Assembly (NCBI RefSeq): GCF_910592395.1
Contig: NC_088313.1
Location: 17,702,500 to 17,766,499, forward strand
Source: Lineus longissimus
Taxonomy: Eukaryota
Length of the DNA: 64,000 nt
Reading direction: 5' to 3'
Shown: in pieces, positions 1-64,000 of the stretch
How positions within the stretch are numbered: the stretch's first letter is position 1
How the letters are laid out: each line of letters starts with the position of its first letter
Translations under genes and position numbers: made by a program
The notes under the pieces: model-generated
The model's database searches: none
What the model was told of the DNA's origin: nothing
Seen by the model: the letters and a program-made list of their open reading frames with translations, nothing else

Positions 1-3000
1 TTAATTGATTACGTTTCGTGCAGTCCCATTCTTATTAGGTAGCGTTGTTCATTTAGGGGAGTAATGCCTAACATTCGTGAAGTTAATACTCCGTTTATTT
101 TCATTAGTTAAATGAAAATTGATTATGGCTTGTCCATAATTAAACACTAATTTTATTCGCAGATACAACTACGGGGTCACAAAATTTAGAATGAAGAAAA
201 TGCTTAAATCACAATTTAGCTGATTCTATTCTTTTAGCACTGCACTGATCTCAGCTCTGGTGTATCTCTGCAGCTCAAGCAAGACACCGCTCCCATCGAT
301 CAATCAATAGATCGAGCTGCCATCAACTATAACAATCAATTCCCTGGCTATTATTTAGATTTTTTTCTCCGCCATTTCGACGACAGACCCGTCAGATCAA
401 TCACCCATCAACACTCCGATCAATTCCCAGGTTCTTCTTTCTTATCATAGCAGTCTCGACCATCCCATGTTCTTCACATTTATTTTATTTCAAAGGTGAC
501 AGCTCTTGATTTCTCCATTCAGTTCAGAAATTACGGTCCGTAAACCGATAGTTGGTTTTTGTTCCTCACCAATTGCGTCTGTTCATTTCCGTGCACTCAG
601 CAGTTCAAGTGGTTCCAAACAAACATCATATCCTATCAATCAATCAGTCGTGAGTGCCATCAACTTTCGCAATCAAAGCCCAGGATCTTCCATGTTTTTT
701 TTTTGTCATAACGTTTCCATGACTGACACTGGTTTCTTTAGGTAAGGAAATCATTTGAAACATTTTGTCTCAGCCGTTTTGGTGACAATTTCTGATATTT
801 GCTATTGTAATTCTCAGGTCCTTCCGTGTTTGTCCTAAAGTCTCTGCGACTGATTTCGTAAGGATTGCGGAGACATCACTCCGATCCATCGGCTGTTCTT
901 TCCTTTGCCTCATCCATCAACCGAATGTCTCATTCACGTGCGGCTAATCCAACATGCAGACATCTGCGACATCGAATCGACCAAAAATGATTGATTTTTT
1001 ACACCGGATTTAAAAGAAAAGTCGTTGTTAACTACTCAATTTTCTCTCATACAATAGGACATCAACCAGAACCATCCATTTCTTCGTGATCGATGATACA
1101 TCATTATTGAAAAAGGCACAACAGAGCGACCTGATTCAGTTTTACTCTGGATAGAGTTAGAAAAGGAGTTATCAAGTCAGTGACCATTTTTCTTGTGTTT
1201 TCGTTTTCATCTTTCATATTGCAAGTTCAACCAAGATCACAATTTTAAGGACGTTGTCACGTCACTTTTCAGATGGGAACATGCACATAGTATTTTGACT
1301 TGCTCCATTTATCATCCCTCCTTTTGTTCCCAAAATCGTTATCACCAACTCCGTAATGGTCCGATTTCTTTTGAAGAAGGCTGATTGTCAGGTCATGTAC
1401 CTTTCTCTGCTCTACCTGATCAATCATCCTAACGTCACTTCCGTATGGTGATAATCCGACAGAGAGACGTATGCGGGGTTGAAATCACCTTGAACCGGCA
1501 ACACACGTCAACAGATTGAACTCTTTACATCATGACACTCAAAGTTCCGAGAGAGATCGAAAAGTTCCTTAAAGCTACGCGCACCCAATGGAAAACATGA
1601 TCACGAAAATGAAAACATTGTCTCACAATACTTTTCAAATGTTTTCAGGATCACCACAAGATCACAATCATAGCACTGATGCTGCCATCATTATTTTTCC
1701 ACTGACCGGTCTTGTCATTCAGTTTTGACATCATTATTCTATACGGCATTCCGCAGTTGGACACTTGTCATCATTCTGACAGACCGATCCACCGCAATAT
1801 CCCATTCTCACGTGAACAAAATCTTTTTAATCTTTTAACATCACTGCGATGAGGACTCCATTATGGTTCCTCGTTCTCACCACGTCGATTTTTTCTTAAC
1901 ACGTATCATTCATTAATCGCCTAATGTCAGCCCCCACTCGTCGATAATCTGCAGTAGATTCAAATCGTACAACAGCTGTTCGTGTTTTAAACAGTACTAA
2001 GTTTCACTTGCACATGTCGCTTTTAAACCGGGCCGGTCAACCGAGTTGCGGCATTGACGTCTGCTTTTAGTAGTTGTACTTTTATCTGATCCAAGTAGTT
2101 TCGTTCTCACCATTGTACCAAGTGGTTTATCACCATTAGAAATGGAGGATTAAATAAACACTGCATCGCAAATAGTTGAGGAATAAACTGAATTATGTCA
2201 CAGTAAATCTAAGTTTCAGGCTCCACCATTCTGCCAAGCCAGTGTACAGTAGAAAAAATGAGAGCGATGTTTGGGACATTTATTGGAAAGTGAGATTTCG
2301 TTGATAGATTCTCCTTCTACCTAATGGAATCTTTGATAAATCTCTCCTTCACTGACATTTGTCTCGTACCGTGTTCATCACTGAAGATAGTTGAATCAAT
2401 TGGATCATCAAGCATTGCAATCGTTTTGTTGGGTTCAAGGTTTTACATCACAGAGCATGCAATCATTGACCCAGCTTTTCTACTTGTGACAGATTTTGAA
2501 TCGTTGAAAATGCAATTAACCGGAAATTGTATGTCTCTATATCGTAATTAGTTGATTTCTCCTAACTGTTTTTTTCAATGTTGTAATCTTTTTGAATAAA
2601 AAAACCGTCGAAAATCCTGACTTTGTGTATTTGTGACCTTTGGGAAATGGCTCACAACCTCGAGGCTGTCGCAGAGATATTATCGCCAATTTTGCTGTTT
2701 GCTTCGTCATGAGTACTTACCGGTTGTTATCATTGAGCAGGAAAGGTTGGGTTAAGCCCGACAGAGATCCGTGCTGAAACAGATAATCTCAACAAGGATT
2801 ATTTATCTTTTATACCTCTCACGTCTCAATGTGGCAGAGGAAAAAACTTTGAGAGATTTGCTAAGACATGTACTCTGTTGAGGAGACACTTTTATCATTA
2901 TTGATAGTGATGTGTTGTTGTAACGCACAAGTGACATGTTTCTGTTAAATTTATGGCAAATACCCCAGGATCTTTATCATTGTCCTTGTCACTCTATTCC

Positions 3001-5814
3001 TCCTTCTCATGCTTAGAACGCAGAAACAGAAGGCAGCTTTACAAGCTCTGGATAATGATTTTTTGAGAAGAAAGGAGATCAAAACTTCCTGAATTTTATA
3101 GAATGGTTTGTAGAAATCTTCGCTTGCGGGCAGTTGTAGTTTCTATAGTTTTACGATGCTCGGATGCTCTCTTCATCCTCTGCTGTTTCTTAATAGCATT
3201 CTACAGTGCCTTTCAAATTACTCCTGCTCCAAGGCCAATCGTGCATCCGTTTGCCTTCGTGGTGTATCAATTTACATTCAAAGCTGCAGGAGGAGCTGCA
3301 AGGGTGAAGCTCCAACCCAGAATCCAGTTTCCAATGTCTAGTATCATTTTTCCGGTAGAGATAGTATTTTTTGCAGTTTTAACCACACCACAGTCTGTGG
3401 CTGCTATCCTTCCGTTCTCCGTTGTAATTGGAGTGTTTCAGGTTTAGTTCAAACTGAATATCCATTACTGCTTCTAGGACAGTCAGGACCGTTAATAACC
3501 TTGATTCTTTCTTTGGCTCTTTCCAGAATATCACGTCATCCCGATTATAATCAGTGAGGATAGAAAATTTAATTCAGGTAATTAGAATTAAGTGTTAATT
3601 AACGAGGAATTCGCTGCACTTGCAATCAGGTATCAAATCTGTTGACGACTTCCGCTTTTGTTGAATTCTTCGCCCTTTCAAAAGGAGATCGCCTGGTTCA
3701 GTCTAACTTCGTCTTACCACAAAGAAGTAGCTTACTCTATCGGGTAAATTTATAAGTTACTTTATATAAATGGGTTGGCAATTTGCAGTGCAAATGGTCG
3801 TGTTGGTAATTTCCGAACATTAGCGATATCTCCCATTCTATACAGTTAAGTTGAGCAGAGAGGGTTGTTGAGGTAGTCAACACTTTTATTACCACTCGGA
3901 TACATCCCAGACCGCTCCTGTCTCAAATCCTAGCATAAATGCATGATTACACCCGAGTATACCTCGCCAGAGCCAAATGATTGTATTTGAAACCCAACAC
4001 ATATGCTTATAGTACGTCTGATTAGATTTGTCATCTGATCCCATGCGGCCATATCCATTTTTCATCAAAACATCCCATCTTACCATTCTTTTCGCTCCGG
4101 AATGTCCTTCATCAGACGCATCTATTAATGATTTACGGGCACCGAACAATGTGAACAGTGCGGCAAATAACACCTGTTTGCTTGCTAACTACATTTTATT
4201 GCCCAAAGATTTGTGGCAATCGATCCAATGAGAATCGAATGAGGCTGGCAGCTATTCAGGTCGGTCGTTGGCAAACCCGTTACTGAGTGCCAATTTCATC
4301 TACTAAAGAACTAATCTGTCCGCCGGATAGATTGTCATTGCTTTCGAGTAGTGCGGCGGCAGTGAACCTAAGTGTGTTTTGGTACCAGAAGTGGTCGGGA
4401 CATTTTGGTAACTATAATCTGTGGTATCACCCACACAAGTGGTGGTCTGGACACTTGGCGACTGTCATCGATATCTGTCGTATCATCCACAAGTGCTCGG
4501 GACATTGGTGCTGCATATGTGGAAGCCGCCCACATGTCTCGTGCTGTATTCACGGAACGTATCTGGTTCCGAAACGAGTATGGGTGGCCAGCGACCTACT
4601 TGCATTGGTGTGGCTTCATTTCACTTCGTGTCGTAGACTGATTGAATCCTAATTAACGTTTGGTGCGGCAGCAGGTCTAGGGCAGTTTGAAGAGTACACG
4701 TATAGTCTGACCGAACTTCCAGTTGAGTCGCCTAATCAGAAGTTTATTTTGGACACGATTCCTGTCAGTAGTGCTTAGGATCGTCAGACTTGGCGAGCGA
4801 TAGCGAAGGTCACGCTTTGAGTACAGCGACGCTCTATGAGCTGAAGAGTCTATTCCTCTAGTGCTAGCATCTGATCACAAGCATACAGAAAACGCTTCTT
4901 TTGGGAATCCGGTTACAAACAGCTACAAAAAGAAAGTGGAAGGCAGACGTAGAGCACAGAGCCCGAGGGACACTGCTCTTGACATGCTGGTGAAAATTGT
5001 CCGAGAGTATCCGATATCAAATATTGGTTTCTTTCCCTGATGATTCCCAACAATTCCTTCCTATCGGTTTTTCTGCTCGTCCTGAATCCGTTAGCAGGTG
5101 CAGTGAAAAGAGACACAGGCATGTTTTATAGTCGTCCTTGCCTGGAGAGCGCTAATGTTTTACTGTAACGTGATGTTTGTGATCCTTTCTTTCCGCTTAA
5201 CTATTGGGTTGCTGTCTACGTCAAAAAGAAATATCCATCTGGAGTTTTTCAACGATTGATGCGTCTGGTTTTCTCAGTTCATTTGCACAAGAACATAGTT
5301 TTTCAAATCCTGTATCATAGGACAAAACAGGTGCCGGACAAATTTACGTTCTGTCGTGGCTGAGAACTGCATGCGTTTACAAGTAAGTAGAAGCTCTTTC
5401 AAATAGTACTGTTCGGTTTGTAATGATGATGGTCATTTGAGATGAACATCAGCGGAAGCAACTTTTGTTTGTAATTGTTCAGAAGCAAAACGTGTCGTTG
5501 TGATAATATCTCAATATTGCCTTCCTTGATGACCTACAACTCACGGATGTAAAAACGTTTCTTTGCTTTTGCAAAATTCCGATAGAGATGGCAGGTGAAA
5601 AGCCCTTGAAGTAACGGATTATGATACCGGCTCTTGCCCATTATCGTGCACAATGTTAGAGCATTTTTAAAAATCAGCGCGATCATCTCGGCATGTTCCA
5701 TAGGTTTGACTCGGTTGCGCGCTTTGAATCACTTCAACTTGTAATTGAAATCGCTCGTTTGTGTTGCGCTTAAGTGATAAGGTAACAGGCCACTGCCTGT
5801 AAAATTGTTCACGA

Positions 5815-6880
5815 ACGACGACGATGACGACGAGACAGACGCCCACCGCCACATACAACGAATGACAACAGACGACAACCACATAAATTAAACGACAACA
5901 GACGACCAAAGACGACGAGGACGGACACTGCGGACGGACACTGCGGTATTCTAAAGACTCGTGAAAGTCAGCTCAAAAGTGCAAAAGGGTTAACCTATAC
6001 GAAGAGTACTGTTATCGTGTTTTGAATGAAAAAACTCACCTTTCGACGCGAGACTGCGACAACAGACGACGACCACATAGATTAAACGACAACAGACGAC
6101 CACAGACGACGACGACGGACGACGGACGACGAGGACGGACACTGCGGACGGACACTGCGGTATTCTAAAGACTCGTGAAAGTCAGCTTAAAAGTGCAAAA
6201 GGGTTAACCTATACGAAGAGTACTGTTATCGTGTTTTGAATGAAAAAACTCACCTTTCGATGCGAGACTGCGACAACAGACGACGATCACATAGATTAAA
6301 CGTTAACAGACGACCACAGACGACGACGACGGACGACGGACGACGAGGACGGACACTGCGGTATTCTAAAGACTCGTGAAAGTCAGCTCAAAAGTGCAAA
6401 AGGGTTAACCTATACGAAGAGTACTTTTATCTTGTTTTGAATGAAAAAAAATCACCTTTCGATGCGAGACTGCGACAACAGACGACGACCACATAGATTA
6501 AACGACAACAGACGACCACAGACGACGATGAGGACGGACACTGCGGACGGACACTGCGGTATTCTAAAGACTCGTGAAAGTCAGCTCAAAAGTGCGAAAG
6601 GGTTAACCTATACGAACAGTATACTGTTATCGTGTTTTGAATGAAAAAAATCACCTTTCGACACGAGACTGCGACAACAGACGACGACCACATCGATTAA
6701 ACGACAACAGACGACCACAGACGACGACGACGGACGACGGACGACGAGGACTGACACTGCGGTATTCTAAAGACTCGTGAAAGCTAGCTTAAAAGTGAAA
6801 AAAGGTAAGCCTATACGAACAGTACTGTTATCGTGTTTTGAATGAAAAAAAATCACCTTTCGACACGAGACTGGATATGT
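5815..6880. repeat. Tandem satellite with a unit of about 195-215 bp and about 5.5 copies
   Basis: The block tattctaaagactcgtgaaagtcagctcaaaagtgcaaaagggttaacctatacgaa recurs at about 5949, 6163, 6362, 6557 and 6758. The intervening gacgac-rich sequence is conserved between copies. Confidence 0.85.
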
Positions 6881-8813
6881 AAAGCCAGCCACTCGGGAAA
6901 AGTTTCAACATGACTATAGGCAATCTCCAAGCTTCGCCATTGGTAACGGTTGCTTAGTGATAGACTAGCACAGTTTACTAGCGTACTTTTGCTAGCTAGC
7001 TTCTGCTTCTCATTGGGAGATTGGATTATGGGGAGCCATGTAAATTTACCCAAAGTTGCCAATAGGGTGTCAGTTACATGTATATCTGTTTTGGCTCTGT
7101 CAGAAGGTGTACGTTGGACCAGTGTAACGTCGGTGCCTCAATACACTTATGCGGCAAGTGCTAACCATTGTGTTTGTCAGTGGTCACAATATCGAATTAA
7201 TTGCAGACCTTATCACTCAAGTTATCTAATTAATTGTTGATCTCCAAAAGTTTTCCAATAAACTGTATCAAAAAGGTTCTCTATTAAACCAGGGTCTTTC
7301 AAATAAATTATTTGAAAGACTCTGATTGAACTGTATTGGTGCAAAAGTTATCTGATAACGTAGCCAGCTTCTACCACGTGCAAACGTTATCTAATAAACT
7401 GTTCCTTCGATCACACAAGTTATCTAATTAACTGATAGTTCTCCATACAGATTCATGCACGTTTTTCCCAAACAGAACGAATATCGAAATGACTGTAATC
7501 AACCCTTGCTTATATCGCCGTTTCTTTTACGTGCCTCGTTAACCTCAATTGATTACTGTAATAGCTGGTTAGCGTGTTAGGAACAAATTTTGGATGAAAA
7601 TTGTCAGCGAAGGCAGTTGACAATAATCAGCTGCTAGCTTCGTATCAATCCGTGTTTTTGACTGATAAAAGATGCTATGTTGGTGCATAAATTGAGTAAT
7701 AGTCGGGCTGCTCGACGAATCGTTGAGTAGTCTGTCTGTATGAGAGCCTGCACGTGCACGGCTGATAAGGAAATTGACAATTGATGAAGAAGATGTGACA
7801 ATTTTAGAAGGGAAATGAAGAAACGAAGGCCAATGGGTGTTGATGATGTGGTTCATATGAGCGACTCTTGAAAATCCGTTCTTCGGGTCAGATGCTGTCA
7901 CATCTGTTCGAACACAATATCAGCTTTAAAGCGATGTTTTATCAAGATGTGGCGCCTGGGGCTATATGGAAGATAGCCTATAGCTAGGGGGTCGAATTGG
8001 AAGTCGTCAGGTGACTAGTATGCGCTTTTAGGAACCTGGGTTGTGTTTGATTCAGGCAAAATCATTTCATCGTGCAACCGCAATAGTTTCCAATGTGTGT
8101 TAGGAGACCTACACACTCTCTTTTTAAACCAGGACTTATTTGGAAGGCAACTATTTAACTGTTTTTCGTAGCGTTCTGACGAATTCAAAACATAAGCATG
8201 TGAGAGTCAACTTACCGAAATCTTGATCGGGCAGACTCCACGATCCGATATTGGTGGTACGTTGAGTATCCCAATCAAATTCGACTGGTTTATCGTATAT
8301 TCGTGAATCTCCAGTTCCTCTCCAACGAAATATGATCTAATGAAGTCGGTGTTCTCATCTTTCTTGGTGATCGGATGCCTCCCATCAACAGCTGAGAACC
8401 CATGAAAAATACTTACATTACACGAGTTCACGACTTCAGTGATTTAAACGAAATTTCAGCTCAGATGTAGATAGCTTTCTGAATAATTGGAAAGAATGAA
8501 AATCAAATTTATGATATCATGTTTATATTATTAGTAAGATTATTTCTGCTAAGATCACTTTCTCACAATCATTTGAAGCCAATACTTCATAAAAATTAAT
8601 GATTATGTTTAGGGGCATTTTTTTTAACCACGTACTTTAACTCCGACATAACTGAAGCCAGCACCAAGACCTATCAAACTGCGTGATGCCTTTCAAAATC
8701 CGTTTACGATGGTCGGCCGGCCTTCAACTCTTACCTTATACTCTCAGATTCCTGTAACTTCGTCGAACACCTTCGATCTGCTTTGGAGACCTCGAGAATA
8801 TCATATTCTGTGT

Positions 8814-8929
8814 AAGGTAGAATGGGGTATTTGTAGCCCCGGTTTAATGGTAGCCATTGTCTATGATATCGATTGATATCCACATGTATATCAAACAATA
8901 CAGGGGCTAAAAATACCTTATTCTACCTT
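8814..8929. repeat. Small foldback / MITE-like element with about 27-bp terminal inverted repeats
   Basis: aaggtagaatggggtatttgtagcccc at 8814 and ggggctaaaaataccttattctacctt at 8903 are near-perfect reverse complements. An internal atatcgattgatatcc palindrome is also present. Confidence 0.5.
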
Positions 8930-9837
8930 ATCCTGCATTCGTAGGGCCTACATGTATCTCTTGATCACAATGCATGGCACGCCCCAGCAAAATAGTGTCG
9001 CGACCGACGCAGGTGGATAACCGCGCACTTCTAATTACTTGACCTACTTTACAATGTACATCTTCCACGTGTCTGAGGCTACTGACGGGACACAGAATCT
9101 CAGGAAGGGCCTGGCGCAGCCTTTTCTGATCCATTTTGTTGCTCTTGCGGCTATTTTTTATAGAATCCCTGCCTCGCGCCCGTAGGCCTATTGCAGGGAG
9201 AGACGTCTCCGGCATCAATCATCTTCGGGAAACCAGTGGTTTTTAATCGAGATGTCGAGAATTCCCTGTCATAGGTTCGATTTAATTTTTACTTTCCCTG
9301 CCGCATGCTCATCAAATTAGTTGTCACTTTCCCCTGTCACTAAACCAGCTGTTACCTTCTCCTGCAACATGTTGAAATATGTTGCTGTTTTGTCGAAAAG
9401 GCATGACACTTAATCCTGCACCTCATTACTTTGATACTAGGTTCTTTTTTGTTTAAACGGAATATACATTGTACTACTGTCTGTAATCTCTCACGTAATC
9501 CGGCATCATTTTGTTGGAAATGTCTCTTCTCTGTTAGAGTTGTTTTCATATTGTGACTGTGTCGATTTTCTTGTTTTAAGCCGCTCTATACACGAATACA
9601 AGGTCATAAAGACTTAACGTTTGTCTTAAATGCCTCAAAGGTACATCCCTTGTGACTGCATTCGCCTGGAAGCTAATCTTCTTATTGTTCTAATGATACA
9701 GTTTAACTGTGTTCAAGGTCCACATATCCATGAAGACATAACAGTTTAATACCTGGGGTGAAGGTTCCTAGAAATCCTTGACTGTTTCGACCATGCCAGA
9801 GGAGTAACATAGAGGATGACCAAAATGCGAGTTCGGA

Positions 9838-9935
9838 TTCAGGGGTTTTCTTCAATATTATAATGATAATGATGATGATATAAACAATAATAATAATGAT
9901 AATAATGTTAATAATAATGATAATAATATATAAAC
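9838..9935. repeat. Microsatellite (ATA/ATG/TAA)n
   Basis: Direct read of ataatgataatgatgatgatataaacaataataataatgataataatgttaataataatgataataat. Confidence 0.9.
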
Positions 9936-9991
9936 TAGAATGAATAAATAACAACAAAATGAAGAGAGAACAAAGAGAAAAATGTAATGGA

Positions 9992-10062
9992 TTTAAGGGG
10001 AGGCGAACCCGTGACCACCAGATCGAAAGTCCAGCATTCTAACCATTGAACCATCAAGGCCT
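9992..10062 (-). other. tRNA-like fragment (tRNA-derived SINE head or tRNA pseudogene)
   Basis: The reverse complement reads GGCCTTGATGGTTCAATGGTTAGAATGCTGGACTTTCGATCTGGTGGTCACGGGTTCGCCTCCCC. It has D-arm and T-loop-like GGTTCG motifs. There is no matching 3' acceptor strand or CCA end, and the anticodon stem is imperfect. Confidence 0.3.
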
Positions 10063-11084
10063 TTATGTTAGGACAGAGATTTTCGCCGCCTCTTATAGCC
10101 AGGCTATGGCAATCTGAAGAAACTACGGTGTACTTTATAAGAAAAAGTATGTTTTATTATTTTTTACTGGTAGCCTAAGTTTAAATCCGTTCTGCCTTTT
10201 GGACAACAGATTAGAATGAAATGATGCTTTTAAGGCACCAGATTTTATCAAAATAATGCACAACTCAAGTTGGTGTTGTTGTCTTTACCTACTTGTCTCC
10301 ACCTGTACTCATTGAAGAAGCATTGAAAAAAAGGTTTTGGAATTTTACAGCTCTCCCACCAACTTAAGTAAATCGGCCGGAATCAAACTAATCAACTGCG
10401 TGATATCGTCTTCAGTGGTGTCCCTCGCATTTTTCGCTGGAATGACTAAAGTGAATGTGGCTGGTTGTGTTTTCATGCTCTGATAAACCGCACCGCACGG
10501 TTGAGGTTCCTATTTCAATTTACAGTTATTGCTCATCGAATATTAAATTTTTTCATCTTTTCATTTCACTTGTGGTAAAACTGATAAGCACAAATGGTCG
10601 GACTGCCATGGAGCGATAAATACGATCGGGGTGGAAATCGTTATTGAAATGTGCCATGTTCAGTAATATATCTATTTTTTCTTGTCTATGTGGCTTTTCC
10701 GTTGTTTATCACAACAATATATTGAAATCTGTTTAATTTACTCATTTGATATATCAACAGTTCGCGATGCCAAATATTGTTTGGCGCAGCATATCATATC
10801 GTCAGTCCATGACATTTCCATGGCTGAATGATGCACGGCAGATTATCGGTATAAAACCTATTCCAAATTCTTTTATTTTTCAGCCATTATATGTCGGTCA
10901 GAATTACATCCCAATATTAGCAAATATAAAGGCATTTCAACGGGTTTGTCCATTTACTCTTTATCAATGACTGACAATAGTTTTCTTCTATCGTTTCAGA
11001 TTCTACCGGCGGTATGATAACTCTTCAGCGACTTAATACGAAACGGCTATTTCGCTGACAAATCCTAATACGAACGCGTTAACG

Positions 11085-12305
11085 ATGAATTACACACCAG
11101 GACCTAACAGCACCGAGGTGTCGGGGACATTCTTACCCACCGAACTCCCGGCTGCAAACATCACGAAAAATATCACTGAACCCCACGAACCGGTCGGGGA
11201 ATGGATCAAAGCAATGACTATACCGTTCTATGTCGTCATCTTTGTCGTCGGCGTGACCGGAAATAGTCTTGTTGTTTTTGTCGTTGCGCGGAACAAAGCC
11301 ATGCAGACGATCACTAATATTTTTATAACAAACCTTGGATGTGCTGATATAATGATGTGTCTTCTTGCTGTGCCTTTCACACCACTCGCAGCGTTCCTGG
11401 ATGACTGGCCTTTCGGGGAGGTGATGTGCCAGATTATACCAATGTCACTGGCGGTCAGCGTCTTTGTTTCAACCTTGACCTCAACCGCCATTGCTATTGA
11501 CCGATATTTTGTGATAGTTTACCCGTTTAAGCCACGGATGAAGGCATGGCTCTGCTTGCTGTTAATAATATCAATATGGATCATTTCCTGTTCTGTCTCC
11601 TTGCCCCTGGCTATATACCGTAGGATAACAGTGGACAATGGAGATAGACAATGTGGTGAAGACTGGCCAGACATTAACTCAAGAAAGTTCTGCATTATTA
11701 CGTTATTTTTCTTACAGTATGTTGTACCATGTTGTGTCATTACGTTCTGCTACTGGCGAGTTTCTGGCGTGCTGCGAATGCGCGCTAAAGCTAAGATAGG
11801 AAGTGGAAACAAATCACGGGAAAAAGAAGAGATGGAAATCCGTCGTAAGCGAAGAACGAATAGGATGCTGATCGCTATGGTGGCTATATTCGTCGGGTGC
11901 TGGATGCCTTTGAATGTCGTTCTCCTGACGCAAGAAGCCCACCCTAGAATTGAAACTTGGCAATGGCTCAAACTGATTTTCTTCATTGCACATATCATCG
12001 CCATGAGCTCCGCGATATACAACCCCTTCCTGTACGCGTGGATGAATGAAAATTTCCGAAAGGAATTTAAACAGGTTCTGCCCTTCTTATTCTCTGGTCA
12101 TACACACAGCAAACTGAACGGCAGCATGACGCAGTACTCTACTGTCGACACGACACATACGGTTGTCGACCGATCGCCCATGCGCGAACGAAACGGAAGT
12201 AACGTTGGGACGGGCAAGACCACGCAGGCGCACTATGATGTTGATTCAGAAAAGGTTCATTTGAAAGTTGCCGAGGATGGCGATGAACCAAGGGAAGAGG
12301 TATAG
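11085..12305 (+). CDS. Class A (rhodopsin-like) neuropeptide-type GPCR, intronless, 406 aa
   Basis: Seven hydrophobic segments. N-terminal N-glycosylation sites NST/NIT. GNSLVVFVV...TNIFITNLGCAD (TM1-2). TM3 Cys followed by AIDRY (DRY-type motif). CWMP in TM6. NPFLYAWMNENFRKEF (NPxxY plus helix 8) resembles NPFF, QRFP, PrRP and orexin receptor tails. Single uninterrupted ORF. Confidence 0.9.
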   Translation: MNYTPGPNSTEVSGTFLPTELPAANITKNITEPHEPVGEWIKAMTIPFYVVIFVVGVTGNSLVVFVVARNKAMQTITNIFITNLGCADIMMCLLAVPFTPLAAFLDDWPFGEVMCQIIPMSLAVSVFVSTLTSTAIAIDRYFVIVYPFKPRMKAWLCLLLIISIWIISCSVSLPLAIYRRITVDNGDRQCGEDWPDINSRKFCIITLFFLQYVVPCCVITFCYWRVSGVLRMRAKAKIGSGNKSREKEEMEIRRKRRTNRMLIAMVAIFVGCWMPLNVVLLTQEAHPRIETWQWLKLIFFIAHIIAMSSAIYNPFLYAWMNENFRKEFKQVLPFLFSGHTHSKLNGSMTQYSTVDTTHTVVDRSPMRERNGSNVGTGKTTQAHYDVDSEKVHLKVAEDGDEPREEV

Positions 12306-15300
12306 ATACTTTGCGGAAAAACTTCATTGTGATGATTGGTTGATTCAGGATGAGTTGCTGTGTGATTTGTAAGTTTGTAAATAGGACCCATATACAGTAA
12401 AACATGCTTATGTGAATTTGACATTGTCCAAAATGCCTGATAAAAGTGCGTTGACTAGACTGGTCCTACAAGCAGACGAACTTGATCAAGCATACTCTCT
12501 GAGAAGAAAACAGTTATGGATACGGCTCGAATCACGCTCATTGCACCAGCTTGCATAACAAAGCTGGAACTAACTTATAGAATGATGTGTCACACTTTCA
12601 TTTACTGGTCACTTTTTATGGTAGAATGCATATAATTTATATTCAATGTATATATAATGATATAGATATGATTATAACGTCTATATGTACCATAAATTTA
12701 TATAACGTCAGGTCGCATGTATAGGACAGCTATGACTTGTGTAGCGTACAGCCGTACGTGTACAATGTATGACGTCATTGTTTCCTGTTGCGCGAGAAAT
12801 GCTCGTTTGTGGCAGAGTCTTTCATATACTTTATTAAAAGACTCTGTTTTTGCAAGGTTTGTGCCAAGTGACAAGATGATATTTAGAGGTTTTCGGACCC
12901 CTTCATATTCAGTCGATATATATATGTAGATGGCGAAGTCTTTTTTGTGAGATAAATATATATATATACTCATCGCGTGGTGTTGGGGTATATACGTTTC
13001 CACTGAACGCGTTTACGAGATCGCCACGGTATTTGTTATTTTGTCCACCCAAACTGAACCGACAGAAGTTTGCTTTGCGATGTCGCATGCCCAGTGCGAA
13101 TAATGCAAAATTGCATTCACTGCAGTGGAAATCTACCCTTAATTGTATCTTCCAAGTATTAGTGAGTTTCCCCATCGCTCACGAACATCGATTACGAATT
13201 ACGAATTCCAAGCACAAATGCTAAGAATTTGCCCTTCGTGAATCTTCATTCTTGTGTGATGCGGGAACTCACTACGACAGTATTGTCGACGCGTCGCATA
13301 TTTGTACTTCTTATGATTATCCAGAAACAAACATTCAGGAACCATTTTACACGTTAAGATTGGCATTATTGATGTTGTGATCAGAGTATTCGTTTAATTG
13401 GTCTTGTCTACCGATTAAATATATTAAAATTCGCGCTTTGACTTCACCTAGCATCTAATTACAGCACGCTTTTCCCTTTACAAACGTACCGACTGAAAGC
13501 GATCGTCTGAATCTGTTACTTTCGTGTTCCCCTGGGATAATTACCCGCTAAAGTTTTTCCAATTAAAAATAGCGCAATTTCTTTTCGCGTTTGGACGTTA
13601 TTCACGAGCACTTTGCACCCCATGAATTCTAGATTTAGGAATACCCGTGTGCGGAGAGTCTGTTGAATCGTGGATTTTGATATGGATCGTTAAAATGGTG
13701 AACGAAATATGTGTAATTTGCATGTTCTTGGGATGAATGGTGTAAGACTGCGTCGAAAAAATAATGGGCCGAATCGACATATTTTGTCGTCTCTCAAAGC
13801 GGTGTTGCTGATAATTGGCATTCCATTTTCTCATCCGCGTTCTCCCACATGTCCAAGTCTCACCACTGATAACCACCGTTAAGTGCTGACTTGCTCATAT
13901 GCGTACTTTTTACATTGTGGTTAATATAGCTTGGAAAGTCATTGTGTTTTTTTAAGTAAATCACAAATACTGCAACATCGCCCCAAGGGTACTAGTATTT
14001 GAGATGCGGCCAACCGGCATGATTGTAATGCATAGTGTTGTCCCCTTTTGGGGTGATATGCCCAATCAGCCACTGAGAATGCAATAACACATTTTGCTAC
14101 CATCGTTGTTATCTGGTTATTGCTAAGAAATAATGGTTTTATCCTCTCAAAAAGTATAAATTAATTGGTTTGCCATAGCTGGAAGAGTGAGAATGCGAGT
14201 GTGGTTGTGTGAACGAATGGCCCATACGAAGGACACTTCAATCGTATAGTTAAAATGCAGTTTTAAAAGCTATGTGTATTTACAGTATGTGTGCACTTGG
14301 TCGAAGTATCGTAGTACGAAGTCCAACATTTCCGAAGTAACTTGGGTAGAAAAAAATTTGCGGGAAGATTAGACTTTCGGCATTGTTGGAATATTTACAA
14401 TCGTCATGAACAGGCACTGGTGATCCGGGGTTTTTTCAGGCGAATTTGGACGATTGTGTGTGTGTGTGAGTGCGTGTGGGTGGACCGTGCATCTCTCAGA
14501 AGAAACAGATGAAACAACACACAAGAATAAGTTGTCGGCATTTCCTGAAAGCTGTCGGCAGTATTCCGTCGTCAGTGATTTTGCGGCACACACTGTCATT
14601 GTCCTCCACTTTGTTACTTCCGCGCTGCCTTTTTCTCATTCTGCTTATCATCCGAATCTAGAAGAAGCGCCGAAACAACATAATTGATCGGGGATCGGTA
14701 AATATATACACAGGTACATGTGCCGGTATTTGCTCTACCCTGTTACGACAATTGTGATTCCCAACCACCAGTTTTCCGCTTTCATAAAGTAAGCAAAAGA
14801 TGTATGGACACGGCAGCTATATTCCGTCGTGATGCTGTCCTGATTTTTCCAGGATAGGCAAATTCAATTGAATGGTAACAGGGTGTGGATGGAGAAAACT
14901 GGATACGAAACAATCAAACACGCTAAAGTTGGTTTAACCAATCCCTTGTTCATTTATTGGAATCGTAGAAAGCAAACAGGAAAAGCAGTTTGACAATCCA
15001 ACGCATTGTTGACATTCAACCTGGTTGGAATTATGAGACGAAAATGGTAGGAACAAGCAATCCATTATTACCTAAAAACTATATTACAACCAATGCATGA
15101 AACCCTTGTTTGGTTTGCGAAGTTGATCTGAACTAAACCAGCAACTCAATACCATCCATCATCTTGGACGACTCATCGAACTGGAAAAAACATTCATATA
15201 TTATGTTATTTGCAGAACTTCTCACGAAGTAACTAAACGATCTTTGGTCGATACTGACCAAGCATTTCCCTCCGGCATCTCTGGCCATTTGCTGTATCAT

Positions 15301-15894
15301 GTCAGCTGAAGGCATTGATTTGCAAGTTCATGTTCAGGATGAAGACACAACTAGTTTGTTCAGATGGCAAAGCGATACACAAGTCCACTCTGCATACAAA
15401 TGTCAGAAGGCTTCATCTTTCTGCGTAACGAGATGATAACACACCTGATAGAAAGACTTCTGTGATGTTGTCTAAGCTTATCAGGGGACAGGCCGCCTGT
15501 AACTTCTCCGATGCATCTGTAAGTGAATAAGTAAGCACTGGCACAGGCCATGTCTTCATTCTTCGCTGACTAAAGGTGCGTGCACAGATTTAGTAATAGA
15601 CAGGATCTCTCTATTCTCTCTTACCGGATTTTTTCATTGTTCTCCTTGAAAAACAGATAAACAAGAAACATCGCGGTAAGACGGGAGTGTCTGCATCGTT
15701 GGGTCGTAAAACGTGAACAGATTATACTTTTTATTTTTCTTTGTGAAAAAAATGTACAGAAAAACTCTAACATCTGACAACTAGCCGCAGCTATACATTT
15801 ACGTTGGGTGGGGAGTGAATTCGTCTATTCAGGATTTTCTTTGAGAACGTGTGACGCCAGAGAATTGAAAACAGTGACAGCGAAGTGCGTTTAA

Positions 15895-16329
15895 GCCCGC
15901 TGCACACTAGCCGCCAACTTTGGCGACAAGAAGCGTTCAGCTGACGCCTCTCGACGCCGAAGTTGGCGGCCAGTGGATCCCGGTCAGAGCACACCTGCCC
16001 AGAATCGGCGTCCAGTAGCGTCTTTTCCGCCACTTTAGGCTGCCATTTTGAAATCATGTGACATCAAGACGCATACTGATTGGCCATAGCCTCGCCGCCC
16101 ACGCCAATTCAAGCGGCAATCCGTAGCACACCTGGCTTCTTCTTGCGTTCAAACGCGGCGACACGCGTCAAAAATCAAAACATCAAGATCAAGATATTTG
16201 GCGTTTAGTTGCGGCAAGTCGCGTTCGCCGACGCCGTTCGTAGCAGACTAGGGATTTTTCAGGCGTTCAGGACTCTTGCGGCAAAAAACGCCTGTGAACG
16301 CCGAAGTTGGCGGCTAGTGTGCTACGGGC
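15895..16329. mobile_element. MITE / foldback element with about 31-bp terminal inverted repeats
   Basis: Left end gcccgctgcacactagccgccaactttggcg. Right end cgccgaagttggcggctagtgtgctacgggc, the reverse complement with 2-3 mismatches. A third copy of the motif at about 15953 makes an extra hairpin at the left end. No coding capacity. Confidence 0.55.
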
Positions 16330-17324
16330 TTTATTGTTTCTTTTTCTGATATCAAGTCACTCCAGATCATGTTCCTGCCGGTCTAGAAATGGGTGTGTGA
16401 ATGCATTTGGATCGACATGTGTGAATCAGATCAGTGACTCTCTAATTAGTGTGATTATTGACGGGAGTTCCTCAATCTGGAGAGTTCATGTTGTACATGA
16501 AACTTAAAATCTTCTAATCAGTCTGCCGGCAGACGATGCCACCCAATGTTTGACCTTGTCAGTGTCGCTTTTCTGTGTAGAACGCGATCATAGGCCTACT
16601 GTCGCGTGCAGAGTCTAAGAACTCAGGGGATGAAATTACAGAAGATTGATATCGTCCCACGTGTTTTTAATATAAGCACCAAACTGTAAAAATGAAAGGT
16701 TAATATGCGGTGTACATGTAATAACGACTACTAGTTTCTCTTTGGAAACGCCCACTTGACTATGTATTGCCTTTCTTTTAATATGTATATAAGTGCCAAA
16801 CGTTTGTCAATTTAAGAGCACAGCATTAACTCCCGCACCTTTAATTACCGATGATTTTACATTAAACACCCATTGTTAGTTTTACTCGGATTGTGTTGGT
16901 TCCGAGGAAAATTGTATTAGAGTTTAAAGCCAAAGTCCTGTTACAAATTTGTGTTCATACCCTGAATGTATGTAGATCGAAATTATTGAATCTAATTTTA
17001 TTGCAGCTCGGAATCCAATTGGACGCTGTCATTCATGACATACCATGTTGCTTGAATCCTTATGGTAAGCATACGGGCAGGGCAGAGCTGAGGTTGAAAG
17101 GTATTGACCCATTTTGACTAGTTGTTAAAACTGTGCTTCGTTTCATTTTAACTAAACATCACCTAGCTATGACTGTAAAGTATTCTTAGTATTTTTCACA
17201 CTCGTTCTCCTAATATACATGTATATATTTGGCCGGAATTTTGGAATGAATTCCAAAGTCTTCAACGGTCATTACGTTCTATCATTAACTACTTTCCGAA
17301 AGCCCTTCGTAAACGTCGTCGTCG

Positions 17325-17575
17325 TCCTATTGGCCAATCAGATTCTCTAAACTCCTTCTTCAACACAGCCAATCAGAGCGTCGCGTATTTTAGTCAGACG
17401 ACTGGTCAATTTTGTGTCTTCCTTTCGGAATGACGGTAATGGACATCATGGCTCAGCGTCAACTTGCATTATTACATTTTATCAGCTAATGAGAGTCATT
17501 TGTTCTATCATTGAATCAACTGACCAGCATTGTCAAAAAACCGCATGACTGGCCAATGGCTATAGCATACATACA
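17325..17575. promoter_or_regulatory. Cluster of CCAAT boxes (NF-Y-type), including a palindromic ATTGGCCAAT
   Basis: cctattggccaatcag, cagccaatcagagcg, gactggtcaat and ctggccaatggc all lie within 250 bp. No associated gene was recognised. Confidence 0.3.
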
Positions 17576-20094
17576 TGTGCATGTACATTTACTGAGCTAT
17601 GGTGGCTGTGGAAAGAAATAGCATTCCGCGATAATGAGGTCACTGCAGCTGCTGCCCTCTATTTCCCCATCGCTGAATTACAGGCAATGTCGGACAAACA
17701 TGCGGTTTCGTAATGGATTCAGGCTTTCTAACTAGGGCAGTTAGATTCAATCTGGCACATGTCCGAGTGTTGGAAATAGTGTACATGTACTACATAATTG
17801 TTCTGAATATTTCTCTCTCTGACTCTATGGTATCATTCATGCTAAAAACAATGCGGGGTCAAAGATAATTGACTTTGAAATAAGCTCAAATGCGTAGAAA
17901 TAAATGTCGATGTCCGACTGTCAATATCTTATTCAAATGACCTTGTGAGCTATAAATAGTAACGTCGCGGAATGCTATTAGGCAGGTTTCACAAGCCTTA
18001 CGAGGTGCAGGGAGTTGTCTTTATTCCAATCCCTACGAAAAGCTACGAAGGAGGTATGCAAATGCATTTTGTCGTTCGTGATGTGCATTTAGATGTTCTA
18101 GTATAACCCCAGCCTAGATCACAGACAAATGCAGAATGTAAAGTAGCTGCGATAACCAGCGCAAACGACAGATTTTTGTTGCATGCGATAATTGCGGCTC
18201 CCAACTACATTGGCGCTCGTTGGCGAGACGCTTTAGACACGAGCGACCGATGTGCCATAAAATTTGTATATATGTACTCGAAAACGGCAAAATTGTACAT
18301 GTATATAAAATATTCGATTATGTTTACATGTAGTAGCATAATTAAAAGCTGGTTCGATCACCACTCGAAGGCAAATGTAAAAACTGCCGCTGTTGCACAA
18401 CTGAGATGAACCGGACCTTGGCTTATACATGTGCAGTTATGTGACCAAATAATGTGCGACTTAGAATATGTACAATGTGTAAAAACAAAATGTACGAACG
18501 TTGTGAGCATATAATGTTACATATATTCAGGTTATGTAATAAATATCTATCTCTAGGTAGATTCATCGTTGTTATTTATGTCAGGTCCATCTTGACCACC
18601 GAGGTTTTTGCATCTTATCAAGATTTGATATACCCCGGCTATGTTTAGAGGGAGTATCGACCATGAGATTCATGATGGTCAGGTCCAAAACTTGAAGAAT
18701 ATCTTTGAAGATACGCCAGCTTCCGAGTCAGACAGGGATCACCCGACGGCTAGTTGTCGCCGCCAAAGTGTGCCTGGACCACCAGTAATTACGAGCGGCG
18801 TGCCTGTCTACGGGCACTCTGCGGGTCCAACTGCGCATGTTCTGTGGCAAATGGGTCAAGGACCTGGGAGGAGGAGTGGAACAAACAGACAATAGAATAA
18901 TAGCTTCTCCGTTGCCCTTTGCCATACTTAGGATTAGTTCATGTGAGTTACGGCACCGAATGACCAACTGGTGAAACAGATCATTCGTTCTGAAGAGCCG
19001 TCACGAACATGGCATCACAATTTCATTATGGAGTACTTAGCAAGATAATCTCGCTGACCGTGCGTGTGATTCGATTACTGCATGGTCGGAGCACTGGTAA
19101 AATTGACTTGCTTATTAAGAAAAAGAAATTTTGAAGGCTTGATGAAAGCCATCCAATGTGACCAAAGCTTTGGTTAGGTACTTCAATAAATGCGCTTCCT
19201 GAGAATTCGGCTCTCTAATATCAAATTAGGGCTCAAGTTGGGTCCCACGATAGGTCCCATGTACATGTGATACAAAGACATCGGTCCGTGACAGTTATTC
19301 ATCCAGAACATAATGATAATGGCTCACCATGGCAGAGGGATGTCTCTTGACACCATCTGCCTTTGTCTCTACCAAGACATATAGGCAAAGCAGCTCAAAC
19401 GAGCTTAATTATAGTTCCTCGCTCAAAGCGTTTAGGCATCCTAATCTTCTGCCTAAGGGATGTCGAGAACATAGACAGTAAGGGCACAGTCGCCGTTTAT
19501 GTAAAGAGAGCAGGGACAATTTCTCCAATTACAATGTTATGTGTAGTCAGTCCTTGTCACATCCCCCTGGACAGCGGGAAATCTTTTCTTACAGGTTTGC
19601 AGTCCACTGCATCCGTGGGGAAAACATGAAGAAAGCTGATCAACATCGCCCAATACATTCTCACCCAGTTATCAAAGAAGTCAAAGAAGCTACGTAAACA
19701 CTAAAACCAAATATCTTCTTTTACCAAGCCTAGAAATAACAAACCCGTATCCTTTTTCCCTTTCCGCTCTTTCCTCCGCAACAAGTTTATCTAACCCTAG
19801 CAATCTACCAACAAAGCGATAAGGTCTTCATAGCAATTATGAAATTGGCCGTGGTCTTTCATGCGCAGGCTTTGAAGTCGCGTTTTTCATTTTCGTAATC
19901 TACCATCACGCACATCAGCGCCGCGAACTCAATCATGGCCGAATGAACAAATGACAACCAATCTATTACAATGCTGCTGAGGCTTTCTTGATGATTAATC
20001 CAGTGTCAACGACTGGTGACTATTTGTTATTTTTGGATGTGACAACGAAAATGAAGACAGGTCGTTGGGTTTTTTTTAAAATATATGTGCCAGC

Positions 20095-20525
20095 TCATCC
20101 GATTCGAAATAAATGGCGAGTCGAAATTAGAATGAAGTGCAACTGGAACAACCACAGGGAGGATTCGAAATAAAGGACAGGTCGAAATTAGAAAAGCGAC
20201 AATTTGACAATCGCGATGAGGATGCGAGATAAAGACAGTCGAAATTGGGAAAACGACAATGGAACAGCCACACGGAGGATGTGAGAGAAAGGACACGTCG
20301 AAATCAGCAAAACGACAATGGAACAATCACTATGAGGATGCGAGATAAAAGACAGTCGAAATCAGCAAAAGGACAATGGAACAATCACTATGAGGATGTG
20401 AGATAAAAGACAGTTGAAATCAGCAAAAGGACAATGGAACAATCACTATGAGGATGCGAGATAAAAGACAGTCGAAATCAGGAAAACGACAATGGAACAA
20501 TCAATATGACGATGCGTAAAAGTGA
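20095..20525. repeat. Minisatellite with a unit of about 59-60 bp and about 7 copies
   Basis: Repeated gacagtcgaaatcagcaaaaggacaatggaacaatcactatgaggatgcgagataaaa units. Confidence 0.85.
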
Positions 20526-20559
20526 TAGAAAAAACTGAATTTCAGGACATGGTTTATAT

Positions 20560-20608
20560 TTGACCCAAGGTTTTTATGATATTTTAATATCATAAAAACC
20601 TTGGGTCA
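20560..20608. repeat. Perfect palindrome with 22-bp arms and a 5-bp loop
   Basis: gacccaaggtttttatgatatt ttaat atcataaaaaccttgggtc. Confidence 0.9.
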
Positions 20609-21129
20609 ATGTCTTAAAAGGCATTTGTTTGCAAACATTGTGTGACAGGCCCCTGTTTGAATACGTGACAAAGACTGGAGCTGGATAGGCCAGAGATGTA
20701 ATTGCCAATTAGTAGTACCCGAACATGCAGTTGATAAAAAAATTAAATCGAAGCGTTATCTAAAAGCGTTTCGCTCGAGGTGTTAATTAATTTGAAGAGA
20801 CATTACAACTACACCAACAAGCACATTTCGCATACGTCCATCTCGTCAGAGCAGGTTAAACCGAACAAAGGTGTGCAGAATATAGCAAGGTAAGACAAGC
20901 GCCGCCTGCTCCCAATCGCAGCAACTGCTAAGACCAGAAATGATGATGTGTCCGAGGGTTCAGCATCGCAGTCTTCTGAAGATGACAAGAACATCAACAA
21001 TGTCTCAATATTCTGAACTGAAGGGCACTATCACAACCTGTATAGAATACAACAGGACCATATCTTGAGTAAATTTGTGTAACCATTGTCAGCACAAATG
21101 GATGTTCTATGTATGTTCTAGTATCACTA

Positions 21130-22725
21130 AAGACACGCCATAAGTGGATGGCCCACCTCTGTAACAATGGCGAAACATTACCGTCGGATGTCCCACCTAA
21201 ATGAAGACAGACTACCAGTGGATTTCCTAATAATAATAACTGTTTGCTGTGGCTGCAGTAGTCATAGTGACATCCTGCCGCTACAATCGGTCCTTCATTT
21301 GAGTATCGGCCAGTTGGCCTTGTCGTGGGCACGTTGCCGTAGTCGATGGAGATGTATCGCAGTGCGTAGTTGGCCCAGTCCGGCTTGTTTGAGGTCTGTG
21401 CGCGTGTTGCACCAAGTAGGTTTGTGCAACGCGTCCTTGTGACAGCAAAGTCAAGTGCCCTTTGGGTGGATGTCCTAACCTGGCTGGTATCAATAAAGAC
21501 ACACTTTGGGTTTGATGTCCGAGCTCGGTATCAATGAAGACACATTACGAGTGGATGTCTAACCGTATAATCAATGAAGGCAAACCACCGGTGGATGTTC
21601 TATCTTGATAACGATGACTATGCAATACCAGCGGATGTCCTACCTATATGAAGACAGGTCGCCATCAGAGGTTGTCCTACATTCGTATAGTGAAGACGCA
21701 ACTCCTGTGGATGTCCTACCATTGAGACCAAGGTAAAGGACACATCATGGTATCAATGAAGGCACACAATCAGTGAATGTTCTACCTTGATCATTGAAAT
21801 CACCCCACAAGTAGATGTGCTACATTCGTAACAACCATACCACTTCGTATCATCCATACCATGATAGCGGGTGCCTGCAATCACAATCTCCCAACATACC
21901 AATCGTGAAAGTCCTGTCTTGGAATCATTGAAGGCACACTACCAGTGGATGTCCAGCCTTGCTATTAATGAAGACAAACGCCACCAGTAGAAGTCTTATC
22001 TTCAAATGAAGACAAGCCACCGTCAGTTGATATCCTCTCTCAGAATCAATGAAAACACACCACTAGTAGATGACCTATCTTAGTATCAGTGAAGACAAAC
22101 CACTGGTGGATGTCCAACCTTGGGATCAAACACACCACTAGTATAAGTCCTGCACAATCAGTGGCTGCCCAACCTTGATATGAATGACCACACACCATCA
22201 ATGGATGTCTTACCTTTGAATGAAGACACACCACCACCAGTGGATGTCCTACCCCAGTATCAATGATGACACACCACCAGCAGATGTCCTGCTTTTACAT
22301 CAATGTAGACACACAGCAGTGGTTGTCCTACCTTGGAATCAATGAAGACACGCCACTGGTAGAGGTCTTACCTTTAAATGGAGACACACCACCACCAGTG
22401 GATGTCCTACCCCAGTATCAATGATGACACACCACCAGCAGATGTACTGCTTTTACATCAATGCAGACACACAGCAGTGGTTACTTGGAATCAATGAAGA
22501 CAAAACAACAGTGGATGCCCTATCTGATAGTGAAGACACGCACAAGCAGTGAATGTCCCACCTTGATATCAGTGAAGACAACCCTCAAGTGGATGTGCTA
22601 CCTTGGTATTAATGAAACACACCTCTAGTGGAAGTCCCATCTTTGGCTCATTGAAGGCCCACTACTAGTAGATGTCCAATCTTGCTATCAATGAAGACAC
22701 ACCACCAGTGGTAAGATAGAAGCCT
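21130..22725. repeat. Satellite array with a unit of about 55-60 bp and about 28 copies, with a roughly 160-bp higher-order repeat
   Basis: Recurrent ...caccagtggatgtcctacc...atcaatgaagacaca... units. The blocks at about 22228-22330 and about 22388-22480 are near identical, which indicates higher-order repeat structure. Confidence 0.85.
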
Positions 22726-23151
22726 TCCAAATGACATACATGCAAGGGTTCCAATGTTGTCCCAGTTACATGAGCAGCCAAAACTACATGAACTTTTTCA
22801 AGGACTACTCGAGTTGCCAAGTAAGGTACTTAGGTCTCTGTCTTCAAGACCACAGTGAGAGAGAAGCTATGGCAGAGACAGAAGGGTCCTGATGTTGACC
22901 AAGGTCAGAGACAAATAAAGAGAACACTGCAGATGAGGCACATGCTGATACACAGCACTCCAGCTTGCAAAAAACAACAACAAAATACATGTAATAAAAT
23001 GCATGAATCCATTGTTTATTTCTTTTCTACAAAATATCGACATCTTCAATATAAATGGAAAGTGACTGGCATTCAACCCTCCCAGGAAACCCCAGACCGA
23101 CTAACCCACTGACATAACAAACTGACCACAATTAGATATAACCCCCATCTC

Positions 23152-26100
23152 TCAGCTTTTCTCAGACACCACTTTCAGACCAGCCCCGGCCTCTAACCCA
23201 TCTGATGGAGCTTCAACCGGCTTAGGTAACTCTGAATTCACATTGCTCAATTCGGAATCACTGCATTTGGGCTCAATATTTTTCATTTTAAAGTCCATTT
23301 CGCAATCATTAGTGTCCGATTCCAACTTTGAGTCATTTTCACTTATTTTTAAGTCCGTTTCTTTCATGTCCTGTCCGATATTTGCAGCGTTTTCACCATT
23401 TTTGCCTTTCTCCTCTTTCATCTGTTCCTCTTCGGCTCGCTCTGCCTTAAATCCAGCTTGACCTGTTCCAATCTCAGCCCGAGGAGGCACCTCCATGTTC
23501 ACCCGATAGTCGTAGTTGTGACTGAATAAAGTACTTAACCAGTTCATCATACTGAGGGGTGTTAAGGCAAATCATTATCGCAGACATTCAAACTGGAATC
23601 TGCACCAGCACGAACGTTGTCCCGATCCTGCTTTCTCTTTAACAAATTTCTATTTCAAACAACATTACCTTATTTTAGTTTTTAAACTACTTATAATTCT
23701 GACAAAAGAAACAGGAAAAAGGCCTTGTCTGGCATGTCAATGTACCACAATTGTGCCATCATTGGGAAACTGTTATTCACTGAAAAAGCAGGACCAGGGT
23801 GCTACTGTCTTGTGCAGCTGGTTTGTTTCCTACTACGCTGGAGGTTCAGGGTCCATCCGTACTCGATAGTCAAACTTGTGACAGTGTAATATTCTCATCC
23901 AAGCCATCATACTGATGAAAGTAAAGGAAACCATTCTATGAAGGGTGGTCATATTTTACCACAGGCAAAACCAAGAAATTTGGCTTAATAACACAAATAC
24001 TGAAGACTCGAACAGACCCCCGAGTGAAACAACTCTATTTCAAGTGAAACCAAGCCCAGAATAAGAATTACTCATCTATTTCATTCCGTTTCTAAAAAGG
24101 ATACCTATTTTCTTCCTTCTCCGTTTTAACCATTGTGGAATAGATGTACTTTTTCTTGAATTCTGTGATGTCATCTTCGTAACGCTCAAAGCCAAGGGGA
24201 ATATGCACACCATCTTTACCAAATCGTCGATTGTATGAATCATAATGAAGCTAGAAGGGAAAACGCCATAAACCATCACTTTATTCGAAGTTTTGCTGAT
24301 TGCTTTTTTTCCCTTGACTTAATACGACCAAGATTTCGAGAGCTGATTATCCATATTTAGTTATCTGAACTCTTGAAGAGAAAGTGGGGATGACTTGGTC
24401 ACTGGGAAAATTAGTGACCAACATAAGCAGGCAGGTTCTCAGATGGAACTCACAAGGAGGCAACAACCAGCAAGTCAAGTAAGTCACCTTTTCTAACATC
24501 AGGCCTAATCCTGGTGCTTTGGGTACATCAGTTTTATAAGGACCAAATGACTTCTGGATACAGTCCACGCTTGCCAATCCACGCACAACTGCTATCATTA
24601 AGCCTGGAAAGAACAGCAAAGCTTACAATCAAACCCAGCACAAAGTTTGGCATCTGTTTTCGTTATTACCTACTTTTCACGTTCCACTGTTGACTTGATG
24701 GCTTATTTAAGGAATAAAGAAATGCCTAGTGTTAATGCAGTTTTCAGGGAAACCATTTAGAAGTCTTTCTTCATATCTCCTTCTTTTGCAATCCAACCAA
24801 GCCAAGCTAGGGACAATAAGTGCTTACCTATCATCTTCCTAATCTGATGTAACATGAAGCTCTGTCCTTTGACTGTGATGATTGCAAACTCGATGTCATC
24901 CTGTATAAATGGCTCACTGCACTTTATGTCAATGATGAACCTATTGGCACTCATTTCATGAGGTTTTCTGCAAGAGAAAATCAGAGAGGTGATATAATGC
25001 CTTAGATCTTAGACAGACTCAAACACATATCCTACATACTATCAATGAATGAAAATAATTGTAACAAGACTATGAGACTTACTTCCCAGATGTGAAGTTA
25101 TGGAAATTATGTGTTCCCTTATAAATGCCTAGGAGGTCGTTCACTCGCTTGATGGTTCCATCTGGAGCTCTGAATGAGCGGTAGACAACCTGTATGAAGG
25201 ATACAAGTATGCTTGTATGAGAACTGATCACTGCATTCTGGTGGAGACTTAGTCCTAAAAGACCAATTTGGGACAAATGAAATTATGATTAAACACCACA
25301 GGATTTTTTTCAGTGCAATTTTATAGATATCTTATTTGAAGACACAAGGGTTCCCACTGTAAGAAATTTGATTCGACTCTATGCAAATAAATTTTTTAGT
25401 AATGGTTTATGTAAGCTATGTACAGTAAATCTGGTAGCAAGCAAAATGGATAACAGATGACAAAAGGATTCATGGACTTACATTTTCAATTGGTGTAAAT
25501 GCAAATGTGGGTAGCATGTACGAGTATGTCCTGGAATCACAGTAGTTCTTACTGTCAAAGGCGGCTGTGGTCCTTAAGATATCTGCAAGAATAACAAGAA
25601 CAGGAGAAACCCAATGGGTGATTTTGTTCTATGACGGACCAACATCTCAGGTTTTCCATTAGACTTTTGTTGAAGTACAGCATCTGGAGCAATTCAAAGT
25701 GCTATAGCACTACACCAAAGAGTTAGAGTTGCAATAGAGGTGTTGACACACATGGCTCAGGACAGTATTGGCTCGAGGGATGTGGTGGCACAGTTGATAT
25801 AGAAATATCAAGTCGCAGGAGCGAGAGTGTCATACCTATGACTTTTATCTGTTCAGGAAGTACTGCGTTGATCTTTTCTTTCAGGTTGGGTATGTTATAA
25901 AAGAGGTAGAAAAGAGAAAGAAAAAACATTAAGCATACATTTACATATTTCAAATGAATAAAGCAATGTAACAATTTTGATCAAAACTCTATTATTTTTA
26001 GGTTTGTCAGAATGACATCAATTGCTCTTGCTGGTTTCAACATAAATACTTATCTTTATTGAGACACAATTCCCAGCTGCTGAAACGCCCTTGTCTGTTC

Positions 26101-26950
26101 TAGCTGCACGTTGAAATGACATCTAAAAATGGACATTGACTAACATGAATAAAGGCACATTAGAAAAACAATTGGACTTCTTGCATGTTAGATATATTTG
26201 AGAATATCCTGCCACTGGTAAAGGGGAAATATTGCCTCTGGTCCCTGCCAAGCGTGATTTCATCAAACTGAAGTTTTACAGGTCTGAGTGCTCATTGGAT
26301 AATCCTATGATAAAGGTTAGACTCTCAAGAGAGATTGGCATACCTTCTGTGTATGTGCAGCATGTTCCTCAGGAATGGCACCAACAGAAACTAGTGCATT
26401 TAGCAGTTCACCCTCAATGCTCTTCAAGCCAGTATCTCTATTGATAAAAGATGAAAAATAAATGAAATCACAACAACAACGGAAGAAGTAATTAAAGACC
26501 CATCAATCAACAGCTACTTCCACTGAGCAGAGTGGTAGTAACCTTATTTTAGACTTTTGACATAAAATTAATCAGAACGTGGGTAAATAGTTACTGTCCT
26601 TTTAAAACTAACCTTGGTTGATACTGCATGCCGTAGTAACCGACGCCAGAATACATCATGAACAATGCTACCTTCTTCTTCCTGGGAGTCACCTCCCCTT
26701 CTTTCCCACTTTCACCATCTTTGCTCACTTCCACAATTTTCGCACCAGCACTTGTAACCTCAGCAGCCTTTGGATCATCAGTTTTCAATTTCTTTGCCTC
26801 TGGATCTTCAGACTCTATTGCTGGACGTTTAAGTGCCATAGGTTCTGGACTTTCTGCCATTTTTACAAATGCGTCGTTACCAGACAACACTTTAGATATC
26901 TTTGTTGATTTCAGGAATGCGCCTGCTCTATTTACTAGCTTCCTTAACAT
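23152..26950 (-). CDS. PUS1: tRNA pseudouridine synthase PUS1-like gene (multi-exon CDS span)
   Basis: Exon 1 (26613-26950) encodes MLRKLVN...[19 protein letters not shown]. Further exons, on the minus strand:
- about 26331-26448: [19 protein letters not shown].
- about 26063-26118: [17 protein letters not shown].
- about 25840-25900: [15 protein letters not shown].
- about 25079-25190: [36 protein letters not shown].
- about 24757-24954: [30 protein letters not shown].
- about 24440-24600: GLMIAVVRG...[15 protein letters not shown].
- about 24112-24250: [37 protein letters not shown].
- last exon 23152-23552: [14 protein letters not shown]...
All are collinear with human PUS1. Internal exon boundaries are approximate. 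Confidence 0.85.
23833..23912 (-). other. Duplicated copy of the 5' part of the PUS1 terminal exon (pseudo-exon or alternative last exon)
   Basis: Minus-strand read cag|tatgatggcttggatgagaatattacactgtcacaagtttgactatcgagtacggatggaccctgaacctccagcgtag gives [25 protein letters not shown]. The real terminal exon reads [23 protein letters not shown]. The acceptor is intact. Confidence 0.5.
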
Positions 26951-28697
26951 TTGTCTCTGAAATCAGAAAATTATTCCTTGGCTCAGCCAGGGCAGGCAGA
27001 GCAGGCAACACTATGTAATTTCATAACACGTGGCTTATTCATTTTGCTTCGGGCAGGAGAACAAAAATCTATAGGTTATTCTATAATCTATAGATTATTC
27101 TTACTTATGAAGTGCAAAAGACTTTCTAAATTGCCTTACCTCGACAATAATCAGACTTTTCTCGCACAATTTTTCGACTTTTTGGAAATCATGGAGGCTG
27201 ACATTTTGTTGTGGTCGTCCATCAACTTCCCGCCTTACCGTTCAGGAGACTCGGTTGTCTTCGGCAGCTTTTGCCGTTGACCTCCCAATGGATTAGGCAG
27301 GGGTAACTAATTCTAGCATGTCCTATTCAAGAACTCTTCCATATCTAAGTTATTACGCCAAATTAGAACAACCATGTCACGGGAGGGTTAAAATCTTGGT
27401 ACAACCTTCCACCATTTAGGCCTTCTTTGTAGACTTGGCAATTCGTCCTCACACCCTCCCGAGTAGACACTTATATTTGTTACATCCCTCGGCATAGTCA
27501 CAATCAACCAGACATTCAGTCAGTCAGCGTGTGTCTTGTCCATAGTACGAAAGGATAGGATCAGGAGGAGCCCCCACACAACAACACACCCTCCCTCATC
27601 TCGTCTCTCATGGTCTTGATGTGCCACTGATGCCACATAGGGCCTACTTTACTTGGAGCACCTATGAGCCTGCAGTGATCTGAAGCCACATGCGTCAAAG
27701 AGGATTAATGAATGTAAAAAACAATAACAAGACCGATATGGCAGAAAGATAATTCATTTGGTAACAGTCAAGAGCTTTACATAGGTCATATCTGAATTTT
27801 TAAAAGAAATTAAATATTCATAATTAAGTTTGAAAGATGATCCTGGATTATTCTATTCTCCAAATTCAGACACCAGGGGGTCCCTGAGGTATGTCCCACT
27901 TATGTAATACAACGAATACATTTGACAAGATTAGTGATTGATTCCTAGAAGAGCTATTGGCTTCATCAGTATATAGTAGTAAACATATAATAAATAATTC
28001 AGTCACATTTTTAAACATATACGTACATCTAGCAATAAATCAAAATGACTATCTTTTCATCACAGCTATTACCAGTAAGTACTGGTAGGCCCAGTAGGCT
28101 TAATTGCAGTGTTGCACTTTCAAATATTAACAGTCCTGGGTCTCCTTACACGAAATATAAACACGAACACCTATCATTCCTTACGAAGACACATGTCCTT
28201 CACCAGGCATGTAGTGAGAAGGTGAAGTGTCTGAAATAACTTTCACCACTTCCATTTTGCCACCACATGAACACACTGGCAAAACAAGCACACAGCCCGA
28301 TTCCTGTGGGTATAATTTTATGCCAATTTTGTAAGTTAGAAAGCATATTATGACATTAGCCTTCGGTCTACATTGATCTATACGAAAGAAGGGATACACT
28401 TTGTAAGGCCAGGTTTACACAGGATACATGTTGTCATGATTCAAGCGTCACAGGTCACTTGTCACAAGCTTGTTTTTCCATAGACCTATAGGTTTGTAAA
28501 CACGTGAAAATATGACATGACAAGAAGCTGAAATGTGACAGGTGAATCTTATGTAGCCGACCCTTTGAAAATGACTTATTTGTTCTTAAAGTGACACGTT
28601 TAAAGTTAAAACGTAAACTCTATGTAAACCTAGCATAATACACAAAAGAAAACCTACAACAATTATCACAAATACATTCAGGTCTAATCATAACAGG

Positions 28698-31600
28698 TTA
28701 CTTTGATGAGATTAACCCCTCCGCAGTGTTGAAGAGGTTGATCGGTGAGTTGCCATCAGTGAGGAGGACGGATTCCAAGCCAAGGCTCGTCAGTAGTTTC
28801 ACCTGAAATTTGACAATCAGTAGATTAGGAAGCGTTCTTTGGGAAGATGAGATTGGTCAGTGTATTGAAACAAAACAGTGCCACACAACTGACACTGGGC
28901 AGGTGATAAGACAACCTCCTCCATTTCAAACCTGGAAATTGAAGTCCACAAGCTGGAAAATATCAACCAAAAGAGCTGCTAAGTTGCCTTTGGATCAGCC
29001 ATAATCAGGGCTTTCGTTGAACCATTTGCTTTGGGAAGAAACTACCATCATTGCACTTTTTCTTACCTGTCCTGCTGGACCAGCATTAGCCATAGCAACC
29101 ACGGTGTCTGCCCCAATTGTATTCATCATACTGGATATCTTAAAGATCTGGAAATGAAACACAACAGTGTATTAAAGTGACCATTAATATCCCTGGCTTT
29201 TGGTTAACGACGGCTGCAATTGTCTCCAGGCTCATATACTTGATGTTTCGTAATATAAGGAGATTTAATAAACAAAGTGATCCCTGGGTGCAAACGCAGG
29301 CTGAGAAAGTGTGTCTTCCAAAGCTCTGCCACGAGACCCCTACTCACTTCAATAGCAGCCATCTTCTTCATCTTGTCCACTTCAAGTTCGGCTCGCGCTT
29401 TCTCATATTCTATCTCGGCAGTACGTAACTGGAAAGAACACAAAATGTGCATCAAATAATACCCTTGAATCGAGAAACAGCTAACTAAGATTTTTCACCA
29501 ATTTGAAAGAAACTCCTGTACTGTAGTCGGATCTTTGTGTTTTCTCAAATAGATGTTTAATAAATGTACTTCAAGCCTGATTTTGTTGAAATTTTAACCA
29601 AACCTGGAGAAATGATACATAAGCACCATTCCCCTTGAGAACTGGGGTCTAACTATTACTGGATAACCTACCTTGTCCTGGCTTTCCAAGCTATTATAGT
29701 GTTCGATCTCGGCTGCCTCACATCTCAACTTCGTACCTGGAAGGAGTCAATCATAAGTATTTCAAGCGCAATTCTCAAAATGATGGAAAGTTAAGCAAGA
29801 ACTGGATTAACCACACGAACAACCAATTCAAGCACAAGACAATAGGATTACCTTCAATTTCACTCTGGCATTCAATAAGCATCTTCTCCGCTTGTGCCTG
29901 AGCCTCGGCCTGAGCTTGACCCGTGGACTCCACCGCGGCAGTCACAGCACGTAACTCGCACAACTTTGTTCTTGCCTTCTCCGCCTCCTTTTCATTCACG
30001 AGTTTCTGTCTCTCGAGTTGACCTCTGGCGATCTGTTCCAACCGTTTGGCCTCATGGGATGCAGCTCTCTCGATTGAGCTGAAATACAATGTAGGTTGTT
30101 TACAAGGTTAGTTAATATGCTTACTGTAGTTCCATGAAGGTTGGTTCGATGAGTCTTGCCACAGCACTCCTACTGTCAGACTGCTGGCTGAGAACAGACT
30201 TGAAATGGAAGCCTAAGACTGAGGTGTATCTCTTTATCTTTGCAAATGACCCCAAGGATTCTTTTCGGTGCATGCACCATGGGCAGTGCGAACACCAATC
30301 TGCCTTTATCAACCAGTTAAGTAGGAATAGTGAAAGAATGTGATTAGGGAGATCACATTTCAAATGGATCACTTGACTTCAGAAGTGAAGATTAAATTTC
30401 CTCTACGGGTCAATTATACTTACTTTGTTGCAATCTCGATGGCCATTTGTACAGACTGCATCAGGCTGTCACGCATCCTTGAATCGACCGGCTCTATGCT
30501 CTGGATGTCAATGTTTGTCACAACCTAAAGTAAAATACATGTAGAACAAGCTTAATCCAGGGAGGGGTTGGCCCAACATTGATTCTGAGGCTGCAGCTAA
30601 CAATTCTTTGGAGTAGTCTACACAGTAGGTGTAAAATGCAAGCGACTATCCAACACAGAAATGTCATCAACATATATTAATAGATACTTGTGATATACAG
30701 TGGAACCTCCCTTAGCGGACACCTATGTAAGCGACCATTACATTCTTTCCCTTCAATGAAATCCGTCATAGAGAAACAAAATCAAACCACAAAATTCCGG
30801 TCATTTTTAAATTACTCACCAAGTTATTTTGTGAAAATGTGAGAGCCTCTCTTGTTTTTCCAGTCTCATCAACTCCAAACACTGCAGTGTTGATAATCTT
30901 GGCTGAGTAACGATGGAATTCATCAAAGGCCGTGAGGGCCACTGAGCCTCGCACACGACTACCTGTAATAATTGACGGTCAAAAATCACAGACGAGACGA
31001 ACTCAACAGACTTTTTTCAGTATCGTTGATACATCAATTGGCCTACAATTGCAAATGAATGACCTCTCTGTTAGTAGCTCTTGAATTAGGAAGGGGAAGT
31101 TTAAGAACATGTCACAATTTCAGTATGAACTTACCAACTTGTCTACAAGCATATCCAATGAAATCTGGGACTGAAAATATCTTGGCTTCGGATTCTGGAT
31201 TTCCCCTTTCAACCTAAAAGAATTAAAAACTAATTTAGATTTCTCATGCATAAGCAAAATAACCATTCCAGTAGGTAAATAAATACATTCAATACTATCA
31301 TAATCATGAGTTAAAGTACACATGCAACTTTGGCTAAAATTAGACCAGTTTATGCCCTTTGACAAACTCGTCTGCATGTTATTGAGGAAAGGATTCTACT
31401 TTTTGGGGTAAGATGCATCAGTGTTACTTACCTGAAAGCAGTTGTTCATTGCAAGCCGGATCCTCAGTCGAGCGTGATCAGATGTCTCAACCTAGATGAG
31501 AATGAGAAAAAGACTTTCAGAGAAAAATAATCGTATGAAACAACACACAAGAGTCAATTTCACGCAGTTTGGCTTTATTTTATCAAAGTTATGAAAGTGC

Positions 31601-34600
31601 GATTGTTAGACCAAGTACTGTCAAGAAGTTCTTTTCTCAGGCCAACATCCCTAATCACATGATCGCGGTTGCAGCACCATCATTCATAGATTCCAGTACA
31701 GGAATTCCACCACTTACCACGAGTTCATCAGTTATGAAATCTGGCCCAAGCATCAAACAGAGCGACTTGAACGCGTCTTCTTTCTTTGGTTTGCCACCAC
31801 TGAGACTGAGAACGTTGAAATCTTCATGAGGACCGAGAACAACGAGGTCGGGACCGAAGACAACACGCGCCGTCTTCTCTTGATAGTTGTACACTTGGAC
31901 AGCACAGTTCCCTGGACACTTGTAGGTCACCACTCTAGACTTGTCACGAGACTGGAGAATACGAAGAACCAAAAGTTTACTCAGAGGACTCTGCCTTTAG
32001 TACTTCAATGTTCATGTTGATTTGCACCATGCTACCTCAAGTTCCAAATCAATTAGTCAATTGATCCACTAAATCTAACCTCAACTATTTCGTCATTCAA
32101 TTGAGAGACCCATCATCACCTACAGTACAGAAGAACAAAAGAGAGGTGAGCATGTTGGTCAGGGCGTCGTAAGAGTTTTCAATAATACTTACTTCTGTGA
32201 ATGCAGGGTCGATGGACTGCTCGTAATAGGCTAGCTTTCTGATGTCACTGCCAGCAGCACTATAAACACCCCCTTGTCTGGAAGAATGACGAAACTTTTA
32301 ACAAAAAAATGGAAATTGCACCTGGTATTCACTTTTAACTTCTGTTGTTAAAAAGCTTCATTCAAGAATGACACGAGTGGTTTATCCAATCAACGAACCA
32401 GTATTACACAGTCATCTTACTTTAGCTACCAACCAACTTCAACCATGTCATCAGCATATGTCACTGGCAAGGTTTTAACTGCATTTTCCAAGGTTTTAAG
32501 CAGCAGTCACTGGCAAGAAAGGAGCAATAATCATAACTACAAAATTTCATGTCTATCTTCACCTCAAGTGGTCTACATGTACCTACCTAAGCATTATGTC
32601 GACCAAAGGTGGCAACTTTTTCGCCCAGAGATCTTCGTAGGCTGTCAGGAGGTATGAGCAAGGACCAAGCATCGAACGCACCTTGCCTGTCTGGACATCA
32701 CGGATGTAAACTCCTTCATTCTTGCCAAGAGCAATGGCTTTCCTGGAGTAAAGAATGACAGGTAATCTCAAGTTCATGAAGAAAAGCAGGGAATCGGCCA
32801 AATAATGGTTTGGCACCGGGCTCAAAACCCAATGGTTGTGATCATGCTAACTGCTGTGGATATCAGACTATAGACCACAACTTGGGTCTTTGAAGTTTAC
32901 GCAGCGGGACAGCACTTACCTGCTGCAGACAATGGAGACCTGAATTGGTGGAATATACTCCGTTGGTCCCATGATCATCCAGCGGTCACCAGGGCATCGC
33001 TTCTTTCCTGAAAAGGCATTGTTCATCTGTATCCTTAGTTTGAAAGTGAGCATAAGAATTCAGCATTCTTGATATAGGAGGAGACAAGAGGCTTCTTTGG
33101 CCTCCACTTCCCAGTATTCAGCTGCCTATTTCTAGACTAGACCCTTCTCCGAGCAAGGGGCCTCTAGTAAATACGTTACTGGGATGGCTGAAATGGTAAT
33201 ACAATAGAAGAAAATACCTGCTTCTTGCTTTCATTAATACCTTTTGCCATTCCATCCTTGAATGCTTCTATTGCAGTAAGAACAACAGCTTCATCAGGTC
33301 CAAGTAGTAATGAACGCTGGATACCTTTTTCCAACTCCTCTCCTGTGAATAAGAAGAAAATAACAAAGTTATTGCATGTCTTTTAGATAGACCCTGGAGT
33401 ATACAGCTGGGCGTGTCCAACCCCAGCCTACACGGAGTAAAGACAACAGATCATTTTATTTCCACAAATAAAGATTTTTTGAGAAATCCACTAAACTAAA
33501 ATACTTGGGGGTTTGCAGTTCATTTACACACATACCTGGGTGGAGGAAGAATGAGCAGATACCAACTCTCAGTTCTTTCTTTCCAAGTTGATTCTTGCCA
33601 TGGTTGTCAACTGGTTCCAGGACGACGCAGTACTCATGATTCTTCAATATGGTCTTCTTTATTGTTTCTTTGACACGCTGAAAATTGAACATCAAATTTG
33701 TCACACTGAAAATAGGATATCAGATTTCTAATACATGCAATTTCCTAATGGTACTAACCACTCCAATTGCTGGGATAAAGCACTCTGTTTCTTCAACAGT
33801 GACCAACCATTCTTCCCCGGATGCTCTGCAAGTATGAAAACAAATATAACTCACTCAAAACAAAACTGTCATACAGCAAAACTCAAAGTCAAGCAAGAAA
33901 TAAACACATTCCAACGTATAGGAGTCTGAATACATCAAAAGGACACCTCATGAATTGTGAAATATCACCCTTTATGAAGTCAGGAGAACTGTCCTGATAA
34001 CACAACTAAAATTCACGAAAATTTACCACTTTTGGAACTACGCAGTCCACTTGTCGATTTGGAGAAGTACTCACTAGTCAAAGTAACTAGGGCAATTCTT
34101 CACAAGTTATTTTGCTACCTAATTTACCTGTCTTTTCCAAATTGATCCACAGTGTTCTGGTCTGCCTGAAGATGGAGTGCCGTATCGAGAGTCAAGGTCA
34201 TTGGCTTCTCTATACCGACAACTTCTTCAAATACTCCAGGAAGATAGGCACCAGGTTTCCTGACCAGCCATTCCTCCCCAGTCACTCGCTCTCTTTAAGG
34301 AAATCAGAAAAATCATTGACCTTGCTTTGATGTGCATCAAAACTTGGGTAACTAAAACATGCACCAAATTATAAACAGATCTAGTTTACCACCATCTTTT
34401 ACATTTGCTCCAAATGTGTATTATTGATGTTGCTGTTTGGCACCGCTTCCTGCCCCATGATTCCGGATTCCCACTGAAACCAGATAGTCAAGATTTGCCA
34501 ATAGCTGTCAGGCAGAGTAACCTGCCCTTGAATAGTAACTCAGGAATCTCAACTTATGTATCACTATGTCACTCTCTCCTGGCACCTTCTGAATGAATTC

Positions 34601-36068
34601 AAATAGAATAGTGCAGAGAGAAATTTCACAAGTTTTTAACGATAGAGAAATTTTCCACTTACTTTCCTTCAAAATCAACAGTGCCCTGCAACGCCCTGAC
34701 ACGAAGTGCATCACCTTCTATTATGATCGTTGGGCTGGTGTAGCAAACGATATCCTGAAGAGAAAGAAAAGATATCATATCACATATCATATCAAGGACA
34801 ATCAGTAACGAAGACCTACTGAGAGACGCTAACCTGAAGCCCATATCAGAATTGGTGAAGGAACGAAGATGGCAATGGTTGGGCCATGTGCTCCGAATGC
34901 CTGCAAACGCATTGCCAAGGAGAGCACTCACATGGACACCACAGGGGAGACGGAATAGAGGCAGACCAAGAGAGACCTGGCGGCGTTCCATGGCAAAGGA
35001 ACTTCAAGAGAAGGGCCTAACGTGGGAGGCAGCCAGACAGCGAGCAGCCAACAGACTTGAGTGGAGGACCCTGGGGCACGCCCCATGTGCCACCTAGGGC
35101 ACGAAGGGTCCTAAGTAAGTAAGTATCATATCAAAGTAACAAGAGGAAGTAAGAGTACCACCAATACAGCAGGTTATTTTTTTAGAAGCCTGAAGGCGAG
35201 ATACCTACAACATTTGGATCAGGGTGATAAGTCAATGGCCCTTCCAACTGCCATTGGTCCTCCGCACTCCTCGCAGTACCATTGTCATCAAAGTCAACCC
35301 GAGCCTTCAGACGAATTCCATGGTTCGCCTTCAATGTCGGTAGTTTCTTGATGGCCTTGGAATAATCATTGGTGCTGGTACCAAAGTTACGCTCATGGCA
35401 AAGGACTTCCCCTGGGTAGAGTGGGAAGGGTTCTCCATGGAAGCGAACATCAAAATGTCCATGTCTCAACTCGGACAGCTTTCCAGGCTCATATTTCCTG
35501 CAAAGTAAGATAGCAGAAGAGAGTTGATGACAAAGTATGTAAGATTGTTCCACACTCTGATGAAAGCAAATCACCTAAAATACTTGTTGTATTACATGTA
35601 AACTGTGTGGTGTACTGTCATATCTCTAGTGTTGTGGGATCTTTGCAAATACCTTTTAAGCTTAATTTAATCATGATAGCCCAATTTTAGACATGATTAC
35701 AAACATCATACTCACACAATAGGATTCTGAATGGTGCAATAGTGACCTGGAGGGACAATGATGAAGGGAATGGGACCCATTGTCAGAACTTCATGAGTCT
35801 GCAGACACAGAGACTGTGGCCCTTCTTCTATCTTAGTAACATTAGTTCTCTGAAAATGAAATGAAAGGATAAGGCCTGTCATTGTCAACTAACTTAACTA
35901 TGGCTCACGGCTTCAGGCGGGCTTGGCCTCGGCCTGAAATGCACTGCCAAAAAAGCCTAAAATGGACTGCTAAAAAGTATCAAATGACATAATCATAGGC
36001 CGAAGAAAACTCACCTGGTCCAAAATATGGACAAACTGAAGATTGGGGATTCCAATAATTTTACTCAT
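28698..36068 (-). CDS. MVP: Major vault protein (MVP) gene, about 20 coding exons (CDS span)
   Basis: Exon 1 (36015-36068) encodes [18 protein letters not shown] followed by a gtgagt donor; human is [21 protein letters not shown]. Exon 2 at about 35717-35852 reads [14 protein letters not shown]. The 35205-35510 exon reads [15 protein letters not shown]...[11 protein letters not shown]. Later exons, in order along the minus strand, contain:
- [10 protein letters not shown].
- [27 protein letters not shown].
- [17 protein letters not shown].
- [35 protein letters not shown].
- [19 protein letters not shown].
- The coiled-coil cap-helix region [19 protein letters not shown] and [15 protein letters not shown].
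- [34 protein letters not shown], ending at the stop codon 28698-28700. Confidence 0.9.
30696..30760. repeat. Fragment of the same Tc1-like MITE family as 61220-61401
   Basis: tacagtggaacctcccttagcggacacct matches the terminus tacagtggaacctccctaagcgtacacct of the element at 61220. Lies in an MVP intron. Confidence 0.4.
34790..35135 (+). mobile_element. 5'-truncated non-LTR retrotransposon (LINE, RTE/CR1-like) 3' end, antisense in an MVP intron
   Basis: The [80 protein letters not shown] matches the C-terminal tail motif common to many animal LINE ORF2 proteins (WLGHV.RM...RGRP..TWRR.....L...GL.W.EA...A..R..WR). It is followed by a (TAAG)n microsatellite tail. Confidence 0.65.
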
Positions 36069-36639
36069 TTTGTCATCTGTGTCAGTTGTCTACAGCTATT
36101 CTTAATTGACCCTGAGTTTCTTGGGTTGCGATGCAATGGACGAGACGAGGAACAGCCTTGATAGGTGTTTGTGCAGCCCTGGATTGTTTATTCTTGTGAA
36201 AAAAGAAGTTTTATTTCCTGGTTTGCATTCCTGAGGGGTTTCCCAATCAACCTCGTCTTCGTAGGAATTCATTCACAATCCAAAAATAGAACAAGGCATC
36301 TGTCATGTCCAGCGCCACCGTCAGGTGCTGCTACCTATATTGTTATACGTCCAGCACCACCGCCAGGTGCTGCCATCTATATTGTTAATTGTACTATCTA
36401 GCGCACTACTGCCAATCACAAAGTTGTTATTTTTACATGTCAATTTCTCTGCTATAAATCGCAATTTAGGCTTTGAATTATCAGAAATGATATATAACTG
36501 ATTTATGTTGTCATTATTATGAAAAATTATCCGAAAAGCGGTGTTTTAGCGCTAACTAATGGTTTGAGGTTGTTCAGTGAAGATTTCCTATTTTGACAGG
36601 TTTGGGACTTCTGTGTAGTAGCAATGCACAAGTTTCAAG
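36069..36639. promoter_or_regulatory. Putative bidirectional promoter between MVP (minus) and the DCLRE1A-like gene (plus), containing a roughly 40-bp direct repeat
   Basis: Head-to-head start codons at 36068 (MVP) and 36640 (DCLRE1A-like). The direct repeat ccagc(g/a)ccaccg(t/c)caggtgctgc(t/c)a(c/t)ctatattgtta occurs at 36308 and 36351. Confidence 0.5.
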
Positions 36640-37000
36640 ATGGAAGATTCAAATGATTTTTCAGACTTTCAACCAGCAAATAAGTCATTCAGAGTGTTCA
36701 GAACAAAACAAAAAGGTGTTATTAGGGATAAGCTTGCTAAATCTCAAAAGCTTACCCAAGTTGATGACACTAATGTTTTGCAATCTCATGCACGAATGCG
36801 AAGAAAAAACGAAAAGTTCGCCAACTGTGACACTAACACCAACAGTGCCAACACTGGCAACAGTAGCAATACAAGAAAGTTTCGTAACAAATCTAAACCA
36901 CCAGCAACCAAGGCGAAGAACCAAAATTCAGGATTGTGTCGGACCAGTCAGACGTCCTATATCGATAACACTTTAGCGCATGAGAATACCACAGAGAAAG
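36640..37000 (+). CDS. DCLRE1A: DCLRE1A/SNM1A-like gene, coding exon 1 (N-terminal, poorly conserved)
   Basis: ATG at 36640 opens an ORF MEDSNDFSDFQ...HENTTEK(G). The aaag|gtatga donor leaves phase 1, which matches exon 2 starting g|gt.. in frame. The N-terminus is not conserved enough to confirm. Confidence 0.5.
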
Positions 37001-37453
37001 GTATGATAATGGCATGCTTCGTAAGTTTCAGCACAGTCGATGTGGTCGTAGTTCTTTCACCCATGACCAGAGACTCAGAGACATGCCACGGGAGACTGCA
37101 TTACTCCACAAAGATGTGACGGCTTGCATCATCAACTGTTGTCGAGTTGAATCAAAATAGGTTGGCTCCTGCCTGGAGCCAGTGGAGGAGTTTAAGACTA
37201 ACTTCATCCATTCAGTTGACAGATATACTGACTGTATAGTGTATATGGTCGATCACAGTCATCTCAGTCGGGTGATCTGAGCCATTCCCAAGATGATCAT
37301 GTAGTCGTATCTTGTGATGTGGTGTCCTGAAATTCCAGTGCTGATGCATTATGCTAGATACCTGAGATGAGCACCAATGTAATTATCTGAACCTTGGAGC
37401 AATGATTACTTGTCATTAAAGGTTAAGTTGTAATTCCTCATTCTGGCTTGCAG

Positions 37454-39136
37454 GTTTAGATTCTGATGTCACAGTTGTACATCAAAGTCCACAGAGATCC
37501 GAAAGAAAGGAACAAAGATCTGCAACACCAAACTCCACCTCTAAGAATCAGACAATTTTGAATTCCTACTTTGATATCAAATCTACTCCAACAACACCAG
37601 TAGGAAAACAGACTGGTTCCAATTCTTCAGGTAAAAGATCTTCCCAGAAAGCATCACAATCCAAGTCAGCTAGAGCAAAAAGGAGATTATCGACTGAAGA
37701 TTCAAAGGTGCCTAAGTCTAGATTAGGAAAGAAGAAGAGAGGAGCTTTACAATCTCAAACATCCTGTCGCAAGAAGAGAGTGCAAACCTATGTCATTGAT
37801 GACAGTGATAGTGATGTAGTTTGTATCGGAGATGCGGAGAGGGCTACATCGAAACAGAAAATGTTTGACGACTTTGTTGACAACGAGGAAAAGCGGGATG
37901 CTGTGAAATCAATTGATGTTGAAAGTGTTGATACTGCTGCAACTGAATCTTCATCAAAAGGTTGTACAAATTTCAACGAATTGGATGAAGATGTGTGTCC
38001 AGGTGCTGAAGGATTTCAGAATTTTCAACTTGACAGATCGGATTCTGAAGAGGATGTGTTCACTGGAAATTCGAAAATTGATCATGCTGTGGAAGAACTG
38101 TTTTCTGATGAAATGGATGATGAAGCTGGTGAAGTCTTACCCCTTGACAGATCTGAAGAGGACGTATTCACAGGTAGTGTCTCAAGCCACTTAAAAAAAG
38201 ATGTATCTGGGGATAACCTGTATCCTGGTGGTGAACTTGGTTGTTGCACTGTGTTTTCACGCGACATTTCGGAAGAGAATATTTTTTCAGGCAATATGAC
38301 CAGCTCAAAACGTGTAGGGGAAGAATGTCAAGAGGACATATTTCTAGATCTGGAAGACATCTCAATGAGAGATTGTGCAGTGAAACCATGTTCCCAAGGG
38401 GGCTCCTTACTGACATTGACAGAGGATACGAATCGGGACCATGGTGCGACAAGTATTGGACATGACAATGCCACAAAGGTTGAAAGCAATGATACCGGTT
38501 CCAAAGATGTTAGCCAAAAAGATTTTGCGCCACCTTCTAGTGACTTCCCCTCCCTAGATGAGGGTGAAAGTGATGATGAATTCTTTGCAGCTTTAGACAT
38601 ATTAGAGGAGAACCAGCGTGTGACGCGGAGTGATAAAGATTCCATTGAATCAACTGCGTCCTCTGTTTCTTCTACTTTAGCATGTGGTCAACAACCGTCA
38701 AGAACTTCTGGTTTGCTCAGCACCCTCAGTAATTTATCATCTCAGTTTTCCCTGTTTTCTGGAAGAAGTACATTGACATCCTCTGTACCGGACTCAGAAA
38801 CAGTGGACTCTACTGGAAAATCACAAAGCAGCAGCAATGAGGTTCAGGAAACTGGTTACAAAGTGAATTCTAATGCTTCAAAACAAACTTCAATCAGTTC
38901 ATTTTTCAAGGCTAAGTTTTCTGTGTCTTCGAATGGTGTACCGCTAAGCGTCGCTGCAGGGACTCGGAGTAAAAGCATGACTGCCACAAAAACTCAAAGA
39001 CAATCAAAGGAGGAATCGTCTCAGTCTCAGCCAAACGCTTACCAATCTGACAGCAGTGGAACAAGCAGTAACTTCAGTCATCTCCAGGTTTATAGTGGCA
39101 GCAAGAGATCTTGTCCATTCTACAAGAAAATTCCAG
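37454..39136 (+). CDS. DCLRE1A: DCLRE1A/SNM1A-like coding exon 2, a large Ser/Asp/Glu-rich low-complexity region ending in the conserved CPFYKKIPG
   Basis: Acceptor ttctggcttgcag|gt. ORF continuous to ...GSKRSCPFYKKIPG. Donor ccag|gtttgt. Human SNM1A has [22 protein letters not shown] at the same junction. Confidence 0.8.
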
Positions 39137-39475
39137 GTTTGTAAAACACAAAAGCATTGGTGAGCCCTTGATTTTTACAGTTTCAGCGAAGATCAGGTTC
39201 CATTCAAGTCTATTCGCAGGTTAAAAACAACAACGTGTCTTTTCATTATCCGAATGGTTACATATTTTAGGAGTACCAGGTTTGTCCAGTACATGTATGG
39301 TGTATGTACATGTATGGGAGTAGAGTTAGAGTCCTATTGAAACTGAAGCAATTCTGGAGTGATGGAAAAAACAGAATGAGTTTTCTACATTTCTCTACAA
39401 TGCTCATGAACATACCTAAAGCTATATTGGATGTACTTGTGCCACTATCACAACTTATTCCTTTCCTTCTTTCAG

Positions 39476-39609
39476 GCACTGGCTTTACTGTTGATGCATT
39501 CCGTTATGGTACAATTCCAGACTGTACAGGGTATTTCCTCACCCATTTTCACTATGACCACTATGGGGGACTGGCTAAAAAGTTCTCACAGCAGATCTAC
39601 TGCAATCAG
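39476..39609 (+). CDS. DCLRE1A: DCLRE1A-like exon 3, metallo-beta-lactamase HxHxDH motif
   Basis: (G)[44 protein letters not shown]. Acceptor ttcag at 39471-39475; donor cag|gtaaat. Confidence 0.9.
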
Positions 39610-39743
39610 GTAAATTCCTCAACAAGCTGCAACTTTGAATAGGTTAAATAGGGTATAACAAGTCAAATACTGAGACCAGAGTAATAATGTATTCATCATT
39701 TGAGTTGACAGAAAGTTCAGGTCTCTGGATATGCTCTTTTCAG

Positions 39744-39862
39744 ATCACCTGCAATCTTGTCCGTAAGAAAATTGGAGTCACAGCCAAGTTCATAACGGTT
39801 CTCCCTATGAATGAGCCATGTGATGTACAGGGGGTTAACGTCACACTCCTCGATGCCAATCA
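39744..39862 (+). CDS. DCLRE1A: DCLRE1A-like exon 4
   Basis: ITCNLVRKKIGVTAKFITVLPMNEPCDVQGVNVTLLDAN(H). Human is ITGNLLKNKLHVQEQYIHPLPLDTECIVNGVKVVLLDANH. Confidence 0.9.
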
Positions 39863-40218
39863 GTAAGTTTTTTCAAGTATTACAACTCCGTGTTAATGAA
39901 AAAAGACAATGCCAATATGGTTGTCAAATAAAATCATACTATGGGAGTTCTTACCTACTGATGAGACACGAAAGACATAGGTACAATTAGGTTACGAAGG
40001 ACTGTCTTTTCTATCCGTGCTATCCAACAAATTACTTGCAAACACAATGAGCAATGTACGGAAACCTGACCAAATGCATAGCAGACCTGCCATGACTGTA
40101 AATAAACAGAATAGCCACGATTGTGTCCCTGGAGAGTGAAACCAACTCGCCAAGTTACTGCAAGGCATTTTGACTGAAATCTAATGTGTGATTATTGTCT
40201 TCTTTCCCAATCGTCCAG

Positions 40219-40362
40219 CTGCCCTGGTGCTGCAATGTTTTTGTTCCGATTGCGTAATGGTCAGACAATCCTTCATGTTGGTGATTTCCGTGCAAGTCGA
40301 GCCATGGAGAGTTACCCTGCCTTGACGGGCACCAAGATTCATCAACTCTACCTCGATACAAC
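40219..40362 (+). CDS. DCLRE1A: DCLRE1A-like exon 5
   Basis: CPGAAMFLFRLRNGQTILHVGDFRASRAMESYPALTGTKIHQLYLDTT. Human is [32 protein letters not shown]...LYLDTTY. Donor ac|gtaagt. Confidence 0.9.
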
Positions 40363-40545
40363 GTAAGTCTGCAAACAATATCATTCTCAAAGTAAAGAAA
40401 GCTGTTAAAGAAGCCTCTCAAGGCAATTTGATTATTCTGTACTGCTTTCAGTTTTTCTTCAAACAAGCCACCATCAGCAACTTGTGTTTGTCATCCTACT
40501 TGTACCAATCAAGCCTTGTCATAGACTGATACTCTTTATCCTCAG

Positions 40546-40691
40546 ATACTGTGATCCAGCGTACACATTCCCACCTCAAGAAGAAACAATAGCGATTACT
40601 GTTAACATTGTCCTTGAAGCGATTGAAGATGATCCGAACACTCTATTCGTATGTGGAACTTACACAATCGGGAAAGAAAAAATATTCTTAG
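40546..40691 (+). CDS. DCLRE1A: DCLRE1A-like exon 6
   Basis: YCDPAYTFPPQEETIAITVNIVLEAIEDDPNTLFVCGTYTIGKEKIFL. Human is [48 protein letters not shown]. Confidence 0.9.
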
Positions 40692-40871
40692 GTAGGTTCT
40701 GTGAATGGGTCTGAATCTGTCCAGGCAAATATTGGCATCCGTCCTGACTTTTAACATCTCCTAACAGCAAGAAATAAGTAAAGAATTAGCATAAGTGACT
40801 AACATTGTCTTGAGCTGAGGCCTTCTTATAATTACATGTGGCCAACTCAAAAAGACTATACTGTTTTTCAG

Positions 40872-41026
40872 CCATTGCAGAAGCACTCAGCTGTAAAGTG
40901 TGTGTGAACAAGGACAAGAAGGACATCCTGGAATGTCTAGAAGACCAGCATATAAAGGACATCCTGACTCTCCGATGGGAAGACACCAAGGTTCATGTCT
41001 TGCCAATGGGGCAACTCAATGCGAAG
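40872..41026 (+). CDS. DCLRE1A: DCLRE1A-like exon 7
   Basis: AIAEALSCKVCVNKDKKDILECLEDQHIKDILTLRWEDTKVHVLPMGQLNAK. Donor aag|gtagat. Collinear with human AIADVLGSKV...LLPMMQINFK. Confidence 0.85.
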
Positions 41027-41357
41027 GTAGATGCAAACCACACATCAGAATTACAGTAGCTTTGGTTCCATGGAAAATATTGATGCAAAGATCCCAAGAT
41101 GACGATGACTGTAATTGTCAACTACATGTCACAAGCTGAAAAATATCTTCCACCTTGAAACAATGAGCAGAGCCTTAACTACTGTTTACATTTGGTCACA
41201 GCAATGAATGTTGATGATGTCATGTGAAGCAATTCCGGAGACGTTTAGCCCTCTTGCTGATAAATAACTGAGCCAGACTTGGATTCATTTTATCATTACT
41301 TTTCAGAGAGTGTTGTTCCAAGGAGTCTCTTGTGTAAAATGATAAATTTCCTTGTAG

Positions 41358-41502
41358 AGCCTGGAAGTACATCTACAGAAATACAAAGGGAAATATTCTA
41401 AGGTGGTAGCTTTTGAACCAACTGGATGGACCCACAGTAAACAGAAGAAGACATCTAACAAACTCCAACCAAAGTTTAAGAATGATTCAATCATAATCTA
41501 TG
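41358..41502 (+). CDS. DCLRE1A: DCLRE1A-like exon 8
   Basis: Acceptor ttccttgtag. SLEVHLQKYKGKYSKVVAFEPTGWTHSKQKKTSNKLQPKFKNDSIIIY(G). Human is GLQSHLKKCGGKYNQILAFRPTGWTHS...GNISIYG. Confidence 0.85.
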
Positions 41503-41840
41503 GTAGGTATTAAAAACAGCCTGTGATGACCCCAAGTACAATAAAGTCACAATCACGTCCTGTTGGACAGCTGTATTTGTACAAGTCACAACCAGTAATT
41601 CCCATGAAAAACAAACACTGTGATTTCTTCATAAATCAATCGACTAGGTACATGAAATTGCAGTTCTAACCTATATTTCAGTCAGGCCAAGCAGACTGTG
41701 AGATGTCCTGATTTTTCATCCCAAAATGGCTTCTGACAGAACCATCCTCCAAAAAATGGCTCTCAAAAGAACAATAGAACATAATCTGCCTCTCTGTATT
41801 TATCAATTTTATTTTCAAACTAAGAAATTTTGTATTCCAG

Positions 41841-41995
41841 GTATTCCATACAGTGAGCACAGCAGTTATTTGGAAATGAAGCGGTTTGTTCAATTCATGC
41901 GACCAACAAGAATTCTTCCAACAGTGAATAACGGTAGTGCCAAAAGTCGCCAGAAGATGACGGCTATATTTGATGAATGGATGCATGAGAACTGA
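41841..41995 (+). CDS. DCLRE1A: DCLRE1A-like exon 9 (terminal, stop TGA at 41993-41995)
   Basis: (G)[50 protein letters not shown]. Human is [47 protein letters not shown]. Confidence 0.9.
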
Positions 41996-42768
41996 ATTAG
42001 TGTTATTCCAGACTCTTGCATAGAGGGTGTGGTGGACTAATATTGTGTGCTGTGATGCAATATGTCTCTGTCCGGTTGTGAAATTCAGCAATTCCTCCAT
42101 GTCGCCAATCATGATGTCCACGCCTGTGAGCATGCACAATTGCCTTGTTAGCGTACATAGAGGTAATGCGCATGTTCACAGGCAATGATATCCAAATTGG
42201 CTGCAGAGATGATGCTGTACAAAATGTACGACATGGTTGTACTACTTGCTATAGAGTGTCTCAAAAAAATATTCACTTCTATTCAGTTGGATCCAATCTA
42301 AGATGGAGGTTGTTCCAATCTAAGATAGGGGTTCCTGATTGTTTCAAGGTTAACTTCAGATGATCATTTTGGTCCAGCTTGACTATCAGTCATGGTGGCT
42401 ACCTCACAAACAACTAACACCTGTAACTTTTGTCCAATTATTGATTGTTTCTTATCTTTATTGTATTACTTTTTGTAACAAAGATTTTGTCAAGTTGTTT
42501 GATTGGAATTCATAGGTTTTACGAGTTAATATACATTTATCAGGTTTTTTCAAATTGTTGTTTCTTGTTTATTTGATAATTTGGTATCTTTGAATATATT
42601 CTCAAAACAAATTAATGAGAACAGAAGGATCTAGATGAGAACAGAGACCAGCCTCAAGTTTGTGTCCTCATTTCTTATTCCTGATGGGGAGGTACAAGCT
42701 CTAACAGGAGCCGCCACTTGCAAGTAAATATTGCCACGTGGTGTATGTTATGTTGTTGCTGACCTAGA

Positions 42769-43298
42769 TGACGTCATTTTCTAAAAATAGCCGAATTCCT
42801 GTTAAAACTCGTTCACCTTGGTCGTGCCTTGCCTGGTCGTGCCTGGAACAGTTCAGTTCCTGAGAGTGACTAACCCTTGTTCAGTTGATCAGCATAGCAC
42901 AAATTATCGTCCTGGTGAAATTTACCATGATTTATTCTACCATTTGCACAAATGTAACAAGAAAATGCATTTCTAAAAGAAGGCATAAGCCACTTTCTTC
43001 ACGAAATGCACAAATTCTCCCAAATTGAGGGGGTTGGGCCCTGGGAAATTTTCCTGAATTTGATTGCTGCAATTTTACTGACGTCACGAGTCACGTGGCT
43101 TTGATGGATCAGGACTCCATTTTGACAGAATCAAAACACAAACAGTTCTTGTCACTTGAGTAGGCCCTATCTGGATTCCTCCTATTTCTGTCCGAATTTC
43201 ACTGTTAATAAACGTTCTAAATTTGAAAGGAGGCGATCGTTAGGAAGAAAAGGATCGAATCTTTAAATCTAGTGAATTAGCAAGTCCAAATCTCAAAG
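42769..43298 (+). promoter_or_regulatory. Putative CREBRF promoter and non-coding first exon
   Basis: Two full palindromic CRE sites TGACGTCA at 42769-42776 and 43079-43086. E-box CACGTG near 42736 and a TCACGTGG element at about 43091. A good donor caaag|gtaagg at 43298/43299. The acceptor ctctttttag at 45100 lies just before the CREBRF ATG at 45125. Confidence 0.4.
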
Positions 43299-44193
43299 GT
43301 AAGGCCGTTGTTTTTCTCTTTCATTTTGTCTTCGAGAAACTTCCTTGTCACTTGTGCAATCAAAATGGCAGGAGGCCTCGTTTTTCTCGGAAGACAGGCC
43401 TACATTTGCCACTGATTTCTGTCCCTTCCCCTCACCATAACTCTTTTAAAAAATTGTCATTATAACTGTTTAAAGTCCAAGAATAGAAATGCATAGAGTC
43501 TGGCCGGTGTCATTGCCTTTTAAACGGAAGTCTAGGGAAGAACATTTCATTCCTCGTGTTGGAAAACTTGAGCGGCCATGCTGGATTTTCGCGCGCGTGA
43601 CTGAATTTTTTCTCCCAGGTTCTTACTTATTTTCACTGGTTTTCCTGGTGTTCTGAACCTTTGATTCATGTTCCTGCTTTTTTAATGCTATTTCATTTAT
43701 CTCAACTCAAGATTACCTCTTCGAATAAAACAATAAAGAAAAAATAGACAGTTTTGTGCTGGCTTCCTGCTGGGTTGTAAACACGTGAGTTTGTTATTGT
43801 TTTGATTTGAGAGAGAAAGGGGGATGGGCTTCCTTCTCTTCCATTTTATCCCCACTTCACTTGCCCTGTGGCTTTCAAACTGTTATTGTCAAAACATAGA
43901 AGTCTTCGTATCTATTTTACAAATATTATTAGCAAAAGATGTGTGGACTTTTGACTTCACAGCCTGAACTATCAGCTGTTTCACTTTGGTGATGAAAAAA
44001 TTAACATAATTTATGTCATGATGTGACCTGAGGTGAACCAGTTTATCTAATGCCAGGGTCATGATATTGAACTTCCATAATGTCAAGGCTGTATTTAACT
44101 GGCTCTCTTGGGGGAAGGAACACCATTTCCTACCCAGACCTAGATCATGCAGCTCTGCACAGAAAACCTGTTTTTCTGAAACATTGGGGCAAT

Positions 44194-44230
44194 GGGGGGG
44201 GGGGGGCAGCAATTACCCCCCCCCCCCCCC
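44194..44230. repeat. G13 - 9 bp spacer - C15 homopolymer inverted structure
   Basis: ggggggggggggg cagcaatta ccccccccccccccc. Confidence 0.9.
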
Positions 44231-44689
44231 TCTTTGAAAAGGGACGGACAATCATGCCTTGTCCCTATCGATTGCTTAGATGGGACATCCATGTCTTAAC
44301 ACCATAATAATTGTCTGACGGACAACCACCAGTCTTTGTCCCAATTTACAGTCTCCTAAAGACAACCTTGAGTGAGCCAGGCCATCAGTAGCCTTTAGAT
44401 CGGTCCCCACCAATCAAATGCCTGAAGGTCAACACGTTAGTTGTCCATTAGTGCCCCTTCATATTCTTCCTTGGCCAGTATGTCTTCTCAGTTCTGATCA
44501 AAGCCTTCTTAATATTGATAACCCTGGGGGTCTTAAAACAATAACGACAGGAGGACTCCTATCTTAAAGCAAGCTGAAAGTGAAATGAGTGCTTCATCGA
44601 CATCATGTTAGTGCAGATCCCCCTTGGGCAGGTGATGTAGTTGTAAAATCATAGGTCCCAGTATGTAGTTGTAAAATCATAGGTCCCTG

Positions 44690-44710
44690 CCCCCCCCCCC
44701 CCCCCCCCCC
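44690..44710. repeat. C21 homopolymer preceded by a duplicated 24-bp motif
   Basis: tgtagttgtaaaatcataggtccc occurs twice at 44650-44690, followed by 21 C. Confidence 0.9.
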
Positions 44711-45124
44711 GTGTGAAAATCACCATGCCAATTTCAATCTTGTGGTTCACAACTTAACGGCTGATTATCCTTTTATTTTCAGTTTTCTCCTTAATAAGAG
44801 TTACATAAACCAGAGAAACGTCTAGTTTTGGGCACCAAGTTGGGCCAGAGGCCAGCAAATGTAGGAACTTGGGATTTGGCCAGACTGGTGGATTATATCT
44901 GCTGGCAGGTCAGCAGTTTGTCCCTCTACAGATGACTGTTGACAGCAACCTGGCCATGAAGGGGGTAAGTAATACCTGCACTTGTATTGATTGGCGCATA
45001 TTGGGGTGGGTTGACAAGTCATGCAGTGTTCTTTTAAAAAAATGCAAGTTATATACAATTTACTATTGATTATGGTGGTTTTCTTGTCTTCTCTTTTTAG
45101 CCTATCATCAGCAAGACTGCGAGC

Positions 45125-46094
45125 ATGGAACTCACACCTAGTGGGGTACTTCCTGATTTGCCGCACCTCTCTTTTCCAATGGATCACCAATTGAGTCCAG
45201 ATTTGAGCACGTACGCATCGAGTCCAAATTCACTCTTCATGTATGAACAAGAACGCAATGACATGCAGAATTCCTTTAATCCAAGATGTGCATCAAGGTC
45301 CCGCTATCACAGTAGCATGTCGGAATCCAGCGACTCCATGCAAGTGGAAGGCATGGATATGGAGTATGTGCAGATGCCCGATTTTTTGTCAAGCTCGTAC
45401 AGTTCCTGTGACACAAGTGCCCCACTGGAGGGGACGTCGCAACCAGAGACAGTATGGGAGGGAAGCAATTTCAACAGCCCCGGCAGTGTTAAAATGGAAG
45501 ATGTTTTCCAAACAGATGCAGTCGCAAATAAAGGTCCGACGTTGGCTGCACTGAATGCCAATGGTGAATGTGACGAGTCGATTTTCGATGATATCGAAAG
45601 TGTAATCCGAGATGATTTGGCTACATCAGATATGTCTGCTTTGGAGTGTCCGCTTCCCACGAGCAATGCCCAGGACGTCAAGCCTAAGATTGTACGGCCA
45701 TTGTGCTCCAAGCCTCAGACATTTTTTTCGACTGCTTCGCCTCCCATCCGGAATCCATCGCAAGTGACTGCCATGTCGTCTTTTACATCTACTGCCCCTC
45801 TGCCCAACGACCAAGAATCTGCACAGGACAATAAGGTATCCTTGCACAGACTTCTCATGCAAAAGTCTGTTGGTGAGATGCCTACCCAATCAGTGCCGAG
45901 TCCTCCTTGTTCTCTACCCAGTCCAAGTATGATAGTGCCCAATGATTCCAAAGTCAGCTTGAAGCGATCTCTACACGTGGATGATCAGAAATGGGCAGAG
46001 GTAGAGCGGTTTTTGCACGAGGAAAAACTTTTACCAGCAAATGGGGCTAAAGCTGAATTGGCTGCAACTGGTGTTAGTGGCAGACTTCGACATG
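45125..46094 (+). CDS. CREBRF: CREBRF-like gene, first coding exon
   Basis: ORF MELTPSGVLPDLPHLSFPMDHQ...FMYEQERNDMQNSFNPR... resembles the human CREBRF N-terminus ...DFMYELDREMNYQQNPRDNF. It ends at donor catg|gtgagt in phase 1. Confidence 0.8.
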
Positions 46095-46761
46095 GTGAGT
46101 ATTTTCAATCCTGTACTTCTTGTGTGTGTCTGCAGTCTGTGGCTGTGACACCGTTATTGACGACTATTTAAATTCTAGCTTAGTGTTACCTGTGAACTCG
46201 GAAATTTTACTATTTATGATGGCGGCCTTTAATATTGCGTCACTGATGTGACAAAATCTTGACTGTAATCTGAATTGATCTATAAATCTTTAATGTCTTG
46301 ACTTGACTGTACATAACAATTTACATGATGTTGTGATGATGGCTGTTGTCGCCCAAAATCCTGTATAAAATATGAATTGTCTTAGTAATAATTATAGTTT
46401 ATTTTCTTCTTGATAATAATTGTACAATTTATATATATTTTGTAGAAGTAAAGTCTTTTTAAAAAGTTAGCTGATTTCATTTCGAGGACATGAGCTGCCA
46501 GAAGGATGAACAAAGAAATGATTTATGATTCTGAACCCGTGTCCTATATTGTCATAAAATAATAGTATATTAATTTTAATAAGTACTCATCTTGATAAAG
46601 AGGGTTGATCAGCATGGGAATTTTACCAATTCACATTGTTCATACCACAACATGTGTCTTGAATATTTTGGTTTCCCATTTTTGAATGGAAGTGGGTGGG
46701 AGTTTTGGCAGAGCCGGTGGGAGGTTAAAGAAAATACTTCATAAGGAGTTTCTTGTTGCAG

Positions 46762-46890
46762 ATTCCAATGCGTCTAGCACAGTGTCGCACATGTCCCATA
46801 TAAAGGAGGAGATAGACTCGCACGACGAAGGCTTTGGAAGTGACCATGGGGAGAGTGAGGCAGATGATCGAGATTGGCTCTCAGAATCTG
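46762..46890 (+). CDS. CREBRF: CREBRF-like exon with acidic DEGFGS motif
   Basis: (D)SNASSTVSHMSHIKEEIDSHDEGFGSDHGESEADDRDWLSES(G). Human has HDEGFGSEHELSENEEEEEE. Acceptor gttgcag; donor ctg|gtatgc; phase consistent. Confidence 0.8.
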
Positions 46891-47862
46891 GTATGCAACC
46901 TCAGGTCCGATGGTATGCAGAGTTCCCAGTGTCTGAGTTACAATTGGTTCCTATGCTCTCCTTATTTTTGCAGGGTTCCTGCTCTCTGTTAGTAAATGAC
47001 ACGCTGTACGAGAAAATGTGCCCTCTTTAAAATGCAGGGACCAAACAGAAGAGCATCGTATGTGAACAGTTTCTTGTACATCGTGTCCTTTAACTTAAGG
47101 GTCAAGTATGCCATAGATTGTTTCATATTTCGATGTAACACCTCGGTCCTAACACCATGTCCGTGCTACATGTGCGAGAAAAAAACTTGTTCTTTTCCCT
47201 TCCCGCTATTGTAATTGTGGATGTTTTTGATAGTCCGGAAATTTGTAAATTTGACATAAAAATTTTAATAATCAAGAGTCATGGTCATGCAACAGTTCAA
47301 TCTTTGGTGACTACTTGAGAGCAAAATATCACCCTGACTAATTATTGAAAATAATGAATGGACTTCAAGATATCGTGAAATTCCACCTTGACTTCAGTTC
47401 TTAATTTCGCGCCTCCATTGTATCCGAACATTACGTGGTCGTTCAGTGGCTCAGTAATAAGTCACAAAAGCACTGGGAACCCTGTGTCCACACTTTTCTT
47501 TGTCATTCTTACATTGCATGTTTTCGTGCAGTCTAATTGATGCGTAGGGTACCTAGCACCTCAAATAGAAATAATTATTATTTGTATGATAGTAGATGGA
47601 GTATATTTCGTTATTTTTTAAATGAAAATTGTGTCTTATTGCTTCTTTGACTTTAGTCTTCACTCTGATGGACATGTCATCATCCATAATTTCTGCTGTC
47701 GTCCTAAGTCACTGCTAAGTATTGTGGATTCTTCCCTCCTGCATGTTTACTGCACTATATCTTGATTGACGAATTGTTGTCTACTGAAAGAATGAGTGAC
47801 CATTCAAAACCCTGCTCCGCTTGTGATGCCATTTGTTGATTGTGTTCCATTCTTATTTGCAG

Positions 47863-48253
47863 AAACCGATGACAGCTATGATCATCTGTATGGCCAGTCT
47901 GGGTCACAAGATCGCCACAAGGAACCACAATATTTCTGGCAATACAATGCTCAGTCGAAAGGTCCAAAACAGTCACGTTTATGCATCCCTGTGTCTTCAG
48001 TGGATCCACATGTTCTCCACAACTTCGAGGATCCGGTGTTCGATCCCGGACACAGAGACACGGCTATCCGCCATGGCGGGAAAGCGAGGAGAGGCGATGG
48101 AAATGATATTCAGCCAAATCCTAAGAAACTTTATCAGATCGGTAACGAGTTACGAAAATTGTCCCAGGTTATCAGCGATTTGTCTCCAAGTGGTAACGTG
48201 CCAGTGAGTGTCCGGAACAAGTCTAAGAGAGAAAAGAACAAACTTGCTTCGAG
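47863..48253 (+). CDS. CREBRF: CREBRF-like exon ending in the basic region
   Basis: ETDDSYDHLYGQSGSQDRHKEPQYFWQYNAQ...NDIQPNPKKLYQIGNELRKLSQVISDLSPSGNVPVSVRNKSKREKNKLAS(R). Human is KRGKRRYFWEYSEQ...DLTPNPKKLLQIGNELRKLNKVISDLTPV...[29 protein letters not shown]. Confidence 0.9.
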
Positions 48254-48702
48254 GTCAGTATGAAGTTGTTTGATGTCCACAAGTTGGAGCTACTGAGGTT
48301 TGACGCATTGTCTTTGGTCCTTTATAAAGAAATCGTGATACTGCCTTTTCAAGGGAGCATTCCAGTGACAATAGCGCGAGTTCCTTTTGCCAAAACAGAA
48401 AAATTGAGCACCAGGAAATGTTTAACATGAAGTGTCTGTTAGAATCATGCACTGTAAGATATCTTAAGCATAGACTTTGACATTTGTTCCATGTTAATTC
48501 CACTCACAGGACATAATATCAATTATTTTTGACCCAAACTGTGACAGGCTTTGCCCTTCTAAGACCTGGAAAAGATAATGCAAACATTCATCCTGGAAGT
48601 TGGGCTAATTCCTAAGTTTTTGAGAGAGGAATGTTGTTGTTCTGGTTCTAACCTTCACCTAGCTTGTGTTGTGAAATTTATTCTTAAAATTTCTTTTTTC
48701 AG

Positions 48703-48776
48703 GGCCTGTCGGCTGAAGAAAAAAGCACAGCACGAGGCAAATAAAGTCAAGCTGTTTGGATTGGAACAAGAGCATG
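48703..48776 (+). CDS. CREBRF: CREBRF-like exon with bZIP-like basic motif
   Basis: (R)[24 protein letters not shown](G). Acceptor tttttcag; donor catg|gttagt. Confidence 0.9.
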
Positions 48777-49427
48777 GTTAGTATATAGCTTTTCACTATC
48801 CTGGAAGTTTATAGCCTGATGGGATTTTCCATGTGTAGCGGTAAAAGGGCTTATAATATTTGTCACTCTGAACTCGAACCCAAAGACTAAACCAACTAAG
48901 ATATATATTTACATTATTTATTATCCACGTCCCTCTAACCTCATTTACAATCGACACTAAAATATTACAAAAATATGGCGCACAATAAAATATCAACAAG
49001 AGATCATATAAAAGAATCTTACCATGCTGTAAGGTCAAGGGTGAAGTCAATTAAAATATTCTGGCGCTTTTCAAGAGAGATGTCTTGTTTAGCTACAGAG
49101 CGTGAAGGCTGGCTTTCTGGATCTGCCAGGACTTACTAAAAACATCTGAACATCATTATTTATACCTAATTATACACACCCCTCATGGGTAAATAGCCTA
49201 GCCCAAATATCAGGCTCTGAGCCAACTAGCACTCAGTAATTAAGGAAACAACCAATCAGTACACAGCAGCATCAATACAAGATTATCAGACAGGGCCAAG
49301 GGCAGGAGCCTAGTAACCAGCTGCTAATCAGGAAGATCATAAAAGGGGTCAAACAGCTTAAAAGATAGAGATTATAAAACAATGAAAAGGAGCAATTAAG
49401 AAAGCAGGTGTTGAAACTCATAACGGT

Positions 49428-52400
49428 TTAACCCTTTCAGCTCGAGTCTCGATTGGAGTCGAGACGAGTTTGAACCTTTTGATGGACGAGTCTCGACTCC
49501 AGGCGAGAGAGCCTCCCTCCCTCTAAAAGATCGTCGATGCTTCGTTTCAGTGTATATTCCGCCAATTAAACACACCCGCTGGGGAATCCCCACATTCCGG
49601 GAATACCTTTTCTATTCATAGCAACTCTGTTGCGCAATCCTGAAACTGGCAAAACGTGGTTGATTTGCTTCGAATTTTCTTGCATTTTGAGACGCCATTT
49701 ATACCAAAATGGCGAAATTGAAGACAGTTGATGATGTGGTTGATGAACTTATGGCAGACTCTGAATCAGACGATGGTGATTTGCCGAGTGATTTGGAGGA
49801 TTATTCTGACGAAGGTGACACTGTAGATCGTGTAGATTCAAAGCATGGCTCGCCTGTAGATATGCATGCTGCTGTAGGGGGTGGGACAGAGGACGAACTG
49901 TCTTCGTACCACACTGATTCTGAGCACACTCAGGCTGAAGATAGTGACTACTCACCAAGTGAAGGAGAAAGAGCTGATATGATGGACATGAGTCTAGCAG
50001 ATGATGAGTCTGATCCTTCAGATGATTTTGATATGAGTGGAAGTGCACCAGCTTCCCCAAGCCCATCACCAACTCCGTCTCCTCCACGTGGTCGAGGACG
50101 CGTTCGTACACGTGGGGGACGTGGTCGTGCCCATAGTCCTGTCAGAGCTCCAGTGCCTTTGTTACCAGCCCAGCCACAGGCACCACCCCCAGCCCCTGCT
50201 GTGCCTGCTCCAGGGCCACCCTTGCCCCAGAGAGGAGGTGGTGGCAGGAGAGGACGAGGACGTGGGAGGGGACGTGGACAGCAACCGGCTGCCCCCCAAC
50301 AGGCTGCAGGCCCTGTATGGCAAGATGATAATGGGGAAGTTCCAAATTGGCTTCCAAATTTGCAGAATCAACACCCAGCAGAGCCTGTGATGGATTGTAC
50401 AGACTTCACCCCTGTGGACTTCTTTCTTGCGGCATTCCCAGAACAAGCTCTCCAACTTATGTGCGATGAAACCAATCGTTATTATTCGCAATGGTACGAG
50501 AAAACAGAGGCTGCTGCCTTGAGGACAGGAATAAGACATTCTGGGGATGAAACTACGAAGAAGCAGTGGAAGGATGTTGATCTAGGGGAGATGAAAGCTT
50601 TCATTGCGATTCTTCTTATCATGGGCAACAATCTAAGGCCCACATACAAGGCATACTCAGGTCGACTGACTGGCTAACTCACATGGAGGGATTTAGAAAA
50701 GTGATGTCAAGAGACAGGTTCCTTCTAGTTCTAAGATTTCTGCATGTAGCAGACAACACTGGGGCTGTTCCTAGGGGGCAGCAAGGATTTGATCGCTGCT
50801 TCAAGATAAGGCAGTTCGCAAATGTGTTGGTTGACTCATGGAAGAGGATTGTCAATCCGGATAAGCATGTATCCGTCGATGAATGCATGGTTGCATTCAA
50901 AGGTCGTGTTGCAATGAGACAATATATGCCCAAAAAGCCAACAAAGTGGGGCATGAAGGCCTGGGTGCTGGCAGGCTCAAAGACAGGGTTCGTTTTTGAC
51001 TGGAAGCTGTACAGTGGAAAGGAGGGAGACAACGTAGAGAGGAATCTTGGGCGCAAAGTTGTCCTAGATCTTACAGATATGTTACCACCTGGACATGAGG
51101 TATATTTCGATAACTATTTCAACAGCTATGAGCTACTCCAGGTCCTTGAAGGAAGAGGATTAGGTGGTTGTGGTACACTGCGTTCAAACAGGACTGCAAA
51201 CCCTGCTGAAATCAAGATGTTCACAACAAAGCTGTCTGCAGCTAGGCTGCAGGCAATGTCACCGATTCTCAAACGCTGTGGCAATATTCTTGCATTGGGC
51301 TGGTATGACAAAAGACCAGTTAGTGTAATGAGCAATATTCACACTGCAGAGATGATGAACAAGAGAGTCAGAGATGCAAATACCCCAGGTGGCCACAGGA
51401 ACATTCGAAAGCCTATGGCAGTTGACCAGTACAATAAATACATGGGAGGAGTGGACTCATCTGATCAGCTCAATTCCTACAATCGCATGGTGAGGAAATC
51501 TCTCAAATGGTGGAAAAAAGTTCTCTTGCATCTGCTGGTCACTGCTGTTTCTAATGCATATGTCATGTACAGGATGGTGGTGCCTAAGGAGCAGCAGAAA
51601 CAAGGATACGAATTCAGAATTGAGGTTGCCAAGGAACTGGTCGTTGGATATGAACGTCGTCCTTCTGTACCGGGCCGTCCAAGTGTGAATCCTGCTCCAT
51701 TCAGGCTGACAGAGAGACACTTCATTGAGAAAGGAGATGGGAAAAAACCTGATTGTGTTGCATGCTGCCTAAGGAGAAACAACAAGTACGTACGAAGGAA
51801 GCAGACAGTGTACCGTTGCAAAAACTGCGTTCCCAAGGTTGCCCTCTGCATCATCCCTTGTTTCGAACTGTATCACACCCAGAAGGACTACAAGGCTAAA
51901 TATGAGGAGTATCTGAGGGCACAAGACCAAAACTAAGACTCTGACTGCAATAGAAAAGACAAGAACAAAGACATGTTAGGTAGAACAAAGTTTTATTGAA
52001 GGTTTGTTCCTGCGCGGACTGAAGACGAAAATTTTAGAATTTCACCTCAAATGGGACTCTTTGTCAAGGGTCCCATGTTGCTTTCTGGGGGTCAATAATG
52101 CAGACCTGACTAGTCCAGGGCAGGCACTTGTTTATTTTTACAAATGTACAATCATTTCTGTGGTTATATTTCATAGGGAAGCATTTATACCTTGGGATCT
52201 ACAATTTTGTCATTTTCAGGTTTTTCGAAAAAAAGTTGCGAGTTTTCAGGGACCTTCTATATACCCCCTAAAATTTTTTGGGGGTGATCTACCCCCTGGA
52301 AAGCTACATATTCTGAAAGATTAGGTAAAATGCTAAAAAAAACTCAATTGGTATTAGGCAATTGCTTGAATGCTTCCCACTGTAAATAGTGTTTGAAATT

Positions 52401-52488
52401 TTCATGTCGTTCATTTTTCTGGTACCTAAAAAATATCCAGTCCACAGTGACCATCAAACTGAAAAATATTCAGAGCTGAAAGGGTTAA
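49428..52488 (+). mobile_element. piggyBac-family DNA transposon with TTAA target-site duplications and 12-bp terminal inverted repeats, inserted in a CREBRF intron
   Basis: Left junction TTAA|CCCTTTCAGCTCGAG... at 49428-49431/49432. Right junction ...CAGAGCTGAAAGGG|TTAA at 52484/52485-52488. The TIR is CCCTTTCAGCTC. It encloses a piggyBac transposase ORF with a DDE core and a C-terminal Cys-rich domain. Confidence 0.85.
49709..51936 (+). pseudogene. piggyBac transposase, about 740 aa, split by a 2-bp frameshift at about 50658-50659
   Basis: Frame 1 ORF 49709-50677 reads ...DFFLAAFPEQALQLMCDETNRYYSQ...MKAFIAILLIMGNNLRPTYKAYS. Frame 2 ORF (ATG at 50683) reads ...RSTDWLTHMEGFRKVMSRDRFLLVLRFLHVADN...DECMVAFKGR...YFDNYFNSYELL...GTLRSNR... 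plus the C-terminal CxxC...CxxC domain. Deleting CA from tactCAggtcgactgactgg restores the canonical YWSTD junction. Confidence 0.8.
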
Positions 52489-52719
52489 CGATCCTGGGTG
52501 TCTGGGTTCACCAGGGCTAGAGAGAAACACAGAAATAATAATTACAGATATACAAATGTAGTAAGCAATTCCTTATATTGTCACACATGAAAAGATGCTT
52601 CAATGCTCGTTGAGTTATTATGGGGCCCAGGTTTCTCACAGATGCACACTGTAGGAAAAACCACATCTGTGTCAACACTACTAATACAGTAGAAGCTCTC
52701 TAAGACACCTTGGAGAATA

Positions 52720-53137
52720 CTTGACTTGCCAAACTCAGAAATGCAGCGCCACTCGCGGACAAAGATAGAACAACTCGACATTTTTTTCACCGGTTTTCGC
52801 TGCGCATGCGTACCAGCCATCCGGAAACTAATAATGGCGGCAATCTGAACGTGTTTTGTAAGTTTTTGAGAGTTCAAAAAGTTCTTTAAGGCTCATGATT
52901 TACGATAATTTAGCAATCTGATAACTATTACGTGTTAAGAAACAGACGTACCACAGTTATAACCAGTTTACCTGTGTAAATTTGCTTTCACTGCGTGTAG
53001 CACAGTTGTTTTTCTCGTCCGTTGCCGCGAAAGAGGACGGTTGGTACGCATGCGCAGCGAAAACCGGGGAAAAAAATGTCGAGTTGTTCTATCTTTGTCC
53101 GGCAGTGGCGCTGCATTTCTGAGTTTGGCAAGTCAAG
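52720..53137. repeat. Large foldback element with arms of about 100 bp and a spacer of about 225 bp, 50 bp upstream of a CREBRF exon
   Basis: Arm A at 52720-52815 is cttgacttgccaaactcagaaatgcagcgccactcgcggacaaagatagaacaactcgacatttttttcaccggttttcgctgcgcatgcgtacca. Arm B at 53042-53137 is its reverse complement with a few mismatches. The arms contain GCGCATGCGC. Confidence 0.75.
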
Positions 53138-53186
53138 TATTGACTAAACAAAGCTGTTGGTCAAAACTTGCATTTCCTAATTTCAG

Positions 53187-53309
53187 GGCAACTAATGCTT
53201 GTACTCCAAGGGATAAAGCAAGAATTGGCAGCTTGTGTGAAAAGTCCTGACAGGGCGAGGTCGGTAAAACTTACCGAGAAGTTGGATCAGCTTTACAAGG
53301 AAAATCTGA
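53187..53309 (+). CDS. CREBRF: CREBRF-like exon, downstream of the piggyBac insertion
   Basis: (G)QLMLVLQGIKQELAACVKSPDRARSVKLTEKLDQLYKENL. Human is NLLFVINSIKQEIVNRVQNPRDERGPNMGQKLEILIKDTL. Acceptor tttcag 53181-53186; donor ctga|gtaagt. Confidence 0.85.
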
Positions 53310-53683
53310 GTAAGTATAAGGCTAATTTGGACAGACTATTGTGTCTGTTCAGTAGCAAAACGTTGTGGGTGAATTTTCCTTTTTTTCATTCCCAAATAAA
53401 AGAAACCTTTCGTTTTTTAAGGGACTATTTGCTAATATGTCTTGAAAAACAATTACAGTGGGCAGCATGCCCTTGTATGATGCTGTGTAACCTGATTTCA
53501 TGCCATATAATATTGATAGTCCTTGCATGCATGAAGCGTTCTTCGTGCTGGTCAACCTTTCGGTTGGGTCATTTCTAGCCCAGCTATGTGGGATCCTTGT
53601 TAAAGACTTGTAGAGGTAAGAATGTCAGAAACAGAAAAGTAAAGGAACAAAGCTTTCAACGATGGTTAATTTACTTTTTCAGC

Positions 53684-53777
53684 GGACATGATCGCTGGCC
53701 ATTCCAGTCAATTTGTACAGTATGTGTTGGGTAAAGTCGCCAAAGGTGACCAGATTGGTGGTTTACGAATGAAGTGA
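53684..53777 (+). CDS. CREBRF: CREBRF-like terminal coding exon (stop TGA 53775-53777)
   Basis: (T)DMIAGHSSQFVQYVLGKVAKGDQIGGLRMK*. Human is GLPVAGQTSEFVNQVLEKTAEGNPTGGLVGLRIPTSKV*. Acceptor tttttcag. Confidence 0.85.
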
Positions 53778-55744
53778 ACTCCTATGACAGTCAGTGATGA
53801 ATCTCGCCATCGCATCCAAAAATCAGCGCCTTTGTGTTGGAACAGCGGGCTCTTACCAAAGTGGCTGCTTTGAACGTTTTGGATGGATTTGATTTCACAA
53901 AAGGAAGTGGTCCTTCTCAAGCTATGTCAAGTTTGTGCAAACTTCGACTTTCATGAGGAAGTTTAATATTGACAATTGATGTTTGGGAAGCGGGGACCAT
54001 CCACTTGCTGGTCCTGGAGGGCTGATGCATTGTCTGCTTAGAAGGAATCAGTCCTTGTGAGCTGTGGGAAGGATCTGCAGATGTCGGCTCCCTTGTGATG
54101 AATCAAATTAGTACCAGTCTCTGCTGCCCAAGCTGCTTCTGCTATCAGAATTGGTGGACACTTAATTTCCAAATTTTTCAACAGCCATTTCAGGAAGACA
54201 CAACAGACCATGAACTGACAGTCGCCACGAAAAAGACTTTAGGATGTCTTTGTTCTTATTATTCATTATTTATCAATTCCAGGATCAATGATAGCAGGCC
54301 ATGCTGCAGACTACGTCAATATGATAGTGGAAAAAGTAAAGAGTGGTGATCCTAACGGTGGACTTGACTTAATAGAAGATCATGTAGACGATCATGTAGA
54401 AATAGAATAAGATGGCGGCCATGTTTTGGTAACAGACAACATCGTCTGGCGACCTCCGCTTTAGACATTTCCAATAAACTGGGGATGCATGTATGGGAAT
54501 GTTTTTCTAGTGCAAAAAACTTAGGGGCAGGTAGTCTCCAAAGAAAGACACATTGCTCCGCAGCCCAACCAATTTTCAAATGTGGAGAAACCTCACAAGT
54601 GAAGTAAGTTTTGTGTTCTTTAGAAGCTGTCTAGAATCTTTTATGACTGCCTGGATGCACCTTGGAAGTTAAGACTAGGGTACATGTCCTTGGGACAAGT
54701 ACAAAATGTCAAAGTCTACTTCAAAAGTAATAGCCCTTTGGCCATGGTTCTACTTTATGTCAACATGTTATTCATCAGACGTGGGTTATATTACCATGAG
54801 GGATGATTTATTGAGCTTCGTGTCACCGGTATTAAAAAATGTGAGAGGTAGATTCTTTCAAACTTTTGATAGAATGTGGAAATGAAAGTGAAAATGTGAA
54901 ATGAATTTTATGGTCAAAAACCAAATTTTAATTGATTTCTACATGCCTGAGCATTTTATATTGCACTAGCCTATATGAGGTATCAATGGGACATGGTGAT
55001 ATCAAAACACCGTATATTATATAGTGGAGATCAGGTTGATTGAATACTTAGTGGAGTTCTATGGTTTTATTTTTTCATCAGACTTTTTTTTGTAAACTGT
55101 TGTATGTGTTTGAATTGGTTGTCGCTCTGTAATACTTTCCTTGAATTCATTCAAATATTGTTATGAATGTTCGAATAATCAATCGGTGTCCATAATCAAA
55201 CTTTTTGTCTATAAATCCGATGGGACAATTATGAAAATTGTAGTTTTGTGTCACATCTTCATGGTGTTAGTGGTCTTTATTTTTAGTGAGTAAAGTTGTA
55301 AATCTTGAACATCAGGATTTCTGAACGTTTTTTCTCTGTACAGTTGAAATACATTGTAAATATTCCATTCGTGACAATATTAATGAACATTATGTAAACG
55401 CCAATTTTTTATGTTGTCAACTAATGTCAGTTGTGTTGGTTAAAAGGAAATGTGTCCATGTGGGATGCACAAAGTATCTAGTCCAGAGCTCGGCAGCTAG
55501 CAGATGATTATACCATTGGGTATAAAGTGCCTTCCAATGCAATAGTTGATAATGCAGTCAAACAGTGTGAATTATACTGGGGGGTAGTAACAAAAATTGT
55601 TATTGAATTTAGAGCTGAGTGTCAACTTGGACATATAGCTCGATAAACAGTATTGGGTGATTATTATGTACCGGTAAGTAGGAGGAAACCGGAGACCCTG
55701 TAGGAAACCTAGGCTATTGCCTATCAAATAGAGTCGCCCTCTTT

Positions 55745-55830
55745 ATCACATGAGTGTAACGGAATCGAACCAGGGACCTCTAAAGGTGACAGGTACTGAT
55801 GTTTCCGCTGCACCACTCCGACAGCATGAC
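55745..55830 (-). other. tRNA-like fragment (probable SINE head or tRNA pseudogene)
   Basis: The reverse complement contains GGTCCCTGGTTCGATTCCG (T-arm-like) and a GTGGTGCAGCGG D-arm-like segment. The stems do not pair into a full cloverleaf. Confidence 0.25.
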
Positions 55831-58800
55831 TTCACTGATGAAAATATTCTCCTCATTCCAAATGTCCTTTGATGATGGCTCAAATTGCCATTTCGTGCCA
55901 ACCCACACACTCATTGTCATGCTTCTGACTTGTATTAATACTATTAACAGGGTGGTTCTCAAAGTTGTATTTCATAGTAAAATTCTGGCATTAAACAAAC
56001 AGAAGATCTTGTCAGATTCTCCATTTTCATGGTCGCAGAGTTGTCCTGGTTGCACAACGCAATTGTGTACAGCCAGGCATGCATTTTTCATTTCATCTGG
56101 CCTAATTCTTTTTACATGACAATCATATTTCGACAAAGAACGTACTTTAGAATAGTAATCATGGCAATTGGGAGTCGTCACTCTGGTTGAGACGTGTTTT
56201 GACAAGATGACAAGACTCCTTTATCTGAAAGGTAAGTTTGAAGTCGTACTAACAATAAAAAAGACGTGTTCACTGAACTATTGTAGGGAGAAAATAGGCC
56301 AGCTGCAATCTTTGTAGTGTTGTAAATAGTGTAAAAAGTGACTCGGAGCAATGTAAATATAAATGTAGATGTTGAATATAATACATGTCATTATGGTGTT
56401 GCATGCGTTTAAAATGTGGTTCATTTTCTAATGGAAATAATGGTGCTGATTGGTATTTTGAAGGAATTATTGGGGTTTTCTTGTGTATTTATAGAAGGCA
56501 CATCGTTAGCTCGAAAGCTGGACTTGCAGAGTTATTGTGTGTGTTTCTCGAAGTGAGCAGGACTCGGTGTGATATGGGGTCCTTCTGATAAGCCTTGTTT
56601 CAAACATGCTTTTGACCAATTTCTTCCTTTTTCTATTTCGTGTACTAACAATACTAAATGGTGAACTTGAAACGATGGGAGTTTGTTTTTGATCCTTTTC
56701 ATATGAAAGTGTGGTTTAAATAGTAGTTGATTTACGTTAAGATAATATCAAATTGTGATAAAAACCTCTTTCTTTTTGTATTGGATTCTAGACAGTTCAA
56801 CTTCAGGACAGTTCTGGTCTAAATTCTTCTGTGAGATGTGCGGTACCTTGAAACGTCTTGAATATTTACGAGAATGTGAAAATAAACACTATTAATGAGA
56901 AGAAAAAAATCTCAACATTTCTGAGGAGGCTCAATGAACCAGTAATATTTTTTATACTTTTTCATAAAAATTCAAAAGCAAAAATTTAACTTGTGTGTTT
57001 GTTCAATGAAGATGGAGTCACTGTTTCTAAAACCGATTGCATTTATTGAAAAATTATGTGACCTTGGGCGGCATCCATAATTATTTCACCTTTGTTGCAT
57101 AATTATCAGCTTGAGTTTGCAATCATGATCCTAACTGTAAAACTCCCAAATACATATCATAGATTCAGCTAAATGGGCCATAAAATGTCCGCTTACCTGA
57201 AACTTGATGAGATTGACCTACTAAAACTGAAAACAGATAATACAAATTACATGATCTGTCTATTGTGTCAGATTTTTCATACAGTTTTGTATAAACAGTG
57301 TATGATTTTGCTTCAGTCTCCTGGACTATAGTAAGTTAAGGTCAGTCTTGCTGTCCAGGTTTTTACCTACTGGTACTCTAAATAAAGCATGCTGTGATAT
57401 TAAGATTGTGACTGGTCCCTGCGAAAATTTCCAAGTCTGTGGACGTTCAGCATGTCAGTTCAATTAATTGGAAAAAGTATATAAAAAGGTTTTTTTACAT
57501 TTGTTGTCAGTGAGTGACATTCAAGGGGTAATATTTGTTCTCAGATATTATTATTGGGGATTAAAATTTGATATCTGTCCAGTACTTTCATAGAAAGTGG
57601 GTACTGCTTTAAAACTTAAAACAAGAATGGTAGACAAACTGTTTAATACATGTCCTACATGTAGGGTGCATTCTCTTGGTCTTAAAATGGGAACTTGGTC
57701 CAGTGAGGCAAATCAGTCTAGTTGGGTTGTTCTGTTGGCCTCAACGAATATCTTGATTGGGGATGGGGAAAAGGCTTTCTAGGGGATAAAACACCTCACG
57801 GTGATCTTCTGGCATAAATCTTGATTATTTCAATGACATCTTTGGCAAGATTTCTTTGGGGACATTTGCCAATCTAGCCCGGATGAGTGCTGCATCCCTG
57901 AGCTTTCGAGGGACCTGTCCTCTTGCATTTACCAAATTGCTCATGACTGCTTGACACAAATTACTAAATGACTGTGGTTGGGATAAAAGGGCCAAATTTC
58001 CAGTTCTGAATACTGCCTTCTATAAGCACAATTTGAGTTCCAATATCTAGTACATATCTTGAAAGTATACTGTTTAAAGATGGTAAACCCCCTCTTTTTG
58101 AATTTAGGTTCACCAGTACTGTACTCTTCATTTCTCTCTCATTTGAATGCAAGATAAGGGAGTTCTTTGCCGAACTATTTATATGAAATTTATAACTTTC
58201 TCGTCCCGTTTTCTATTAAAAATAAAATGCAGTTACATATAATTGTCAAATACTGTACCCTCCAATTTTGCAAGATTTTGACTCAAAGGAGCAAAAAGTA
58301 TTATTGAATTATATTTCTTTTAAAAATTTTTTTTTTTCGAACTTTGAAGGGGGCTTCACTTTTCTGAACAGTCAGTGAACATGTACAGTGCTATTGCTTG
58401 TTTTTACTCAGGGGAAGTTGAAGATGAGTGCGCTCGGATGTCTTTCATGTAATATATGTTGAAGATTGTAAAAATGGTTGTACATAGAGAATGTAAAGTT
58501 TTTGCTAGATGAAGGAGGATAAAATGCATATTTTTTTCACCCTGTGTGTTCCTTTTTTAGGGACTTGACATTGGCACCAAAATTGTTTCCATTTGATGTA
58601 AACCACTAAATGTCCATGCCTCTTTATTTGTGAAATTTCCAAAATATTCTAAGATTCAGCGAAGTGTTTTGCTTGATAACTGTACGCTAAAGACTGCTAC
58701 ACAAATTGTCTCTTTTAGTTCAAGTTTATCACTCGAGTAAAGTTGAGAATTGTTTTTATGGTGTTAATATACTACTTATGTGTCAGTTAGTAAAGTCATT

Positions 58801-59944
58801 GATCTCCTGGGGAAGAAGAATCTAAAATTTACTCATCCCAGCTCCCCCAGGAGAGGACAGGCAATGACAGCAGAAGCCATCTAAATCAAGCGAGAAAGCT
58901 AATTCTGTTGACGATAGTAGCCAGTGTTATTCTCAAGTCGCAGTTGACGACTACTAACCCTTTGGGGGCTATGACAACAACACTTCACTCGAACAATGTA
59001 CTGTACGTAGCTATCACATCTAGGTCACAGCGTGGGTAGAGCACAAAATGATCATATCTACACCTCGCCTTGTTTGAGAAAAGGTCATTTTCGAATGCCA
59101 TTGCTCATAGGAATGCTAACAGATGCTTATCATTTACCAGCTTATACAAATGTTAGATATCACTCAAGGTTATCTTCTTGGTCAGTGTTTACTTAGAAGG
59201 TCGGTAATGACTTAGAAGATGGCTGGAGGATAACAAAAAAATAGCAACAGGGAAATGATTGTTAAACCCAAGGAAAGATCTGGCAGAAGGTGAGGACCCC
59301 ACAGTCAAAAGTGTCCGGGAGAGTTTCATGGTTTCATGTAAATACAAAACATATTCACCCAAGTCTTTCAGCGATTTGATAATGCATTTTACTTGCAAAA
59401 TGATAGTCATTTTGTAAGTGGTGTCCAACTTTGGGACATATAATTCTTATTTTGTGCAAGTATTCAGCTGCTCTTTTGAAAACCGCAAATAAAATTCTAC
59501 GGAAAACCTGCCAAATGCTTAAATGACGACAAAAACTATATCTTTAAAAAGCTGATGTTAAAAAAGATACACTGTTGTCTCATATGTATGTGCTGGTGAC
59601 CAATTGATTTCTATTTCTAAACCCATTTTGTTGTTATTTTTTCCTTCTATTGTCACCTGTAAATAAATGGATGTAAATAAATATATATATTCATCATATC
59701 ATTTCGTCTTCATGTTCTTTTTGCTACTCTCTGTTGGAATTGAAATTGCTTATTAGCATGGTCCATGGAGCCCCATTTAGTGCCGTCGGACACGCATTTC
59801 ACATTGAGGGGCATTCCACACTTCTTGTAAAAGGAAACTTCGAATGCCTTTTCAAACTGGCAATGGGAGCTTCCATGATATGTCACTGTAATAATCCCCA
59901 ATCCCATCTTTGCTGACCGGACAAAGCATCCCGTGTTCATTCCC

Positions 59945-61075
59945 AGAGAGTGTTCTTATTCATGGCCCAGTTGACTAATGGTGAGAGTCCTTATTCATTC
60001 ATTGCCCCGTCTTCACTTACCAAGATAGTGCTCCTCATTCATTGCCGAGTCTTCACTGACAGGTTGTCCCTATTTATGGATGTGCCTTCACCAGCCATGA
60101 GGGTTGTCCTGGCATAGAAAGCCTTCTTCATTCATGGCTGTCATCATGGACTAAGTAGGTTGTCACCATTCATGGCTGTCGTCTTCACTGACATCAGAGA
60201 TAGGTTTCTTTGTTCATTGTCAAGTCGTTACTGACAATGTAGGTTGTCCCTATTTATGCCTCTACCTTCACTAGCCAAGAGGGTTGTCCTGGTAGAGAGA
60301 GCCTAAATCATTCATGGTTGTGATCATGGACCAAGTAGGTTGTCCTCATTCATGGCTGTCGTCTTCACTGACATCAGAGATAGGTTTCTTTGTTCATTGC
60401 CAAGTCGTTGCTAACAATGTAGGTTGTCCCTATTTATGACTCTACCTTCACTAGCCAAGAGGGTTGTCCTGACAGAGAAAGCCTTCCTCATTCATGGTTG
60501 TGATCATGGACTAAGCATGTTGTCCTCATTCATGGCTGTCGTCTTCACTGACATCAGAGATAGGTTTCTTTGTTCATTGCCAAGTCGTTACTGACAATGT
60601 AGGTTGTCCCTATTTATGCCTCCACCTTCACTAGCCAAGAGGGTTGTCCTGACAGAGAAAGCCTTCCTCATTCATGGTTGTGATCATGGACTAAGTAGGT
60701 TGTCCTCATTCATGGCTGTCGTCTTCACTGACATCAGAGACAGGTTTCTTTGTTCATTGCCAAGTAGTTACTAACAATGTAGGTTGTCCCTATTTATGAC
60801 TCTGCCTTCACTAGCCATGAGGGTTGTCCTGGCAGAGAAAGCCTTCTTCATTCATGGCTGTCGTCATGGACAAGGCAGGTTGTCCTCTTTCATGGCAGTG
60901 TAATACAACCGACAGTGGGGGGTTTGTCCTCATACATGGTTTGTCTTCGCTGACAGATATACATGTAGTGCTCTTTCATGGGGGGAGGCTGCAATGATAA
61001 TGCCAGGTGTCCTCATTTATGACTCTTCGCTGACCATGAGGGTTGTCCTGATTGCGAGAGTTGTCCTCATTCAAG
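59945..61075. repeat. Satellite with a unit of about 180 bp and about 6 copies
   Basis: tcatggctgtcgtcttcactgacatcagagataggtttctttgttcattg recurs at about 60170, 60350, 60530 and 60710. The ends of the array are diverged. Confidence 0.85.
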
Positions 61076-61219
61076 GTTGACAGTATGGACAATAGAAAAT
61101 GATTACTCCCAAAGAGGCTAACAAACTGACAAAACGCACTGGTCAGGCTCTATCACATAGCAGAAGGGAATTCCTGAGGGTCACTGCACAAAGGCAGATA
61201 CCCTGCTATCTAATGCAAG

Positions 61220-61401
61220 TACAGTGGAACCTCCCTAAGCGTACACCTCTCTATAAAGGACAACCTCTCTATTAAGGACACTAGACTTGGTCCCAAATTA
61301 GTTGTTTCCATTCAATTTGACCTCTCTAATCAGGACACCTTTCTATTAAGGACAGCACTCGTCAGTCCCGAGGGTGTCCTTAATAGAGAGGTTCTACTGT
61401 A
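61220..61401. mobile_element. Tc1/mariner-like MITE with TA-flanked CAGTGGAACCTC terminal inverted repeats
   Basis: Left end TA cagtggaacctccctaagcg. Right end ...gagaggttctactg TA, whose reverse complement is TA cagtagaacctctc. Internal cctctctattaagg / ccttaatagagagg inverted pair. No ORF. Related copy at 30696. Confidence 0.6.
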
Positions 61402-62603
61402 CATCAACTGCACAGTGACTGCTGGACCCACTCACTAGAAGAAAGTACCAACATAAAAGATTACTGAAGGGAGCTCCCATTTATTATAAATAACATCTCA
61501 ACTTACATCTGAATGTACAAAATTATGAAATTGTATTACAAATTATAGTTCATCTGGTACAACATGCTGCCTCAAAGACAATTTCTTATATCACATACAG
61601 TAAACTTTAGCAAAGAAGAATCCTATTGTTTTCACTGTTTTTAGTGATTGACAAATATCGTAAATGGAAATAGTAATCGTCTGGTGGCATAACTACCGCA
61701 AACCACTATTTGTTACAAAGCTAAAAGTTTGGTAAATTAGCTGATTTCCAATTGGCCATAGACTACATACAGTGTTGCAGTCAAAATGTAATGGCTATAA
61801 CACTTACAGAACTGAACATGTGCATGTCTATAATACTAATAATGATGCTTCTTAGCACTTTTCCTTGACAAGAGTCTGTATCAAACCACTTTACGAAGGA
61901 CACCATTAGAATCCATAGACCTCTGAAGTGAAATTCTAGGGTCTCAAGTACTGCCCTACATGTTTGTATACATTGCTAAACTTTTTATATTTTGCTAAAC
62001 ATGTTAATTACATAGCTAAACCAAGAAGGATAAAGCAGCCACTACAGGATAAAGCAGATATTTACAGTGGAAATGAGGATCATTTTGAGCAATAAAAATG
62101 CAGGGAAGATTTTTCCTTTTCATCAAACAACTTTGCTATGACACATTTTACTGCACATTTTTAAAGCTAAGACGGACCGGTTTAGGGTGAAATCATTGCT
62201 GTAAATCATGTCATAGAAGCCTTAAGTGGGCCCCATGATGCACTGGACACCAAAACCGATTAATCGTTGTGGCAATTACAATAGAGACATAACTGAGGTA
62301 GCACCATATTATGCACAATTATTCCCATAAGTGGAGCCAGAGTGGTTGGGGTGTAAACAACCCCCTTCAATTTCTATTCTGAATCATCTCAAACTTTCGG
62401 GCATAATTCGGCAAAGAAGCCTGACTTAGACACATTTTATACAAACCCAACATGTTAAGGTTGTCTCACCAAAACCTCGCTGGTCAAGCTGATACACAAT
62501 CCATTATAAACATGAAACATTGTAACCAAGGTGTTTTAGAACACCAATTATTGCTGTTGATAAAGTACACTACTGATCTTAGACCAGTCATAGATTACTT
62601 CTA

Positions 62604-62757
62604 CTATAACCCTGTGTAGATTGGTTCACCTCCTTTACTGATAAGTGACTGGCGTTCCGATCTCTGTGTTGACGTGGAAGATGTCTCTATAGGTACACCA
62701 AGTTGCTGTACCTGCAGTTGTTTCTTCACAAGACTTATCACGAGGAAGACAACAGCA
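62604..62757 (-). CDS. Terminal exon (transmembrane helix plus short cytoplasmic tail) of a Cys-rich type I membrane protein; the gene continues beyond the window end
   Basis: Acceptor tttctttccag. Minus-strand read VLGAVVFLVISLVKKQLQVQQLGVPIETSSTSTQRSERQSLISKGGEPIYTGL*, with stop at 62604-62606. The VLGAVVFLVISLV hydrophobic helix is followed by a basic stop-transfer KK. Confidence 0.55.
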
Positions 62758-63174
62758 CCAAGAACAACTGGAAAGAAATAAACAAAATATCAGAGAATGG
62801 TTGAAAACACTATATCATCACCAGTAGGATGTAGTCTGGGGAAGCCACAAATATAAAAAAGCATCAAAACATGCAAGGACACTGGAAGTGAGTACATGTA
62901 ACAGCAGAGTTCATTTCGGTGTGTGAAGAGTTTAAAAACTACCGAATGCATCGTAACCTCTTCTTTAAAGAATGAAACGGAATCATCTTGGCAATTAAGA
63001 TCCTTGTAACGTGCTAAATGTTTAAATGATTCCAGTGAAGAAGTCCACTCTAACCAATTATAATCATGGCAAAGGCTTTGGCTCTCGCGAAAACAAAAAA
63101 CGAATTTCTTGAGATTTTCAACAGTGTTCACTACTCAAGAAAATATCAGCAAATTGACCCCAATTTCGACTTAC

Positions 63175-63333
63175 TGACTCCGCAGCCAACGATCAGAGCT
63201 ATCAATTCTTCAGACGGCGTACACTTCTGGTCACTGCCGACAACATAAAACGGAGCTTCACAGGAGTAAGGCTCAAGGCTGCCACTTGGGCAGATGGAAG
63301 TTTTTGGACAGCGCTGTGGACCGCAGGTGGGAC
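63175..63333 (-). CDS. Cys-rich repeat exon (TNFR/ephrin-receptor-like, GCC2/GCC3 type)
   Basis: Acceptor ttttttcag. CPTCGPQRCPKTSICPSGSLEPYSCEAPFYVVGSDQKCTPSEELIALIVGCGV. Donor gtaagt. Motif C..C..G......C..CP.G....Y.C. Confidence 0.6.
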
Positions 63334-63607
63334 ACTGAAAAAATAGAGTGGAAGATCAGCATCTCAATTGCCATATTGCAAAACAATTGCTTTGAGTCCA
63401 ATCCAACAGACTTTCATATATGTGTTTTTCAGAGCCAGGATTTTTAGTTCCTCACGAATCAGGAGTCGATCCCTACTGCCAGTACACCCAAAGAAGTATA
63501 CTCCAGCCAGGTTCTCACCAGGGATTGAACTAGTCCATTGGCCGACAGCCAGCAGTGTAACCACTGGGCTGTGCAGCTCCTCTGCTCTTACTCTCCTAAA
63601 TACTTAC

Positions 63608-63724
63608 CGGACAAAAGTACCCTTCTGGACAAACTGTGCATGAAATGGACCCTGCAACCTGGTTATATGTGCCGGTTCGACACACCTCACATCTTGATTT
63701 ACCAAAGTCTGCCTTAAAATTACC
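63608..63724 (-). CDS. Cys-rich repeat exon (39 codons)
   Basis: Acceptor tatttatag. GNFKADFGKSRCEVCRTGTYNQVAGSISCTVCPEGYFCP. Donor gtaagt. The exon length is exactly 117 nt. Confidence 0.65.
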
Positions 63725-63904
63725 TATAAATAGATAAAAACACCAGTTAAAAAGCACTGTTGTGCATTTGACTTTTTGGTACATGTACATGTCAGTGAAA
63801 ACTAGAAAGGCGTTCTTCTACATTATGATGTCAGATTAGTCTTGATTTATGTGTCCAACATACATGTACATGTAACCAAGTGATTAAATTTACAAATGGC
63901 ATTT

Positions 63905-64000
63905 TCTTTCTTCTTCCTTCAATTATTGGGTTCTCTTTGTACTCACCAGGTAGACAGGCCGTACATTCCGTGCTGGCAGCCTTGGATGTGTCATGGCCAG
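63905..64000 (-). CDS. Partial further Cys-rich exon, truncated by the window end
   Basis: Minus-strand read ...GHDTSKAASTECTACLPG followed by a gtgag donor. Reading frame and extent are uncertain. Confidence 0.35.

Follow-up and report, generated by a model that had tools for sequence, protein, structure and literature searches.

The MVP and SNM1A (DCLRE1A) genes of the nemertean Lineus longissimus form what is probably an ordinary, lineage-specific head-to-head pair

Divergent gene pairs separated by <1 kb account for >10% of human genes and for a larger share of genes in invertebrates (PMC3403606, PMC1853124, PMC3552671), and bidirectional gene pairs have been treated by Adachi & Lieber 2002 (as cited in PMC3514665). 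DNA-repair genes are enriched in these pairs, with 35 of 105 arranged in this way, and none of the partners of those 35 genes is itself a repair gene (PMC3403606). On average, bidirectional pairs are more co-expressed than other neighbouring genes (PMC3403606), their partners have been reshuffled in evolution (PMC3403606, PMC1853124, PMC3552671), and a CpG island is found in >90% of human bidirectional promoters (PMC1853124). Human MVP is located at 16p11.2, on a chromosome other than that of DCLRE1A (PMC7916137). Our literature search found no paper on a bidirectional arrangement of DCLRE1A and NHLRC2. Nonetheless, we take human DCLRE1A to lie at 10q25 head-to-head with the unrelated NHLRC2 gene, and if this is so then an SNM1A gene within a divergent pair is not unusual, the partner being NHLRC2 at the human locus as opposed to MVP in Lineus.

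We analysed a 64,000-nt stretch of DNA from Lineus longissimus (Nemertea), referred to here as the window, in which the start codons of MVP (major vault protein; ATG at 36068, minus strand) and of SNM1A/DCLRE1A (ATG at 36640, plus strand) face apart, with the two genes on opposite strands, their 5' ends facing and no gene between them (Table 1). Both start codons were read directly in the sequence and are as described in the earlier note, whose naming of the two genes also proved correct in domain and homology searches. The spacer, previously put at about 570 bp, is exactly 571 bp from ATG to ATG, a figure which sets a limit to the distance between the transcription start sites only in the case that both genes lack non-coding exons further upstream. 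As far as position goes, two genes with starts facing apart at this distance agree with the operational definition of bidirectional gene pairs (PMC1853124, PMC3552671). Like other animal bidirectional pairs, MVP and SNM1A have facing 5' ends <1 kb apart (measured here from ATG to ATG), combine a repair gene with a functionally unrelated partner, have CCAAT boxes, and show a partner choice that is not conserved over long evolutionary distances. However, unlike most human bidirectional promoters, the Lineus spacer has no CpG island, and it has a TATA box on one side. We favour, with a probability of roughly 70%, the reading that MVP and SNM1A are an ordinary, lineage-specific divergent gene pair of L. 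longissimus. The publicly available RefSeq annotation of the genome already contains the arrangement implicitly and, as it stands, the locus is of little weight, with compact divergent pairs being among the commonest features of animal genomes.

Table 1. Positions of the genes, exons and spacer features in the 64,000-nt window.
Feature	Position	Strand	Basis and remarks
MVP (major vault protein) gene	28710..36068	-	Pfam, tblastn; 3' end approximate
MVP coding exon 2	35849-35716	-	
MVP coding exon 1, 18 codons	36015..36068	-	read directly; donor gtgagt at 36014
Out-of-frame upstream ATG opening a mini-ORF of 3 codons (ATGACAAAATGA) that overlaps the MVP start codon	36065..36076	-	read directly
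ATG-to-ATG spacer, 571 bp	36069..36639	.	GC 0.396, CpG o/e 0.63
CCAATCA, NF-Y-type CCAAT box	36243..36249	+	motif scan; inverted relative to MVP
42-bp tandem duplication, centre of spacer	36307..36387	+	
Second CCAATCA box	36412..36418	+	motif scan
Candidate SNM1A core promoter	36453..36486	+	motif scan, direct reading
SNM1A leader block conserved with related contig L001	36601..36639	+	blastn, alignment
SNM1A/DCLRE1A orthologue, 9 coding exons, 1013 aa	36640..41995	+	
SNM1A exons 1-3	36640-37000, 37454-39136, 39476-39609	+	
SNM1A exons 4-6	39744-39862, 40219-40362, 40546-40691	+	
SNM1A exons 7-9	40872-41026, 41358-41502, 41841-41995	+	

On the minus strand, the open reading frames of the MVP exons gave Pfam matches to Vault, Vault_2 and Vault_4, and tblastn using a human MVP query sequence gave matches colinear with human residues 7-849. 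Translation of exon 1, whose end at 36015 coincides with the first coordinate of the interval given in the earlier note, yields the conserved MVP N-terminus. The exons that follow exon 2 keep their colinearity with the human protein as far as about 28710 or beyond. Annotated MVPs from many animals, all five Pfam MVP domains being present in them, were 40-52% identical to the stitched exons, with coverage of about 100%. Vault repeat domains come first, and the shoulder and cap-helix regions come after them, in the order of known MVPs. Direct reading of the AG dinucleotides just upstream of the MVP ATG revealed no pyrimidine tract before them, which makes a 5' UTR intron at this position unlikely. 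The mini-ORF that overlaps the MVP start codon would be relevant only if the MVP 5' UTR extends that far.

The nine-exon model of the plus strand gene, in which every intron is GT-AG, is identical to RefSeq XP_064630522.1 at 1013 of 1013 residues. Its ATG opens the sequence MEDSNDFSDF, has an in-frame TAG upstream at 36619-36621, and is the start of both XP_064630522.1 and XP_064630523.1. A Pfam search with the model produced a match to DRMBL (PF07522; 1.2e-32) and weaker matches to Lactamase_B_2 and Lactamase_B, and the metallo-β-lactamase HxHxDH motif is present as THFHYDH. The model scored 420 bits with human DCLRE1A, 137 bits with Apollo and 80 bits with Artemis, and was 55-60% identical to proteins annotated as DCLRE1A in molluscs, cnidarians and vertebrates, with the best named database matches all being DCLRE1A or SNM1/PSO2. 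Judged by these sequence comparisons, the gene encodes the β-CASP metallo-β-lactamase nuclease SNM1A and not SNM1B/Apollo or SNM1C/Artemis. Furthermore, an independent, related, nemertean-like contig (L001) carries an orthologous SNM1A gene with the same exon structure, in which the start and N-terminus are also kept (MADSNDFSDF).

The spacer is single-copy, matching only itself when compared with the 64-kb window by blastn, and a search for RNA genes, such as vault RNA, gave no Rfam match at E<=1 and no tRNA in 35000-37600. An origin of the spacer or of its central duplication as a transposable element or dispersed repeat was ruled out, as no further copy of the spacer or of the repeat core is present in the window. 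We also rejected a CpG-island promoter: the spacer has a CpG o/e of 0.63 where the window averages 0.64, and 44% of 571-bp windows reach or exceed the spacer value, a criterion that may not apply to invertebrate promoters. The CCAATCA sequence occurs 19 times on both strands of the 64 kb, and two copies were seen in the spacer where 0.17 are expected per 571 bp.

On the SNM1A side, a TATAAAT sequence at 36453-36459 is followed by an initiator-like TCAGAA at 36481-36486, with the A at 36483 lying 30 nt downstream of the TATA box's first T. This spacing suggests that SNM1A has its own core promoter, and an initiator at 36483 would give a predicted 5' UTR of about 157 nt; these motifs are single consensus matches, and chance alone would produce 0.54 TATAAA sequences per 571 bp. 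In L001 we observed, post hoc and by eye, an ATAAAT (223-228) followed by a TCA whose A is at 254, which is 31 nt later and 168 nt before the ATG. The earlier note had proposed that one bidirectional promoter is shared by both genes, which may be co-regulated from it. Their close divergent placement agrees with a shared promoter, but the spacer is without CpG enrichment, and the TATA box together with the initiator-like TCAG on the SNM1A side fits two separate core promoters.

We also compared the spacer with the human MVP promoter (PMC7916137). The MVP-proximal half in Lineus appears TATA-less, like the human promoter, and both have an inverted CCAAT (Y-box in human) and one or more upstream E-boxes, although this likeness consists of short motifs without statistical weight. 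The human promoter additionally has a GC box (Sp1 site), whereas none was found in the Lineus spacer. Likewise, its STAT (GAS) site has no counterpart in the MVP-proximal half, with the sole match to TTCNNNGAA being located at 36573, near the SNM1A ATG.

We propose that transcription of both genes most likely starts within the spacer, each gene having a core promoter of its own, closely spaced from the other, in place of one common element. For SNM1A, the start would be set by the TATA box at 36453 and the initiator-like motif at 36483, or alternatively would be located near the conserved leader at about 36600, while MVP would be transcribed from a TATA-less promoter at roughly 36100-36250 with the inverted CCAAT at 36243, resembling human MVP in this respect. 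Such starts would put the two core promoters roughly 250-500 bp apart within one open-chromatin region, and the central duplicated palindromic E-box element could perhaps be common to both. Some correlated expression of MVP and SNM1A might be expected as a by-product of their proximity.

The conserved leader block next to the SNM1A ATG is the only non-coding stretch that could be convincingly aligned with L001, with similarity starting at window position 36601 and L001 position 383, and the similarity of a second block (36230-36300 against L001 154-220; 66% identity, E = 0.055) was not strong enough to be relied on. Just upstream of the conserved block, at its 5' edge, there is a pyrimidine-rich, acceptor-like tract running to an AG at 36598-36599 (ttcctattttgacAG), and the layout in L001 is alike (cctcgcctccAG, AG at 376-377). 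Such a layout favours the alternative that the promoter is not shared, with at least one of the genes having a non-coding first exon elsewhere and the spacer being partly intron, and human MVP itself has a non-coding first exon. SNM1A is the likelier of the two to be arranged in this way, in which case 36600-37000 would be exon 2, and the true promoters would overlap the other gene or lie further off. However, direct reading shows that candidate donors in the spacer are either weak or so placed that the introns would be just 30-60 nt long, a short 5' UTR or core promoter would account equally well for a conserved block next to the ATG, and MVP has no credible acceptor upstream of its ATG. We thus consider a non-coding first exon outside the spacer unlikely, and favour start sites for both genes within it. 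Within the conserved block, an out-of-frame upstream ATG at 36624, which opens a 10-codon ORF ending at 36656, is not conserved in L001.

Conservation of the MVP/SNM1A pairing in other genomes, which the earlier note had put forward as a check, was not borne out, and the pairing is absent in all six other animal genomes examined, which represent five phyla outside Nemertea. The neighbour of MVP is a BUB3-like WD40 gene, arranged head-to-head, in the brachiopod Lingula (897 bp from ATG to ATG), the crinoid Antedon (774 bp) and the chiton Liolophura, and in the annelid Owenia it is a WD40 gene which, from its Pfam profile and length, is probably BUB3-like. In the sea anemone Nematostella, MVP neighbours a cyclin gene. 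SNM1A has ANF_receptor and Glyco_hydro_20 neighbours in the gastropods Lottia and Haliotis, respectively, and an LRR neighbour in Nematostella. This BUB3-like partner of MVP and the unrelated neighbours of SNM1A mean that the pairing in Lineus provides no evidence for a link between vaults and cross-link repair. L001 reaches only 421 bp upstream of its SNM1A ATG, and MVP exon 1 was not seen within that distance. Searching metagenomes with the MVP N-terminus returned just two distant matches (35% identity) and no related MVP contig.

The presence of a compact BUB3-like/MVP pair in an echinoderm, a brachiopod and a mollusc, and probably also in an annelid, makes it plausible that the pair was already there in the ancestor of bilaterians, and these comparisons point to a conserved head-to-head pair across bilaterian phyla that appears to have been broken in Lineus. 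No BUB3-like sequence was detected anywhere in the 64-kb window. As in Lineus, the first MVP coding exon is short in the BUB3-like/MVP pairs, ending just after FVHxxD-x in Lingula, Liolophura and Antedon alike, and the spacer is compact (774 and 897 bp versus 571 bp), whereas in Lineus the partner of MVP is SNM1A. Our literature search found nothing on BUB3 and MVP microsynteny, and neither gene is mentioned by Irimia et al. 2012 in their main text.

We presume that the MVP/SNM1A pair arose by a rearrangement in the nemertean lineage. The juxtaposition of a vault gene and a cross-link repair gene would then be derived and not an ancient linkage, and for this reason no functional connection should be read into it. 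A more specific scenario, which we hold to be distinctly doubtful, is a partner swap in which a breakpoint within the <1 kb BUB3/MVP spacer put SNM1A in the place of BUB3. If the MVP-proximal half were the retained old promoter, antisense activity that once served BUB3 may partly drive SNM1A, and the central 42-bp duplication could be a scar of, or an adaptation to, the event. Were this swap true, the locus would serve as a natural experiment in which promoters with intrinsic bidirectional activity can be seen to gain new partners. It would become a useful case of promoter re-pairing only if nemertean transcripts showed tight co-regulation.

Analysis of the central duplication using TRF gave a period of 42, 1.9 copies, 89% matches and a score of 134 over 36307-36387, and a repeat search identified two copies of 39 nt each, 90% identical, at 36307-36345 and 36349-36387; the tandem duplicate of roughly 40 bp reported previously at 36308 and 36351 was thus right within a few bases. 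A 23-nt repeat core is found at only these two places in the 64 kb, with 0 expected from 100 shuffles. Each copy contains a 7-bp palindrome, CAGC(G/A)CC-N7-GGTGCTG, that includes an E-box CAGGTG (36322 and 36364), and the duplicated palindrome is located near the midpoint of the spacer, 239 bp away from the ATG of MVP and 253 bp from that of SNM1A. We rejected the repeat core as a vertebrate CTCF or REST/RE1 motif, this being a partial match made by eye to a consensus, without statistical or phylogenetic support.

The placement of a duplicated palindrome almost midway along a compact 571-bp spacer would suit a functional module, in which MVP and SNM1A stay together because the duplicated E-box element acts as the shared activator site of a bidirectional promoter and co-induces the vault, a drug- or damage-tolerance particle, and the interstrand cross-link nuclease. 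MVP and vaults have repeatedly been tied to cisplatin resistance in human cells, the vault protein PARP4 has a BRCT domain of the type found in DNA-repair proteins (PMC7916137), and the higher average co-expression of bidirectional pairs noted above (PMC3403606) is also in keeping with this idea. However, the duplication is missing from the orthologous upstream region of L001, both by alignment and by blastn, and the four differences between its copies are all transitions, as expected of a slip duplication that is decaying neutrally. The absence of the pairing from the other animal genomes also argues against such a module, as do the partners of human repair genes, which are not repair-related (PMC3403606), and our literature search found no paper linking MVP with SNM1A. 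We consequently judge co-induction through a dedicated module to be highly improbable, and an ordinary divergent pair accounts for the locus better.

The RefSeq label of XP_064630522.1 is 'serine-rich adhesin for platelets-like', a misleading name that our analysis corrects, the protein being a clear SNM1A orthologue. SNM1A proteins have an extended and mostly disordered N-terminal part that carries a PIP box and, in vertebrates, a UBZ zinc finger. The N-terminal 670 residues of the Lineus protein are Ser-rich and acid-rich. Inspection of this region by eye showed no UBZ-like Cys/His cluster. Within it, the sequence QTSISSFF (residues 598-605) agrees with Qxx[ILM]xx[FY][FY], the consensus of the PIP box, and is kept in P0002.

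The start codons of the MVP and SNM1A/DCLRE1A genes of Lineus longissimus (genome described in PMC8593623) face away from each other, at 36068 on the minus strand and 36640 on the plus strand, respectively, and enclose a 571 bp spacer (36069-36639) of single-copy DNA in which no Rfam families or tRNAs were found. Nearly central in this spacer, with 239 bp separating it from the start codon of MVP and 253 bp from that of SNM1A, lies a tandem duplication (36307-36387; period 42, 1.9 copies, 89-90% identity) whose core has no further copy in the window, with 0 expected by chance. The copies show four differences, every one a transition, and each unit holds the palindrome CAGC(G/A)CC-N7-GGTGCTG with a CAGGTG E-box inside it. 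The spacer does not qualify as a CpG island, with a CpG o/e of 0.63 (window mean 0.64) and a GC content of 0.40. An earlier note had described divergent MVP and SNM1A/DCLRE1A-like genes, a spacer of about 570 bp and a ~40-bp tandem duplicate, and this description was upheld in every particular, with Pfam domains and sequence comparison supporting both gene identities.

The plus-strand gene was modelled with nine coding exons (36640-41995) and GT-AG boundaries at every intron, and its 1013 aa product matches RefSeq XP_064630522.1 at 1013/1013 residues. Isoform X2 (XP_064630523.1) differs solely in an alternative 3' exon, beginning near 41305, which truncates the β-CASP domain. The product has a Pfam DRMBL match (1.2e-32), the metal-binding motif THFHYDH, bit scores of 420, 137 and 80 against human DCLRE1A structures, Apollo and Artemis, respectively, and 55-60% identity to annotated DCLRE1A of molluscs, cnidarians and vertebrates; judged on these comparisons it is a clear SNM1A/DCLRE1A orthologue. 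The name 'serine-rich adhesin for platelets-like' carried by both RefSeq entries is thus misleading, and presumably derives from the Ser-rich, disordered N-terminal 670 residues. Within this N-terminal region we also observed a PIP-box-like QTSISSFF (residues 598-605, window 38431-38454), kept in the SNM1A protein of a related contig (P0002), while no UBZ-type zinc finger was evident in the product.

On the minus strand, exon ORFs match Pfam Vault, Vault_2 and Vault_4, run from 36059 down to ~28710 colinear with human MVP and, when stitched, share 40-52% identity with MVPs of many phyla over ~100% of the query, which identifies the gene as MVP. Its start codon (36068-36066) opens an exon encoding 18 residues, which ends at 36015 and is followed by a gtgagt donor. 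Because no pyrimidine tract precedes any AG upstream of this ATG, exon 1 probably carries its own 5' UTR and MVP transcription probably starts within the spacer. Intron 1 contains, just 3' of exon 1, a 23-bp tandem repeat (35932-35976; 2 copies, 86% matches). A plus-strand ORF within an MVP intron (34852-35097; local GC up to ~0.5), from which a 37-residue stretch was read, has no Pfam match; its sequence is reminiscent of the C-terminal tail of ORF2 in non-LTR (LINE) retrotransposons.

SNM1A coding exons in Lineus and divergent upstream neighbours of MVP and SNM1A in other genomes
Feature	Position	Strand or orientation	Details
Lineus SNM1A coding exons 1-5	36640-37000, 37454-39136, 39476-39609, 39744-39862, 40219-40362	+	spliced model
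Lineus SNM1A coding exons 6-9	40546-40691, 40872-41026, 41358-41502, 41841-41995	+	spliced model
Lingula (brachiopod) BUB3-like/MVP	L002 7003-10000	head-to-head	WD40 gene, 328 aa; ATG-to-ATG 897 bp
Owenia (annelid) BUB3-like/MVP, probable	L003 1-10000	head-to-head	WD40 gene, 326 aa
Liolophura (chiton) BUB3-like/MVP	L004 804-10000	head-to-head	WD40 gene, 327 aa; ATG-to-ATG 2942 bp
Antedon (crinoid) BUB3-like/MVP	L011 5371-10000	head-to-head	WD40 gene, 326 aa; ATG-to-ATG 774 bp
Nematostella (sea anemone) MVP		divergent	cyclin
Lottia (limpet) SNM1A		divergent	ANF_receptor gene
Haliotis (abalone) SNM1A		divergent	Glyco_hydro_20 gene
Nematostella (sea anemone) SNM1A		divergent	LRR gene

The MVP-SNM1A pairing was not found in any of the genomes inspected, each of which has other neighbours, so the head-to-head order is not conserved; likewise, in the three genomes where SNM1A was the gene looked up, no MVP gene occurs at a distance of up to 10 kb from it. 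Since the pairing is missing elsewhere and MVP adjoins WD40 genes in four other bilaterians, the Lineus arrangement is derived. The same lack of conservation, together with the lack of supporting data, makes it unlikely that the locus is a purpose-built module co-regulating vaults and cross-link repair. Of the MVP-adjoining WD40 genes (326-328 aa), those of Lingula, Liolophura and Antedon belong to the RAE1/BUB3 family and are mutually orthologous (68-89% identity), and that of Owenia, matched by Pfam profile and length, is probably their counterpart. The Lingula protein, at 73% identity to human BUB3, is taken to be BUB3-like. From these comparisons the BUB3-like/MVP head-to-head looks like an old bilaterian divergent pair, of which we found no mention in the searchable literature. 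There is no BUB3-like WD40 gene in the 64-kb Lineus window, and it appears that Lineus lost this pair and that MVP-SNM1A took its place.

Within the spacer there are two CCAATCA boxes (36243 and 36412; 0.17 expected per 571 bp), two E-boxes, both in the tandem repeat, and, on the SNM1A strand, a TATAAAT at 36453 with an initiator-like TCAGAA whose A (36483) falls exactly 30 nt later; these are single short-motif matches and are read as suggestive only. No canonical TATA box occurs in the half nearer to MVP, and the CCAAT boxes are inverted with respect to MVP, loosely like the human MVP promoter, which is TATA-less with a Y-box and an E-box (PMC7916137). We also compared a 6.75-kb metagenome contig from a nemertean-like relative (L001), which bears an orthologous SNM1A with the same exon structure (amino-acid identity 49% in exon 2, 69-84% in catalytic exons) and reaches 421 bp upstream of its ATG, too short a stretch to show whether MVP lies alongside; scanning metagenomes for an MVP contig to go with it gave nothing of use. 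The SNM1A of L001 opens with MADSNDFSDF in the first coding exon, and the SNM1A start codon is therefore conserved; in Lineus an in-frame TAG lies upstream at 36619. The 42-bp repeat is absent from this contig, where by eye and post hoc we noted an ATAAAT followed 31 nt later by a TCA, 168 nt from the ATG against 157 nt in Lineus. Outside the coding sequence, only the 39 nt directly upstream of the ATG (36601-36639) are similar between the two species, and as a pyrimidine-rich AG marks the 5' edge of this block in both species, it is possible that the block begins a second SNM1A exon after a 5' UTR intron. A distant non-coding first exon, mainly of SNM1A, would uncouple the two promoters, and we regard this as unlikely, though less so than a dedicated co-regulatory module.

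The reading that we favour, at a probability of roughly 0.7, is that two closely spaced core promoters would both lie within the one 571-bp intergenic region, with MVP/SNM1A co-expression being whatever proximity brings. Divergent pairs with starts <1 kb apart account for >10% of human genes and for a greater proportion of invertebrate genes, and are enriched in DNA-repair genes; 35/105 human repair genes have a bidirectional partner, none of which is itself a repair gene, and evolution reshuffles partners while a pathway's tendency toward such pairs endures (PMC3403606, PMC1853124, PMC3552671, PMC3514665). From this literature one would expect to meet SNM1A closely and divergently paired with a gene unrelated to it, and our literature search turned up no publication that links MVP and SNM1A; the locus is an ordinary feature, correctly described by the earlier note.

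Elsewhere in the window, a 348-aa ORF without a Pfam match (45125-46171, +), 3 kb downstream of SNM1A and on the same strand, probably belongs to the next gene as one of its exons. A piggyBac-type transposase sequence (49709-51936, +; Pfam DDE_Tnp_1_7 and zf-Tnp_2) comprises two ORFs (49709-50677 and 50683-51936), starts with a GC-rich, low-complexity N-terminal region and represents a copy in decay or else a PGBD-like gene that has been domesticated. Finally, an intronless rhodopsin-family GPCR ORF of 406 aa (11085-12305, +; Pfam 7tm_1 1e-58) and a tRNA-Glu(TTC) gene (9988-10061, −) lie ~1 kb apart.

What the first reader, a model, noticed from the sequence alone, without database searches (positions are those of the whole stretch)
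49428..52488. Structurally complete piggyBac transposon in a CREBRF intron, disabled by a single 2-bp indel
The element has perfect TTAA target-site duplications, 12-bp CCCTTTCAGCTC terminal inverted repeats and a full-length transposase with the C-terminal Cys-rich domain. This implies a very recent insertion. The only visible lesion is a CA dinucleotide that splits the ORF exactly at the conserved YWSTD motif. This is either a freshly inactivated copy, a member of a still-active family, or an assembly error in an active copy.
Basis: partly seen in the sequence, partly recalled or inferred. Interest (0 to 1): 0.6.

Follow-up and report, generated by a model that had tools for sequence, protein, structure and literature searches.

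The report
Frameshifted piggyBac transposon in ribbon-worm intron
This is an ordinary but very well-preserved "cut-and-paste" piggyBac jumping gene in an intron of the bootlace worm's CREBRF-like gene; a 2-base insertion has broken its own transposase gene, while an intact sister copy sits on another chromosome.

Summary
TTAA duplications lie at 49428-31 and 52485-88, and perfect 12-bp inverted termini CCCTTTCAGCTC bound a 3,053-bp element. Its two ORFs fuse into a 741-aa piggyBac transposase when CA at 50658-59 is removed. That protein has a full-length PF13843 domain, a DDD triad (D390/D467/D582) and a C-terminal Cys-rich zinc finger.

The window is Lineus longissimus (a nemertean). The annotated CREB3-regulatory-factor-like protein maps at about 100% identity to six exons, and the element lies in the 48777-53186 intron, in the same orientation as the gene.

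An intact 741-aa paralogue (XP_064648112.1, 99% identical, reading YWSTD) is annotated on a different chromosome. So the CA is a lesion of this copy, and the family still has at least one complete coding copy.

The ends resemble piggyBat. The left end has two imperfect palindromes 44 bp apart, and the right end has different repeats. Relatives at 52-57% identity from other hosts share this layout.

Most likely this is a recent, non-autonomous copy that can still be mobilised in trans, from a low-copy and possibly active family. An assembly error is unlikely but not excluded. It is a new member of a known kind and of modest interest.

The parts
49428..49431 (.). Left TTAA target-site duplication
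   Evidence: Direct reading. It is identical to 52485-52488.
49432..49443 (+). Left 12-bp terminal inverted repeat, CCCTTTCAGCTC
   Evidence: I4: 16-nt arms including TTAA, 100% complementary.
49443..49464 (+). Left-end sub-terminal unit 1 (element bp 12-33), an imperfect palindrome GTCTCGA-N6-TCGAGAC. Inferred to be a transposase (CRD) binding site.
   Evidence: (D5, I2). GAGTCTCGA occurs only twice in the 64 kb, both times here. It sits in the same register as the piggyBat left-end motifs.
49487..49508 (+). Left-end sub-terminal unit 2 (element bp 56-77), 44 bp from unit 1
   Evidence: (D5: 82% identity, spacing 44; I2: 89% complementary to unit 1).
49709..50657 (+). Transposase coding sequence, part 1 (codons 1-316 plus the first base of the W317 codon). 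It covers an acidic Ser/Asp-rich tract, a Pro- and RG-rich tract, and the start of the DDE_Tnp_1_7 domain.
   Evidence: ORF1 as it stands runs on to a stop codon at 50675-50677.
50658..50659 (+). CA dinucleotide insertion causing the frameshift inside the invariant Trp317 codon of YWSTD
   Evidence: The intact paralogue P0001 reads KAYWSTDWLTHMEGF. Y316 and W317 are invariant.
50660..51936 (+). Transposase coding sequence, part 2 (rest of W317 to the stop). It contains the catalytic D390, D467 and D582 and the Cys-rich zinc finger (C682, C685, C703, C706, C717, H722).
   Evidence: This part is 100% identical in protein to P0001.
51937..52472 (+). 3' non-coding part of the element
   Evidence: The only ORF here (52004-52324) has no Pfam match.
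52426..52440 (-). Right-end sub-terminal unit 2 (bp 45-59 from the right tip), CTGGATATTTTTTAG
   Evidence: (D15). Its position is conserved in relatives L001 and L002.
52459..52473 (-). Right-end sub-terminal unit 1 (bp 12-26 from the right tip), CTGAATATTTTTCAG, a small palindrome
   Evidence: D15; 12/15 self-complementary. Conserved in L001 and L002.
52473..52484 (-). Right 12-bp terminal inverted repeat
52485..52488 (.). Right TTAA target-site duplication
48777..53186 (+). Host intron (GT...AG) of the L. longissimus CREB3-regulatory-factor-like gene that contains the element. It is 4,410 bp, of which 3,057 bp are the element plus one TTAA.
   Evidence: tblastn of P0032 to the window. Splice sites were read. 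The flanking exons end at 48776 and start at 53187.

Best explanation
The feature is one copy of a piggyBac-superfamily class II cut-and-paste DNA transposon, from the piggyBat/PGBD4-like branch. It inserted at a TTAA inside an intron of the Lineus longissimus CREBRF-like gene, in the same orientation as the gene.

The mechanism below is inferred from the solved piggyBac and piggyBat systems.

- A transposase dimer binds the terminal 12-bp repeats through its central domains.
- Its C-terminal Cys-rich domains bind the sub-terminal palindromes.
- The DDD active site cuts at the TTAA-flanked tips via hairpin intermediates.
- The element reintegrates at another TTAA, which it duplicates.

This copy cannot make the enzyme. 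A CA insertion in the Trp317 codon truncates translation after 322 residues, before all three catalytic aspartates. Both ends, both TTAA flanks and all sub-terminal repeats are intact, and an intact 741-aa paralogue exists on another chromosome. The copy is therefore best described as recently inactivated and non-autonomous, but probably still mobilisable in trans.

Shown here: the anatomy, the family assignment, the lesion, the host gene and intron, and the existence of an intact paralogous ORF. Inferred: that the CA is real rather than an assembly error, that the paralogue is expressed and active, and that this copy can be mobilised.
For: - **Ends.** TSD and TIR are confirmed.
- **Protein.** The repaired ORF is 741 aa. 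It matches PF13843 over the full profile at 9e-78 and PF13842 at 1.8e-6.
- **Solved structures.** PDB matches are piggyBat 9c0f at 5.7e-50 and T. ni piggyBac 6x67 at 6.5e-21. D390, D467 and D582 align to the catalytic D268, D346 and D447.
- **Invariant residues.** Y316, W317, D390, D467, D582, C682, C685, C703, C706, C717 and H722 are invariant in 16 family members.
- **Intact paralogue.** XP_064648112.1 is 741 aa, 99% identical with 5 substitutions, and lies on a 16.53-Mb chromosome. The host gene lies on a 21.66-Mb chromosome.
- **Host gene.** Its exons map at about 100% identity on either side of the element, with GT/AG intron boundaries.
- **Left end.** Two imperfect palindromes lie at bp 12-33 and 56-77, 44 bp apart. 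This matches the piggyBat left end (motifs at bp 11-16, 55-60 and 99-104, each followed by a palindrome bound by CRDs). As in piggyBat, the right end does not repeat the left-end palindrome motif; it has its own AT-rich units, the tip-proximal one a small palindrome.
- **Relatives.** Elements at 52-57% identity from other hosts carry TTAA flanks, related CYCTTT termini and the same sub-terminal layout in register.
- **No bypass of the frameshift.** There is no slippery heptamer near it.
Against: - No reads could be inspected, so the CA could be an assembly or polishing artefact.
- Only the protein of the paralogue could be retrieved. Its ends and its DNA divergence are unknown.
- Genome-wide copy number, MITE derivatives, insertion polymorphism and expression could not be assessed, because no eukaryotic genome collection was searchable.
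- No other copy or fragment is present in this window.
- The 90%-identity cluster of the paralogue has a single member among about 15 billion proteins. The family is therefore low-copy, and recent activity is not demonstrated.
Confidence: 0.87

Rival explanations
1. The CA is an assembly or polishing artefact. The copy in the animal would then be intact and autonomous.
For: Everything else in the copy is intact, and the 421 codons downstream of the CA are identical to the intact paralogue. The assembly had one round of short-read freebayes polishing, which can transfer variants between near-identical repeats.
Against: The assembly is 79x PacBio HiFi with hifiasm. The CA is not in a homopolymer or dinucleotide run and is not a tandem duplication, so it does not fit the usual HiFi error mode. 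Mis-polishing would still require a CA-bearing copy somewhere in the genome.
Confidence: 0.08
2. It is a domesticated PGBD-like host gene, or an old relic, rather than a recently mobile transposon. RefSeq names the paralogue 'piggyBac transposable element-derived protein 4-like'.
For: The RefSeq naming. The family appears low-copy, with a single protein in the 90% cluster.
Against: This copy has perfect TIRs, TTAA duplications and conserved sub-terminal repeats, which domesticated PGBDs have lost. It sits inside another gene's intron with a broken ORF. It is 99% identical to a copy on another chromosome, which indicates recent transposition. The RefSeq name is assigned automatically by homology.
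Confidence: 0.03
3. The frameshifted copy is functional in another way. The 322-aa N-terminal product (disordered acidic/RG-rich region plus part of the DNA-binding/dimerisation domain) could act as a truncated regulator of the family's transposition, by analogy with P-element KP-type repressors. Alternatively, the element could alter CREBRF transcripts.
For: ORF1 retains its start codon and upstream region. The element is in the sense orientation within the intron that splits the bZIP-coding exons, and it carries AATAAA at 51433.
Against: There is no evidence of expression, conservation or selection on the truncated form. The annotated host mRNA splices cleanly across the element. This is pure speculation.
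Confidence: 0.04

Closest known systems
XP_064648112.1, 'piggyBac transposable element-derived protein 4-like' of Lineus longissimus (paralogous copy on the 16.53-Mb chromosome)
   Same: Both are 741 aa. It is 99% identical (736/741) to the repaired ORF, with an identical catalytic and C-terminal half.
   Different: It is intact at YWSTD and lies on a different chromosome. There are five substitutions (D51H, H142R, S143N, A241V, L248I), all upstream of the frameshift. Its DNA and ends could not be retrieved.
piggyBat (Myotis lucifugus; PDB 9c0f)
   Same: It is the best solved-structure match (5.7e-50 over residues 284-727). It shares the DDD triad, the C-terminal cross-brace Cys-rich domain and TTAA targeting. 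Its left end has repeated motif-plus-imperfect-palindrome binding sites with a 44-bp period starting near bp 11-12, and its right end does not repeat the left-end palindromes.
   Different: Protein similarity is only moderate. This element shows two left-end units where piggyBat has three, and the motif sequences differ. It has a much longer N-terminal region (about 233 aa before the Pfam domain) with Pro-rich and RG-repeat tracts. The host is a nemertean, not a mammal. Activity is untested.
Trichoplusia ni piggyBac (PDB 6x67/6x68)
   Same: Same superfamily. It shares TTAA duplication, short CCC-initiated TIRs, asymmetric ends, D268/D346/D447 equivalents and a CRD.
   Different: It is more distant (6.5e-21). 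T. ni piggyBac carries the same 19-bp palindrome in both ends, whereas here the left and right sub-terminal repeats are unrelated. The T. ni transposase is 594 aa against 741 aa here.
Unnamed piggyBac-like elements in ENA/Logan assemblies (P0002-P0005; loci L001, L002, L004)
   Same: They are 48-57% identical over 66-76% of the protein. They have TTAA flanks, CYCTTT-type termini, left-end palindromes and right-end CTGAAT(W)n repeats in the same register.
   Different: They are different families by the usual 80% rule, in different unidentified hosts. They are multi-copy with many truncated members, whereas the L. longissimus family has one annotated protein.

Membership tests
piggyBac superfamily DNA transposon | TTAA target-site duplication flanking the element | tested here: met
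   TTAA at 49428-31 and 52485-88, immediately outside the TIRs.
piggyBac superfamily DNA transposon | Short terminal inverted repeats starting 5'-CCC/CCY, with asymmetric sub-terminal repeats | tested here: met
   Perfect 12-bp CCCTTTCAGCTC. The left end has two palindromic units 44 bp apart, and the right end has different units 33 bp apart.
piggyBac superfamily DNA transposon | Transposase with the DDE_Tnp_1_7 (PF13843) domain above the gathering score | tested here: met
   262.4 bits against a cut-off of 22.4, profile positions 1-349 of 349, on the CA-repaired ORF.
piggyBac superfamily DNA transposon | DDD catalytic triad aligned to piggyBac D268/D346/D447 | tested here: met
   D390, D467 and D582 align to them and are invariant in 16 relatives.
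piggyBac superfamily DNA transposon | C-terminal Cys-rich (cross-brace zinc finger) DNA-binding domain | tested here: met
   PF13842 at 28.9 bits against a cut-off of 24. C682, C685, C703, C706, C717 and H722 are invariant.
piggyBac superfamily DNA transposon | Further copies in the same genome sharing sequence and ends | tested here: inconclusive
   One 99%-identical protein-coding copy lies on another chromosome, but its DNA ends could not be fetched. There is no other copy in the window.
Autonomous (self-mobilising) piggyBac element | Uninterrupted transposase ORF | tested here: not met
   The CA at 50658-59 shifts the frame. ORF1 stops at 50677, before all three catalytic Asp residues. There is no slippery site for programmed frameshifting.
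Active transposon family | Demonstrated excision or integration, or insertion polymorphism | not testable with these tools
   Needs population or read data, or a cell-based transposition assay.
Domesticated PGBD-type gene | Loss of TIRs and TSD, with an intact ORF kept under purifying selection at a fixed syntenic locus | tested here: not met
   TIRs and TSD are present, the ORF is broken, and the location is intronic.

The most novel reading that the evidence does not exclude
The family is currently active in Lineus longissimus: the intact chromosome 16 copy supplies transposase, and this copy is a fresh insertion that can be mobilised in trans and may be polymorphic. That would make it the first demonstrably active piggyBac element in a nemertean. 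It would also be a candidate transgenesis tool for spiralians, or a divergent piggyBat-like scaffold with a conserved RG-rich N-terminal tract for transposase engineering.
Probability: 0.35. Interest if true: 0.4.

Novelty: new member of a known kind. Interest (0 to 1): 0.25.

Why it matters
For genome biology this is routine annotation: a young class II transposon in an intron.

Its modest value is practical.

- Together with XP_064648112.1 it defines the complete ends plus an intact ORF of a low-copy piggyBat-like family in a phylum where the literature search here turned up no description of piggyBac elements.
- Active piggyBac-like elements are sought for genome engineering. Large-scale mining of 31,565 NCBI eukaryotic genomes has already been done and would presumably have swept this genome.
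- The conserved left-end 44-bp spacing shared with piggyBat suggests that this end architecture is ancient within the clade.
- The insertion splits the bZIP-coding part of CREBRF-like by a sense-oriented 3-kb element. This could matter for host transcript processing if the insertion is polymorphic.

Tried and rejected
- **DNA of the intact paralogue.** An exact-protein look-up of P0001 found no gene position on record. The TIRs, TSD and DNA divergence of the second copy therefore could not be compared.
- **Window ORFs in the collections.** Exact look-ups of ORF1, ORF2 and the neighbouring GPCR found nothing. This gave no independent assembly or read-derived contig covering the CA.
- **Other copies in the window.** blastn of the element against the window found no other copy, fragment or MITE.
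- **Programmed frameshifting.** Rejected: there is no X XXY YYZ heptamer upstream of the ORF1 stop, and the intact paralogue is in frame.
- **Third left-end unit.** None is recognisable at bp ~100, where piggyBat has its third unit.
- **L003 (P0005 locus).** No recognisable TTAA/TIR pair was found.
- **L004.** This contig starts inside the left end, so no tips are available.
- **Hosts of the closest relatives.** Cluster members of P0002-P0006 carry no organism names, so the hosts remain unidentified.
- **Literature.** Piggybac papers searched do not mention Lineus or Nemertea in the main text. No supplement text is held for the mining paper.
- **ORF in the 3' region.** The 106-aa ORF at 52004-52324 has no Pfam match and is treated as spurious.
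Full report

Yes. The sequence reads ...ACGGT TTAA CCCTTTCAGCTC GAGTC... on the left and ...TTCA GAGCTGAAAGGG TTAA CGATCC... on the right.

- The TTAA duplications are at 49428-49431 and 52485-52488.
- The 12-bp termini at 49432-49443 and 52473-52484 are perfect reverse complements. Similarity ends at base 13.
- The element is 3,053 bp from tip to tip.
- The 16-mer TTAA+TIR occurs exactly twice in the 64-kb window, at these two positions and in inverted orientation. With up to three mismatches there were 4 matches against 0.57 expected, and none of 100 shuffles reached 4.
- Two long ORFs lie inside: 49709-50677 (322 aa) and 50683-51936 (417 aa), in different frames.
- Deleting CA at 50658-50659 (TACT[CA]GGTCGACTGAC) fuses them into a 2,226-nt ORF of 741 codons reading ...RPTYKAYWSTDWLTHMEGFRK.... 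No other 2-bp deletion restores YWSTD.

**2. What is it?**

The repaired protein matches Pfam DDE_Tnp_1_7 (PF13843) over the whole profile: positions 1-349 of 349, 262 bits, E = 9e-78. It also matches the piggyBac C-terminal zinc finger PF13842 at 28.9 bits, above its cut-off.

Among solved structures it matches piggyBat transposase (9c0f, 5.7e-50) and, more distantly, T. ni piggyBac (6x67, 6.5e-21).

- In those alignments D390, D467 and D582 fall on the piggyBac catalytic D268, D346 and D447. The triad is defined in PMC7351741.
- A 16-sequence alignment of the repaired protein with its database relatives shows these columns as invariant: Y316, W317, D390, E391, D467, D582, C682, C685, C703, C706, C717 and H722.
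- The CA insertion therefore sits inside the codon of an invariant tryptophan. ORF1 terminates upstream of all three catalytic aspartates, so this copy cannot encode an active enzyme.
- There is no slippery heptamer that could support programmed frameshifting.

**3. Organism, host gene and paralogue**

The best database hit of the repaired protein is XP_064648112.1, 'piggyBac transposable element-derived protein 4-like' of Lineus longissimus.

- It is 741 aa, covers 100% of the query and is 99% identical.
- It is uninterrupted and reads KAYWSTDW at the site of the lesion.
- It differs at five residues (D51H, H142R, S143N, A241V, L248I), all upstream of the frameshift. If substitutions were uniformly distributed, that pattern would have P of about 0.015.
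- It is carried on a 16,534,156-bp sequence.

The flanking exons of the window belong to 'CREB3 regulatory factor-like isoform X2' of L. longissimus (P0032, 612 aa), carried on a 21,663,950-bp sequence. tblastn maps P0032 to the + strand of the window in six blocks:

- 45101-46093
- 46752-46889
- 47859-48260
- 48701-48778
- 53186-53311
- 53682-53774

Identity is 96-100%, and the mismatches are edge artefacts at splice junctions. Reading the junctions gives a GT...AG intron at 48777-53186.

- The element lies wholly within this intron and in the same orientation as the gene.
- The element accounts for 3,057 of the intron's 4,410 bp.
- The intron separates exons that together encode the basic-leucine-zipper region.

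By size, the two sequences correspond to chromosome 6 (21.66 Mb) and chromosome 16 (16.53 Mb) of assembly tnLinLong1 (PMC8593623). The paralogue is therefore a distinct locus. It is not this locus with a corrected frame.

**4. Anatomy of the ends**

- **Left end.** Beyond the 12-bp TIR there are two copies of a 22-bp unit, at 49443-49464 and 49487-49508 (element bp 12-33 and 56-77). They are 82% identical and 44 bp apart. Each is an imperfect palindrome, GTCTCGA-N-TCGAGAC (D5 and I2). The core GAGTCTCGA occurs nowhere else in the window.
- **Right end.** It carries a different 15-bp unit, CTGAATATTTTTCAG, itself a small palindrome, at bp 12-26 and 45-59 from the right tip. The two copies are 33 bp apart (D15).
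- **Comparison with piggyBat.** This is the asymmetric organisation typical of the superfamily, and it resembles piggyBat in particular. The piggyBat left end has a motif plus an imperfect palindrome at bp 11-16, 55-60 and 99-104, again a 44-bp period. Each is bound through the two Cys-rich domains of a transposase dimer, and its right end does not repeat the left-end palindromes (PMC11707139). T. ni piggyBac instead carries the same 19-bp palindrome in both ends.
- I found no third unit near bp 100.

**5. Relatives elsewhere**

The next-closest proteins are 48-57% identical and come from unnamed ENA and Logan assemblies. Three loci were informative.

- **L001.** The 730-aa ORF is flanked by TTAA+CTCTTTTG ... 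CAAAAGAG+TTAA, a 12-nt perfect inverted match. The element is 2,970 bp.
- **L002.** The left end reads TTAACCCTTAGGGG, followed by two 20-nt palindromic units 43 bp apart. The right end is imperfect.
- **L004.** The contig begins inside a left end that carries the same ATCGTGC...GCACGAT palindromes.

Alignments of the ends show that both layouts fall in the same register in the window element and in these relatives. This holds for the right-end CTGAAT(W)n units at columns ~16-25 and ~48-60 in all three elements. For the left-end palindromes, L002 has both units at ~16-38 and ~59-83 and L001 only the second.

Conservation of position at about 55% protein identity is good evidence that these are functional transposase-binding sites. 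It also confirms that the boundaries called here are the true transposon ends.

Those related families are multi-copy with many truncated members. The L. longissimus protein is alone in its 90% cluster, so the family here seems low-copy.

**6. Most likely explanation**

This is a young insertion of a piggyBat/PGBD4-like piggyBac transposon that has lost autonomy through one 2-bp insertion. It retains every cis feature needed for mobilisation, and a coding-competent sister copy exists in the same genome.

The transposition mechanism (cut-and-paste via hairpin intermediates at TTAA, with precise excision) is inferred from the family, not shown here.

The age estimate is an inference. There are five amino-acid differences in 741 residues and none in the 421 codons downstream of the lesion. 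That implies a DNA divergence of a few tenths of a percent from the paralogue, so the insertion is recent on an evolutionary scale. The TSD and TIR alone, 32 bp in total, say little about age.

**7. Rivals**

- **Assembly artefact.** The assembly is 79x HiFi with hifiasm and one round of Illumina/freebayes polishing. The CA is not in a low-complexity context. I put this at under 10%, but only reads can settle it.
- **Domesticated PGBD gene.** This is contradicted by the intact TIRs and TSD, the intronic position and the broken ORF.
- **Functional truncated product, or an effect on the host transcript.** This is possible in principle, given the sense orientation and an AATAAA at 51433. Nothing supports it, and the annotated mRNA splices across the element.

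**8. Novelty**

The literature search found nothing describing piggyBac elements of nemerteans. By the usual identity criteria the family is new, since its nearest non-self relative is 57% identical.

It is nevertheless a textbook member of a very well-known superfamily. All NCBI eukaryotic genomes have already been mined for such elements (273,643 recovered; PMC13461360). Hence it is a new member of a known kind and of low-to-modest interest.

**9. Limits**

No searchable collection contained the L. longissimus genome or its reads. Copy number, the ends of the paralogue, polymorphism, expression and the reality of the CA all remain to be checked, as set out under next steps.

Noticed in passing
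window 49709-50400 (protein residues ~1-233); alignment A1: The long N-terminal extension has an acidic Asp/Ser-rich tract followed by Pro-rich and RG/RGG-repeat tracts (RGRGRVRTRGGRGR..., RGGGGRRGRGRGRGRG). RG-repeat tracts at the equivalent position recur in most relatives. They include P0016, a second L. longissimus piggyBac family on the 16.30-Mb chromosome that is only ~31% identical. This suggests a conserved feature of this clade's N-terminus, and its role is unknown.
   Followed up: partly
window 49443-49508 versus the piggyBat left end: The 44-bp period and the bp 12 / bp 56 register of the left-end units coincide with the piggyBat G/P motif positions (bp 11-16, 55-60), although the sequences are unrelated.
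   Followed up: partly
window 49709-50657 versus 50660-51936: All five amino-acid differences from the intact chromosome 16 paralogue lie upstream of the frameshift, and none lie in the 421 downstream codons (P ~0.015 if uniform). This is consistent with the differences having arisen under selection on the catalytic core before this copy was disabled, or with chance.
   Followed up: partly
window 49432-52484 versus the flanks: The element is more GC-rich (46% against 41%) but more CpG-depleted (observed/expected 0.48 against ~0.70 in upstream sequence). This may reflect germline methylation of the transposon lineage.
   Followed up: no
L002 2270-4506: The related element in ENA assembly ERZ25067893 is also split into two ORFs (215 aa and 501 aa) and has an imperfect right terminus, so it is a decayed copy. 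Its 90% cluster contains full-length (765-770 aa) and many truncated members, so it is a multi-copy family in an unidentified host.
   Followed up: partly
window 11085-12305 (+): An intronless 406-aa rhodopsin-family GPCR (PF00001, 1.2e-58), about 33 kb upstream of the CREBRF-like gene.
   Followed up: no
window 35182-35574 (-) and 37558-39642 (+): An exon with Major Vault Protein repeats lies on the minus strand (PF01505, 3.2e-10). A large Ser-rich exon follows, and then an exon with a weak, sub-threshold match to the metallo-beta-lactamase family (PF00753: E = 0.00067, 20.1 bits against a cut-off of 22.7). This may be a DCLRE1/SNM1-like gene, immediately upstream of CREBRF-like.
   Followed up: no
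P0033 (JGI, 326 aa): A JGI 'hypothetical protein' is 78% identical to the L. longissimus CREBRF-like N-terminal exon. It is presumably from a related nemertean present in an environmental or transcriptome data set.
   Followed up: no
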